Source: Malacoraja senta
Lineage: Eukaryota
NCBI GenBank assembly: GCA_038087875.1
Contig: CM075978.1
Span: forward strand, 102,548,001-102,612,000
Direction of reading: 5' to 3'
DNA length: 64,000 nucleotides
A program made the position numbers and the translations under genes. Positions 1 through 64,000 of the stretch are shown piece by piece; the stretch's first letter is position 1; every line of letters begins with the position of its first letter. A model generated the notes under the pieces. That model was not told the DNA's origin. It searched no databases and saw only the letters and a list, made by a program, of their open reading frames with translations.

Positions 1-1882
1 GCTGGAGTAGGCCATTTGGCCCTTCGAGCCAGCACCACCATTCAATGTGATCATGGCTGATCATTCCCAATCAGTACCCTGTTCCTGCCTTCTCCCCATA
101 TCCCCTGACTCCGCTATCTTTAAGAGCCCTATCTAGCTCTCTCTTGAAAGTATCCAGAGAACCGGCCTCCACCGCCCTCTGAGGCAGAGAATTCCACAGA
201 CTCACAATTCTCTGTGAGAAAAAGTGTTTCCTTGTCTCTGTTCTAAATGGCTTACCCCTTATTCTTAAACTGTGGCCCCCGGTTCTGGACTCCCCCAACA
301 TCGGGAACATGTTTCCTGCCTCTAGCGTGTCCAAACCCTAAACAATCTTATATGTTTCAATAAGATACCCTCTCATCCTTCTAAACTCAAGTGTACAAGC
401 CCAGCTGCTCCATTCTCTCAGCATATGACAGTCCCGCCATCCTGGGAATTAACCTTGTAAACCTACGCTGCACTCCCTCAATAACAAGAATGTCCTTCCT
501 CAAATTAGGGGACCAAAACTGCACACAATATTCCAGGTGTGGTCTCACTAGGGCCCTGTACAACTGCAGAAGGACCTCTTTGCTCCTATACTCAACTCCT
601 CTTGTTATAAAGGCCAACATGTCATTCGCTTTCTTCACTGCCTGCTGCACCTGCATGCTTATTTTCATAAACTGATGAACAAGGACCCCCCAGATCCCTT
701 TTCCCAACTTGATGCCATTTAGGTAGTAATCTGCCTTCCTGTTTTTGATACCAAAGTGGATAACCTCACATTTATCCACATTAAACTTCATCTGCCATGC
801 ATCTGCCCACTCCCCCACCCTGTCCAAGTCAACCTGCATTCTCATAGCATCCTCCCCACAGTTCACACTGCCACCCAGCTTTGTGTCATCTGCAAATTTG
901 CTAATGTTACTTTGAATCCCTTCATCTAAATCATTGATGTATATTGTAAATAGCTGCGGTTCCAGCACCGAGCCTTGCGGTACCCCACTAGTCACTGACT
1001 GCCATTCTGAAAGGGACCCGTTAATCCCTACTGTTTGTTTCCTGACTGCCAACCAATTTTCTATCCATGTCAGCACTCTACCCCTAATACCATGTGCCCT
1101 AATTTTGCCCACTAATCTCCTATGTGGGACCTTATCAAATGCTTTGTGAAAGTCCTGGTACACTACATCCACTTGTCTCCCTTGTCCATTTTCCTAGTTA
1201 CATACTCAAAAAATTCCAGAAGATTAGTCAAGCATGATTTCCGCTTTGTAAATCCATGCAGACTCAAACCGATCCTGTTACTGCTATCCTAATGTGCGGC
1301 TATTTCATCTTTTATAATTGACTCCAGCATCTTCCCCACCACTGATGTCAGGCTAACTGGTCTATAATTCCCTGTTTTCTCTCTCCCGCCTTTCTTAAAA
1401 AGTGGCATAACTTTAGCTACCCTCCAATCCACAGGAACTGATCGTGAGTCTATAGAATATTGGAAAATTATCACCAATGCATCCACGATTTCTAGAGCCA
1501 CTTCCTTAAGTACCCTGGGATGCAGACCATCAGGCCCTGCCGATTTATCAGCCTTCAGTCCCATCAGTCTACCCAAAACCATTTCCTGCCTAATGTGGAT
1601 TTCCTTCAGTTCCTCCGTCACCCCAGATCCTCTGGCCACTACTATATCAGGAAGATTGTTTGTGTCCTCCTTAGTGAAGACGGATCCAAAGTACCTGTTC
1701 AACTCATCTGCCATTTCCTTGTTCTCCATAATAAATTCACCTTTTTCGGTCTTCAAGGGTCCAACTTTGGTTTTAACTAATTTTTTCCTCTTCACATACC
1801 TAAAGAAGCTTTTACTATCCTCCTTTATATTCTTGGCTAGCTTACCTTAATACCTCATCTTTTCTCCCTGTATTGTCTTTTT
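1..1882 (-). mobile_element. CR1-clade LINE, 5'-truncated ORF2 (RT) fragment with frameshifts; 3' end reaches the window edge
   Basis: Minus-strand ORFs 1289-1795, 387-1172 and 71-334 give consecutive CR1 RT pieces (KSAGPDGLHP, NYRPVSLTS, DFHKAFDKVPH, GVPQGSVL, FADDTKL, RPHLEYCVQFWSP). The CR1-type 3' UTR lies at 1-70. Confidence 0.93.
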
Positions 1883-3157
1883 GGACAAGCGATAAAGGTC
1901 TCTAAAATACTTAAGGATCATAGTATTTTATAGATAACTGTGAATGGGTAGAAGGAAGAGCCAAGTGAAGGTTACACCTCTAGAATTCAAAACAACATTT
2001 GTGCTATCTTTCTCAGCATTTGAGTTTGTCATATGCCTCTTTGTTGTGGTGACATATTTTTGGCTTGCTCCTCAGACCTGTGTTGTTCGCATTCTAAGAC
2101 ATTGGCTTTTGGCTGAAATGAAACATTATTTCCGTTAGTTAACCACATGCCTTAATTGTTTATTGCTTATAAAATAATATTTACAAAGAATATTTACAAA
2201 GGTGTACAATATAATAAAGCAGGACTTTTATATTACATTCTGCTTCCTATGATATATATAAAAGCATAATTCCAGATCATCTTAACAGCAAAGCATCATT
2301 TTTAGTGGCAAAAGACAAATAAAAAGTTTTTTGATTAATTCCTGTCCTCTTCGTAAAAATAATCTTCAAGGTCTTGTTTCTTCTGCCCAACTAAAGGTCG
2401 AACAGAAAAATATGGGAAGAGATTTTTGTCCTACCCTGCATACATGCACTTGTACATGCAAGATTGGAAACCTTAATAGGAAAGTTTTCTGACGGGATTC
2501 AATGTAAATACCGAAATTGCATGGAAAAGGGCAGTTTATGCAAATTACTATATTGTAATTAACTAAGTCGATATGATACTATCAAAAGAAATCAGTGAGA
2601 GAACAATTAGGTTATGGACTGTTTAGCGATTTAGTGGTTAAGATACTAGAAGGTACATGAACCCAAAGTGTTCCTTCCCACATCATACTGGAGCACATAT
2701 CTGCAATTACTTCTTCATAAAAGAACAGACAACCACTCTGTGGAAGGTGGTAAATGAGATATAATTTCTCACACCTTGGGTGTCTAAATCAAACCAAGAT
2801 GCAAAGAAAAATAGATGCAACATCCCACGCGAAGGAATGGTGTTGTATCTGCAGTGTGAGGCAACCATGCAGATTCCTAATGTCCTATACTATCTGCAGG
2901 GTCCTCACTGACTTACACTCATACAAAAGAAGCTGGAAAGAAAATGTGCAGTTTTGAAGGCAAGTACTGACTGAAGTTGGAAGCCTGTAACACACTGTTT
3001 CATGTCATGCTGGTAACTGAAACAGCATCAGAAACCAAAACAGAAATGGCAGGAGTATTCAGCAGGTCACCTGAAGCAAAACAATTCCAGAGATGCTGCC
3101 CACCTGTTGGGTGTTTCTCATTTTCATTTTAGATCTCCAGCATCTTTCACTTCAAAG

Positions 3158-3252
3158 ATAGACAAAAATGCTGGAGAAACTCAGCGGGTGTGGCAGCATC
3201 TATGGAGAGAAGGAAATAGGCAACGTTTCGGGCCGAAACCCTTCTTCAGACG
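3158..3252 (-). mobile_element. Short Penelope-derived (pLTR) insertion with a minimal hammerhead motif
   Basis: Matches the 3' terminal region of the Penelope copies at 26420 and 32805. The minus strand reads gtCTGAAGAa-gggt-ttcg-gccc-GAAAcgtt. Confidence 0.75.
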
Positions 3253-4457
3253 GCAAAGAGTTGCACGATGCAAGATTCAATAACTCCAGCAATCACCATA
3301 GTTACTCACCTCTGGAGTGAATATTTTATATATCAAACGTGCTTTCCGCATTTCAGTTATTTGCAAATGTTTTTGCAGAAACCATATTAACTAATGCTGC
3401 AGATGTAATTAACCCCCTCACAACTCTTGTAGAGAGTTCTGACGTAGTTCTCATCAATCCAAATTCAGCTCCCAACAGGTGTCGTGCTTGTTCTCTCTCC
3501 CCGTTTCTATGCGATCTGTACCTCATGATGGACTGAAATGAGAAATGCTACTTCAACAGAGAAATAACTCAAGCCTGGCTCACTACTCACAAGATGAGTG
3601 TTCATATGTATAATCGTATGCAAGCACTGCAAGGCAACAACTCTGCTGCTGAGCCACCGTGCCGCACCGTCACCAGATGCAGGAGTCTTTACACGATGGC
3701 AAGGGGTAGTCTTTCTTTCCTGTCCAGTGTTTACTACTCGCCTCAAACTGCAATCTAGATAATAAAAACATTTCTCTTTGCCGTGCACTTTACAGATTTT
3801 TCCTCCTCAGACAAAAATCTTTTTCTGGCCTATGAAGGATGTACACTTTGGATAATGGCCCCAGAGACAGATAGTGCCCACCCAATAACATGGATGGATG
3901 CTTTCAGACGAGGAAATAAAAAAATCTGCAAACACACCAAATCTTCTCTGAAAGGTGCTTCATGACTGCATGGTATATACTGGCCTTTTAACATTCATAG
4001 GTTTCCTGTGCGTGGAATGAACAAATGAAGGAATGGATACGTTTCACAAATACAATATTTATGTAGTTATGAAATGCACCACATCTGGCAGGGCTGCCGC
4101 TGCTCTGCTCCACTGAACCACTACTCCATTCGTCCTGCCATATCAAATCTATTTAAGAACTTTCTCTTGGAATCCCACACTATAAATAAATTAATCAAAG
4201 CTGTATTTTCAAACTAACGCAGTTGGTAATCCCTGAAACATTCTATTGTTTTACCAACTGTGTCGATCTCTCACTGAATTATCTCAATGGTTGGGGTCTG
4301 TATCTGGCAACTGTTTTCCAATAAAGGCAGGCAGAACTTTCAACATTGTGTTGGAGAAGTTGTAAAAATAGTTCACAGGACTTTGGCTTATTTATTGTGG
4401 GAAGTGACTCCAGCATTTTTTGGAACCTCCGTAAAAAAGATAACCATCTTCTGGAAG

Positions 4458-4544
4458 AAGGGTCTCGACCCAAAACGTCGCCTATTCCTTTGCTCCATAG
4501 ATGCTGCCTCACCCGCTGAGTTTCTCCAGCATTTTTGTCTACCT
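4458..4544 (+). mobile_element. 87-bp Penelope-derived insertion with 15-bp target-site duplication
   Basis: accatcttctggaag is directly repeated at 4443-4457 and 4545-4559. The insert matches the Penelope terminal repeat. Confidence 0.8.
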
Positions 4545-5220
4545 ACCATCTTCTGGAAGTTCTGCCTTTAAGGCTGAAAAAATGTTACCTCACCACAACT
4601 ATCCCTCGTGTTCCATTGCAGTCGATGCATGGTATAGTTGTCAAGGTATAAAGACACCACCACAGTAAACTTCTGAGTTTAATTTAAGGATTAAGCCTGC
4701 GTGGAAAAGCTATGATTATTAATCAAATTTTTTTTCTGAGGAAATACTGAAGAAGAAAAAACAATAAAAGATCATTGAAGCCATGCTTGTAGTCCAGGAG
4801 GAAATTCTCTGGATGAAATTGAAAACAAGGCAGACACATTTTCAGAGAAGTAATATTTTACAAATTTTAATGATTTATGAAAATCAGTAGTTATATTTAT
4901 CTCAAGGAGAAAAACAGCTCAAGCGCAATAAGTGGTCATTTTCTATTTAAATCATGCCCATGCAGAATTTTACCTTAGTTCTTGGTTTTCCCCCCTCAAT
5001 ATTTATTCATTCGTGCACCGCACTTTGTTGCCCCAATCCATTATATGTTTCGTTCACAGGGTCGGTCGCAACCGAGTTTGGGGTCTAAAACTAGAAGGGA
5101 ATACAAGCCTCAGGAGTAGCCAAAAGGGAGGCTGGAATTCTCCAAAGTGGGAGCAGATCACATAGTAAAAGCACATTCCAGTACAAGAGTGATACTACAA
5201 TCATTTATGGTGTCATTTAG

Positions 5221-8175
5221 ATGATGCTCATCTACTTAGGGACTCAAATAGAGAAAGCTAGTGGAAAATGTGGGAGGCAGGAGGCAGAGAAGGGAAGCAC
5301 TCGGACCCAAAATGTAGGGGAGAAAGAAGAAAAAGATAATAAACAGAGAATAAGTGGTGGTGGGTTTCTTAAATGTGTATATTTTAATGCTAGGAGCATT
5401 GTAAGAAAGGTGGATGAGCTTAGAGCCTGGATTGACACCTGGAAGTATGATGTTGTGGCGATCAGTGAAACATGGTTGCAGGAGGGCTGTGATTGGCAAA
5501 TAAATATTCCAGGATTTCGTTGCTTCAGGGGTGATAGAATTGGAGGGGCAAGAGGTGGGGGTGTTGCATTGCTTGTCAAGGAAGATATTACAGCAGTGCT
5601 TTGGCAGGATAGATTAGAGGGCTCGTCTAGGGAGGCTATTTGGGTGGAACTGAGAAATGGGAAAGGTGTAGCAACACTTATAGGGGTGTATTATAGACCG
5701 CCAAATGGGGAGCGAGAATTGGAAGAGCAAATATGTAAGGAGATAGCAGATATTAGTAGTAAGCACACGGTAGTGATTGTGGGAGATTTCAATTTTCCAC
5801 ACATAGACTGGGAAACACATTCTGTAAAAGGGCTGGATGGTTTGGAGTTTGTAAAATGTGTGCAAGATAGTTTTTTGCAGCAATACATAGAGGTACCTAC
5901 TAGAGAAGGGGCAGTGCTGGACCTCCTGTTAGGAAATGAGACAGGGCAGGTGGCGGAGGTATGCGTCGGGGAGCACTTCGGGTCCAGTGATCACAATACC
6001 ATTAGTTTCAATATAATTATGGAGAGGGTCAGAACTGGACCTAGGGTTGAGATTTTTGTTTGGAGAAAGGCTAACTTTGAGGAGATGCGAAAGGATTTAA
6101 AAGGAGTGAATTGGGACATGTTGTTTTATGGGAAGGATGTAGAAGAAAAATGGAGGACATTTAAGGGTGAAATTTTAAGAGTACAGAATCTTTATGTCCC
6201 TGTTCGGTTGAAAGGAAATAGTAAAAAATGGAAAGAGCCATGGTTTTCAAGGGAAATTGGACACTTGGTTCGGAAAAAGAGAGAGATCTACAATTTTTAT
6301 AGGCAGCATGGAGTAAATGAGGTGCTTGAGGAGTATAAATAATGTAAAAAGAATATTAAGAAATAAATTAGAAAAGCTAAAAGAAGATATGAGGTTGCTT
6401 TGGCAAGTAAGGTGAAAGTAAATCCAAAGGGTTTCTACAGCTATATTAATAGCAAAAGGATAACAAGGAATAAAATCGGTCCATTAGAGAGTCAGAGTGG
6501 ACAGCTATCTGCAGAGCCAAAAGAGATGGGGGAGATATTGAACAATTTCTTTTCTTCGGTATTCACGAAGGAGAAGGATATGGAATTATGTGAGGTAAGG
6601 GAAACGAGCAGAGTAGCAATGGAAACTGTGAGATTCAAAGAAGAGGAGGTGTGGACACTTTTTAAAAATATGAAAACGGATAAGTCTCCAGGTCCTGACA
6701 GGATATTCCCTAGGACATTGAGGGAAGTTAGTGTAGAAATAGCAGGGGCTATGACAGAAATATTTCAAATGTCATTAGAAACGGGAATAGTGCCGGAGGA
6801 TTGGCGTACTGCGCATGTTGTTCCGTTGTTTAAAAAGGGTTCGAAGAGTAAACCTAGCAATTATAGACCTGTTAGTTTGATGTCAGTGGTGGGCAAATTA
6901 ATGGAAAGGATACTTAAAGATAATATATATAAGCATCTGGATAAGCAGGGTCTGATTAGGAACAGTCAACATGGATTTGTGCCTGGAAGGTCATGCTTGA
7001 CTAATCTTCTTGAATTTTTCGAAGAGGTTACTAGGGAAATTGATGAGGGTAAAGCAGTGGATGTTGTCTATATGGACTTCAGTAAGGCCTTTGACAAGGT
7101 TCCTCATGGAAGGTTGGTTAAGAAGATTCAATTGTTGGGTATTAATGGTGGAGTAGCAAGATGGATTCAACAGTGGCTGAATGGGAGATGCCAGAGAGTA
7201 ATGGTGGATGGCTGTTTGTCAGGTTGGAGGCCGGTGACGAGTGGGGTGCCTCAGGGGTCTGTGTTGGGTCCACTGTTGTTTGTCATCTACATCAATGATC
7301 TGGATGAAGGTGTGGAAAATTGGATTAGTAAGTATGCAGATGATACTAAGATAGGTGGTGTTGTGGATAATGAAGTAGATTTTCAAAGTCTACAGAGAGA
7401 TTTAGGCCATTTGGAAGAGTGGGCTGAAAGATGGCAGATGGAGTTTAATGCTGACAAATGTGAGGTGCTACATCTCGGCAGGACAAATCAAAATAGGACG
7501 TACACGGTAAATGGTAGCGAATTGAGGAATGCAGTTGAACAGAGGGATCTAGGAATAACTGTGCATAGTTCCCTGAAGGTGGAATCTCATGTAGATAGGG
7601 TGGTAAAGAAAGCTTTTGGTGTGCTGGCCTTTATAAATCAGAGCATTGAATATAGAAGTTGGGATGTAATGTTAAAATTGTACAATGCATTGGTGAGGCC
7701 AATTCTGGAGTATGGAGTACAATTTTGGTCGCCTAATTATAGGAAGGATGTCAACAAAATAGAGAGAGTACAGAGGAGATTTACTAGAATGCTGCCTGGG
7801 TTTCAGCAACTAAGTTACAGAGAAAGGTTGAACAAGTTAGGTCTTTATTCTTTGGAGCGCAGAAGGTTAAGAGGGGACTTGATAGAGGTCTTTAAAATTA
7901 TGAGCGGGTTAGACAGAGTGGACGTGGATAAGCTTTTCCCATTGAGAGTAGGGAAGATTCAAACAAGGGGACATGACTTGAGAATTAAGGGACAGAAGTT
8001 TAGGGGGAACATTTGGGGGAACTTCTTTACTCAGAGAGTGGTAGCTGTGTGGAATGAGCTTCCAGTGGAAGTGGTGGAGGCAGGTTCGATGTTATCCTTT
8101 AAAAATAGATTGGATGGGTATATGGACGGGAAAGGAATGGAGGGTTATGGTCTGAGTGCAGGTAGATGGGACTAG
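5221..8175 (+). pseudogene. CR1 ORF2 (endonuclease-reverse transcriptase) interrupted only by two in-frame TAA stops (6340-6342, 6364-6366)
   Basis: Both ORFs share frame 1. The linker reads EEYK*CKKNIKK*IRKAKRRYEVALASKVK. Confidence 0.9.
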
Positions 8176-8280
8176 GAGGAAGTATTTATTTTTAATTTAA
8201 AAAAAAAATGTTCGGCACGGACTTGAAGGGCCGAGATGGCCTGTTTCCATGCTGTTATGGTTATATGGTTATATGGTTAT
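5244..8280 (+). mobile_element. Young CR1-clade LINE with near-complete ORF2 (APE endonuclease + RT) and (gttatatg)n-like tail
   Basis: ORF 5221-6342 has APE motifs (YFNARSI, ISETWL, GVYYRPP, GDFNFP, SDHN). ORF 6400-8175 is in the same frame with RT motifs (DFSKAFDKVPH, GVPQGSVLGP, YADDTK). The tandem tail is at 8254-8280. Confidence 0.95.
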
Positions 8281-9464
8281 AGACAATAGACAAAAGGTGC
8301 AGAAGTAGGATATTCGGCTCTTCGAGCCAGCACCGCCATTCACTGTGATCATGGCTGATCATCTACAATTAGTACCCCGTTCCAGCCTTCTCCCCATATC
8401 CCTTGACTCCGCTATCTTTAAGAGCTCTATCAAACTCTCTCTTGAAAGCATCCAGAGAATTGGCCTCCACTGCCTTCTGAGGCAGAGAATTCCACAGATT
8501 CAGAACTCTCTGGCTGAAAAAGTTTTCCTCATCTCCGTTCTAAATGGCCTACCCCTTATTCTTCAACCGTGGCCCCTGGTTCTGGACTCCCCCAACATCA
8601 GGAACATATTTCCTACCTCCAGCGTGTCTAATCCCTTAATAATCTTATATGTTTCATTAAGATACCCCCTCATCCTTCTAAATTCCAGTGTATACAAGCC
8701 CAGTCACTCCATTCTTTCAACATACGACAGTCCCGCCATCCCGGGAATTAACCTCGTGAACCTACGCTGCACTCCCTCAATAGCAAGAATGTCCTTCCTC
8801 AAATTTGGAGACCAAAACTGCACACAATACTCCAGGTGTGGTCTCACTAGGGCCCTGTACAACTGCAGAAGGACCTCTTTGCTCCTATACTCAACTCCTC
8901 TTGTTATGAAGGCTAACATGCCATTAGCTTTCTTCATTGCCTGCTGTACCTGCATGCTTACTTTCAGTGACTGATGAACAAGGACGCCTAGATCTCGTTG
9001 TACTTCCCTTTTTCCTCAGTTGACACCATTCAGATAATAATCTGTCTTCCTGTTCTTGCTACCAAAGTGGATAACCTCACATTTATCCACATTAAACTGC
9101 ATCTGCCATGCACTCAACCTGTCCAAGTCACCCTGCATCCTCATAGTATCATCCTCACAGTTCACACTGCCACCCAGCTTTGTGTCATCTGCAAATTTGC
9201 TAATGTTACTCTTAATCCCTTCATCTAAATTATTAATATATATTGTAAATAGCTGAGGTCCCAGCACCGAGCCTTGCAGTACCCCACTAGTCACTGCCTG
9301 CCATTCCGAAAAGGACCTGCTAATCCCTACTCTTTGTTTCCTGTCTGCCAACCAATTTTCTATCCATGTCAGTACCCTACCCCCAATACCATGTGCTCTA
9401 ATTTTGCCCACCAATCTCCTATGTGGGAAGCTTATCAAAGGCTTTCTGAAAGTCCAGGTACACT
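8281..9464 (-). mobile_element. CR1 LINE 3' fragment, tail-to-tail with the preceding CR1
   Basis: ORFs 9016-9438 and 8704-8955 give RT C-terminal motifs. Same subfamily as 1-1882, with an (attgtct)n-type tail at 8281. Confidence 0.92.
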
Positions 9465-11469
9465 AAGTATACTTGGTTGGAAAGAAACGCAAGCTGGGAT
9501 AAGGCAAATTCCTCAGCTATTTTTTCGTGTAGTGCTTTGAGATATTTTACATTATCTGGAAATGGACAGATATTTAGCATCTATGTAAATTGGCACCTCA
9601 CAACATGGCACACTAAAGTAGCATATAACAGAAATTGTGAGTTCAAGTTTCAGGCGCAAACATGAACTCACAACCTGCTGAAATAAGAATGCATCTGCTG
9701 AGCCAACAGTGTCAAAAAAGCTTTGTCTGCCTGTACGAGCAGGCTGCAATTTGCTGTACATTTCTGTGCACCATAACACCGTACTTACCCCTCATCTTGC
9801 ATTCAGAAGCACAGAGCTCTCATATGCTTATGCAACTCTCAGCTTCTACACACATTACTATAAATCACCAAGCGTTAAGTTATAGTTCATGTTTTGCAAG
9901 TTTGGGATTTATGTTGATGAAAATAGAACATGACGTGGCTACAAAAAGGAATGAAATGATTGCAGAGAAATCAAGTTAAAATATTTGTGAAACTTAGTTA
10001 TTTTGCCTGAATGAATAGAGATCAACTATTGCCTCTATTTGGACAGTTAGGGATGAGAGGTTGTAAATAAAACATTATTATTAAGCACAAAAATAAAAGA
10101 TTTTGATGCAGAAAGTTGTTGGAGCATGAAACACTTTGCCACAAGGAGCGAGGTAGAGACTGCAGCACAAAGACTACTATTAAAGGAAAATTGAATATAT
10201 ATATATTTTAAACAGAATCTACAAGGCTGTGTATAAAGCACAAAACAATGCTATTACTGTTGGATTGCTCCAGTAAAATGTCATTACAGGGAGCATGGGC
10301 TCAATAGTTTCTGCTATTAAATGGTACATCCAGTTCACAACATTGTTGCGATCTCATGCCAAAACAAAATTCTAAGAACCAACTTTCCTCCCTCCAACAG
10401 GCAACCCTTAAATTGTTTGAAAGTAATTTATAGCAGAGCCCAGGCCTGCTCGCTCCCTGTATTGATCTTTGTCATTCCCACAACTTACCAAACACATTGT
10501 GTATTCATAAAGTACTATAATGTATGTGTGAAAACTGATTGCTCTGCATCCACTGACTTTCTGAATAGACATAAAACGTTGGCCAGAAATCAAATTACAT
10601 CTTTCTACAACTGCAATGCTCCCATCTCAGAAAATTGTTGGCATCCACTTTTGTTTTTTGTCCTCAGGTCCAACTTTCTCTCTTTATCTATTCCCTCTTT
10701 AGAGGATAGAAGAAAGGTTTTCCTTGTGGAAGGAGTGCTGCCGAATTTTCAAGTTGCGGTTGAGTGGTAATTGTTGGGGACAATGGAAGTTTTGCTACAG
10801 TGGGTGACTTGATGGTGTACAGTCATGGACACACAGAAACAAGCCAAATGTCTTGTGAAAGTGCGAAGTTTAGAGTTGCAACAAGTTATGAAAAAAGTGC
10901 TGGGATGAGAAAAAGTACACATCTTCCATATCTAAATCCCAACAACAGAACTATAATACAAAATAGAAAGCTTTTGCCAATAACAATAAAAGTTTCATTT
11001 CTTAATCATAAAAGATGTGTAAAGACAACTGTATGTCTGCAAATCTTAATAGATATTGTTCCATAGTAATATGAAAGGCATAAGTTTGCCCATCTGCAGT
11101 TATGAGGAGTAACAACTTTTGGATTCTTCAATCATTGTCAGAATGTGGGAAAATGTACAGACACCTCCATTCACACAATTCCAAGCATCACCATAAAAAC
11201 TAATCATTTCAAATGACATAAAACTGCTTTAACAATCATGCAATTAAGACCTCTGTATTGAAAAATAGTAAAGTCCCTTGCAAGCAACAAGTAAAGTCAA
11301 TCTGGTATCTATTTGCATCTCTTGAGTGATGGCAAATGACAAGATAAATGTACTGCATTAATAATAATCTAAACAAGACCGCTGAACAGATTAGTTTATT
11401 TACTTAAATTGTGCATAGGGCCAGTTTCCCCTTTGGCTTTATTAAAAACATTGAAGTGAAGTTCTGCAC

Positions 11470-11650
11470 ACTTGCACGAGAAGAAAAATAGTATCTATAG
11501 GAGAGGCAAGGAGAAATCGAAGGATGAGCTGGATGAGAAAGGCACCAAGAGAAAACAAGGAGCAACAAAACTTCCATCTTTGCAGTGCAGTGCCTTCATC
11601 TGCAGCACATGTGGTAGAGATGGCCATGCCAAAGGAGTCCCAAGCCAAAT
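11470..11650 (+). mobile_element. Possible degenerate RTE-clade LINE 3' end
   Basis: Translation ...SAFICSTCGRDGHAK resembles the C-terminal CxxC motif of RTE ORFs. Confidence 0.35.
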
Positions 11651-11699
11651 CACACAAAGTACAAATGTAATAAAAAGGAAATGCTGGTTTATACCGAAG

Positions 11700-11834
11700 A
11701 TAGACATAAAATGCAGGAGTAACTCAACAGGTCAGACAGCACCTCTGGAGAATATGGCTAGGTGATGTTTCGGGTCCATGTTCTCCAGAGATGCTGCCTG
11801 ACCCCCTGAGTTAGTCCAGTATTTTGTGTCCATC
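11700..11834. mobile_element. Degenerate palindromic pair of Penelope terminal-repeat fragments
   Basis: tagacataaaatgcaggagtaactca... and ...tgagttagtccagtattttgtgtcca are inverted arms, with the same architecture as 25020-25249. Confidence 0.65.
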
Positions 11835-12149
11835 GCAGGCAATGTACAACATATTCTTACAGTCTTGGGTATGATCATACTCAGGTATAGTAAGATTTTA
11901 CTAAATTATATGCAAAAAAACAACATTCACTGTACCTAGGTACATGCGACAATAAAGCACCATTGAGTGAACCACTACCGTGTTTAGTGTCACAAAGCTA
12001 CTACCAACAGCGGCCAGTTCAAGTTGTAATCAGTTTCCTGATAGAAGTAAATACAGATGACAGTGTTTACTGAAACAGACTTCAGCAAAAGCTTTGAAAG
12101 AGCAGACACATCTTTAATACTGCCAACTTTGAAAGCATACATGGTTCCT

Positions 12150-13389
12150 TCAGAGGGGTGAACCCTCGGAAAGCGCCTGGACGTGATGGTATACCCGGTC
12201 GAGTTCTCAAAACCTGTGCAGATCAACTGGCTGGAGATTTTGTGGACATTTTCAACCTCTCACTACTGAGGTCTGAGGTGCCCACCTGCTTTAAGAGGGC
12301 ATCAGTAATACCAGTGCCCAAGAAGAGTAAGGCGACGTGCCTCAACGACTATCGACCAGTGGCACTAACGTCTGTGGCGATGAAGTGATTTGAGAGGTTG
12401 GTTATGGTGCACATCAACTCCTACCTCGACAAGAACCTCAACCAACTACAGTTCGCCTACCGCCACAACAGGTCAACGGTGGATGCAATTTCACTGGCTC
12501 TCCACTCCGCACTGGACCACTTGGATAATAAGGCTGTTGTTTATTGACTACAGCTCGGCGTTCAATATCATTATCCCCTCCAAGCTGGTTACCAAGCTTC
12601 CGGATCTGGGTCTGTGCACATCCCTCTGCAATTGGATCCTCGACTTCCTCATCCACAGACCACAGCCTGTTCGAATTGGCAGAAATACTTCACCCTCATT
12701 AACAATCAGTATGGGAGCACCTCAAGGTTGCGTGCTCAGCCCCCTGCTCTACTCACTCGATATTCATGACTGTGTAGCCGGACATGGTGCAAACCCCATC
12801 GTCAAGTTCGCTGACCACACTACCGTTGTGGGATGATGGTGGAGAGAGTCTAAAACTTCAAATTCCTGGGCGTGCATAATTCCGAAGATCTTTCTTGGTC
12901 CCAGCATACTGATGCAATTATAAGGAAAGCACATCAGCGCCTCTACTTCCTGTGAAGGTTACGGAGATTTGGTATGTCAAAGATGATTCTCTTGAACTTC
13001 TACAGGTGCATAGTAGAGAGCATATTGACTGGTTGCATCATTGTCTGGTTCTGTAACTTGAACGTCCGGGAGCGGAAAATACTGCAAAAAGTTGTGAACA
13101 CTGCCCAGTCCATCAGCGGCTCTGAACTCCCCACCATCGAAGGGATGTATTGGAGTCGCTGCCTCAAAAAGGCAGCCAACAAAGGCAGAGACTCACACTA
13201 TCCTGACCTCACACTCATTTCACCCCTGCCATCGGGAAGATACAGGTGCCTGAACACTGTAATGTCCAGGTACAGCTTCTTCCCTGCAGCCATCAGGTTA
13301 TTAAACACTACAACCTCATATAGGCTCTGAATTACAATCGACTATTATTATTATTATTGCAGTTTTGTGTGTGTGTGTGTGTGTGTATA
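12150..13389 (+). mobile_element. Rex1/Babar-like LINE, 5'-truncated, frameshifted RT, ending in (TG)n
   Basis: ORFs 12158-12388, 12390-12836 and 12974-13330 show [56 protein letters not shown] and SFFPAAIRLLN. Confidence 0.9.
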
Positions 13390-13560
13390 TCTATATTACT
13401 AAAAGTAAGATCTTGACCACTTCCTGTTTTTCTATCATGATTTTTGAAAAAACGCTGCCACTTACGCCTGTGCAGGACAAGAGGATTTTTCCCATCGATG
13501 AAAAATAAAAGAGTTATTAATGTTTCAAAAATGTTGACATTCTCTCTGCTGCCCCTGCTG

Positions 13561-13625
13561 GTGGGAGGGGGGAGGGACTATAAAACCCGGAAGTGTTGTG
13601 CCTCACTCAGTCTCTGCAAGATGGA
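13561..13625 (+). promoter_or_regulatory. Pol II core-promoter-like cassette (TATA, ETS, Inr, YY1-like) inside the foldback element; repeated at 14254-14330 (+) and 14693-14750 (-)
   Basis: TATAAAA at 13579, CCGGAAGTG at 13587, TCAGTCT with its A at 13609 (30 nt after the TATA start) and CAAGATGG at 13617. Activity is untested. Confidence 0.45.
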
Positions 13626-13728
13626 GGAAGCGCGGGTCACGTCTCTCTGTGCTGTGAATAACACTGAACACATGTCTACTCAACTGTGAGTGCCCTTAAT
13701 GTGGTTTGAAAATGAAAATGTGGTAACT

Positions 13729-14056
13729 GGTTGTTGGCAGTGGTAACTGCTTTGAAATGCTGCACCACAAATGGTTGTTGGTGGTGGAAACTGCTTTGAA
13801 ATGCTGCACCGCAAATGGCTGTTGGTGGTGGGAACTGCTTTGAAATGCTGCACCGCAAATGGTTGTTGGTGGTGGTAATTGCTTTGAAATGCTGCACCGC
13901 AAATGGTTGTTGGTGGTGGTAACTGCTTTGAAATGCTGCACCGCAAATGGTTGTTGGTGGTGGTAACTGCTTTGAAATGCTGCACCGCAAATGGTTGTTG
14001 GTGGTGGTAACTGCTTTGAAATGCTGCACTGCAAATGGTTGTTGGTGGTGGTAACT
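13729..14056. repeat. 44-bp minisatellite, ~7.5 copies
   Basis: (c/t)tgctttgaaatgctgcac recurs at 13747, 13791, 13835, 13879, 13923, 13967 and 14011. Confidence 0.97.
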
Positions 14057-14434
14057 TCACAACTTCCTGTTTGCACTTTATATTGATTTTAAATAAAATG
14101 CTACCACTTACGGTTGTGATTTTTGGCCATCTTACTCAGTGCCCCTCCGCTCATCAGGTGCAGAGGATTCTTCCCATCAATGAAAAAATAAAAGTGTTAT
14201 TAGTGTTTAAAACAATGTTGAGAATCTCTCTCCTGTCAATCACACCGTAAAGGCCCCGCCCCGTCCGGTGGGAGGGGGAGGAATTATAAAACCCGGAAGT
14301 GTGGGTGTGGCTCAGTCTCGGCAAGATGGGGTAGAAAGAGGTCACGACTCTGTCCGAGCTGTGAATCAACTGAACACACTGAATGTCTACTGAACTGTGA
14401 GTGTGGTGTTTAGTGTGGTTTTATGGTGGTTTCT

Positions 14435-14565
14435 CCCTGCTTGAAATGGTATGAAACTGCATTTGAATGTGGTGGCCTTGCACCCTGCATGAAATGGTAT
14501 GAATCTGCACTTGAATTTAGTGGCCTTGCACCCTGCTTGAAATGGTATGAAACTGCACTTCAATT
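14435..14565. repeat. 48-bp minisatellite, ~2.7 copies
   Basis: ccctgc(t/a)tgaaatggtatgaa recurs at 14435, 14483 and 14531. Confidence 0.9.
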
Positions 14566-14964
14566 TGCAGTGCAGCATTTCAAAGCAGTTACCACATTTT
14601 CATTTTCAAACCACATTAAGGGCACTCACAGTTGAGTAGACATGTGTTCAGTGTTATTCACAGCTCAGAGAGACGTGACCCTCTCGCTTCCTCCATCTTG
14701 CAGAGACTGAGTGAGGCACAACACTTCCGGGTTTTATAGTACCTCCCCCCAGCAGGGGCAGGAGAGAGAATAACTCTTTTATTTTTAATCGATAAATCTT
14801 TTATTTTTCAGCGATGGGAAAAATCCTCTTGTCCTGCGCAGCAGAGGGGGACTCTGAGTAAGATGGCCAAAATTCACAGGCATAAGTGGCAGCGTATTTT
14901 CAAAAATCATGAAACAGAAAAACAGGAAGTGGTCAAGATCTTACTTTTAGTAATATAGATAGAT

Positions 14965-15263
14965 TGGGCGGCACAGTGGTAGAGTTGCTGCCTTACAGCA
15001 CTTGCAGCGCCGGAGACCCGGGGTCGATCCCAACTACGGATGCTGTCTATACAGAGTTTGAACGTTCTCCCCGTGACTGCGTAGGTTTTCTCCGAGATCT
15101 TCGGTTTCCTCCCACACTCAGAAGTACAGATTTGTAGGTTAATTGGCTTGGTATAAGTCCCTGCTGTGTGCAGGATAGCGTTAATGTGCAGCGGTCGTTG
15201 GTTGGTGCAGACTTGGTGGGCCAAAGGGTCTGTTTCCGCGCTGTATCTCTAAACTAAACTAAA
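14965..15263 (+). mobile_element. tRNA-derived V-SINE (HE1-like)
   Basis: A/B-box-like head (ggcacagtggtagag...ggtcgatccc), V-domain-like core (gagtttgaacgttctccccgtg...ggtttcctcccaca), CR1-like tail and (ctaaa)n. Confidence 0.85.
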
Positions 15264-16374
15264 TTGACAAAACATGGGAAATCCTCTCCTGCTGCGGAGA
15301 TTCACTGCTGACGATTGGTATATAAACAAGAAAAGTGGATTGTTTTGAGTTTTTCATCTTGGTTTTAACAGTTTCTCTGATTTTCCAGTTTTATTCAGAC
15401 ATTGTGAATGATTAGGGTCATGATGGAAATGAGGAGTGCAAGAATGCTGCAAGCCTTGAGGCACAATGGGAGATTGCAGATACCAAAATCTTCAGCAATA
15501 AATTGCTAGAGGAATACAACATGCAGCATGTGGAGGGGAAAATGGAGAATTGCCATTTCAGGTTTAGACCCTTCTTCAGCTGAGTCCAAAACACCATCTG
15601 TCCGTTTCCCCCCACAGATGCTGCATGACCTGCCGAGTTCCCCTGCAGTTTGTTTACAATTTAAGCTTCTATTATTTGTTTCCCTAGCACTAAAATATTC
15701 TGTTAGTTCTTTTAATTAACCAAGGCATTCTTTTGTGAAGTCCTCAAACAGAATTGGAGGAATTGCAGTAGATATCACCCACATAATAAGACTTTATTTA
15801 AAGTCTCAAAGGACTGGTGAGAAATATTGAGAACCATGGAATTAAAGCATCTTGGTAACATCAATAGGAAATCAGCTAACGGGCAGAAAAAAGGGGTTAT
15901 TTTTCAGGCTAAAGAATGGTAAAATAGTATTGTTCACCAGAAGTCAGCGCTGGCTTTCTGATACATCAATGATGGAAGACATGCGTGTGCCAAAGCAACA
16001 TTCTGAATTTTCAAATATTACGAAACTCAGAAATGTGTTAAACAGTCACGAGGGTAGTGCTGTGGGTGCTCCTTTAACTAGCAGTTGATTTACCATCTTA
16101 CATGTTAAGGGTTTCAAAGGACCAAGCTGTCAGTTTAAAAAGCTCATGCTTTCAGCCTTAAAAGCCTGTCTCCAGAGAGTCCAGTAAAAATATAACTGCA
16201 GTAATACAGTAAATGCATTTGCTGGTTAAGAATACAGGAAGAGTACATTAGTGATTAACCCTTTCAAGGTTATTTACACAGTATTGTATTCAAGTGAGTC
16301 ATGCAGCACTGCACTTGTCTGCTGATGGAAACCTGTGATTGTGACCAATGAAAATAAACTGTGTGCTTGAGAGG

Positions 16375-16472
16375 GTACACAAAAGTGCTGGGGAAACTCA
16401 GCGGGTGAGGCAGCATCTATGGAGCGAAGGAAATAGGCGACGTTTCGGGTCGAGAGGCTTCTTCAGACTTGA
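16375..16472 (-). mobile_element. 98-bp Penelope-derived insertion with 14-bp TSD and a degenerate hammerhead motif
   Basis: gtgtgcttgagagg is duplicated at 16361-16374 and 16473-16486. Confidence 0.8.
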
Positions 16473-16534
16473 GTGTGCTTGAGAGGTTCAGGTGCCACAG
16501 TAAAACAACTCACAAAGACTAAATATTTGAACCA

Positions 16535-16992
16535 GGAGGACTCTCTCGAACTTCTACAGATGCACAGTGGAGAGCATGATGACCGGTTGCATCGTGGCTT
16601 GGTTCGGCAACTTGAGCGTCCAGGAGCGGAAAAGGTTGCAAAAAGTTGTAAACACTGCCCAGTCCATCATCGGCTCTGACCTCCCTCCCATCGAGGGGAT
16701 CTACCGCAGTCGCTGCCTCAAAAAGGCTGCCAACATCATCAAGGACCCACACCATCCTGGCCACACACTCATCTCTCCGTTGCCATCAGGTAGAAGGTAC
16801 AGGAGCCTGAAATCTGCAACATCCAGGTTCAGGAACAGCTGCTTCCACAGCCATCAGACTATTAAACACAACTTCAAACAAACTCTGAACTATAACAGCC
16901 TATTGCACTTTATCTGTTTATTTATGTGTGTGTGTGTATATATATTTCATTGTCCTATCTGGGACACATGACAATAAACTCTCTTGACTTGA
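16535..16992 (+). mobile_element. Rex1/Babar-like LINE 3' fragment
   Basis: ORF 16567-16971 (ESMMTGCIVAWFGN...PLPSGRRYR) followed by AATAAA and a (cttga)n tail. Confidence 0.88.
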
Positions 16993-17199
16993 AGTACCGT
17001 GTAATCTTCTTGATGCCTTTTGACACTATCCACATATTTGAATTATCCGTGGGGGTGCACCTCTCCATTATCCTGGATAACAGAGGGTCGATTGCAGCGC
17101 ACTACAACTCACAGAAAGGCTTTGAATGGACAGATCAGCGGCGGGGACATTTTAATAGAGAGGTGCGATGTGATACAGTTTGGTAGAAAGTTCAAACAA

Positions 17200-19425
17200 T
17201 CTATATCTTAAGTTCTGAAGAACATGCAAGGCAGTAATCTCTGGATTACTCTGAGTGCCACGTGCCAGTGATTGGAGGAAAAGGAAGTTAAGACAGATGA
17301 ATGCATGGCTAAGGCATTGGTGCAGAGGGCAAGGATTCAGATTTTTGTGCCACTGGGATCTCAACTGGGGCAGAGCTGATGTATGCAAGAGAGGTGGGTG
17401 CTCATGAAGTGTAGGGGGAACAATATGGAAGGCAGGTTGGCTAGTGCTACTAGGAAGGGTTTAAACTAGATTAGCATGGAGACAACAGCCAATACAGTTG
17501 TGAGGCAGCTTGGAGGCTGCAAGTCCAGTCAGAAGGTAATGACAGCAAGTTCCGTGGACAGGGTAGGACGGAGCACTTTAGGGAGCATAGAAATACTGTT
17601 GAATTAAATTGCATTTGTTTAAATTTAAGAGTCCCTACTGGCAAGGTGGATGAACTCATGGCACGGATACTTGTGACTGGGAGTTTATAGCCATTACAGA
17701 ATCTCGGCTCTAGGAGTGCAGGTCTGGCAGCTTAATGTTCCAGGATACAGGTGTTACAGGTGAGATGATGGTGGGGTTTAATAATAATAATAATAATAAT
17801 GGATTGGATTTATATAGCGCCTTTCTAATACTCAAGGCGCTTTACATCGCATTATTCATTCACTCCTCAGTCACACTCGGTGGTGGTGAGCTACTTCTGT
17901 AGCCACAGTTTAGGGAGGAGGAGGATTTGTTTTATTGATTAAAAATTTCCAGGCAGTAGCCCAAGATGACATTACTGTGGGATGGTCCAGTGAGGCTAAG
18001 TAGGAGGAGCTGAAAAGTGAAAAAGGATGATCACCTTGCTGGGAATGTACCATAGGTCTTCAAATTATCAACAGGAAATAGCAGAACAAATATGCAGGGA
18101 GATTGCAGGCAGCTGCAAGATTAATAGGGTGGTCATGGTAGGGAGTTTAAACTTTCCTAATATAGACTGGGACTGCCATAGTATTGAGGGCTCAGATGGG
18201 GTTGAATGTGTCAAGTGTTCAGGAACGTTTTCCCATGCATTATATAGAGGGCTCTACAAGGGAGAGGGCAAAGCTTGACCTACTCTTAGGAAATAGAGCG
18301 GGGGCAACTGACTGAAGTGTCAGTGAGGGAGGAGATGGGCAAGGTCCTCAATGAATGTTTCCTGTTTTATTTTCAGACACAGACATGAAGATTAGGGAAC
18401 TTGGGAATGTTGATGGAGATGTGGAGGACAGTCGGTATTACAGTCGAGGAGATGTAGAATGTCCCAAAGCATATGTATGTAGATAAATCTCTTGGGCATG
18501 ATCATTTACATCCAAGGACCGAGAGAAGCTGGAGAAGGAATTGCAGGAGCCCTAGCCGTGAGATACAAATTATTATTAGACAGGGGTGAGGAGCTGGAAA
18601 ACTGAAGAATGACTCCTAATTACTGGAGAAGATTCAGAGGGATGATATACATGCATTTGTAAAGCAGGGGTTGATTTGGGATATAGTCTGCATAGTTTTG
18701 TGCACGGATGATGTGACTTAAAATAAATATATCAAATTTGTAAGTAATCAAGGTTGATGAGGGAAGGATTATAGACATAGTCTATATGGACTTCAGCAAG
18801 ACCTTTGATTAGGTGAAGCAGGGTTGGGTGCTCTGGAATGTGAGAGCATGAAATCCAGAGAGAACTGGCTAACAGGATAAAGAACTGGCTTCATAGTGGG
18901 AAGCAGAAGGTGGTGAAAGGCTGTTTTTCGCACTGTGATTAGTAGTGTGCCTCAGGGATCAATGCTGAACCCACTGCTATTTGTCATCTATAATCAATGA
19001 TTTGAATGAGAATGTCCAAGGCATTATTAGTAAGTTTGCAGAATTCATTATTATGGGTGGTATTGTAATCAGTAAAGATGGTTACCCCGAATTATGACAG
19101 GATCTTAATCAGCTGAGTAAGTGGACCAAGAAAATGCAAATTAAGTTAAATGAGAGATGTTGCATTTTGGGAAGTCAAACCAGGACAGGATGTTTGCAGT
19201 GAAAGGTAGGAGAGTTTGATAGAACAATGCAATCTAGATACTAGTCATAGTTCCCTGAAAGTGGCATCACAAGTAGACAGGATGGCGAAGGCAGCTTTTG
19301 GCTTACGAGGTTACGGGGAGAAGGCAGGAGAATGGGTTTGAAGGAAAGATAAATCAGCCCAGATTGAATGATAGAGTAGATTCGATGGGCCAAATGGCCT
19401 AATTCTACTTCCATGACTAATGAAC
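17200..19425 (+). mobile_element. Old, degraded CR1 LINE retaining the ORF1 (esterase-like) C-terminus plus EN and RT remnants
   Basis: From 17234 it reads VISGLL*VPRASDWRKRKLRQMNAWLRHWCRGQGFRFL. ORF 18027-18278 gives EQICREIA...GSLNFPNIDW. RT-motif DNA is at 18780-19050 and the CR1 tail at ~19320-19410. Confidence 0.8.
17781..17907 (-). mobile_element. Short SINE 3' fragment with an L2-type tail and (tta)n, nested in the old CR1
   Basis: Minus strand ends gtaaagcgccttgagtattagaaaggcgctatataaat...(tta)n. gttta is duplicated at 17776-17780 and 17908-17912. Confidence 0.7.
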
Positions 19426-21107
19426 ATATGAATACCACGATTAATCTAAACATGTGCCTTAAGTAGATGGTTCAAGGGCTGGAGGATACAAAGAGATGGG
19501 GAGTGTGTGGCAGCCAGAAAGGAAAATTGTAACTGTCTCAAATTCAATGCAGGAAGGGCACTGGAGTCAATTATTGACTATGTACAGGAAATTGGTTAAT
19601 TTGCAGGGCAATGGGGAAAGAGCAGGAGGATGGAACTGATGGAAATGCTATTCAAGCTGGCAAAGACTTAGTGGTCAGAATGGTCGCCTGTCATTTAACC
19701 TTGAATAAAATAGTGTCAGTAATTCCCCCACAATATTTACCAACCAAAATCCAAAGCTATTCAGCAATGCCACTGTGTGTTTATGCTGGTCATCTCATGC
19801 CTTCCTATATTATAGGGGTTAATTATGTTCTATTACAGCACTTAGAGCCCTTGTCAACCAAGATAAGTACATTTGCTTTTAATAGAGAATGATCAATGGG
19901 AAGGATTAGATAGGAAAAAAATAGTTGACAGAAGTAATTCCATTAAAAAAAGTTATGTACTACATTAGGGATGAATATCAAGATAATTGACTTTCAAAAA
20001 AAATAAAACTGGTTCTCAGCATAAAATTGTTCCCGAATGTTAAAATGATTTAATGACTAATGTTCCTCTCAATTACATTAACTTCAGATACTTCTGACAT
20101 TTTTTATGGATGTCTAATAATCTTAGTCTTTATAAATTTATTGCCCTATTCAATATCATAGATTTAAAATGTAATTTAGCTTAAAATATTGTAGTTTTAC
20201 TTTTTTTTTTATTAGAATAGCACGTTAATTTAAATTGTTAGTATCTGATAGCTTTACAATTTGCGAAAATTTGTAACATTATATCTTACAATATTATTAC
20301 GTACTCCGTGGTGGTTTAAAAATAGATACAACAGCAGGTGATATTGTACTGTTGCAAACTATGATGCAATAGAATATAAATTACAGTATATTGATATACA
20401 ATTTGAGGTATGAGGAACTATTTAAATGATATGCTTTCAAAATGTCATGACAACCGAGATAATGTTGTTCATAAGTTTCCATTTTCCAACAGTCAATACT
20501 TTACTGTAACACTATGTCAATCCTACTACCGTCTTCTACATGGCTTAGAGTCAACATGGTATAACTTACTTAACCCAAAGTTTCATGACGCCAGAGAATC
20601 ACAATTGTTCTCAAAATTATTGCTGAAATTTGCTATCCAATTTCTATCAAAATATCCAAACCAGAATTATGGAACAAAGTGAGGAAGATGGACTGCATAA
20701 AAGTTGATGATACACCAGGCAACATTATACCCATGCCTGCGGTTTACCACAATGCTAATCAATCCACACTGCCAAGATTTGTTGAATGCTCTTCTCTTGA
20801 CATGATGTAGTTTTATGTAATTTCTTAGTTTATTAAGTAACAACATTCAAATAGAATTACTAAATACATTTGAGAATGAAGATAGTGATGAAAAATAAAA
20901 AATACAATTAACAGGATTTATTTTTAAACTATAGCTGTCTACCAAACTGCGGTGTTTTTCTTGCACTGTTTTGTCTCAGTTTTTAAAAAAGCTATTTGAA
21001 TTTTATCTTAATACAAACTGAATTTGTATTGTTATACAGCATTTCATTTGGTCAAATTTCAGCTTTTCTATGAATCCAGTCAGTCCTCAGTCCCCCCCGC
21101 CCCCCAG

Positions 21108-21360
21108 TAGAATGAGTGCAGGGAAGATTTATGAGGATATTGCCAGAACTTGAGGGTCTGAGCTATTGGGGACATTGGGCAAGCTCAGGTTTTACTCCTG
21201 CAGGAGATCCTACAAAGATGTATAAAATCATGAGGGAATAGATAGGGTGAATGCGCAGGGTCTTTTACCCAGGTTAGGGGAATCAAGAACCAGAGGACAT
21301 AGGCTTAAGGTGAGAGGGGAAAGATTTAATAGGAACCTGTGGGGCATAATTTTTACTCGA
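21108..21360 (+). mobile_element. Degenerate CR1 3' fragment
   Basis: Similar to 7760-8035 of the intact CR1 copy. Confidence 0.7.
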
Positions 21361-22382
21361 TAGCATCATGCATACCTGGACATACCAACAAGCAACATTC
21401 ACCTATCAATCTTTCATTCAGGACCTTGGCCAAACATTCCCATATTCCAATTAAATTATTCCAATTATAATATTACATTTATCACTGCTAAAAGACTCAC
21501 ATCTATATTTTTTCAAAATACCATCCATTCACAAGTGGTGGAAATACTTAATCCTCAGTAACAATCAGTACGGGAGCAGCTCAAGGCTGCGTGCTCAGCC
21601 CTCTGCTCTACTCACTCTATATGCATGACTGCGTTGCCAGACATAGTGCGAACTCCATGATCAAGTTCGCCAACGACACCACCGTTGTTGGACGAATTAC
21701 AGATGATGATGAGTCAGAATATAGATCGACCGATTGACCAAATGGTGCCAGCACAACAACCCGGCTCTCAAGTTGTCCTACAACTTTAGGCTGTGCACGC
21801 CATACGCAAGAAGAAGAACCTGGCTCTCAATATCAGTAAAACCAAGGAACTGATTATGGACTTTGGAAGAGGAAGGATGAGGACCCACAATCCTGTTTAT
21901 ATCAACGGAACAATGGTGGAGAGTCTAAAACTTCAAATTCCTGGGCGATTATGGAGATTCGGTATGTCAAAGAGGATTTTCCTGAACCGCTACAGGTGCA
22001 CACTGGAGAGCATACTGACTGGTTGCATCGTGGCCTGATTCGGCAACTTGAACATCCAGGAGCGGAAAAGACTGCAAAAAGTTGTGACCATTGTCCAGTC
22101 CATCATCAGCTCTGACCTACCTACCATCAAAGGGATTTATTGGTGTCGCTGCCATAAAAGGCAGCCAACATCATCAGAGACCCACACCACCCTGGCCACA
22201 CACTCATTTCACCACTGCCATCGGGAAGAAGGTACCGTATACTGTAACGTCCAGGTTCAGGAACAGCTTCTTCCCTTCAGCCATCAGGCTATTAAACACG
22301 ACAACAAATAAGCTCTGAACTACAACAGACCATTATTATTATTGCACTATGTTTGTTTCTTGAGTATGTGTGTATGTGTATA

Positions 22383-23972
22383 CAGTGGCTTGCAAAAGTT
22401 TTCATACCCCTTGAACCTTTCCACATTTTGTCACGTTACAACCACAAACGTAAATGTATTTTATTGGGATTTTATGTGATAGACCAACACAAAGTGGTGC
22501 ATAATTGTGAAGTGGAAGGAAAATGATACATGGTTTTCAAATTTTTTACAAATAAAAAATTGAAAAGTGTGGCATGCAAAAGTATTCAGCCCCCCCGAGT
22601 CAATACTTTGTAGAACCACCTTTCGCTGCAATTACAGCTGCAAGTCTTTTGGGGTATGTCTCTACCAGCTTTGCACATCTAGAGACTGACATTTTTGCCC
22701 ATTCTTCTTTGCAAAATAGCTCAAGCTCAATCTATTGGATGTGAACAGCAATTTTCAAGTCTTGCCAGAGATTCTCAATTGGATTTAGGTCTGGACTTTG
22801 ACTGGGCCATTCTAACACATGAATATGCTTTGATCTAAACCATTCCATTGTAGTTTTGGCTGTATGTTTAGGGTCGTTGTCCTGCTGGAAGGTGAACCTC
22901 CACCCCAGTCTCAAGTCTTTTGCAGACTCTAACAGGTTTTCTTCCAAGATTGCCCTGTATTTGGCTCCATCCATTTTCCCATCAACTCTGACCAGCTTCC
23001 CTGTCCCTGCTGAAGAAAAGCATCCCCACAGCATGATGCTGCTACCACCATGTTTCACAGTGGGGATGGTGTGTTCAAGGTGATGGGCAGTGTTAGGTTT
23101 CCGCCACACATAGCGTTTTGCATTTAGGCCAAAAACTTCAATTTTGGTCTCATCTGACCAGAGCACCTTCCTCCACATGTTTGCTGTGTCCCCCACATGG
23201 CTTGTGGCAAACTGCAAACGGGACTTCTTATGGCTTTTTTTCAACAATGGCTTTCTTCTTGCCACTCTTCCATAAAGGCCCAATTTGTGGAGTGCACGAC
23301 TAATAGTTGTCCTGTGGACAGATTCTCCCACCTGAGCTATGGATCTCTGCAGCTCCTCCAGAGTTACCATGGGTCTCTTGGCTGCTTCTCTGATCAATGC
23401 TCTCCTTGCCCGGCCTGTCAGTTTAGGTGGACGGCCATGTCTTGGTAAGTTTGCAGTTGTGCCATACTCTTTCCATTTTCGGATGATGGATTGAACAGTG
23501 CTCCGTGAGATGTTCAAAGCTTGGGATATTTGTTTATAACCTAACCCTGCTTTAAACTTCTCCACAACTTTATCCCTGACCTGTCTGGTGTGTTCCTTGG
23601 GCTTCATGATGCTGTTTGTTCACTAATGTTCACTAACAAACCTCTGAGGCCTTCACAGAACAGCTGTATTTATACTACGATTAGATTACACACAAGTGGA
23701 CTCTATTTACTAATTAGGTGACTTCTGAAGGCAATTGGTTGCACTGGATTTTATTTAGGGGTATCAGAGTAAAGGGGGCTGAATACTTTTTCAGTTTTTT
23801 ATTTGTAAAAAAATTTGAAAACCATGTATCATTTTCCTTCCACTTCACAATTATGCGCCACTTTGTGTTGGTCTATCACATAAAATCCCAATAAAATACA
23901 TTTACGTTTGTGGTTGTAACGTGACAAAATGTGGAAAAGTTCAAGGGGTATGAATACTTTTGCAAGCCACTG
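22383..23972 (-). mobile_element. Tc1/mariner DNA transposon (DD34E, Passport-like) with ~200-bp TIRs and TA TSD
   Basis: TA|CAGTGGCTTGCAAAAGT...ACTTTTGCAAGCCACTG|TA, with long inverted repeats and a transposase ORF inside. Confidence 0.96.
22600..23607 (-). pseudogene. Tc1 transposase, intact for ~289 codons, then frameshifted near 22740; the remaining C-terminus is in another frame
   Basis: HTH region, GRPPKL, VLWSDETK, FQQDNDPKH and SPDLNPIENLW, with 34 residues between the second D and E. The downstream frame gives ELELFCKEEWAKMSVSRCAKLVETYPKRLAAVIAAKGGSTKY*. Confidence 0.93.
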
Positions 23973-25019
23973 TATATACACACTGAACCTTTTCTCTCTC
24001 GTTTCTGTACTATGTTTACATATTCTGTTGTGCTGCAGCAAATAAGAATTTCATTGTTCTATCTGGGACATGTGACAATAAAACACTCTCGACATCAACT
24101 GCTACTGCTTGGATTTGTAAATTGTTATTATGGCTTGAAACTCAATCAACCAACTCTTGTATCGGTGAGTTTACACCGGCACTTCAATATAGTATGCAAA
24201 CTAACACATTTACATTTATTTTTAGGATTCGTTGAGTTGGAGGAAATTTATCTGGTAAAAAGGCATTGTGTGCACATCTCCATCTATTGTACAAGAACAA
24301 AATTGCTTGCAATTTTCCATTCAAACACTCAATATTCTAGGATCTGCAAAAATGGTCTGGAAATCAAAATGGATGTATTACTTTAAATTCTGCATGCTTC
24401 ATTAAAATATGTTTGCCCCGCTAAAAAGACACTCTAGATTTTCCGTGTTCTGTACCTATACAATTAAACTAATGCATAAAAGTCAGATAGATGTCAAATA
24501 ATTCTAAACAGTTTCCCAGTTTCTAAACAGAAATGCAAAGCAAAAATCACACTCAAGACTTTAAATAAAGCAATCCAGCAATGCTCTTGAACACATTGAA
24601 GTCGGAACTGGACACAAGTATTTAAAGTTTCTAAAATGCCTATTGTTTATGACTAATACTGATCGCAATGATTTTCAATTGCAACGTTGAATCAGATGCA
24701 AGGACTGATCCAGAAGATGTTTAGTGCATACGAGTTTTGGAATCAACTTCAACGCTGGTCATCTTCTAAATAATTACTAATGCAGGAATGTTACCTCTAC
24801 TGCTGTATGATTTTTTTTTGGAAACACTTCAAGAATTTTAAATGTGTTTGTTAGCAATCTTCAAAATAGAAGAGAAACCTGACCTTTTTTCAGTCAATAT
24901 AATTTTCCAAAATCATGGAACTGCACTTGCAGATATTTCTACCTCGATCTTGAAGTTAACAAACCATGTTATATTTGTGGCATTTACTGCTTTCAACATC
25001 TCAAACAAATGAATTCCAC

Positions 25020-25249
25020 TGTAGACACAAAATGCTGGAGTAACTCAGCGGGACAGGCAACATCTCTGGAGAGAAGGAATGGGTAACATTTTGGGTCGAG
25101 ACCCTTCTTCTGAAGGAGGTCTGAAGAAAGGGGCTCGACCCAAAATGTCACCCATTCCTTCTCTCCAGAGATGCTGCCTGACCCGCTGAGTTACTCCGGC
25201 ATTTTGTGTCTATCTTCAGTTCAAAACAGCATCTGCAGTTCCTTCCTAC
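25020..25249. mobile_element. 230-bp palindromic Penelope-derived insertion (two inverted terminal-repeat fragments) with 15-bp TSD
   Basis: Arms ~25021-25110 and ~25121-25212 are reverse complements. acaaatgaattccac is duplicated at 25005-25019 and 25250-25264. Confidence 0.88.
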
Positions 25250-26419
25250 ACAAATGAATTCCACCTGCAGTTTCAAGTGGTGGAATTTTTACATTGATGA
25301 TGTGCATCTCCATGCAAGCACTTTTGAAATCGTGCAAGGAAAGATCAGAAAATTGAAGACTTTGACAACACTATTTAAATATAGCACATTGCCGTAAAAA
25401 ACAAATTATAAAGAACTTTAATAAATCTCTCTGGCAGTGACAACAGGTGATTTAGACCATACCTATCCTTTTCTAGGAACTTTCAAAGGACAGGAATTTC
25501 CAAAAGTTAAGCGAAGGTAGCTGTTTATAGATAAAAAGCTATCTGGCAAGTGGGAGGCTATTAAAATGAGATTGAGTTCAGGGCCAGCACATTTCCATTA
25601 GTAAATGGCGAAGGCAAGGCTGGCAGGAGTAGGAAATCCTGAATGTCAAGAGATAGAGGCTCTGGTCAAGGAGTATGTTGGGTGTAGGCAGCTGGGTTCA
25701 AGTGAAGAATATAGAAAGGTGTAAAATAAGTACACTTAAAAGGGAAATCAGGAGGGCAAAATGCTACACAAGAAAGCAGGCAGATAAGATAATACAAAGA
25801 GATCCTTCTACCCTTAATATATTTGACAGAGGTGGAGTGTACAAGATGGTGCAGGAAACAAAGCAACTTGTGTACTACCTCAGTGTGATCTACTATCTTA
25901 CCCTTGTACTAAAGTACAATTGTGCCTAATGTATAGCAAGATTGTCACTGAATTATATGCAAAGAATTTCACGGTACCTAAGTTCATGTGACAAAAGTAC
26001 CATTGGACATAGGATAAAGATTTAGGATATACAGAAAGGGCTGTGTCGCTGAGTGTCTGTGTTCAACGGGTTCTAGTCATCGATGATTCACAAGTTCGTT
26101 AGGTTGTGCACACAGATTTTCTTGAAAAAATCCTGGCGAACTTCACTTTTAAATCTTCAAAAAAAATTAAATTGATTTAAATATTGTAGTAAATTGATTG
26201 ATTTAAAATCTTTAGAGGGAACAAATTGCTTAACAACCCAAAAATGTAAGATTTAGTTGCAATCTCTGGTGGCTAATTATAAGTTTGATAACATTTTCAT
26301 GTAGATATGGGTATAATGTGCTTAAAATAATGTTCCATCAGATGTCATTACAGACCCTCGATTCGTGCAAAATATTTTCAACTAATGGTTGGTCATAAAA
26401 AAACAACTTTGAAATCTTT

Positions 26420-28012
26420 AAGAAGGAACTGCAGATGCTGGAAAATCAAAGGTAGACAAAAATGCTGGATAAACTCAGCGGGTGAAGCAGCATCCATGGA
26501 GCAAAGGAAATAGGCAACGTTTCGGGTCGAGACCCTTCTTCATGCTGATGTGAGGGTGGGGGAGGGGGCGGGAAGAAGAAAGGAAGAGGCGGAGACAGTG
26601 GGCTGAGGGAGAGCTGAGAAGGGGATGAGAAAGCAAGGACTACCTGAAATTAGAGAAGTCAATGTTCATACCCCTGGGGTGTAAACTGCCCAAGCGAAAT
26701 ATGAGGTGCTGCTCCTCCAATTTATGGTGGTCCTCACTCTGGCCATGGAGGAGGCCCAGGACAGAAAGTTCAGAGTCGGAATGGGAGGGGAAGTTGAAGT
26801 GCTGAGCTACCGGGAGATCAGGTAGGTTAATGCGAATCGAGCGGAGGTGTTGGGCGAAGCGATCGCCAAGCCTACGTACGCTTGGTCTCACCGATGTAGA
26901 GCAGCCGACATCTAGAGCAGCAGATGCAATAGATGAGGTTGGAGGAGGTGCAGGTGAACCTCTGCCGCACCGGGAAAGACTGCTTGGGTCCTTGAATGGA
27001 GTCAAGGGGGGAGGTAAAGCGACAAGTGTAGCATTTCCTGCGGTTGCAAGGGAAAGTGCCAGGAGAGGCGGTGGTTTGGGTGAGAAGGGACGAATTGACC
27101 AGGGAGTTACAGAGGGAGCGGTCTCTGCGGAAAGCAGACGGGGAGGAGATGGGAAGATGTGGCCAGTAGTGGGATCCCGTTGGAGGTGGCGAAAATGTCG
27201 GAGGATTATTTGTTGTATGTGACGACTGGTAGGGTGGAAGGTGAGGACAAGGGGGACTCTGCCCATGTTACGGGTGGGGGGGATGGGGAGTGAGAGCAGA
27301 GTTACAGGGTATACAAGAGACCCTGGTGAGAGCCTCATCTATAGTAGAAGAGGGGAACCCCCGTTCCCGGAAGAATGAGGACAGCTCCAATGCCCTGGTG
27401 TGGAACACCTCATCCTGGGTGTAGATGCGGCGTAGATGGAGGAATTGGGAGTAGAGGATGGAGTCCTTACAGGAAGCAGGGTGGGAAGAAGTGTAGTCCA
27501 GATAGCCATGGGAGTCAGTGGGTTTATAGTGGATGTCGGTCAGTAGTCTATCACCTGCGATGGAGATAGTGAGGTCTAGAAAAGGTAGGGAAATGTCGGA
27601 AATGTTCCAGGTGTATTTGAGTGCCGGATGGAAGTTAGTGATGAAATGGATGAAGTCAGTGAGATGTGTGTGGGTGCAGGAGGTAGCACCAATGCAGTCG
27701 GCGATGTAGCGGAGGTAGAGTTTGGGGATAGGTCCCTGGTACGCCTCGAACAAAGATTGTTCGATGTACCCTACAAAGAGGCAGGCATAGCTAGGGCCCA
27801 TGCGAGTGCCCATAGCTAGGCCTTGTATTTGGAGGAAATGGGAGGAGTCAAACAAAAAGTTGTTAAGGGTAAGGACCAGCTCTGCAAGGTGGAGGAGAGT
27901 ATCAGTAGACGGGGATGGGGTGGTTCTGCGGTCAAGGAAGAAACAGAGGGCTTTAAGACTCTCCTGGTGGGGGATGGAAGTGTAGAGTGACTGGACATCC
28001 ATGGTGAAGATG
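26420..28012 (-). mobile_element. Penelope-like retroelement, 5'-truncated: RT + GIY-YIG endonuclease + pLTR
   Basis: ORF 27268-28002 has MDVQSLYTSIP, QGLAMGTRMGPSYACLFV, YLRYIAD, LPFLD and YKPTDSHGYLDYTSSHP. ORF 26640-27338 has RLGDRFAQH, VAQHFN and LHPRGMN. Frameshifted. Confidence 0.93.
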
Positions 28013-28439
28013 AGCGAATGTAATCTTGAACATTTTAACCCGTGAAAGAAAAATCATGAATGTTGAAATCGAATAAAACTAATGCCACGTCAGGGTAGTG
28101 CTACGCTAATCGAGGTGTAACAGTATGCTTTGGTGCCCGACTCCAAGCACTTGCTGCTATTTCTCAGGTACAAGCAGCATCTGTGCAAGACATACAGAAA
28201 TTGCATACTTGTATGTACAACATAATTTGCTGTATGACACGTACAAGCATATTCAATGCCGACAACATTGCTAAAGAATGTCACTGGGTTGCACATGATC
28301 AAGTAGAATTGTTCACGTCGACAGTTTATATCTTGGCAGAGGACAGCTGTGAAAAAGCTACCTAGGGAAAAAAAGTTGGAACATTACGTATCCATAAAGG
28401 AAGTGTATTCAGAGCAGAGTGAGAGCACACAAGGGAGAA

Positions 28440-28575
28440 GATGCAGTTTCATTTGCATAACAATGTTTCTTAAATTACAAGGGCTACAGTTCAAAAATGC
28501 TTAATTGGTTGTAAAGTGCTTTGGGACATGCCGAGGTCATGAAAAACACCATATAAATGCAAGATTTTCATTCTT
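28440..28575 (+). mobile_element. Ancient SINE 3' remnant (DeuSINE-like, L2-type tail)
   Basis: attggttgtaaagtgctttgggacatgccgaggtcatgaaaaacaccatataaatgcaag resembles, from memory, the AmnSINE1/SacSINE1 3' end. Confidence 0.5.
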
Positions 28576-29329
28576 CAACTAGTGGCAAAAGGTGGAAATG
28601 AACAGGAACAGTGGAATTGGACAGCTTCACATAATTTTTTGTTCTATTTCACATGACCTTCAAATGGGCCGAGTTAAAAATGAGCAGCCAATAATAATAA
28701 TCAGTGAATTGTTAATTTTTAGTCAATTTCTACAAAGGAATCATTCTTCGTTGACCATTATAGCTGTGTGAAATGCTTCACAATTCAATTAACCAGTTCA
28801 GCATAGCAAATTACGCAGATGCTTTTCTTTAAATCAGCTGCAGGAACAGAATCCGAATCACACTGGAGAACAAATATCACACCGGAGTGATTTTTGCAAC
28901 ATTTTAATCACTTTTGTTTACATCATCATTAAACATGGAGGATTTTCACAGGTTATTGCACAGTATATGTTTTTGATATTGTACACATTAGTCATGGAAA
29001 ATATTACCTTGATCTGCAAAACATCTGCTGTTCCATCACATATCATTACAGGCCCATTTGATTTTCCACTGAGAAAATTGTTTGCACCTGCCACTGCTTT
29101 CTAAAGTATATTCATAACATTAGCACTTAATTTTTTTCCAGTAAACATTTTTTCAGAATGGTGAATAGTTTGTGTATTTCTTGTCAAAATAAATATTCCT
29201 ACCATTTATCACGAAAGGGTAGGACAAAATTTTTTGGGGACAGTCGTATCATTACAAGTGTTCCAGAAAGGCAAGCCGCAGCTTAGATTTTATGCTTTGT
29301 TTTTGTAATTTTGGCACATTTTAAGCAAA

Positions 29330-29335
29330 TTTATT
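29330..29335 (-). terminator. Candidate polyadenylation signal (AATAAA) of CHM
   Basis: tttatt on the + strand, ~320 nt downstream of the CHM stop codon. Usage is unknown. Confidence 0.35.
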
Positions 29336-29651
29336 ACAGCACTTGATCCCTCGCATCTTATTCTGATAAGACAACACATTGCATTCAATTAGTGTGAACA
29401 TAGTTCAATATTCATCATTGGGAATTGGTATGATGGTGCCTACCAGGGAAGCGAGAACTGAAGAAACAGTAACAGCAGGTAAATATTTGCCAGGAGTGTT
29501 TAAATAAAAAAACAGGTTAGGTAACTTAAAGGCTGCCTAATTGATTTTGAAACTCGAGTTACAGTTTGCATGTAGTTGCGTGTAAAGGCTGCACTCTATT
29601 TCCTCGTTGCTTCAATATTATTTTGGGTGAACATCTATTTCCCTAAATATA

Positions 29652-29969
29652 TTATTCTGCATCTTTGGGCATCTCTGTTTCATTAATGCTATTTTTCAAT
29701 GTTTGAGTGTCAGGGCTAGAGGTTTCAGATTCTCTGTCCATTTTATTAATGGCTGATACTTCACTGACTTTTTCCTTTTTATCTTGGCCATGTTCAGCAG
29801 TATCTGCATCTACATTTTCCTCTCTTTCAACAGTTAGAGTTTCTGAAGGTGTGCCAAAGCCAGCATTTTCGGGTCTTGCACCATCACCATCGTAAATAAT
29901 ATCTTCAGGGTTTGGTGCAGCAGGACAGAACTCTTCCCCCGGGCAGAGTTGATGAAAGATAGCTTCTGC
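29652..29969 (-). CDS. CHM: CHM / Rab escort protein 1, last coding exon (equivalent to human exon 15)
   Basis: Acceptor ttttttttccag|GCA. Encodes [29 protein letters not shown]..., versus human [29 protein letters not shown], then an acidic tail and TAA. Confidence 0.93.
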
Positions 29970-30801
29970 CTGGAAAAAAAAGCAAGATTGCATTGTGAAC
30001 AATGAATGCTGAACAAAACCACTATTCCTTAACTATTTACACAGCAGGATTAGCTGCCCATACAGATTCCACCAAAATTAAAATAATTTTGTATCATGAT
30101 TTTCTGTAACCTGGAGCAGTCATGTGCAAAGGCATCAAGAAACACAACGTAAAAAAAATAAAATTTACTCTAATTTGCTTCGTGATTTTTATGCATCTCA
30201 GATTTTGAGAGCAATTTGCAAATTCTACTAGGGCAAATTTCTATTACCTGATCAGCCATATGTAGGGGTCCCCTTGACTGTCCTTTAGTTCTTTAAAACC
30301 ATCTAATGTTTGATCATGGATCCAAACTGGTCCCATCATTCATTATGTTCAAGGTCCAGAGTCAGTTCTTGTTTCCCACAGAACCCCCCAAAAAAACAAT
30401 TTGCTGCAATTTACAATTTACCACTTTCTTTCCCCACCATAAAAATAAAATATAGTTATTGTTTTTACTTCTCCAACAGTCATTGCACTCCACAACTCTA
30501 AAGTGCGATTTCAAAAATCCACAGATTTTTTGTTAATTTCAAAAGTTCCTTCTGATTTCCAAACTGATTTTCAAATATCATGGTCAATAGTTTGGAAGTT
30601 TCACTGCAACTAAATAAAACAAATTAATCTTGCAGTAAGAACATGACTAACTTTTACAAACAAAATGCAAAGCAAGTAATGAGAATTGTTCTCCACAATT
30701 GAAAAAACATTTCTGATATCCAAAAGAGGTTTGAAACAATGTTTGTAGGCTTTAAACAATTTAAAATATTGTTTTGCCCAGTAATAAGAGTTCAAGCCTT
30801 A

Positions 30802-31158
30802 AGGGCCTGTCCCACTGTACGAGGTAATTCAAGAGTTCTCCCGAGTTTTCCCCTGATTCGAACTCGGAGAATGTCCTTGGCGGGTCCATAGGAGTTCGTG
30901 GATGTCTCGCAGCGGCTCGTACGAGTAACGGTAGGTACTCGGGAAATCCGGTAAACTCGTGACGTTTTTTCAACACTGTGAAAAATATCCACGAGTAAAA
31001 AAATACTCGTGATGAAAGAAATTGTTACTTTTTACTCGTACGAGCCGCTACAAGACATCCACGAACTCCTACGGACCCGCTACGGACATTCTCCGAGTTC
31101 GAATCAGGGGAAAACTCGGGAGAAATCTTGAATTACCTTGTACAGTGAGACAGGCCCT
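30802..31158. mobile_element. PIF/Harbinger-type MITE, near-perfect 357-bp palindrome with TTA TSD
   Basis: TTA|AGGGCCTGTCCCACTGTAC...GTACAGTGAGACAGGCCCT|TTA. The arms are complementary for over 100 bp. Confidence 0.88.
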
Positions 31159-31529
31159 TTAGACCAGAAATTAGCACAGAAATTAATGGTTTCACTGCAC
31201 TGTGGAAGTGCAACCTTGTCAGAGATGTTATCTCCAGAACATTAATGTAATATGCATGACTTTGTTTAGGTGGGAGACAGTGGAAAACAATACCAAAGCT
31301 ATTTTCATGTACTGTTCAATGTTCACTAATAACAAAAAAGACAAACTAATCAATTTGTCAAACTTTAATCAAATACAAACTCACTGCTAAAGATGCAAAC
31401 TCACTGCCATTAGTCATTTCCTCAATACTTGTGATAACACTTTAGAAAACTAATTCTAAAACCCCATGACAGAAAACAGAACAAGCAGATTGCAAGTTCC
31501 TTATTTTAAATATATTTATCTCACTGTAC

Positions 31530-31696
31530 CTTTTCAACAGACTGTTCAAATCCAAGTGCAGCACTAGGTCCAGAACAGATGTAAACATTACTGGGAAGGC
31601 CTTCATATGCATTTCTGTCAACTGCAGATGAATCTCTTACGTTGAAAAATAAAGCCCACAGCACTTTAGGTTTCTCTCCTTCACATTCGTGTGAAT
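31530..31696 (-). CDS. CHM: CHM exon (equivalent to human exon 14), 167 nt
   Basis: gtgtag|...AAG|gtacag. Encodes DSHECEGEKPKVLWALFFNVRDSSAVDRNAYEGLPSNVYICSGPSAALGFEQSVEK, versus human KPRILWALYFNMRDSS...LPSNVYVCSGP. Confidence 0.95.
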
Positions 31697-32804
31697 CTAC
31701 ACAAAAAAAGGTAAATCATGTTTTCAGTCAAATGGGATTAAATGTACAAGTAGAATGTATACACAAAAGTACTGAATATCAAAAAGTATTTGCCAGATGA
31801 GAGAAAATGTAAAATCCTCAATCCCTCTCTCAGCTGCTGCCATTTGGCCAAGAGAGAATTATCGAATGATCAGTGTTCCTTTGAGTCTGGCGTGGCCCAG
31901 TCACGTTTGGAAATAAATGGCAAATCAATGCTACAATTGCTCAATTTAACTTTGGGACTGTATCAAATAACAGCCAGGTTGAGACACAGAAAATGTTGTG
32001 CTGGGGTTGAGGGAAAAACAAAAGCAGGATAATGGCTGAACACATTAGCTGAGGAATTAAAGACAGTTCAACTCAGGAGTGACTGAGGTGAACAAAGGGG
32101 AGTTATACATGCAGCTTAGATTACCAGGAAATCATAATTTCCTCAGTGATCACGTCAAGAGGGATAATTCAGCCAGAGGAGATGGTAAAGCTACTGGCTT
32201 AGGCAAACATAGGCACGTGTATGAATGGAGTGGGAGACCCATGCAGCAGCAGGAGGTAAATGAACTGGAACAAAGTTTGATAAGATTACCAACAATTGGC
32301 AAATTAGTCATAGGGGTCAATGCAGAGGGGAATGATACAGTGAGTGTCAGTGTTCATGGGGAGGGTGCATGCCAAGCAGATAGTAAAAGGTCTCGATCAG
32401 GAGGAACAAAGTACATGAGCAGTTGCTACAAACAGGAGTAAAGGACAAGTAAAAGGAAAAAGAAAATGGCGAGTAGGGAAATTCAAGCCATCTACAAGAT
32501 CAGCCACTCATATTTTGTCTGATTTTTTTGATGCGCTCTTGAAAAACAAAATCATGCTTTATATGTGGCTGCCAATTGTTGCTGCTAGATTTACAAATAA
32601 AACCACCCTGCTGAACACAATTTAATTTCCTCCCAGTGACACCAATTAACAACTATTTTTCCACATTCTTATTTAGGAGACCTTGAGTAAAGAGACTGCA
32701 GGTTGAGGTAATAAGTAATTAGGGGATAGCAGCCAGATTATTTTTTCCCCAAAAGAAGTTCTGCGTTAATTAGGAACAAGCAGGGGAAAAATTAATTTTT
32801 CATG

Positions 32805-34386
32805 TTTGAGAAAGAACTGCAGATGCTGGAAAAATCTAAGGTAGACAAAAATGCTGGAGAAACTCAGCGGGTGAGGCAGCATCTATGGAGCGAAGGAATA
32901 GGTGACGTTTCGGGTCGAGACCCTTCTTCAGACTGATGTGGGGGTGGGGGAAGAAGAAAGGAAGAGTTGGAGAGTGGGCTGTGGGAGAGCTGAGAAGGGG
33001 AGGGGAAGGAGAGAGAAAGCAAGGACTACCTGAAATTGGAGAAGTCAATGTTCATACCGCTGGGGTGTAAACTACCCAAGCGAAATATGAGGTGCTGCTC
33101 CTCCAATTTGCGGTGGGACTAACTCTGGCCATGGAGGAGGCCCAGGACAGAAAGGTCAGATTCGGAATGGGTGGGGGAGTTGAAGTGCTGAGCCACCGGG
33201 AGATCAGGTTAGTTAATGCGAACTGAGCGGAGGTGTTGGGCGAAGCGATCGCCAAGCCTGCACTTGGTCTCACCAATGTAGAGCAGTTGACACCTAGAGC
33301 AGCGGATGCCATAGATGAGGTTGGAGGAGGTGCAGGTGAACCTCTGCCTCACCTGGAAAGACTGCTTAGTTCCTTGGATGGAATCAAGGGGAGAGGTAAA
33401 GCGACAAGTGTAGCATTTCCTGCGGTTGCAAGGGAAAGTACCAGGGGAGGGGGTGGTTTGGGTGGGAAGGTACAAATTGACCAGGGAGTTATGGAGGGAG
33501 CGGTCTCTGCGGAAAGTCGAAAGGGGTGGAGATGGGAAGATGTGGCCAGTGGCGGGATCCCGTTGGAGGTGGCGAAAATATCGGAGGATTATCTGTTGTA
33601 TGTGACGGCTGGTAGGGTGGAAGGTGAGGACAAGGAGGGCTCTGCCCTTGTTATGAGTGGGGGGGGGGGAGATGGGGAGGGAGAGCGGAGCTACGGGATA
33701 TAGAAGAGATCCTGGTGAGTGCCTCATCTATAGTCGAAGAGGGGAACTTTTCCACATCTTCCACCCTACCAGCCGTCACATGCAACAGATAATCCTCCGA
33801 CATTTTCACAACCTCCAACGGGATCTCACCACTAGCCACATCTTCCCATCTCCTCCCCTTTCGGCATTCCGCAGAGACCGCTCCGTAACTCCCTGGTCAA
33901 TTTGTCCCTTCCCACCCAAACCACCCCCTCCCCGGGTACTTTCCCTTGCAACCGCAGGAAATGCTACACTTGTCACTTTACCTCCCCCCTTGACTCCATC
34001 CAAGGACCTAAGCAGTCTTTCCTGGTGAGGCAGAGGTTCACCTGCACCTCCTCCAACCTCATCTATTTCATCCGCTACTCTAGGTGTCAACTGCTCTACA
34101 TCGGTGAGACCAAGCACAGGCTTGGCGATCGCTTCGCCCAACACCTCCGCTCGGTTCGTAATAACCAACCTGATCTCCCGGTGGCTCAGCACTTCAACTC
34201 CCACTCCCCCTCCCATTCCGAATCCAACCTTTCTATCCTGGGCCTCCTCCATGGCCAGAGTGAGTCCCACTGCAAATTGGAGGAGCAGTACCTCATATTT
34301 TGCTTGGGTAGTTTACACCCCAGCAGTATGAACATTGACTTCTTCAATTTCAGGTAGTCCTTGCTTTCTCCCTCCTTCCCCTCCCC
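32805..34386. mobile_element. Single Penelope-like insertion made of two inverted GIY-YIG fragments (32805-33750 minus, 33755-34386 plus) with 15-bp TSD
   Basis: ORFs 33209-33727 (-) and 33902-34357 (+) both encode CNRRKCYTC...NLIY.IR.SRCQLLYIGETK.RLGDRFAQH. aattaatttttcatg is at 32790-32804 and 34387-34401. Confidence 0.92.
32901..32934 (-). ncRNA. Minimal hammerhead-ribozyme motif in the Penelope pLTR, sense to CHM pre-mRNA
   Basis: Minus strand agt-CUGAAGA-a-GGGU-cucg-ACCC-GAAA-CG-UC-acc: conserved core, stem II, palindromic ACGU stem III and GUC triplet. Confidence 0.65.
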
Positions 34387-35804
34387 AATTAATTTTTCAT
34401 GCTTATTTATACCCCTGAAACAAAAACAAATTCTGTCTATGTTAGATGACAAGAATAATTGACAAATGTTAAAAGCTAGAATCCAGCAATTCCATACAAG
34501 GAGCAGTTATTTGAAAGCAAATTGGCATTTAAAGACCCCATCTTGTTGCTGAGTACTCACAGCTAGTAAGACATGTTTTCTTACATTTGTCTTCTGTGTA
34601 CAACTTAGGCCTAAAGTGTTTGCTCACATTTAGTCTAAAGAGTAAAACTTGTGACCATTGATCCATTTACTTAAATTTCATACATGTTCCAACCTCATAT
34701 CAATTTACATTTAGTACATCAGTGGCTTTATCACTTTTTCCCTTCCAGCTTCCACCCGGAGAGTAAAGGCATTATTATAAAGTGGCGCACACAGTTCAGA
34801 AACGCACAGCATTTTACTTGTTTGCCTTTTTACCGCCAAATAAACCAGCTCCTTTCCAGGTGCCTTTGTCATTTTGACCTGCTATGGCCTACTGCTCACC
34901 TGATCTGGTGATTCGTCCTCAACAGCTCTAATAGAATCTGCGCTGACATTTTAATTAAAATACTGCCACTGCCACGCAGACTGCAATCACAACGGGATGA
35001 TAAAAAGGGCCATGTAAAACTCGTCGGTGCAGTATTTTGGAGCAGAACTGCACCTGATGCTTATTGTTATTGTTCCTGGCATGTGAACAAAAGAATTTCA
35101 ATAATGCTTAAAGCAATGCAAATGATAGCGAAGCTATTATTTGAAAATTGTCTAGAAGTTTTATATTGCAGAAGAGTAACATTAGAAAGATTATCACGCA
35201 TCACTATCTTGCACAACATTTAAGCATTGGCTGAAGTTCTTCAGTACAAGTAAACCCAAATTACCACCCAAGTTAAAATCTCAACAGCTTCTTGCCTTTA
35301 TCTCTGGTGACAAAAGTAATTTTCAAAGGAACAGCGTCTCAAAATGTCCCAGAGTCTGCCTGCCAAAGCAGGAGAGTCAGAAGAACAAATGTTCCTCATG
35401 ATCTAACAATTATAGACAGTGATAAATGCTTTAAAATAGAAAAGCACATTTCCTCAACTGATAAAATACTGTTGCAAATTTAAAAAAAACATACAATGAT
35501 ATAACACGGAAGGTGGTCAATCAGTTTATTGAACCCATGCTCACTCTTTCAAATTACTATCCAATTTGTTACACTATCCTGCTTTTTCACCCATGCACAG
35601 GCAGTCCCTTTTTTTTTTAACTAAAAATGTCTTTAAAACTAAATACCAAACTGATGCATGGAATTTAAAATACTCAAAAGATGAGAGACTGTCCTTCAGA
35701 TTCAAAGATTTTGAATTAAATAAAAATAAAAAAAAACTTAAAATGGTTTTGTCAGGATGACAAAATAATTATTCCGGAAATATTTATTTCTCGCCGGAAT
35801 TAAC

Positions 35805-36030
35805 ATGTTGGTGGAAGAAGCCAATGTGGATGATAGACTGGGTTGCATTCATAACACATTGCAATTATTTTGCGTTCCCAAGCAGAGCAGTAGCTGTGCC
35901 CCGATTGTGATGCATCTGGATAGGATACTTTCTATAATGCATCTCGAGAAATGGTTAACGGTCATTAGACTTGCTGAATTTCCTTCGCCTTCTTAGGAAG
36001 CAGAGGTATTGGTGTGTTTTCTTGGCGTGG
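35805..36030 (-). mobile_element. Degenerate Rex1-like LINE fragment
   Basis: Reverse complement resembles 12915-13180. Confidence 0.55.
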
Positions 36031-36559
36031 TCTCCACTTGTGTTTCTTGAACGCAATGGTCATTAATATGGCAGGCAGCCAATCTGCTTATACCCTTGTG
36101 GCAAAACTAACGTCAAATACTTGTTCAAAACATCAATGATGTAATGACAAATATTGTTCAACAATAAAACAGATATGCCGCCATCTAGACAAAAATAAGT
36201 GGATTTCCTATTAAAACAAAATGATTTCAATATTTGATCCCAACTAGTTTTGAAAGACAATTCTAATACCTAGCTGGTACTAAAGTATTGATAATTTTAT
36301 CGTTATGTCCACCACAAACACCAGTTGGATATCCCATTGTCCTCGACTTATTTCATTTATTTCCTTCGGGCTGAACACATTGGTCAAGAGCATCTTGGAA
36401 CCAATTGTAGCCCCCCCAGTATGGCACCAGGGCCAATCTATCAACCACTGTTTTAACAATATTCAAGACTCCCTACTAAAGGTAGAGTTTGAGTGCCTCA
36501 AAAACCACTATCTTAAGAATTTAAATTTCACCTGATCTGTCTTACGTCGATGACTTAGA

Positions 36560-37050
36560 TTCTCGGCCAAGAGGAAACATCCACTTTGGCTAGACCCCTC
36601 AACATCCTGCTTATTTCAATTCAGTCCTCTTATTCTTCAAAAGTGCAGTACATAGCCTATTGAAGCTTTCCTCGTAAAGGCAACATGCTCAGTCCAAATA
36701 TTACTCTTGTAAATAGTCTCTGAACTGCTTCCAATACATTTACATCCTTTCTTGATTGAGACCAATATCATACATGCTTCAGGTGTGGTCTTGAAGTACT
36801 TATCTTTCAGAAGCACAACTTCGCTAGTTTTGTATTCAATTTCCCAGCAAATCAATAATCTATTAGCTTTCTTAATTACTTGCGTCATCTGCCAACTAGT
36901 CATTTGAAAATCATACCTTATGACATCTAGATTGCTTTACACCTCATATTTCTGGAACCTTCAATCAATTAGAGAACATGGGATTTTTTCCCCGGCCAAA
37001 ATGGCCAATTTCACACTTTCACCAATCTGACTGACTTTGCCAGACTATTG
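36560..37050 (-). mobile_element. Degenerate CR1 RT fragment
   Basis: ORF 36637-36903 (QVIKKANRLL...IEYKTSEVVL) resembles the CR1 RT C-terminus. Confidence 0.65.
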
Positions 37051-37304
37051 TTCTTTGTCGTCTCATGAGCACTTCACAACATTTTGCTCTTTATTATCTT
37101 TGCTTTCCATTATCTCACCCCACAAATACAGATGTAGCATGGACTGTTTTTGGCTGACCATATAACATGCTGTTCTAATAAAGTATTCTGAAAAAAAACT
37201 CATTTAGGCCTAAATTTTTCTGGAGCATACATAGATTACAATCCTCAATCTATTTCTGACAAGCTCACATTATTTCTTCCTTTATACTGACTGGCCACTT
37301 TATG

Positions 37305-37620
37305 ACCACAGTGGTGGCACAGTGGTAGAGTTGCTGCCTTACTGTGAATACAGCGGCGGAGAGCTGGGTTTGATCCCGACTACGTTGTCTGTACGGAGTT
37401 TGTACGTTCTCCCCATGACCTGCGTGGGTTTTCTCAGAGATCTTCGGTTTCCTCCCACAATCCAAAGACGTACAAGTTTGTAGGTTAATTGGCTTGGTAA
37501 ATGTAAAAATTGTCCCTAGTGGGTGTAGGATAGTGTTAATGTGCGGGGGTCACTGGTCGACGCGGACCCGGTGGGCCGAAGGACCTGTTTCCACGCTGTA
37601 TCTCTAAACGAAACGAAACT
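37305..37620 (+). mobile_element. tRNA-derived V-SINE (HE1-like)
   Basis: Same head, V-domain and tail as 14965-15263, ending (cgaaa)n. Confidence 0.85.
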
Positions 37621-37664
37621 ATTCAATGCCACTTCTTGCCTTTAATATTGTAATCTCCACCCAA

Positions 37665-38212
37665 ACATAGAAACATAGAAAATAGGTGCAGGAGTAGGTC
37701 ATTTGGCCCTTCAAGCCAGCACCGCCATTCAATGAGATCATGGCTGATCATTCACAATCAGTACCCCGTTCCTGCCTTCTCCCCATATCCCTTGATTCCA
37801 CTCACCCTAAGAGCTCTATCTATCTATCTCTCTTTTGAATGCATTCAGTGAATTGGCTTCCACTGCCTTCTGAGGTAGAGAATTTCACAAATTCACAACT
37901 CTGGGTGAAAAGGTTTTTCCTCGTCTCAGTTCTAAATGGCTGACCCCTTATTCTTAAACTGTGGCCCCTGGTTCTGGTCTCCCCCAACATCGGGAACATG
38001 TTTCCTGCATCTGGCTTGTCCAATCCCTTAATAATTTTATATGTTTCTATAAGATGCCCTCTCATCCTTCTAAAATCCAGTGAATACAAGCCCAGTCGTT
38101 CCATTCTTTCATCATATGACAGTCCTGCCATCCTGGGAATTAACCTCGTGAACCTACACTGCACTCCATCAATAGCAAGAATGTCCTTCCTCAAATGAGG
38201 AGACCAAAACTG
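37665..38212 (-). mobile_element. CR1 LINE 3' fragment
   Basis: ORF 37820-38224 (QFWSPHLRKDILAIDGVQ...RGHLIETYKI) with a (tttctatg)n tail. Confidence 0.9.
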
Positions 38213-40740
38213 CAGTTTCCTCATCGGGAATTTAGCACATTAGAGAGGCATAACAAACGCCCCGAATTAATTAAGTCACTGCTCCACATTCTCCGAGATA
38301 CTCAACCTTCCGAAAAGTAATGTATCCTGTAATTTTCAGATCCTAACTTGTCAACCTGTAGCCATGTCTATCTAATAGCAGTCAGATCAAATTTCTACTT
38401 GCTTTTAATTTGTCAGTTTCACTTTGATTGTTACGTATACTCAGGTAAAGCTCTTTATGTTTCGTCCTTACTATTTCAGTAATCTTTAAGTTCATCCATC
38501 ATTTTACTCTTGGATTTGTATACTCTATCCCTTTAGGGAGTCTCAATAAATTCATGCCAAGTCCAGTGACAGAATACTGACCAATATACTGGTTCAATAC
38601 ATGTTAGCAAATGTGGCACTTCCACATTTGTGCACACAATTCCTGAAGATGATCCTTTGCCACAGAATCAGTCCATTGTCAAATTTCTGAAAGTTGCTAA
38701 TCCAAGCCCATTGAACACAGGGAAATGGATTAACATTTTTAGTTGGTAAATGCTCAGAATATCCCAGACATTGATGCAAGGTTTTTGCTCTCATTCTCCC
38801 AACATGCTGAATACCAAGCCTTGTAACTAACCAGCATAAGCTTATATTTAGAGAGATCTAATGTTTTGTGAAAATTGTGTTACATATGAATGAATTATAG
38901 CAATAATCACAATTGAGTCAATTACATTAGAATTGCATTTCTAACAGAATGGAAGTGAAGACTGGATGGGGGGGGGGAGGAGAAATGACTGAATACTGTT
39001 GCAATAGCACGTCATTTTTTGCAAATGTGTTCTCATTAAAATGTAACCAGAACAACAATTATGACCCCAGGTGTTGTACATAATGTCTAGCTTTGGAGTG
39101 TGAAGTGATTGCTTCATTATGTGCATGAGTTATTGATGTGTTCGCGTATGTGATTACAGTAATGTCACGTCAGAAGTTCATATTGAGGTACTCAGGTTCC
39201 AGAAAAGTATTATCTGGTTCACTCTTCATATCTATTTCAAGATCGTTAGTTATAAGCTTCTAAATTGTTTCCAGCCCCATGAGGTGTATCACATTAACTG
39301 GCAACTCCTTTTTGTAATCTTACTTCTTGTGCAATTATGTCCAATAATAATGAAATTTCACTCAATATTGGCCTCTGATTACAGGCCTCTGGAGACCAGC
39401 TCAGAATTACAGTAGACCAGTATTTTGTCATCATTTTATAAAGTGAGCACTGCAGCAATGGATTGACCAGAAGAGCCACAAAAACTTTAATAGAAGGTTC
39501 TCACTTTCAGCCATGCCTAGTTCAAAACCAAAGTAACAGTATGGATAAGGTCAAATTGTGGTATTGGGCATCATTTCAATGAAAACCCCACTTACATGAA
39601 CAGGATTGCTTCTTATGCCAAAGTAATTGTGGCAATCCGAGACGTGTTCCAGGGCAAAAATCACAAACCATGTGGGGGGGGGGGGGGGGGGGAGGGGGGA
39701 GGAGGACTCAATTTGTCCATTAATGACAAAGAACCAAAAAGAAAAGGGTCAAATTCCCAAAACTGGAACAGGGCAAATTCGGTACAAAGTGAACCCAAAT
39801 ACAAGTTATTCACACTTCAAGAAAATGATTGGAAGCAAATTTATGAAATGAGAAAATACCAATGGGATGGAAAGAGTGAAAATAAAAGATGGAGAGAAGG
39901 AGATATGGGTAAAAGAAGCTAAAACAGGAAACGAGGAGAAAACATTTCATATACCCAACTAATAAATTGAGGCTTTGTTTGCTTTCAAATCTATTTTGGT
40001 GTTCTTTAAAACAAATTTTGGGAGCACTTACTCCAATCTCGCTTCCTTCAAATTCAGCTCTTAAAAAACAAACTCACTCAGGACACCAAAGACATGGTTT
40101 CATTTAATCTTAGAAGTTTCACTGAAACTTAATGAATATGAAAGTTTGTACAAAGTCAGTGCTCAAGTGTTGCAAGATCTGGATAAAGTTCATGCTTGGC
40201 TGATTTATAGCAAAAAACTCTAATATCACACAAATGCTGGGTAATGACCATCTCCAACAACAGTCCAACCTAGTGTCCCTTATATCACTTTATGAAATCA
40301 CACAACTTCCAGGTGCCCTTCATCTTGTGGACAGTTACTAGACTAGTCATGTAAATACTTCAACTTCAGAAAGGCTAATTCTTCAATAATTTCCTGACAT
40401 CCCAAAGCTTTTAAATCAACTTTGTGCACAAATCAGTAACCATCTCATGTTCCTTCCCCCCCCCCCTCCCCCCTCAGGTCAAGACATGTTGAATTGGACA
40501 CACATTACTATGATTGGCAAGGCAAAATCCTGGAACGTTATCTCACAAGAACACTTTCCTGACATGGCCTATACAGTCTCATAAAGGTGACAAGCAGCAC
40601 CTTCCATGATTATCTAAGATATATAGTAAATGCTGGCCTTGCTATCAATCTCCACATCTTATATAAATAGAAAATAGAATACTGTAACATAATTGTCCAC
40701 TTTGTCGTGTCCTGCAGTGAATAATGTCTTGAGTTCATAC

Positions 40741-40842
40741 CATTTTCTTCGTTTTCACTGTATGCAGCAAAAAGTCTGTACATCACGGGGCTCCAAGTCT
40801 TCTTTGGCAGTTCCATTTGAGGACAAGTTAAGTGGACCAAAT
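40741..40842 (-). CDS. CHM: CHM exon (equivalent to human exon 13), 102 nt, containing two compensating 1-nt indels as given
   Basis: aaatag|AT TTG GTC CAC TTA ACT TGT ... AAT G|gtatg. As read: YLVHLTCPQMELPKKTWSPVMYRLFAAYSENEEN. The shifted frame in the middle reads SNGTAKEDLEP (human SSKTAREDLES). Confidence 0.9.
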
Positions 40843-42231
40843 CTATTTGCAAATAAAATCACAATTCAATCAAATTAGCAAAGAAACATTTCAAATGAAA
40901 ACATTTTTCAATGCTAACATATCCATGGAAACCTCCAGTGTTCTAGCACAATACTTTATGGTGCCATTTGATCATTTAACTTTTTCTGTTATGTTTATTT
41001 TGTTGTATTGCCAAAATGCACAGGTGTAATTATTTTGCACTTTTCCAATATTCATAGGTCTTGAACGTCCATAACACCAGAAGGTTCGATGTCTAATTTA
41101 TGGTGAAGATCCTGGTGTTGGCAACTTTATTAGTGACTCAGATTCATGTACATAGGATTCCTGGAGATGAAATATCAAATTATTATTTATTTGTTAAATT
41201 GAACACTAAGTTTAGAAACGTGCTTCTAAATACATTAGGAACATATGTACTGGGTCACTACTGTACTTTGTGAGTATCAACTACAATTGAATTTATAAAG
41301 CAAAACAGAGGGGACGATTTCAAATTCTTTGATATTGAAATGAATTGTGTGTGAACAGAAAATACACCCACAGTACATTAAAAAGTTCCAAACAAATAAT
41401 TTGGCTTCAGTAATCCAAAATATATACCTGAATATATACTTGAAAGTGCACGCCTAGCTATTAGAATTGTTTTAAATATAAACTTACAAGTATTTGAAGG
41501 AATCTCAAAACTGTGAGTTCCCATTATGCAAATACTGAGCTACATGGATTAAAGTTGTCCAAAACTGCATAGTTGGTGAACCATATAGACCTCATTTGAT
41601 TTCATGTCCTCTGGCAAATAGTACAGGCAGTTCGTAAAGAAAAAAGAGAGAACCAGTGACATGCAAATATATACACTTGCTTAATGTTTTTCTTAATATT
41701 GAAAATGGTAATGCTATAAATGTCCACACTGCCCATCAAGCAAAAGTATTGTATCACTGATCTTATCCACTGGCTGACTATCTGAACTGGACCTTGCGGG
41801 GAAAGCAAATCAAGAGGGAAGTTAATACTGATTTATTTTAAAAAGCTATACTTTTCATCTTATGACAAATCTTGCAAGAATGTTCAAATGGGACTGGATA
41901 ATGATGAAACCTGTTTGGACTATTATGGTGAGCTTATCAATGCTTGCAGCAATAGCGTAATGCACCAGGAGTTATTTTGGACACTGGGAAGTCCTACATT
42001 TACTATTTACTTCTAGGGACAGCAGTTGGTGGTTTTGACTGGTTGGCAAAGCACAATTGGCACACTGTTTATGCACTTCAAGGTACAAGAGTGTTATTTA
42101 ACTTAAACTATATCTTCTGCTAAAAGTTGAAGCAGCAAATTATTCTATTTATTAATTGCTCTCTTGCAAATTGTTCACCATTGTGCAAGCATATCCTTGA
42201 ATTCTTAGTTACTGAACATCCTGACTGTATC

Positions 42232-42309
42232 ACTTGAGGAGACACCCATTCCTTCTGTCTAGAGATGCTGCCTGTCCTGCTGAGCTACTCCAGCATTTTG
42301 TGTCTACCA
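42232..42309 (+). mobile_element. Short Penelope-derived insertion with 9-bp TSD
   Basis: gactgtatc at 42223-42231 and 42310-42318 flanks a pLTR fragment. Confidence 0.7.
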
Positions 42310-43298
42310 GACTGTATCGCTGTTCATTTAAGATAATTACTGTGTACTGCAACTTACATCACTGTGCAACAATGCATAGCATTCTCCACAAGGGACTTGT
42401 AAAGTCTCCAAGGTTTATACTTTCATAATGGTATTTACAAAAAAATCTGTACTATTAACATTTTAACAAAGCACGAAAGGTGTTAGCTCTGCATTTCTTC
42501 TTGCTCCACTTTATCTGCATAATTTTATCGACTAATTCCTTCAAACATACATATGTCAAAAATTGTTTGGCTGATAATAACTCAATAAAGTTCAGAATAA
42601 GGAATAGTTCAGAGCTTATTATGAAGATTCTGTTAGGTTAACAGGGGCTTTCACAGATCAAACATTTCTTGAAGTAGAGAAAAAAAATTGTCAGTCACAG
42701 CACAAAACATCCCCGTCAACAATGGCATCATACTGCCTCAGGCTTTCAACATGGGGGTGGGGTGGTGATAAGAATCTAATTTCCTTTATTGCAAAATGCC
42801 TAATACCACAAAAAACTTTACACAATTGAATAATAAATCAAAAATGATCTCTATATTTTATAGTGCTTCATACTGTCTTTACATTCTGCCCTCTGCAGAA
42901 GTCTGCCACATCAGTTTCTATTATCCAACACGTTTTAGTCATTCAGGTATGACTGAATTAGCAACAGCAGCTGAAGCCATTTGTCATGTAATGCTCCCCT
43001 AGCAGGAAGAGCAATGATTTCAGTTCATGATTCGATCATTTGAGTAATATTTTCAGGGCAAGTGAAAGACTTCAGTTCCAGTCAGCTGGCAACTCTGATT
43101 ACATGTGTGTAATGTTCAGAACACATGATCTGGGGCTTGAAGAATAAATGAATTAATCTTCAATAATCATTGACATGGGTAAATCACTTGCTCAAAAATC
43201 AATTTAAATATGAAAATAATACAGCAAACAAGATTAAATATAGATTTCAAAACAAAATAGCTGTTTGCAGGGGCAGTAAATGTAAAATCTTAACTTAC

Positions 43299-43395
43299 AG
43301 GTGCCCTGTGGACAGGTCATTGAAGATGGACAGAGTTCAATGATTCGTACCAATGGCTGGCAATCCTCCCTTGCAGGCACAGTTAAAATAGAAAT
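43299..43395 (-). CDS. CHM: CHM exon (equivalent to human exon 12), 97 nt
   Basis: tgacag|ATT...ACC T|gtaagt. Encodes [32 protein letters not shown], versus human [32 protein letters not shown]. Confidence 0.95.
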
Positions 43396-44524
43396 CTGTC
43401 AAATTATTGAATATGGTTAGTGATTATTGAGGGGAAGTAAAACAAAGGTCACTTTGTTTGCATAATAATCTTATATTGGAGTTTGCTTGGTTGCTTCACT
43501 GTTGTTTGTGGTATCTTGCTGTATACAACTAATCGGCCACGGTTGCCCCTTTCAGACTTGTTTTACCATAAAATATGCACAAAGTCCTCAAGAGATTAAC
43601 TGTGGGGGGTTTGAATACAGCCACAAGAACCAGAATACCTGAAACATGCTTTAAACTTCCAAGTTCCCTAATTAGTAATGCCATGAAATTACTCTTTGTA
43701 TAAAAAAAATACTAATTTTGATAAATACATTACAATAATTTTATAGGGAAGAGGAAGGTGGGACACAACATATCTCTCAGGATAGCTGAATGTCATCTGT
43801 TTTAATAGGTTATTTTTTTGTTACACTGAATTGTACATGATATTGTCACATTATACATCAGTGTAGTTACATTTTACAAGGAGGAAGGCTCACCCATTCA
43901 AGAAAAATCATAGTCACAGCATAGAAAACTGAACTTTTCCTGAATTTTCACTTCTCTAACCCATCTTGAAATCCATTCCACGAGTTTATGGACTTTGCAT
44001 TTTCTACAGTTGGACCTTTGGGATTGATCACTCAATAAAAAATAATTCTTAGCAGGAACACTTGAAAAAGACTCTGATCATACACACCAGATTAGCTGCC
44101 ACATTCACTGTCTGAAGTGCAGGGTACTTAGATGTTACAATGATCCACACCGCAGTACCCAACAGAATACTTAAAACATGAAAACTATCACCCAAGCTGC
44201 GTTGTTAACGTTTCTGTCAGCAGGTACTGATCTCTCCCATGTATCTTATATTTAGATTTCATCTTTGTAAAAGTGGGTGCCTGTTACAAATTAATTTGAC
44301 CCAATTTAATAGTACATCTTTTAAACAGTTTTCTTAGCATTAAAACTAATTGTCCAGTTATCTGAATAAAAATGTTTTGAAAGGCTATATATATCAAGAA
44401 TCAGAGTGTTTTATTGTCGTATGTCCCAGACAGAACAATGAAATTCTTACTTGCAGCAGCACAACAGACTATGCATATATATTAATTATAATAATGGATA
44501 CACTTTGTTAAAAACTGCCACTAC

Positions 44525-44585
44525 CTGTTCAGATTCAGACTTCAAGATGGAAGAATCTGTGATGAGAACAGCTCTTGAAATATAC
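44525..44585 (-). CDS. CHM: CHM exon (equivalent to human exon 11), 61 nt
   Basis: tcacag|G TAT...CAG|gtag. Encodes (R)[20 protein letters not shown], versus human [22 protein letters not shown]. Confidence 0.93.
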
Positions 44586-44981
44586 CTGTGAGAAAAATAA
44601 AATTGCAGAACAGCACATGGACTACAGAATTAAAAAGTGTAATATAAATTGTTTAACATGAATAAACATCAATGTAGCAGGTAGTCGAACCCTTACAAGG
44701 TGGTCAACCATTAAAAACAAATAAAAATAAGCAGAAAGTGAAAATGGATAACAATGATTGATTCAAATGTCCAATCTTTTTGGACTTCGTAGGTTTTTGA
44801 CATATTTCAGATTCAATGCTTTTCTTACTATACAATATCATGGAATGACTTAGAGAATTAATTGTTTCCACTCTAGTTCTGTGGGTTCCAAGGTGGCTAA
44901 TAAGGCCAACGTAAGACACACAGATTCTGTCAAAGGTAGGTTAGATGATTCTTGACTGGTAGTCCCCGCATACTAGAGGCC

Positions 44982-45350
44982 TCAGCTAGGTCGCGGCGTA
45001 TTTTTCAACATGTCACCATGGAAAAAAAAATCAATGCTTTTTTTTATTCGTAGGTTTAGTCGAAGTAGGTCGTAGTAGGTTGGCATGTTATTCGTAGGTA
45101 ATCGAGGGTAGTCGAAGGTAATCAAAGGTAGTCGTAGATAGTCTTCAACATAGTCGAAGGGAGGTCGAAGGAGGTCGTCTTCACTCTCCACTATTCGGTG
45201 TCCAATTTCCCCAAAGCTAGTCGAAGCTAGTCTTCAACATAGTTGAAGGAGGTCGAAGGAGGTCTTCTACATAGTTGAAGGAGGTCTTCAACATGACATT
45301 TTTTCAAACTCTAAACTCGCCAATTAGGTCGTCGCAGTGGGACAGCCCCT
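44982..45350. mobile_element. Truncated Harbinger-type MITE with degenerate internal (tagtcgaagg)-like repeats
   Basis: The right end ...cagtgggacagcccct|taa resembles the TIR of 30802-31158. The left TIR is not seen. Confidence 0.65.
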
Positions 45351-46084
45351 TAAAGGATTGTTTTGCAGATATTAAGCCTCGTTCTCATGCATGCTATAGT
45401 TATTGAGTGCATGAATTGTAATTTTGTTTAAAGTGTGGACATATTGCAATCAGCACATTGCAGCTTGATAACACAGTTCAGCTGAACTTGGAAGAGAGAT
45501 GCACCTTTGTGGAAAATAGACTGAAGAAAAAGTACTAGGGTAATGACAGCCTTACTCAACAGCAGTCTGCTCTGGACTAGATCTGCCTCTACCAGTTAAG
45601 ATCACGGGTTGCATGCCATCATGAATTGTAGCACAGTATAGTGCTCAGTTAGCACAAGGAGATAATTGGACCAACGTCACAAAGATAATTTAAAAATTTG
45701 AAATCTGGATGTTAGCCAAAGATGAGCCATTTTCTTGGGTATCTGCACAATGTTAAGCTACAAGGAGAGAGTCATACATCATGTGATCCTGAGAACATTA
45801 CAACAATGTAATATGCAATGCAACAGTAAATTTTTAATAGTCTTCCCTAATTCTCATTTTCTATATTAGGATCTTAATATGCATTTTTCACTACAATTAA
45901 ATTTTTGTCACATTTGCACATTATAAAGGAAACTCCGCTATCTTTTTACAACCTAAATGTTAGCAAACATTTTCTCTTTTTTAAATTACACTTTACTCGA
46001 AGTGGCAATTTCAAACGAGAAAATATATACATGATGTTTGCAGATAAAAAGGAATGCCTAAAAGAACAATGTAACAGTTCTTAC

Positions 46085-46189
46085 CTGTACTGGATATTTT
46101 GAGTACTTTTTTTAGGTAGATAGCTATCATTCACAATAAAATGTTCACAGGTTATGCGAAGGCCATTACTGTCAATTACAGCTTTACAT
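46085..46189 (-). CDS. CHM: CHM exon (equivalent to human exon 10), 105 nt
   Basis: ttgcag|A TGT...TAC AG|gtaa. Encodes CKAVIDSNGLRITCEHFIVNDSYLPKKSTQNIQYR, versus human [25 protein letters not shown]. Confidence 0.94.
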
Positions 46190-46297
46190 CTGCAATTGAA
46201 AATGAAATACAGGGAATGAAGCGAGTTGGATGATTATTTACAAACAACACATGGAATTCATTCCAACCCGATGTTTTATCATGTACCAACAATGAAA

Positions 46298-47615
46298 TAG
46301 ACAAAGTGCTGGATTACTCAGCAGGTCAGGGAGCAACTGTGCAGAACATAGATAGGTGAAATTTCATGTCAGGACCCTTCTTCAGAAGTGCGGGTGCCTG
46401 TGCCTGTGCGCGCGTGTGTGTGTGTGCGTGCGTGCCTGTGCACGTGGAAAGCTGGATGAGAAATGGAGGCAGCTTAAGCCCCAGACAAGTGATGGTGGAT
46501 ACAGGTGAGGATTTTTTTGTTGGTACATGGGTGGACAAAGGCCAGAGATAGGAAGAATAGGCGGTGCAATCAAGTGAGAAGAGGCACAAAATGTGAAGCC
46601 AGAGGAAGGGATATGGGTAGAAGATCAAGGAAGGGGAAAGAGGAGTAAGGGGGGAGGATAATGGAAGAAATGGATGCACATCCAGTTGAGGCCTAGGGAA
46701 GAAAAAGGCAGAGATGTAGCTGCATAGTTACCTGAAATTAGAAAATTCAATGCTCATTCCGTTGCTTTGTAAGTTACTCAAGCGGAATATGAGGTGGAGT
46801 TTCTCCAGTTTGCATGTGGCTTCACTCTGGCAGTGGAGGAAGCCCAGAACTGAAAGGTTGGTATGGGAATGGGAAAGGGTGTTAAAATGGTTAGCAACCA
46901 GGAGATCCAGCAGGCCTTGGCGGATTGAACGTGTGTTTGGAAAAATGGTCATCTGGTCTATGCTTGGTCTTGGTCTCTAAAGGAGGTACTGGGGTATTGA
47001 CACAACAAATGTAGTAGATGAGGTAAGAAGAGGTACAAGTGGATAGATGCCAGAGGGATGGTATAGGGACCTTCAGTTACCGGGGAAAGTGCCTTGGGCG
47101 GGGGGTTTGGTTTCGAAGGGATGAGCGTTACAAAGGAGTTGTGGAGGGAGCAATCTTTGCGGAAAGTGAATAGGGGTGAGGATGGGAAGATGTGACTGGT
47201 AGTGGGTTTATGCTGAAGATGGTGGGAATGTCAGAGAATAATGTGTTGGATAGGGAGGCTGGTGTGGTGAAAGGCAAGAACCAGGAGAACTATCCTTGTT
47301 CTGTCTGGGGGAACAGGGAGTGAGTGCAGAACTATGGGACTCAGAGGAAATGCGGGTGAGGGATCTTTCTATGACAGCAGCGGGAACGCGTCTACTAAAA
47401 AAAAATTCTGTCTCTATCGTATACTATAAACCCACTGACTCCCAGTTATCTGAACTAGTACTCTTCCTACCCTACCTCTTGCAAAGATGCCATACCCTAC
47501 TCCCAATTTCTCCATCATTGCTGCATCTGCTCACAAGATGAGGCTTTCCACTCTAGGACAGAGTTTTCATCTTTCTTTAGTAAATGTGCCTTCCACCCGG
47601 CTGTTATTGATGGAT
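46298..47615. mobile_element. Older Penelope-like element: minus-strand pLTR + GIY-YIG remnant (46298-47395) joined to an inverted RT fragment (47410-47615, plus)
   Basis: ORF 46728-46952 (-) has VANHFN...LSVLG...NGMSIEFSNFR. The plus strand has YYKPTDS... DNA. Confidence 0.78.
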
Positions 47616-47617
47616 CT

Positions 47618-47805
47618 AAGATATATTTAAGAGGGAATTAGATGTGGCCCTTGTGGCTAAAGGGATCAGGGGGTATGGAGAGAAGGCAGGTACGGGATAC
47701 TGAGTTGGATGATCAGCCATGATCGTATTGAATGGCGGTGCAGGCTCGAAGGGCCGAATGGCCTACTCCTGCACCTATTTTCTATGTATCTATGTATCTA
47801 TGTAT
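47618..47805 (+). mobile_element. CR1 3' UTR fragment with (tatgtatc)n tail
   Basis: gggtatggagagaaggcaggtacgggatactga...gaagggccgaatggcctactcctgcacctat. Confidence 0.85.
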
Positions 47806-48862
47806 CCTTCATGTGCACACTTTACTGCAGCACTTCGTATCGTCTGATGTTTTATCAAACCGATTTTACAGTAAAATTGGTTAGAGCTGCAAATATAGCA
47901 TATTGACATTGAAGCTGATCACTGATATTGATGAATCTGTAAATTTTCAAAGCAAATTTCTGTTCAGAATTCAACAGAATGCAACAAGGAATCCAATTTG
48001 TGACCTCCTTGCCTGGCACGACACATAGATATATAAACCTTACAGTATGACAATAGCAATACATTTTCTTCAATGGTTAATTATCCACACCAGTGAATGC
48101 AAGTGACCATCCTCCAGAGAAATTATTTGCCTTTAAGAAAAATGCAACCCAGCTAGGGTAGATTTACATAGATTTAAACACACAAAATGTTGTTTTTTGT
48201 TTTTGTTTTTTTAAAGAGCTGTGGAACAGATCATTCTCCTAATTCTAAATCTATTTTCGAGATGCTTTTTGATTGAACGTAATTTGGAATATAAATCTCT
48301 AGACATTTTTCTATTCCCCTACTAAGAGACTAAATTAAAATAAAATGCTGCAGGTTTACTCTAAAATTGTAAACACATTGGTATTAAAATGGGCAATGAT
48401 AGTAAAAGATAATATGGGCAATAAGATAGTAGAAGAGATCTATCCAATTCTATCCAGAAATATTTAATCACTATATTTATTACAAACCAAATATGAACCA
48501 TGTTCATCTCCTGGTTAAGTCCTTCTACACATTAAATGACTGGGAATTACCAACTACACGAGTAAAAATGTGACTGTGGAGTTAGAAATAGCTTTTCATT
48601 AATGAAAATGTGTATTCAAGTTTACTTTGTTTATTTACACCTTCTGATTCATTAAAAAAAAATCAATGATTGTGAAAATAGTTTCCATTCTTTTACATTA
48701 TTTCCATGCCCATTTTTCTCCAAGAAGAATTTAGCAACTTTATTTCCTTACTTCAGAAAGAAATTTTAAAATGTATTGATAATTTAATTGACCGATGTGT
48801 TGCAGACAGAATACAGACCAAAGATCTCAACGACAAAACCTACATTTATTAGCATGATGTAT

Positions 48863-49825
48863 CAATCAAATGAACTTTATTTTTCCGTTAGGAACTTTGG
48901 TTTCTGCAGCCATACAACAAAAAGAAACAATTTTACAACTCAATTCACACAGACATCCATCACAGTGAATCTCCTCCTCACTGTGATGGAAGGCAAAGTC
49001 TTGTCTCTCCCCTGCTCTCCATCCTCTCCCGATGTTAAAGCCCCGGCGGGCGATGGTAAGTTCCGCGGCCGTTAAGGCCGCGCCGGTGATGTAAGGTCCT
49101 GCTCTGGGTCTTAATGTTGGAGCCCCCGGCGGGCAATGGTAAGTCCCGCGGCTGTTAAGGCCGCGCTGGCGATGTAAGGTCCTGCTCCGGGTCTTAATGT
49201 TGGAGCCCCCGGCGGGCGATGGTAAGTCCCGCGGCTGTTAAGGCCGCGCCGGCGATGTAAGGCCCTGCTCCGGGTCTTAATGTTGGAGCCCCCGGCGGGC
49301 GATGGCAAATCCCACGGCCGTTAAGTCCGTGCTGGGCGATGTCAGGCCCCGCCCCGGGTCGCCTTCAGCCTCGCAACTCGGGCGGGAGAAGCAGCCGCCG
49401 CCGGAACTCCAAAAAGCTGTCTCTCACCAGGGACCCGCGAGCTCCCGATGTCACCGGCCACAGGCCTGCAGCTGGAGCCTCCGAAGCTCCGAAGTCTGGT
49501 CGCAGCCGCGCGCCATCACAACTCCCCACGCTCCGAGGCCGGCCAGCCCCACGACGGTAAGTCCGCAGGCTCCGCGACTGGAGCCTCCAGGTCATTCCGA
49601 CTGGAGGCCGCTCCACGGTGCTAGGCCTCAACGACAACGGAGACCCGACAGGGAAAAGGTCGGGTCTCCCGTGCAGGGAAGAGATTTAAAAGTTTCCCCC
49701 ACCCCCCCACCTCCCATATACACAGTCAAAAACAATATAAAAACACATTAAACGGGACAAAAACAAACAAACAAAAAAAAGACAGATGGACTGCAGGGGC
49801 CGCTGCCGCGAAGCGCCGCCATTTT
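48863..49825 (-). mobile_element. CpG-rich non-autonomous retroelement (Rex1-like ends, inferred) with an internal 83-bp tandem array
   Basis: Abrupt GC/CpG-rich block. The minus strand begins aaaatggcggcg and ends aataaagttcatttgattga, similar to Rex1 tails in this window. No recognisable coding domain. Confidence 0.55.
49032..49350. repeat. 83-bp GC-rich tandem repeat, ~3.7 copies, each with a small palindrome (cgcggcc-gttaa-ggccgcg)
   Basis: ccccggcggg starts at 49041, 49124, 49207 and 49290. Confidence 0.96.
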
Positions 49826-50613
49826 ACATGAAGTGCCCTCTGGATTTTTTCTCCCCAGATATCACAGATTATGTTAAATATTCCCTCAAGAAGTTTGGAT
49901 GGTGTAGCACATGGTCAAATATGCTATGCTCCTTCAGTAGGAGCAGCTTTTATGGTGGGCATGCAATTTTCTTTATTTTTCAACCGCAACATCCAAATAC
50001 TAAAGCCAATGCTCCATGTTGCTTCAAATTCCCAAGTCACTCCACTTTTATGCTAAAGATCGAATCACAGATGCTCATCTGCCAAAACTTGGCCCGGATT
50101 TAACTGTAGTAAATGAGAAACAAAGATGTCCTCTTCTTCGATGGATAAAGATGCTCGAGTGCATCAATGATCGAAGCATCAAGAGCATAACCTTAGTAAT
50201 ATTGCATGAGAAAATAAGTTTTGTTTGCTGGTACAACCTAGGTAGGATAAAGTAACCATTCTCATCTCTTCCACCTTCCCCATACTCACAGGATTGTTCT
50301 TTAAAAGAACCCTTCGTGCCAGTTAACTTTCATCCTTTCCTTACATGACAATCAAATGACGTACATTTAATAACTGCTTTTCCCCGTCTTTGCAAAGTAA
50401 TGTCTTCTCATCACCATATGCACTGATCAAACGTCTCTCAAAATAACTGCAAAATTCCTCAAAGGGGGCATAAACTCATTTTCACAATTGCAGAGAATGT
50501 ACATGTCTGTAAAGAAAATTATCGGATGGTATCATTAATATCAACAAAAGTTGCCATACAGATGGGGTGATGAAGCAAGATCCTCCTTTCCTTGGATTTT
50601 ATATCTGGAATAA

Positions 50614-50950
50614 TCAAGTCAAGTCAAGTCAAGTTTATTTGTCACATACGCATACGAGATGTGCAATGAAATGAAAAGTAGCAATGCTTGCGGATTGTGC
50701 AAATAGAACTACAAAACAGAATAGAACAGAATCAGTAATTACATATTTGTGAGAAAAAAACAGCAATTTTAAAAAGACACAACACAACAGTAAATTGGAA
50801 CAGTAAGTTAGTCCCTGGTGAGATAAGTCCTAATGGTCTCTGGGAAGAAGCTCCTTCTCATCCTCTCTGTTTTCACAGCATGACAACGGTGGCGTTTGCC
50901 TGACCGTAGCAGCTGGAACAGTCTGTTGCTGGGGTGGAAGGGGTCCCCCA
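50614..50950 (-). mobile_element. Rex1/Babar-like LINE 3' end with (acttg)n tail
   Basis: ORF 50808-51023 ends HPSNRLFQLLRSGKRHR...RMRRSFFPETIR; aataaa and tandem tail at 50614-50640. Confidence 0.8.
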
Positions 50951-51976
50951 TAATCACACCAAGACTCAAAACCAAAGGGTCATTAAATACCATGCAGGCA
51001 TTTTCAGGGATCCCGTGTGGCATGGCGGGATCTCAAATCAACAAATGTATTAAAAGCAAAGGGAATAGATTTTGAGTATGCTGAGGGCAGGGGGGTGAAT
51101 TAATTATGAGTAGAAAAGGAGTTAAGGCCAAAACAATTATGATTAGCTATAATCTTACACATCAGCAATGTTCATTGGGCTGCCATGTGATTAAAGTCCT
51201 GCTCTTAATTCCTATATTCTGTATAACCTTCTAATCTACTAACACTGGTAGGTGAGTGGTGGTGGGGAGGGGTGGAGTTTGGCAGGTGTTCAATGGCAGA
51301 TGGTGAATGAGTAGGAAAGTATGTATCAGTTGGATTCTGAAGTTGAGAGTGAGGAGAAAGCCAAATCTGGTGAAATAACACAGCAAATACATCAGCTACA
51401 ACACACTCAGGACATTAGGTGAAAATGGAAAATTTAAACACCCACCTGGACAACCCAACATAAACTTCAATTCTACTTTAATCTTATTCTCACCAATAGG
51501 CCTGACACGTGAACATGTTAGTTTGGCACATTTGCCACTGCCTATCCACGAGCTAGGTTCTTGCCCCTGTACAAAATCAGGTATTTGTGGCCCATGTAAC
51601 AAGACATAGTTGCAAATGATACCAATAAAAGTTGAAGATGTGCAGGAGCAGACCAGGTTGCCAAGCTGGAAGAGATATCAAGGGCTGGTATTCGCTATGG
51701 GAGAATTTGAACACAAAAAGACTATTGCTAAATTTGAATTTGAGATGGAATTTGAGATGGAAATTAGTAGAGGATGGAAGATGGGAGACTATGCAAGGAA
51801 GTATTTGAGCAATAGTCTGCAAGTAGTAAAGGCATTGATCATGGTTTTAGCAGCTATCGGGCTGTAGCAGAAATTGAGATGAGAGATATTTTGGTGGTTA
51901 AGTAGATGGGGCTGGAGAAGTATGAAGTGCAAGTGGATTGGACAATGAAGTAAGCAACATTTATTTTTACTAAATA

Positions 51977-52957
51977 CAGTAAACCTTGATTTAATGGACC
52001 CCTTGATAACGGATTTCGGATATAGCAGACAGAACTGCCGATGCAACCACCAGCTCGCACCACCTCCCCAGCCTCTTACAGCTCAAGCTTCTGACGCCAC
52101 CCCCGGCTCACAAGCGGCCTTCTTCACCCACCGCATGGTCTGGCTGGTGCGGCTTACATTGTAGCCAATGGAGATAACGCTATCTTCAAGCCAACGACAG
52201 GACACGCTTGGTCACTGTGGGGTTCCCTTCCCTCCCACATGCTGCTGCTTCTTCCTGTCAGCCCGTTGCTTTGTCTGTTCCCCGGACCACCGTTGCTTCC
52301 TTTCTTGTCACTCTGTCCACTCAGCCTCTCCCCCTATTCCCCCGCCGCCAAACTGCTGCCGCCCCCTCCACCTTCTCCCCCGGAGTTGCTGACATACTCC
52401 ACCTTGGAAGATGTCGGCGACTGTGGAGGAATGAGGGAGAGGCCAAGTGGACAGAGCAACGGGAGGAGGAGGAGGAGGTAGTGAAGGAATGGGGAGCAGA
52501 GAAAGTGATGGTCAGACAAGTAGAAGCAGTGGCAGGTGGGAGGGAAGCTCCATGGTGACCGAGCGTGTCCTTTTCAGTGGCGGCAGTGGCCTGAAGAAAG
52601 CGCTGTCCCAGGATACTACAATGTGAGCTGCAACTTCAACTGGACAGCGCGGCAGCTGGTGAAGAAGGCTCGCTGGTGCAAACCAGTGGCATCAGTGCCT
52701 AGTTTTAAGGTGAAACAATACAAAATGCTGGAGTAACTCAGCAGACTGAATCAGTCTGAAGGAGGGTCCCGAAGTCACCTGTCCATATTCTCCAGAGACC
52801 AGACCGCTGAGTACACTATCTTTTTGTGTATTAACCAGCATCTGCAGTTCTTTGTTTCAACTACACACAATAATAATACCTTATTCAGTTATAGCGGACA
52901 ATCGTCAATAACGGACACCATTCTCTTCCCATGGACCGTTATAACGAGGGTTTACAG
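51977..52957. mobile_element. pogo/Tigger-like non-autonomous DNA element with TA TSD and GC-rich interior; nested Penelope fragment at ~52715-52865
   Basis: ta|cagtaaaccttgatttaatgga ... ccgttataacgagggtttacag|ta form imperfect TIRs, with subterminal ataacgga/tatagc repeats at both ends. Confidence 0.65.
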
Positions 52958-54387
52958 TACTAGATTTTTAGTATATAACCCCCCCCCCCCCCCCAAAATA
53001 AGTTTTTTCATCACATTGGGTAAATAGCGACTCAGAATGTCCTGGGAAACTCAACAAACATTAAATCACACATGCAGCTTTACTATTCATAAATTTTCAC
53101 TTGTGCTTTCAAAATGACTTAAAACAGCAGCAGGTCAATCCTAAAGAATATAGGAAAGATAGATTGGAAGCACGTGTCCAGAAAAATGTAAATAATCTTT
53201 TAGTTTTACAAAAGTAAACCAATCTAGAACAGCCATTCACAAAAATCTAGCAAAGAATTTAATTGCAGTTTTAAAATATTTATCATCTCAAATGTTTATT
53301 CTGATATAAAGTACCTATGTAGATTTGGGTTGTAAGTGGCCAAAGTCCGATACAGGCTTTTCACCTCTATCATATTAGATGGTGGAAGTATCTTTAAACG
53401 CAATTACTTCCTGTCATTTTCCCAGTCGTAAGCACTGGTTTTGGTAACACATAATACACAGCACAAATGCAACTTTGCATTATACTTTTATGTGTATACT
53501 CCAACAGCCTTATTTCTTGGGTTATGTTAACTGATGGTAGTGCCATACCCCACATTCAGATCAGCCACATTATATAGGTCAAATAGGTTTTATTCTTTAG
53601 TTTGGAATGCTTGATATGTTAATATCCTCAAGGCACTCCAGTGTACAAGTAGTCTAATTTTAATTTGATACTGTTTGGGAACAGTATCCTAAGCTGATAC
53701 ATTCCTTAGTTGTACCACTAATTTCTCAATCATGTTAGCAGCTGACAGTCTGTATAAAGTAAATCTTTTGTATCAAAACAAAGTGAAACAAAAGATAAAA
53801 CAATTCTCTGACATTAGTACCTTGGACAAAAGCATCTCTTTACAAAGCTCCTCGGGGGAGTTATTACTCACCTCAAATGGGACATAGGTTTGAAAAACAT
53901 CAGTCGAGTTTTGCCACTCAGTAAAAGTTTAAAGAAAAAGGGCATCCCTGTTTGCAGCAATGAACTCTTTAAAAAAAATAATTAAAACTTTTTTTCCCCA
54001 TTTTGGAATGACAACCATAATCAACAGCGATTAATCTGGTGAATCTTTTAGTGAACTCAATTTATAAAATGCAACAGAGGCTTTTTGTCTTCAGATGAAA
54101 ATCAATTAGTGTAGGTAAGGCCACATGGAAAAACTAACATCACTCATCACTAGCCCCTGGCAGCTCAAATGATTTGTCTTCTAAGCTTGGGTGATCAGGA
54201 GCTGCTGTAATATCTCAAGAAAATTAATTTTGTTTCTACATTCTAGACCGAGTTTCCTTGTTTGGTGGACCTTTACACAAATAACTTTTAATCAAGGCTG
54301 ATCTTTGATTAATATCATGGGTGATCTCAGAAGAAGGCTCTTTTTTCATGAGCCCTTATACAGCTAGGTCATTGCCTGTGTCCTTAC

Positions 54388-54465
54388 CTTGCTGTTTCTC
54401 TGTCGACCACCAGGCATTGCACAGAATGTCGCAGACAGTATGTTCCACCAAAGACTGCAGACATC
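54388..54465 (-). CDS. CHM: CHM exon (equivalent to human exon 9), 78 nt; the most 5' CHM exon found in the window
   Basis: ttgcag|G ATG...GCA AG|gtaagg. Encodes (R)[25 protein letters not shown](R), versus human [25 protein letters not shown]. Confidence 0.96.
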
Positions 54466-55939
54466 CTGCAAGAAATAGTGCAAGCATGATTTTTTTTTCA
54501 AACAGCAAACAATATTTTTACATCTTGCGTTCAAATTGAAGAAATCCAGTAATGTTAGAAACTTGAGTGAATTTTCTGCTTTCAATTCCACAGTTACTGT
54601 ACTTATATTTCAACTCTGAATTATTTGTGAGTTCAGGCAATACAGGTATTCCACAAAAATCTTTTACCAAATGCAAAGAATACAAAGACTATACATAGCA
54701 CTTCAAATCCATGATGTGTTACTGTTAGGAATTTGGAACCCCATTTTATCTATGTGCGGATTATTCAAACAATTCCCTTATAATGGAGAGAATTGTACTG
54801 ACATTTTGCATTTTCTTAGTGTCCAAAAGACTTTTAAAGAAAGCACACCGAAACATTGTTTAAAATTTAGCTACCTCGATCTAAAATATATGCAATTCCC
54901 TCAAATAACTTTAAAGTAAAATTCGTTTAGGGTTAGGTATTAGTTTCCAGCTTAAACTTGTGACTATTCCAATATTTAATAATTCATACACTGGCCGAAC
55001 AATTAAAATTTGCTGTTTGATTCTTGGTTTGCAATCAATGAGAATTCTTAGTCACGTTAGCTGCTGAGTCAGCTTGATCACACCACAGCTTCCAGACACC
55101 AGTAATCTCCCTGACCTGATGCCTGATAAGAATGCAGTCAGAAAACTGAAAATTCCCATCAGAGATGATCAAATCCTTGAGGAGTTTCTTTCATGGACAT
55201 CAGTGAACATTGATACTGACCACAGATTCACAATGATCTTAAAACTTCAGGTTTGCATTTATAAGCACACTATAAAGCATAAAATGCTTAGATCAAACTG
55301 GAAACAAGTCAGTTCTATTAAATATTTTGCCTTTCAAAGAACAAAACTCTACTTCAGCAGAATATTTTGCATTGAATAGTATAATATGCTTGCTTTAATA
55401 AAGCAGCTTAGCCAAGCATGGAAGAGCTGTTAATAATTTTGATTGATTTGAAGACTATAGGTCTTGGTGGGGGCAGGGGTTTAACAATTAATAATACAAG
55501 TTGAAAATAGCAGAACCTATAGCAGTACAAAAATACTGCAAACCTTTCAATATTCCAATTACAGCATCTGTTGAAAGCTTTATGCAACAATTATATGCAG
55601 TATTCATCCAAATTGAGTTTGTTCACCAGGTTAAAGTCAGGCTGTCCTGACCAGGAATTAGAGAGCTACTACATTGACACAATATATAATGCCATAATAA
55701 ATATTGCAATGTTGTAATGAAGGGAAGAGTAAAAGGTGGAATCCAGGAACAATTAGATAATCAAAGTTTGGTGTTGAGTAGAGAGTTTGATGACAAAAGT
55801 AAAATAAATAAATGGCTACGGCAATAATAGAATCATTATCACAATAAAGCATAGGAGCCATGAATACAATCAGAAATTGTTGAATTTAATAGCATAGAAG
55901 CTTCTTTCCAATTTAAAACGTTGTATGGCATCCTTAGAG

Positions 55940-56240
55940 TGGGCGGCCTAGTGACGCAACTGGTAGAGCTGTGGCCTTTCAGCCCCAGAGACCCGTGTTT
56001 GATCCTGAACTCTGGTCTCCTTTTGTTAGTTTGCACGTTCTCTATGACCAAGTGGGTTTCCTCTGGGTGCTCCGATTTCTTTCTACATCCCAAATACATG
56101 TGGGTTTGTAGGTTAATAAGCCTCAGTAAAATTGCCCTAAATATGTAGGGAGTGGATGAGAAAGGGAATAATATAAAACCAGTGAATCGATGGTCAGTGT
56201 ACATTCGTTGGGCCGAAGGACTTGCTTCCATGCTGTACAG
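55940..56240 (+). mobile_element. Older V-SINE copy
   Basis: Diverged match to 14965-15263 (ggtagagctg...tttgatcc...gtttgcacgttctct...gggccgaaggacttgcttcc). Confidence 0.75.
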
Positions 56241-56761
56241 TATCTCCCTCAACACTCTCTTTATATTTAGAAGTCCCATAAACATCATCCTGTAATACAA
56301 GGTTTTTAGAGCATCATTTCTGGGTTTCCCTGTGTAACACATGGCGTCATTTTGAATCCACAATTTTTTATTAATCTGTTTCCAGGTCCTATAGCTACAA
56401 TCTCAGGACAAAGGACTAAAGATGATATAGGTGGAGCTAGTAGAGAATGTCATTTCTTTAAGAAAGGATGTTGCAATGATGGGAGAAATTATTAAAAATA
56501 GTCCCATGGATCAGAGATCGGCAAAGGCTGGTAGAGAATAATATTCATGAGACACTTTCATTTTGCAAACGGCAAAAATCCTCCAAAGCTACAACTTAAC
56601 ACTCAAGTGATATCCGTGAATGTCTGAACTTTCAAATTCACGTGCAAGCCATATCTGCTCCCATAGGTTTAAGATGTACCTTGAGTCTTTTCTTCGAAGT
56701 GTTTGGGTAACCTCCCCAATGCAGTGCTGATCATCAAAATAATTACATGGCATGCAGACTC

Positions 56762-57325
56762 TTACACATCAGTGAGACCAAACAGACTGGGTCATCGTTT
56801 CGCGGAACACCTTCGCTCAGCCCACCTGAACCAACCTGATCTCCCGGTTGCTGCAGATCAGGTTTAATTCTCCTTCCCGTCACCAGACCTTTCTGTCCTT
56901 GGTCACCTCCATTGTCAGAGTGAGGCTAAACGCTAATTGGAGGAACAACATCTCATATTTCGCTTGGCCAGCTTACAGCCCAGTGGTAAGAATTCTGAGT
57001 TCTCTCACTTCAGGTAGCCCTGGCATTCCCTCCCTCCCCCACCCAAGTCGCACTAGCATCTCATTTTCACCCTACAAACAGCTTACAATGGCCCATTTCC
57101 TTTACCATCGTTACCTTTTTGCATATCTTTCATTCATTGTTCTTTATCTCTCCACATCACTGTTTATATCTCTCGTTTCCCTTATCCCTAACCAGTCTGA
57201 AGAAGGGTCTCGACCCAAAACGTCACCCATTCCTCTTCTCCAGAGATGCTGCCTGTCCAGCTGGGTTACTCCAGCTTTGTGTCTTTCTTTGGTTTAAACC
57301 AGCATCTGCAGTTCCATCTTACACG
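56762..57325 (+). mobile_element. Penelope-like 3' fragment (GIY-YIG C-terminus + pLTR with degenerate hammerhead at ~57194-57227)
   Basis: tacatcagtgagaccaaa...cgtttcgcggaacacctt and agtctgaagaagggtctcgacccaaaacgtcacc. Confidence 0.82.
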
Positions 57326-57669
57326 TTTCTTATGCATAAGCAACAGCCTGGAATGTCCTTGAAGCTAGGAAATGGAGGCCAACGATGGCATGATCAATGA
57401 ACTCAGTCACATGTTCACCTGCATTCAAGTCACAGAAGATCAGAAATCTCCTTGAAGACAGACTTGCAGTGTTATCTGCATGGACAATGCTCCTCTGAGA
57501 AAGAGCAAGCAGCATAGATCTCTAAACTCTAGGTGGATAGGGTTTTGGTTCTTTTCTGCTTCCTCCAACAATGCCCACAGTTGCTTGCAAAGACACTGAT
57601 GGCTCTGGTCCATCACCAACCTGGTAAATTGAACCATGCAGTGTTTCAAGGAAATCTGGGTTTCTGTAG

Positions 57670-57950
57670 ACAGAATAGTTTCCTAGGATGGGAAAATCAA
57701 ATACTAGAGGGCATAGCTTTAAGGCGAGAGGGTCATAGTTTAAAGATGTGTGGCGCAACGTTTGTTTGTTTTTTAAATGGAGGGTGGCGAGTGCCTGGAA
57801 CGTAGTTGAGGAAGATACGACTGGCAATTGAGACTTCTGGATAGGCATATGGATATTCAGGGAATGAAGAGATATGGATTATGTGCCGGTGGATAAAAGA
57901 TGGTCTTGGCATAGATATCGCGGGCCAAAAAACCTGTTCTTGTGCTGTTC
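57670..57950 (+). mobile_element. Degenerate CR1 3' fragment
   Basis: Similar to 7935-8255. Confidence 0.65.
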
Positions 57951-59274
57951 TGCTCTAACTGATTGTATTTGAGTTCAAAATGAAATAATGAATCAGTAAG
58001 TATTGTCAACTAAGAAACGTGAACAATCACACTATGTGCGTGAATGCATTAAAATGTGAAGAAACTTTAGACAAGCTTAACATTTAATTTCTGATTAAGA
58101 AAGTTTGCAGCGGTCTTCTATTGTGATAGGGGTGAAGAAATATTGTCCTAATTTTGCAACATTTTTAAGATCTTTGAGAGATCAATTACTACATCCTCCT
58201 ACCTCAAGAATGCTCTTACAGGTATCTTTTGATTCTTGAAGTAAATTCTACTTTAAGCAAAGACTCGCATACTGTAGTTCAGTACACAGAGCCAGTTAAC
58301 TTTCCTTTAATGGCTGATAAAAATCGCAAGTGAAAGAAGATATAATAGTATCTTGATTTTTTATTAATGGAAAATGATACCAGCCTAAAAATACAATAAA
58401 ACCAAATCAAATAGTCGTTTAAAATGTCAATGTTGCTATCATATTTTACCTTTTCAGAACCGTGTGCATGTAATTGGAGGTCTTGTTTTATTCTTGTTTT
58501 TGAAATTCTGGAAAACATCTACTTTTACTGTAAACGTGTACAAACTGCTGATCGGCACTAAGCCAAAACAGAGTATTCGACCCACAGGCCCAAGATACGG
58601 CTCAATAAATATGAGAAGGAGGAATCGAGCCGTTTCAGACTGGCATTTGGCATTCTGCATTGGGAATGCACACCAGTTACATAACTCTGATGCAAATTTT
58701 GTACACCCACCTTGTGCAAGTTAACTGCAATGTTAGTTTAGTGTCACGTGTACTAGATACAGTGAAAAACTGTTTTGCATGTTATCCAGGCAAATCATAC
58801 CAAACACAAGTTCATCAGCTAGTGCAAATAAGAAAATAAACAGTGCAGAATATAATGTCACAACTACAGAAAAAGGAGAGGCTGTTCCAATTAAATTGTG
58901 TTTTGGTCCCACATACCTCAGCTTTATTACTGAGTGTTTAACTCTTAAAATTGGTCAATCACATATTTCAGCTTAGGCTTTTACTGTTAGTACACTCCAT
59001 TTAGTATTGTGCTTTTCCAATGTTCGTCAACAAAAGTAGAAGCTATATTATAAACAAAGGCTAACCCTTAACTTGTTTTCCCTTGCACATCAAACTGGCA
59101 CTGTCACGTAAAAAGTTCACTGATTTGCGGTAAAATGTGATTTATAAAGGGTTACGAACTATGAAATCTAACTTTGCACATTTTTACCATCAATGTGATA
59201 GAATTTTGAGAGTATCCCTCTGAAAGTTAACTGATCTGATGTACGTCACTTTCCTCAAAATTCATTGAATGATT

Positions 59275-59465
59275 AGAAACATAGAAACATAGAAACATAG
59301 AAAATAGGTGCAGGAGGAGGCCATTCGGCCCTTTGAGCCAGCACTGCCATTCATTGTGATCATGGCTGATCGTCCCCAATCAATAACCCGTGCCTGCCTT
59401 CTCCCCATATCCCTTGATTCCACTAGCCCCTAGAGCTCTATCTAACTCTCTCTTAAATCCATCCA
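59275..59465 (-). mobile_element. CR1 3' UTR fragment with (tttctatg)n tail
   Basis: (catagaaa)3 followed by a match to 37665-37830. Confidence 0.85.
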
Positions 59466-60383
59466 TTGATTCATTAATTTTCATAAAACTCTGCCACTCC
59501 CCTGAAAAAAAATGCTATTTCGTGAAAATGCATCAGGTTTAAATTCTACCTGTTCCATTTAGCAGTTTATCCTTCTTTACTTTGCTTTATTTCCAATAAC
59601 TTAATTTCCATCATGCCAGATTAAGACTTGGTTAATTTAAAATCTTGCAAAGCATTTTCTAAAGCTAGATTTTAAAGTTGCCCATACAGTTGCTTATTAA
59701 GTTTCCTGGACCAATTTATTTCTTCCACATTAACCTTGCCTTGGGGTTGGGCTCGAGTTCCAATTCACCTCCAATATCAACAGAGTGCAGTGGCATTGAT
59801 GATTTTCTCTTCAATCTGTCAACACCTGTAAACTCACTAAATCTTGAAGCTTCTCCCAGGAAGGTTTGTGATATTTCACTTGTGCCTCAGGTTTTTGTAA
59901 AGTTTTACCTTCGAGTTTGCAAGTAATTTGAAATTTCCATTCTACCTCCTGTAGCATCGACTGTCCACTCCACTTGTAACCCACCAACACAACATCAAAA
60001 TTCAAGAGAAGCGTCATTGCTCCCTCCCCACATACCATGGTGCCAAATTCTAATACGACATGTATTGCCAAACCATCTGCACTAAATCCACTAATGCTCC
60101 AGCACTCAGTCCAATGCTTAAACTGGTATAAATCATCCTGCTACTTTGGTTGCAAGCCATTGCCCAAGTTCATTCCATGATCTCCATTAGCTTACATTGA
60201 CCCCACCCCAACATTGTAGTTTGATTTCTAACAATACCCCAAGAATTGGCAAAAAACTGCTATAATGGAATAACAGAGCATGGATAGAGCAGAAATAAGC
60301 ACAGGAAGAAAAGAAAACTCCATTAAAATAAAAGCGTGTTCGAAAAATAGACATAGAAAAAGGGTTCATATTAACTTTATGAA

Positions 60384-60597
60384 CACACTAGGGACAATTT
60401 TACATTTAAACCAAACCAATTAACCTACAAACCTGTACGTCTTTGGAGTGTGGAAGGAAACCAAAGATCTCGGAGAAAACCCACGGTGACCGGAAGAACA
60501 TACAAACTTTGTACAGACGGCACCCATAGTCAGGATCAAACCTGGGTCTCCGGCGCTGTACGGCAGTAGCTCTACCGCTACGCCACCATGCTGCCCC
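60384..60597 (-). mobile_element. V-SINE 5' portion with A and B boxes
   Basis: Minus strand: ggggcagcatggTGGCGTAGCGGtagagc...GGTTTGATCC, followed by the V-domain. Confidence 0.85.
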
Positions 60598-61981
60598 GAG
60601 AACATGGAGAGGCAGTGCTTTGAGTTCAGGCAGGAGGGGGATCCCGATCTGAAATGTCACCTAACCACATTCTCCAGAGATGCTGCGTGACCTGCTAGGT
60701 TACTCCAGCACTTTTTGCCAACTTTAAATTGTTTTGTTTCACTATAATCACGAATTTTGAATGAATTGCATTCACTTGCTTAGACTTGATGGGATAAATG
60801 GTCTCCTCCAATGTTGTATGGGAATAGAAAAACGAACCAGGCACAAGCAAAGTTAATACTTTTGCTCCATGATTAGCTGCAAAGCTTAAATCGATTTATT
60901 CTGGCTCTCAGGGCATGTAGCCAATGATTATATCCACATAAATGGGAAAAATAAATCTACTAAATTATAAAACATTGGGATCTGAAAGATATAATTGCAA
61001 TTTTTTTCCTTTGTGGAATATCAGAACTTATCAGAAAATAAAATTCTAAGCACCAGTTTTGGTGATATGTTAATGTTACATGTTAAAAAAACCTTCTTAA
61101 TTTGCTACATTTAGGCACTATGAAGCCTTAAAATACAAGCTGCCCCATGCAGCTTGCTATAACAAACTCCACAGATTTATTTTGGTATTTCAACTCAAGA
61201 TACGTAGCACCAAAATGCCACTAAAACTTATTTCCATATGACTAGGGCTACAGGTTGTCCTCACAGCCGGGTACAACAGCTCAATAAGAACCACTCATGG
61301 TTCTGTAGTTTTTCCTCAGAAATTGTGCTAACAAGGAGACAATAGCTACCGAGTACATTTTAAGAAAAAATACTTTGTCTCAAAGTGGACCAAGACATAT
61401 TTTGAATGCATTTAGAGAAAATAAGGTTATTCCAAACATTAATAGAGCACATTGACATTTGTTCAATTCACCCCACTCCTTTCCCAGTTTTAAATACGTG
61501 CCACCTTAAATCAATCAGCATAGCATTTCACACATTGTGTTTTAACACACCTTTGCATTATAGATTTATGGTGTGAATGATCATTTAGGGTTCTGTCAGA
61601 AACAATTTAGAACAGTAATTTTCACAAACTGATAGGTAACCAATCTATGTTCTACTCTAACCATGCCTGCCCAACTGGCCACTTCTGAAATTTTACTTTT
61701 ATTTCTAATTTCCAGTTTCTACCGTATCTTGATTTAAGGCTGGGCCCTTGTGTACAGGTCAAAGGGCCAAATGGGCTACTCCTGCACCTATTTTCTATGT
61801 TTCATTCCCAATTCCCCATATCTGAGTGACTAGCAGGCCATTTCAAAGGGCCCTTAAAAGTCAATCATACTGCTTTAGGTCTGGGGTCAATTATAGGTCA
61901 AAGTGAAAAGATGACATATCTCCCAGCGTTAGAGACACTGATTGGTTTATAGAACAATTTATTAGTATTATAATGCCTTCA

Positions 61982-62830
61982 ACAATAGACAATAAATAAT
62001 AGGTGCAAGAGTAGGCCATTCGGCCCTTCGAGCCAGCACCGCCATTCACTGTGATCATGGCTGATCAGCCACAATCAGTACCCCATTCTTGCCTTCTCCC
62101 CATATCCCTTGACTATGTTTAAAGCTCTACTACCTAACTCTCTTGAAAGCATCCTGAGAATTGGCCTCCACAGCCTTCTGAGGCAGAGAATTCCATGGAT
62201 TCACAACTCTCTGGGTGAAAGAGTTTTCCTAATCTCCATTCTAAATGGCCTACCCCTTATTCTTAAACTGTGGCCCCTGGTTCTGGACTCCCCAATCATT
62301 GGGAACATGTTTCCTGCCTCTAGCGTGTCCAATCCCTTAATAATCTTATGTTTCAATAATATGCCCTCTCATCCTTCTAAATTCCACTGTATACAAGCCC
62401 ATTCTCTCAGCATATGACAGTCACGCCATCCCGGGAATTAACCTTGCTGCACTCCCTCAATATCAAGAATGTCCTACCTCAAATTTGGAGACCAAAACTG
62501 CACGCAATACTCCAGGTGTGGTCTCGCCAGGTGTGGTCTCTTTGCTCCTATACTCAACTCCTCTTGTTATGAAGGCCAACATGCCATTAGCTTTCTTCAC
62601 TGCCTGCTGTACCTGCATGCTTACTTTCAGTGACTGATGAACAAGGACCCCCAGATCTCATTGTACTTCCTCTTTTCCCAACTTGACACCACTCAGATAA
62701 TAATCTGCCTTCCTGTTTTTGCCACCAAAGTGGAAAAACTCACATTTATTCACATTAAACTGCATCTGCCATGCATCTGCTCACTCACTCAACATGTCCA
62801 AGTCACTCTGCAGCCTCATAGTACCCTCTT
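61982..62830 (-). mobile_element. CR1 LINE 3' fragment, apparently inserted into an older SINE-like remnant (61800-61980 and 62835-62920)
   Basis: Close match to 8281-9150 with small internal deletions. Confidence 0.88.
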
Positions 62831-63240
62831 CAGTTTTGAGCCGTTACTTGCTTTCTACTCCAATTTATTTGATAATTGAATTTAAATTCCACAGCTGCCA
62901 TGGTGGAATTCAAACTGATCTGATATACAAGTCACTTAATAGACCACAAACAGGATATTACTGCATCAGGTGTGGTGGGAAATTTAAAATAAGGACAAAG
63001 AATTCAAAATTAGAGCTTGAAGTCAGATCAGCAAGTAATTTAATCCGCCACCCCAGCCCCTCCTCGTATTATTAAGAGGTGGTGGAAATCTGTAAGGCAC
63101 AATTTCTCTAATGACGACAAATAACAAAATGAAATGAAATTTAAGTCAAATTAATTTCCTTCAGTTAAGCCCAAAGAAGCTAAATTTTCTGTCCTTATAA
63201 TCAACAATTAATAGACCACACAAATAAGTTGAGAACTGGA

Positions 63241-63331
63241 AGCAAAAAGACAAACTGCTGGAGTAATTCAGCAGGTCAGGCAGTACCGCTGAAGAACATG
63301 AGTAGGTGACGTTTCAGGTCGGGACCCTTCA
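63241..63331 (-). mobile_element. Short Penelope-derived insertion with 10-bp TSD
   Basis: gagaactgga at 63231-63240 and 63332-63341. The minus strand has ctgaagggtcccgacctgaaacgtcacc, a degenerate hammerhead. Confidence 0.72.
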
Positions 63332-63939
63332 GAGAACTGGATATACCTGACCAACAGATTGGATGCACTGACTGCAATACCAGATACATACAGGGGTGAT
63401 TCTTGGATTTAAAAATCTAATGCTAAATGGGTTATTAATGTGAGCAGGCAGGTTTTCTTCTATGAAGTTAATGATTACGGAATGGCTCACAGGTTTCAGT
63501 TTTTACCATCAAGATTTAAACTGAACCACTTGCACCACTGAAGAAATAAAGGTCATCTCTATTACCCTTTACATTCGTAAAACAAAGACAACCAATCTTA
63601 ATCATATACAGAAAATAGCTCTGATAATCGTGGTCTGTTCAGGAGTTGAGGAACCTTTTCATGCTATTAACCCTAAAAAAAGTAATGTCATTTGAAGTAT
63701 CCAACTAGCTGCTACCATTACTAATATGTATTCATTTGCTGAAAGAAGATGCCTAAACTGTATTTGTTCTCACCTTTAGCCTTCCAGTATCAAATCACAT
63801 TATGACTAAATTAACATCTGCAGAAATTTCAGACCTCGCATCATACTTTCATATAGTCTTTAAATGCCATTTCAGTTCCTATCAAGCCAAATCAGTGAAA
63901 GCAATTTTAAATGCAGCTGCTAAACAATAAGACCCATTA

Positions 63940-63985
63940 ATAGCTGAACTCTGACAGCACTATACATGATGATTTATGGTTCTGT
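63940..63985. promoter_or_regulatory. MEIS + PBX/HOX-like site pair in unique intronic DNA
   Basis: TGACAG at 63953-63958 and TGATTTATGG at 63970-63979. Confidence 0.35.
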
Positions 63986-64000
63986 ATATAATTTGATTAT

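Follow-up and report, generated by a model that had tools for sequence, protein, structure and literature searches.

Two cancelling single-base errors in a skate genome assembly almost certainly account for an apparent compensated frameshift pair in exon 13 of CHM

We analysed a stretch of 64,000 nucleotides from the Malacoraja senta assembly (the window), which carries exons 9–15 of a gene on its minus strand. Scanning of the 1.94 Gb assembly with the Pfam GDI family (PF00996) located exon 8, a REP-type exon (L001:9535-9759, minus strand) that lies a short way upstream of the window. When this exon was used as the query in a representative search, full-length Rab escort proteins were returned, the closest being REP1 of Salmo trutta. 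The window exons were mapped with tblastn, using REP1 of lungfish, caecilian, gar and trout as queries (Table 1); exons 8–15 are colinear with the lungfish, caecilian and gar proteins, at identities of 55–82%. All seven window exons have AG/GT borders and, when joined, form a single open frame whose sole stop is the terminal one. Human REP1 motif strings found no match to exons 14 and 15, the skate reading LWALFF and not LWALYF, and the skate protein diverges in its C-terminal tail, like the REP1 proteins of other vertebrates. By these sequence comparisons the gene is CHM, a single gene in this skate, encoding Rab escort protein 1 (REP1), which acts as a chaperone and brings unprenylated Rab GTPases to Rab geranylgeranyltransferase. 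An earlier note on this DNA had recognized exon 13 as belonging to CHM, an identification upheld by a match to rat REP1 (see below), PF00996 and the colinear tblastn exons.

Table 1. Coordinates of CHM exons and of assembly-only indels in the window (position 1 is the first base of the window)
Feature	Position	Strand	Basis or remark
CHM exon 9, 78 nt	54388..54465	minus	tblastn, joined frame
CHM exon 10, 105 nt	46085..46189	minus	tblastn, joined frame
CHM exon 11, 61 nt	44525..44585	minus	tblastn, joined frame
CHM exon 12, 97 nt	43299..43395	minus	tblastn; joined to exon 13 in X25 mRNA
Third assembly-only 1-nt indel, intron 12	40934..40936		CC in assembly, CCC in runs
CHM/REP1 exon 13, 102 nt	40842 -> 40741	minus	AG acceptor 40843-40844, GT donor 40739-40740
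Exon 13 counterpart of rat REP1 residues about 501-534	40741..40842	minus	PDB match spans 502-532
Base absent from assembly	40820..40821		GA-T-GG in the runs (plus strand), CC-A-TC on the coding strand
GGGG in assembly, GGG in 4/4 runs	40787..40790		Apparently spurious base, coding strand CCCC for CCC
CHM exon 14, 167 nt	31530..31696	minus	tblastn; joined to exon 13 in X25 mRNA
CHM exon 15 (terminal), coding part including TAA stop	29652..29969	minus	tblastn, joined frame

The remainder of the gene is divided in this assembly. CHM exons 1–6 lie on the plus strand of a second scaffold, C7, at 26.910-26.925 Mb (26910762-26924539), and this part of the gene terminates 2.5 kb before a 200-N gap. 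On the scaffold of the window, C2 (where the window spans 102548001-102612000), at least 40 kb without a gap precede exon 8, and none of these six exons was found there. Neither the whole REP1 protein nor a targeted 49-aa query located exon 7 in the assembly. The split between C7 (plus) and C2 (minus) is probably due to a contig break combined with a scaffolding misplacement.

In the frame set by its neighbouring exons, exon 13 as assembled reads LVHLTC-PQMELPKKTWSP-VMYRLFAAYSENEEN, while the same bases in the neighbouring frame read SSNGTAKEDLEP. Its 11 middle codons give PQMELPKKTWSP in frame and, one frame over, SNGTAKEDLEP, a conserved REP1 motif. The earlier note had taken this for a compensating -1/+1 frameshift pair that rewrites the motif and leaves the length (102 nt), phase and splice sites of the exon intact. 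As a description of the assembly text this is accurate, as the exon borders and the joined exons 9–15 confirm. The text also has the form that defines such a pair, with two indels (+1 at 40787-40790 and -1 at 40820/40821) in one coding exon, a net length change that is a multiple of 3, and an exon that still measures 102 nt. A whole-assembly search recovered one copy of exon 13, and no second copy or haplotig of it was found elsewhere in the assembly.

A PDB search with the exon 13 peptide in the assembly frame gave no hit at E≤10, while the hybrid, read-supported reading matched rat REP1 residues 502-532 (1VG0, 1LTX; E=3.4e-5). Over the 12 residues that follow HLTC, mean identity to 120 vertebrate REPs was 6.9/12 for the shifted frame and 1.2/12 for the assembly frame; judged on sequence, the out-of-frame match to the REP motif is far above chance. 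Several positions of the motif are near-invariant among the 120 proteins (A in 111/120, D in 111/120, L in 110/120 and E in 99/120). The rat match and the 120-protein comparison show that the shifted frame is the ancestral and selected one, which the DNA still encodes perfectly. They bear out both the polarity proposed in the earlier note and its reading of SNGTAKEDLEP as the conserved REP1 segment. The 120 proteins were collected as homologues of Salmo trutta REP1 and are all from bony vertebrates; a search among them for REP1 of cartilaginous fish (shark, ray) gave 0 among the 120 listed. A profile biased to skates was dropped after MAFFT scattered the short skate exon peptides when aligning them onto lungfish REP1, and the cross-species evidence within skates therefore comes from run contigs and not from proteins.

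We compared the assembly over positions 40300-41300 with contigs of four public runs. Two of these, X1 and X2, are different samples of the best-matching organism (organism A), with word shares of 0.85 and 0.80. X4 is DNA of organism C, a second skate species that is about 2-3% diverged in introns, and X25 comes from organism I, a third skate species, for which a spliced mRNA contig and one unspliced contig were available. Besides X1 and X2, the candidate runs were DNA of the related organisms B-E, with word shares of about 0.3, and RNA-like runs of C and I. All four runs were compared as Logan contigs; these follow the majority path, such that a rarer allele may be lost.

At 40787, the runs leave out one G of the assembly's four at their full depth (20.1 of 20.1 in X1, 2.2 of 2.2 in X2, 21.7 of 21.7 in X4 and 126.5 of 126.5 in X25). 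Behind 40820, X1, X4 and X25 insert a T, again at full depth, and with this base the codons are CCA TCA, for Pro and Ser. X2 shows the insertion too: its contig ends at 40820, but the 11-letter loose end, TGGACAAGTTA, consists of a T followed by 40821-40830. In X25, the unspliced contig (record 15) finishes in ...CATTTGA-T and has the loose end CATTTGAT. A further C is inserted behind 40934 at full depth in 4/4 runs; this site belongs to intron 12 and precedes exon 13 by 92 nt on the minus strand, which shows that the errors are not confined to the exon.

Beyond these three sites, the assembly and organism A are nearly identical. A single X1 contig (2019 nt, depth 20) covers the whole 1001-nt stretch and differs from the assembly by the three 1-nt indels (40787, 40820, 40934), one substitution (40503) and nothing else; X2, which covers roughly 820 nt, has the same three indels and 0 substitutions. 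Indels thus outnumber substitutions in about 1 kb by 3 to 1 in X1 and 3 to 0 in X2. The X1 word share of 0.85 is close to the value expected with four point differences in 801 nt, and X1 is therefore the same genome as the assembly apart from those sites. At all three indel sites X4 and X25 share the state of X1 and X2, so the assembly state is unique and derived at each of them.

With both corrections made, exon 13 measures 102 nt and encodes LVHLTCPSNGTAKEDLEPVMYRLF. Its codons TGT CCA TCA AAT GGA ACT GCC AAA GAA GAC TTG GAG CCC GTG ATG translate to C-P-S-N-G-T-A-K-E-D-L-E-P-V-M, and the corrected exon aligns to residues 502-532 of rat REP1 (1VG0, 1VG9, 1LTX; PF00996). Compared with that protein, the skate gene is ordinary after this correction. 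Among the three species, exon 13 has a sole substitution, at 40750: X4 (organism C) carries T for C (plus strand), which turns the codon GAA into AAA (Glu>Lys) in the ...SENEEN tail, where conservation is poor.

Evidence of splicing came from X25. Its record 14, a contig of 2406 nt at depth 126, aligns exactly to 40741-40842 with 0 substitutions and only the two exon indels, and its loose ends are 100% identical to 31667-31696, the start of exon 14, and to 43299-43328, the end of exon 12. Record 14 is spliced CHM mRNA of a related skate, joined in the order exon 12-13-14. The junctions fall exactly on the predicted borders and the mRNA keeps the conserved frame, an observation that applies to the related skate only.

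These findings indicate that the compensating -1/+1 frameshift pair is almost certainly not a real feature: exon 13 is an ordinary, conserved exon that is expressed, as seen in mRNA of a related skate. The genuine, motif-rewriting frameshift advanced in the earlier note is refuted by all four runs, since X1, X2, X4 and X25 read TGT CCA TCA ... GAG CCC GTG. The explanation that the note had named as a serious alternative, assembly error, is almost certainly the right one and is borne out by the contigs of the four runs. The read check of the two exon sites that the note had named as its refutation came out as expected for an artefact, with CCA in place of CCC at the first site. The frame analysis and the repair sites proposed in the note were right, except in one detail: the surplus G at 40787-40790 stands, but the base to be added is a T at 40820/40821 (an A on the coding strand) and not a third G/C at 40821-40822. 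Its description of both sites as G-run errors holds for the homopolymer at 40787-40790, the other being a dropped T in GA[T]GG.

We propose that two consensus errors entered the assembly inside exon 13, 33 nt apart, as an extra G at 40787-40790 and a dropped T at 40820/40821, and that a third such error is located in the intron at a distance of 113 nt, where CC would stand for CCC at 40935-36. The two exon errors have opposite signs, a gain and a loss of one base, and would therefore leave exon length, phase and splice sites unchanged. Mistranslation would be confined to the 11 codons between the two sites, mimicking a compensated frameshift pair. The cause may be that consensus building or polishing remained incomplete in a locally poor part of an assembly made from noisy reads. 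No further frame errors were seen in exons 8–12, 14 and 15, so errors of this kind are locally clustered and not frequent everywhere. CHM shows other trouble in this assembly, namely its division between scaffolds, the nearness of the C7 part to a 200-N gap and the missing exon 7.

Residual 1-nt indel errors, notably in homopolymer length, are documented in long-read assemblies and create false frameshifts (PMC8812927, PMC12007338). The differences at exon 13 resemble them in that they are assembly-only 1-nt indels, are contradicted by contigs of the same organism, cluster locally and outnumber substitutions; two of the three indels in the exon 13 region also sit in short G/C runs. They differ in that the two exon errors cancel, leaving no stop or broken ORF as a flag, and in that one of them, the T dropped from GATGG, is not of the homopolymer type. 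The position of the 40820 site outside any homopolymer is a point against assembly error. On the other side, 3/3 indels are contradicted at full depth in X1, X2 and the two outgroup species, and the differences from organism A are mostly 1-nt indels and not substitutions. With 0-1 substitutions per kb, the occurrence of three 1-nt indels in a span of 150 nt is the mark of consensus error and not of polymorphism.

In form, the exon 13 text is like a compensatory frameshift pair, with +1 and -1 indels 33 nt apart, an 11-codon segment between them and unchanged flanks. It is unlike one in that the indels are missing from both conspecific and related-species DNA and RNA: both are absent from the organism A samples X1 and X2, and the DNA of organism C and the spliced mRNA of organism I have the conserved frame at exon 13. 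In a systematic survey of compensated frameshift pairs, only 6 of 624 candidates passed filters that require a pair to be shared by at least two species with independent assemblies (PMC8935012). The exon 13 pair fails that filter.

A real pair could still be a private or heterozygous allele of the assembled individual, replacing SNGTAKEDLE with QMELPKKTWS in a conserved helix-capping motif. The assembly does read this way, with the frame exactly restored, and the perfect preservation of the ancestral frame in the DNA is what a very recent event would leave; contigs, moreover, demonstrate presence and not absence, and a minor allele could be hidden. We nevertheless regard such an allele as very unlikely, given that two samples of organism A and two related species are without the indels. 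The haplotype would also need a third 1-nt indel 113 nt away on a background of 0-1 substitutions per kb, a ratio of indels to substitutions opposite to that of real polymorphism, and would alter positions that are near-invariant in the 120 vertebrate REPs, in an essential single-copy gene. Such an allele, in which the pair and a linked intronic indel rewrite 10 residues, might have been produced by one error-prone repair event. If true, a compensated frameshift of very recent origin would be segregating in a prenylation gene that is essential. Scarcely credible is the notion that exons 8–15 are a decaying partial duplicate or broken half of CHM whose indels mark early pseudogene decay: although exons 1–6 lie on C7, exons 8–15 on C2 and exon 7 was not found, each exon has one copy only in the assembly, the seven window exons retain AG/GT sites and one open frame, conspecific runs are without the indels, abundant mRNA (depth 126) in a related skate is spliced across these exons, and the C7 part ends only 2.5 kb away from a 200-N gap, as a fault of scaffolding and not biology would have it.

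Under the assembly-error explanation, skate REP1 biology is ordinary and the S-x-G-T-A-K-E-D-L-E-P segment is kept. The case illustrates that uncorrected 1-nt indels can cancel within an exon and thereby be missed by ORF-based checks. The wrong peptide, PQMELPKKTWSP, could enter any annotation based on this assembly, and frameshift-type findings elsewhere on this genome need a read check before they are interpreted.

The run contigs also revealed variation in intron 12. Organisms C and I carry insertions of 24-30 nt at 41043-41044 and of 13 nt at 41080 that are in neither the assembly nor organism A; these look like real lineage-specific indels that group C and I against A. In X1 and X2, extra unrelated contigs with loose ends cover 40452-40494, 40627-40669, 40884-40901 and 41173-41199, which suggests small dispersed repeats on these short intron segments.

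Other GDI/REP-like loci are present in the genome. Intron-bearing GDI genes lie on C4 and C9. An isolated weak GDI/REP-like match (C3796:417034-417189, minus strand; PF00996 positions 200-254, E=1.6e-4) is located on a 1.2-Mb unplaced contig. At C757:177238-177912 (plus strand), an intronless open frame encodes about the first 142 residues of a vertebrate Rab GDP-dissociation inhibitor of GDI1 type and then diverges; it matches bovine GDI alpha at E=3e-74, is nearly identical to it over long stretches, and resembles a processed retrocopy of GDI1 that has been truncated.
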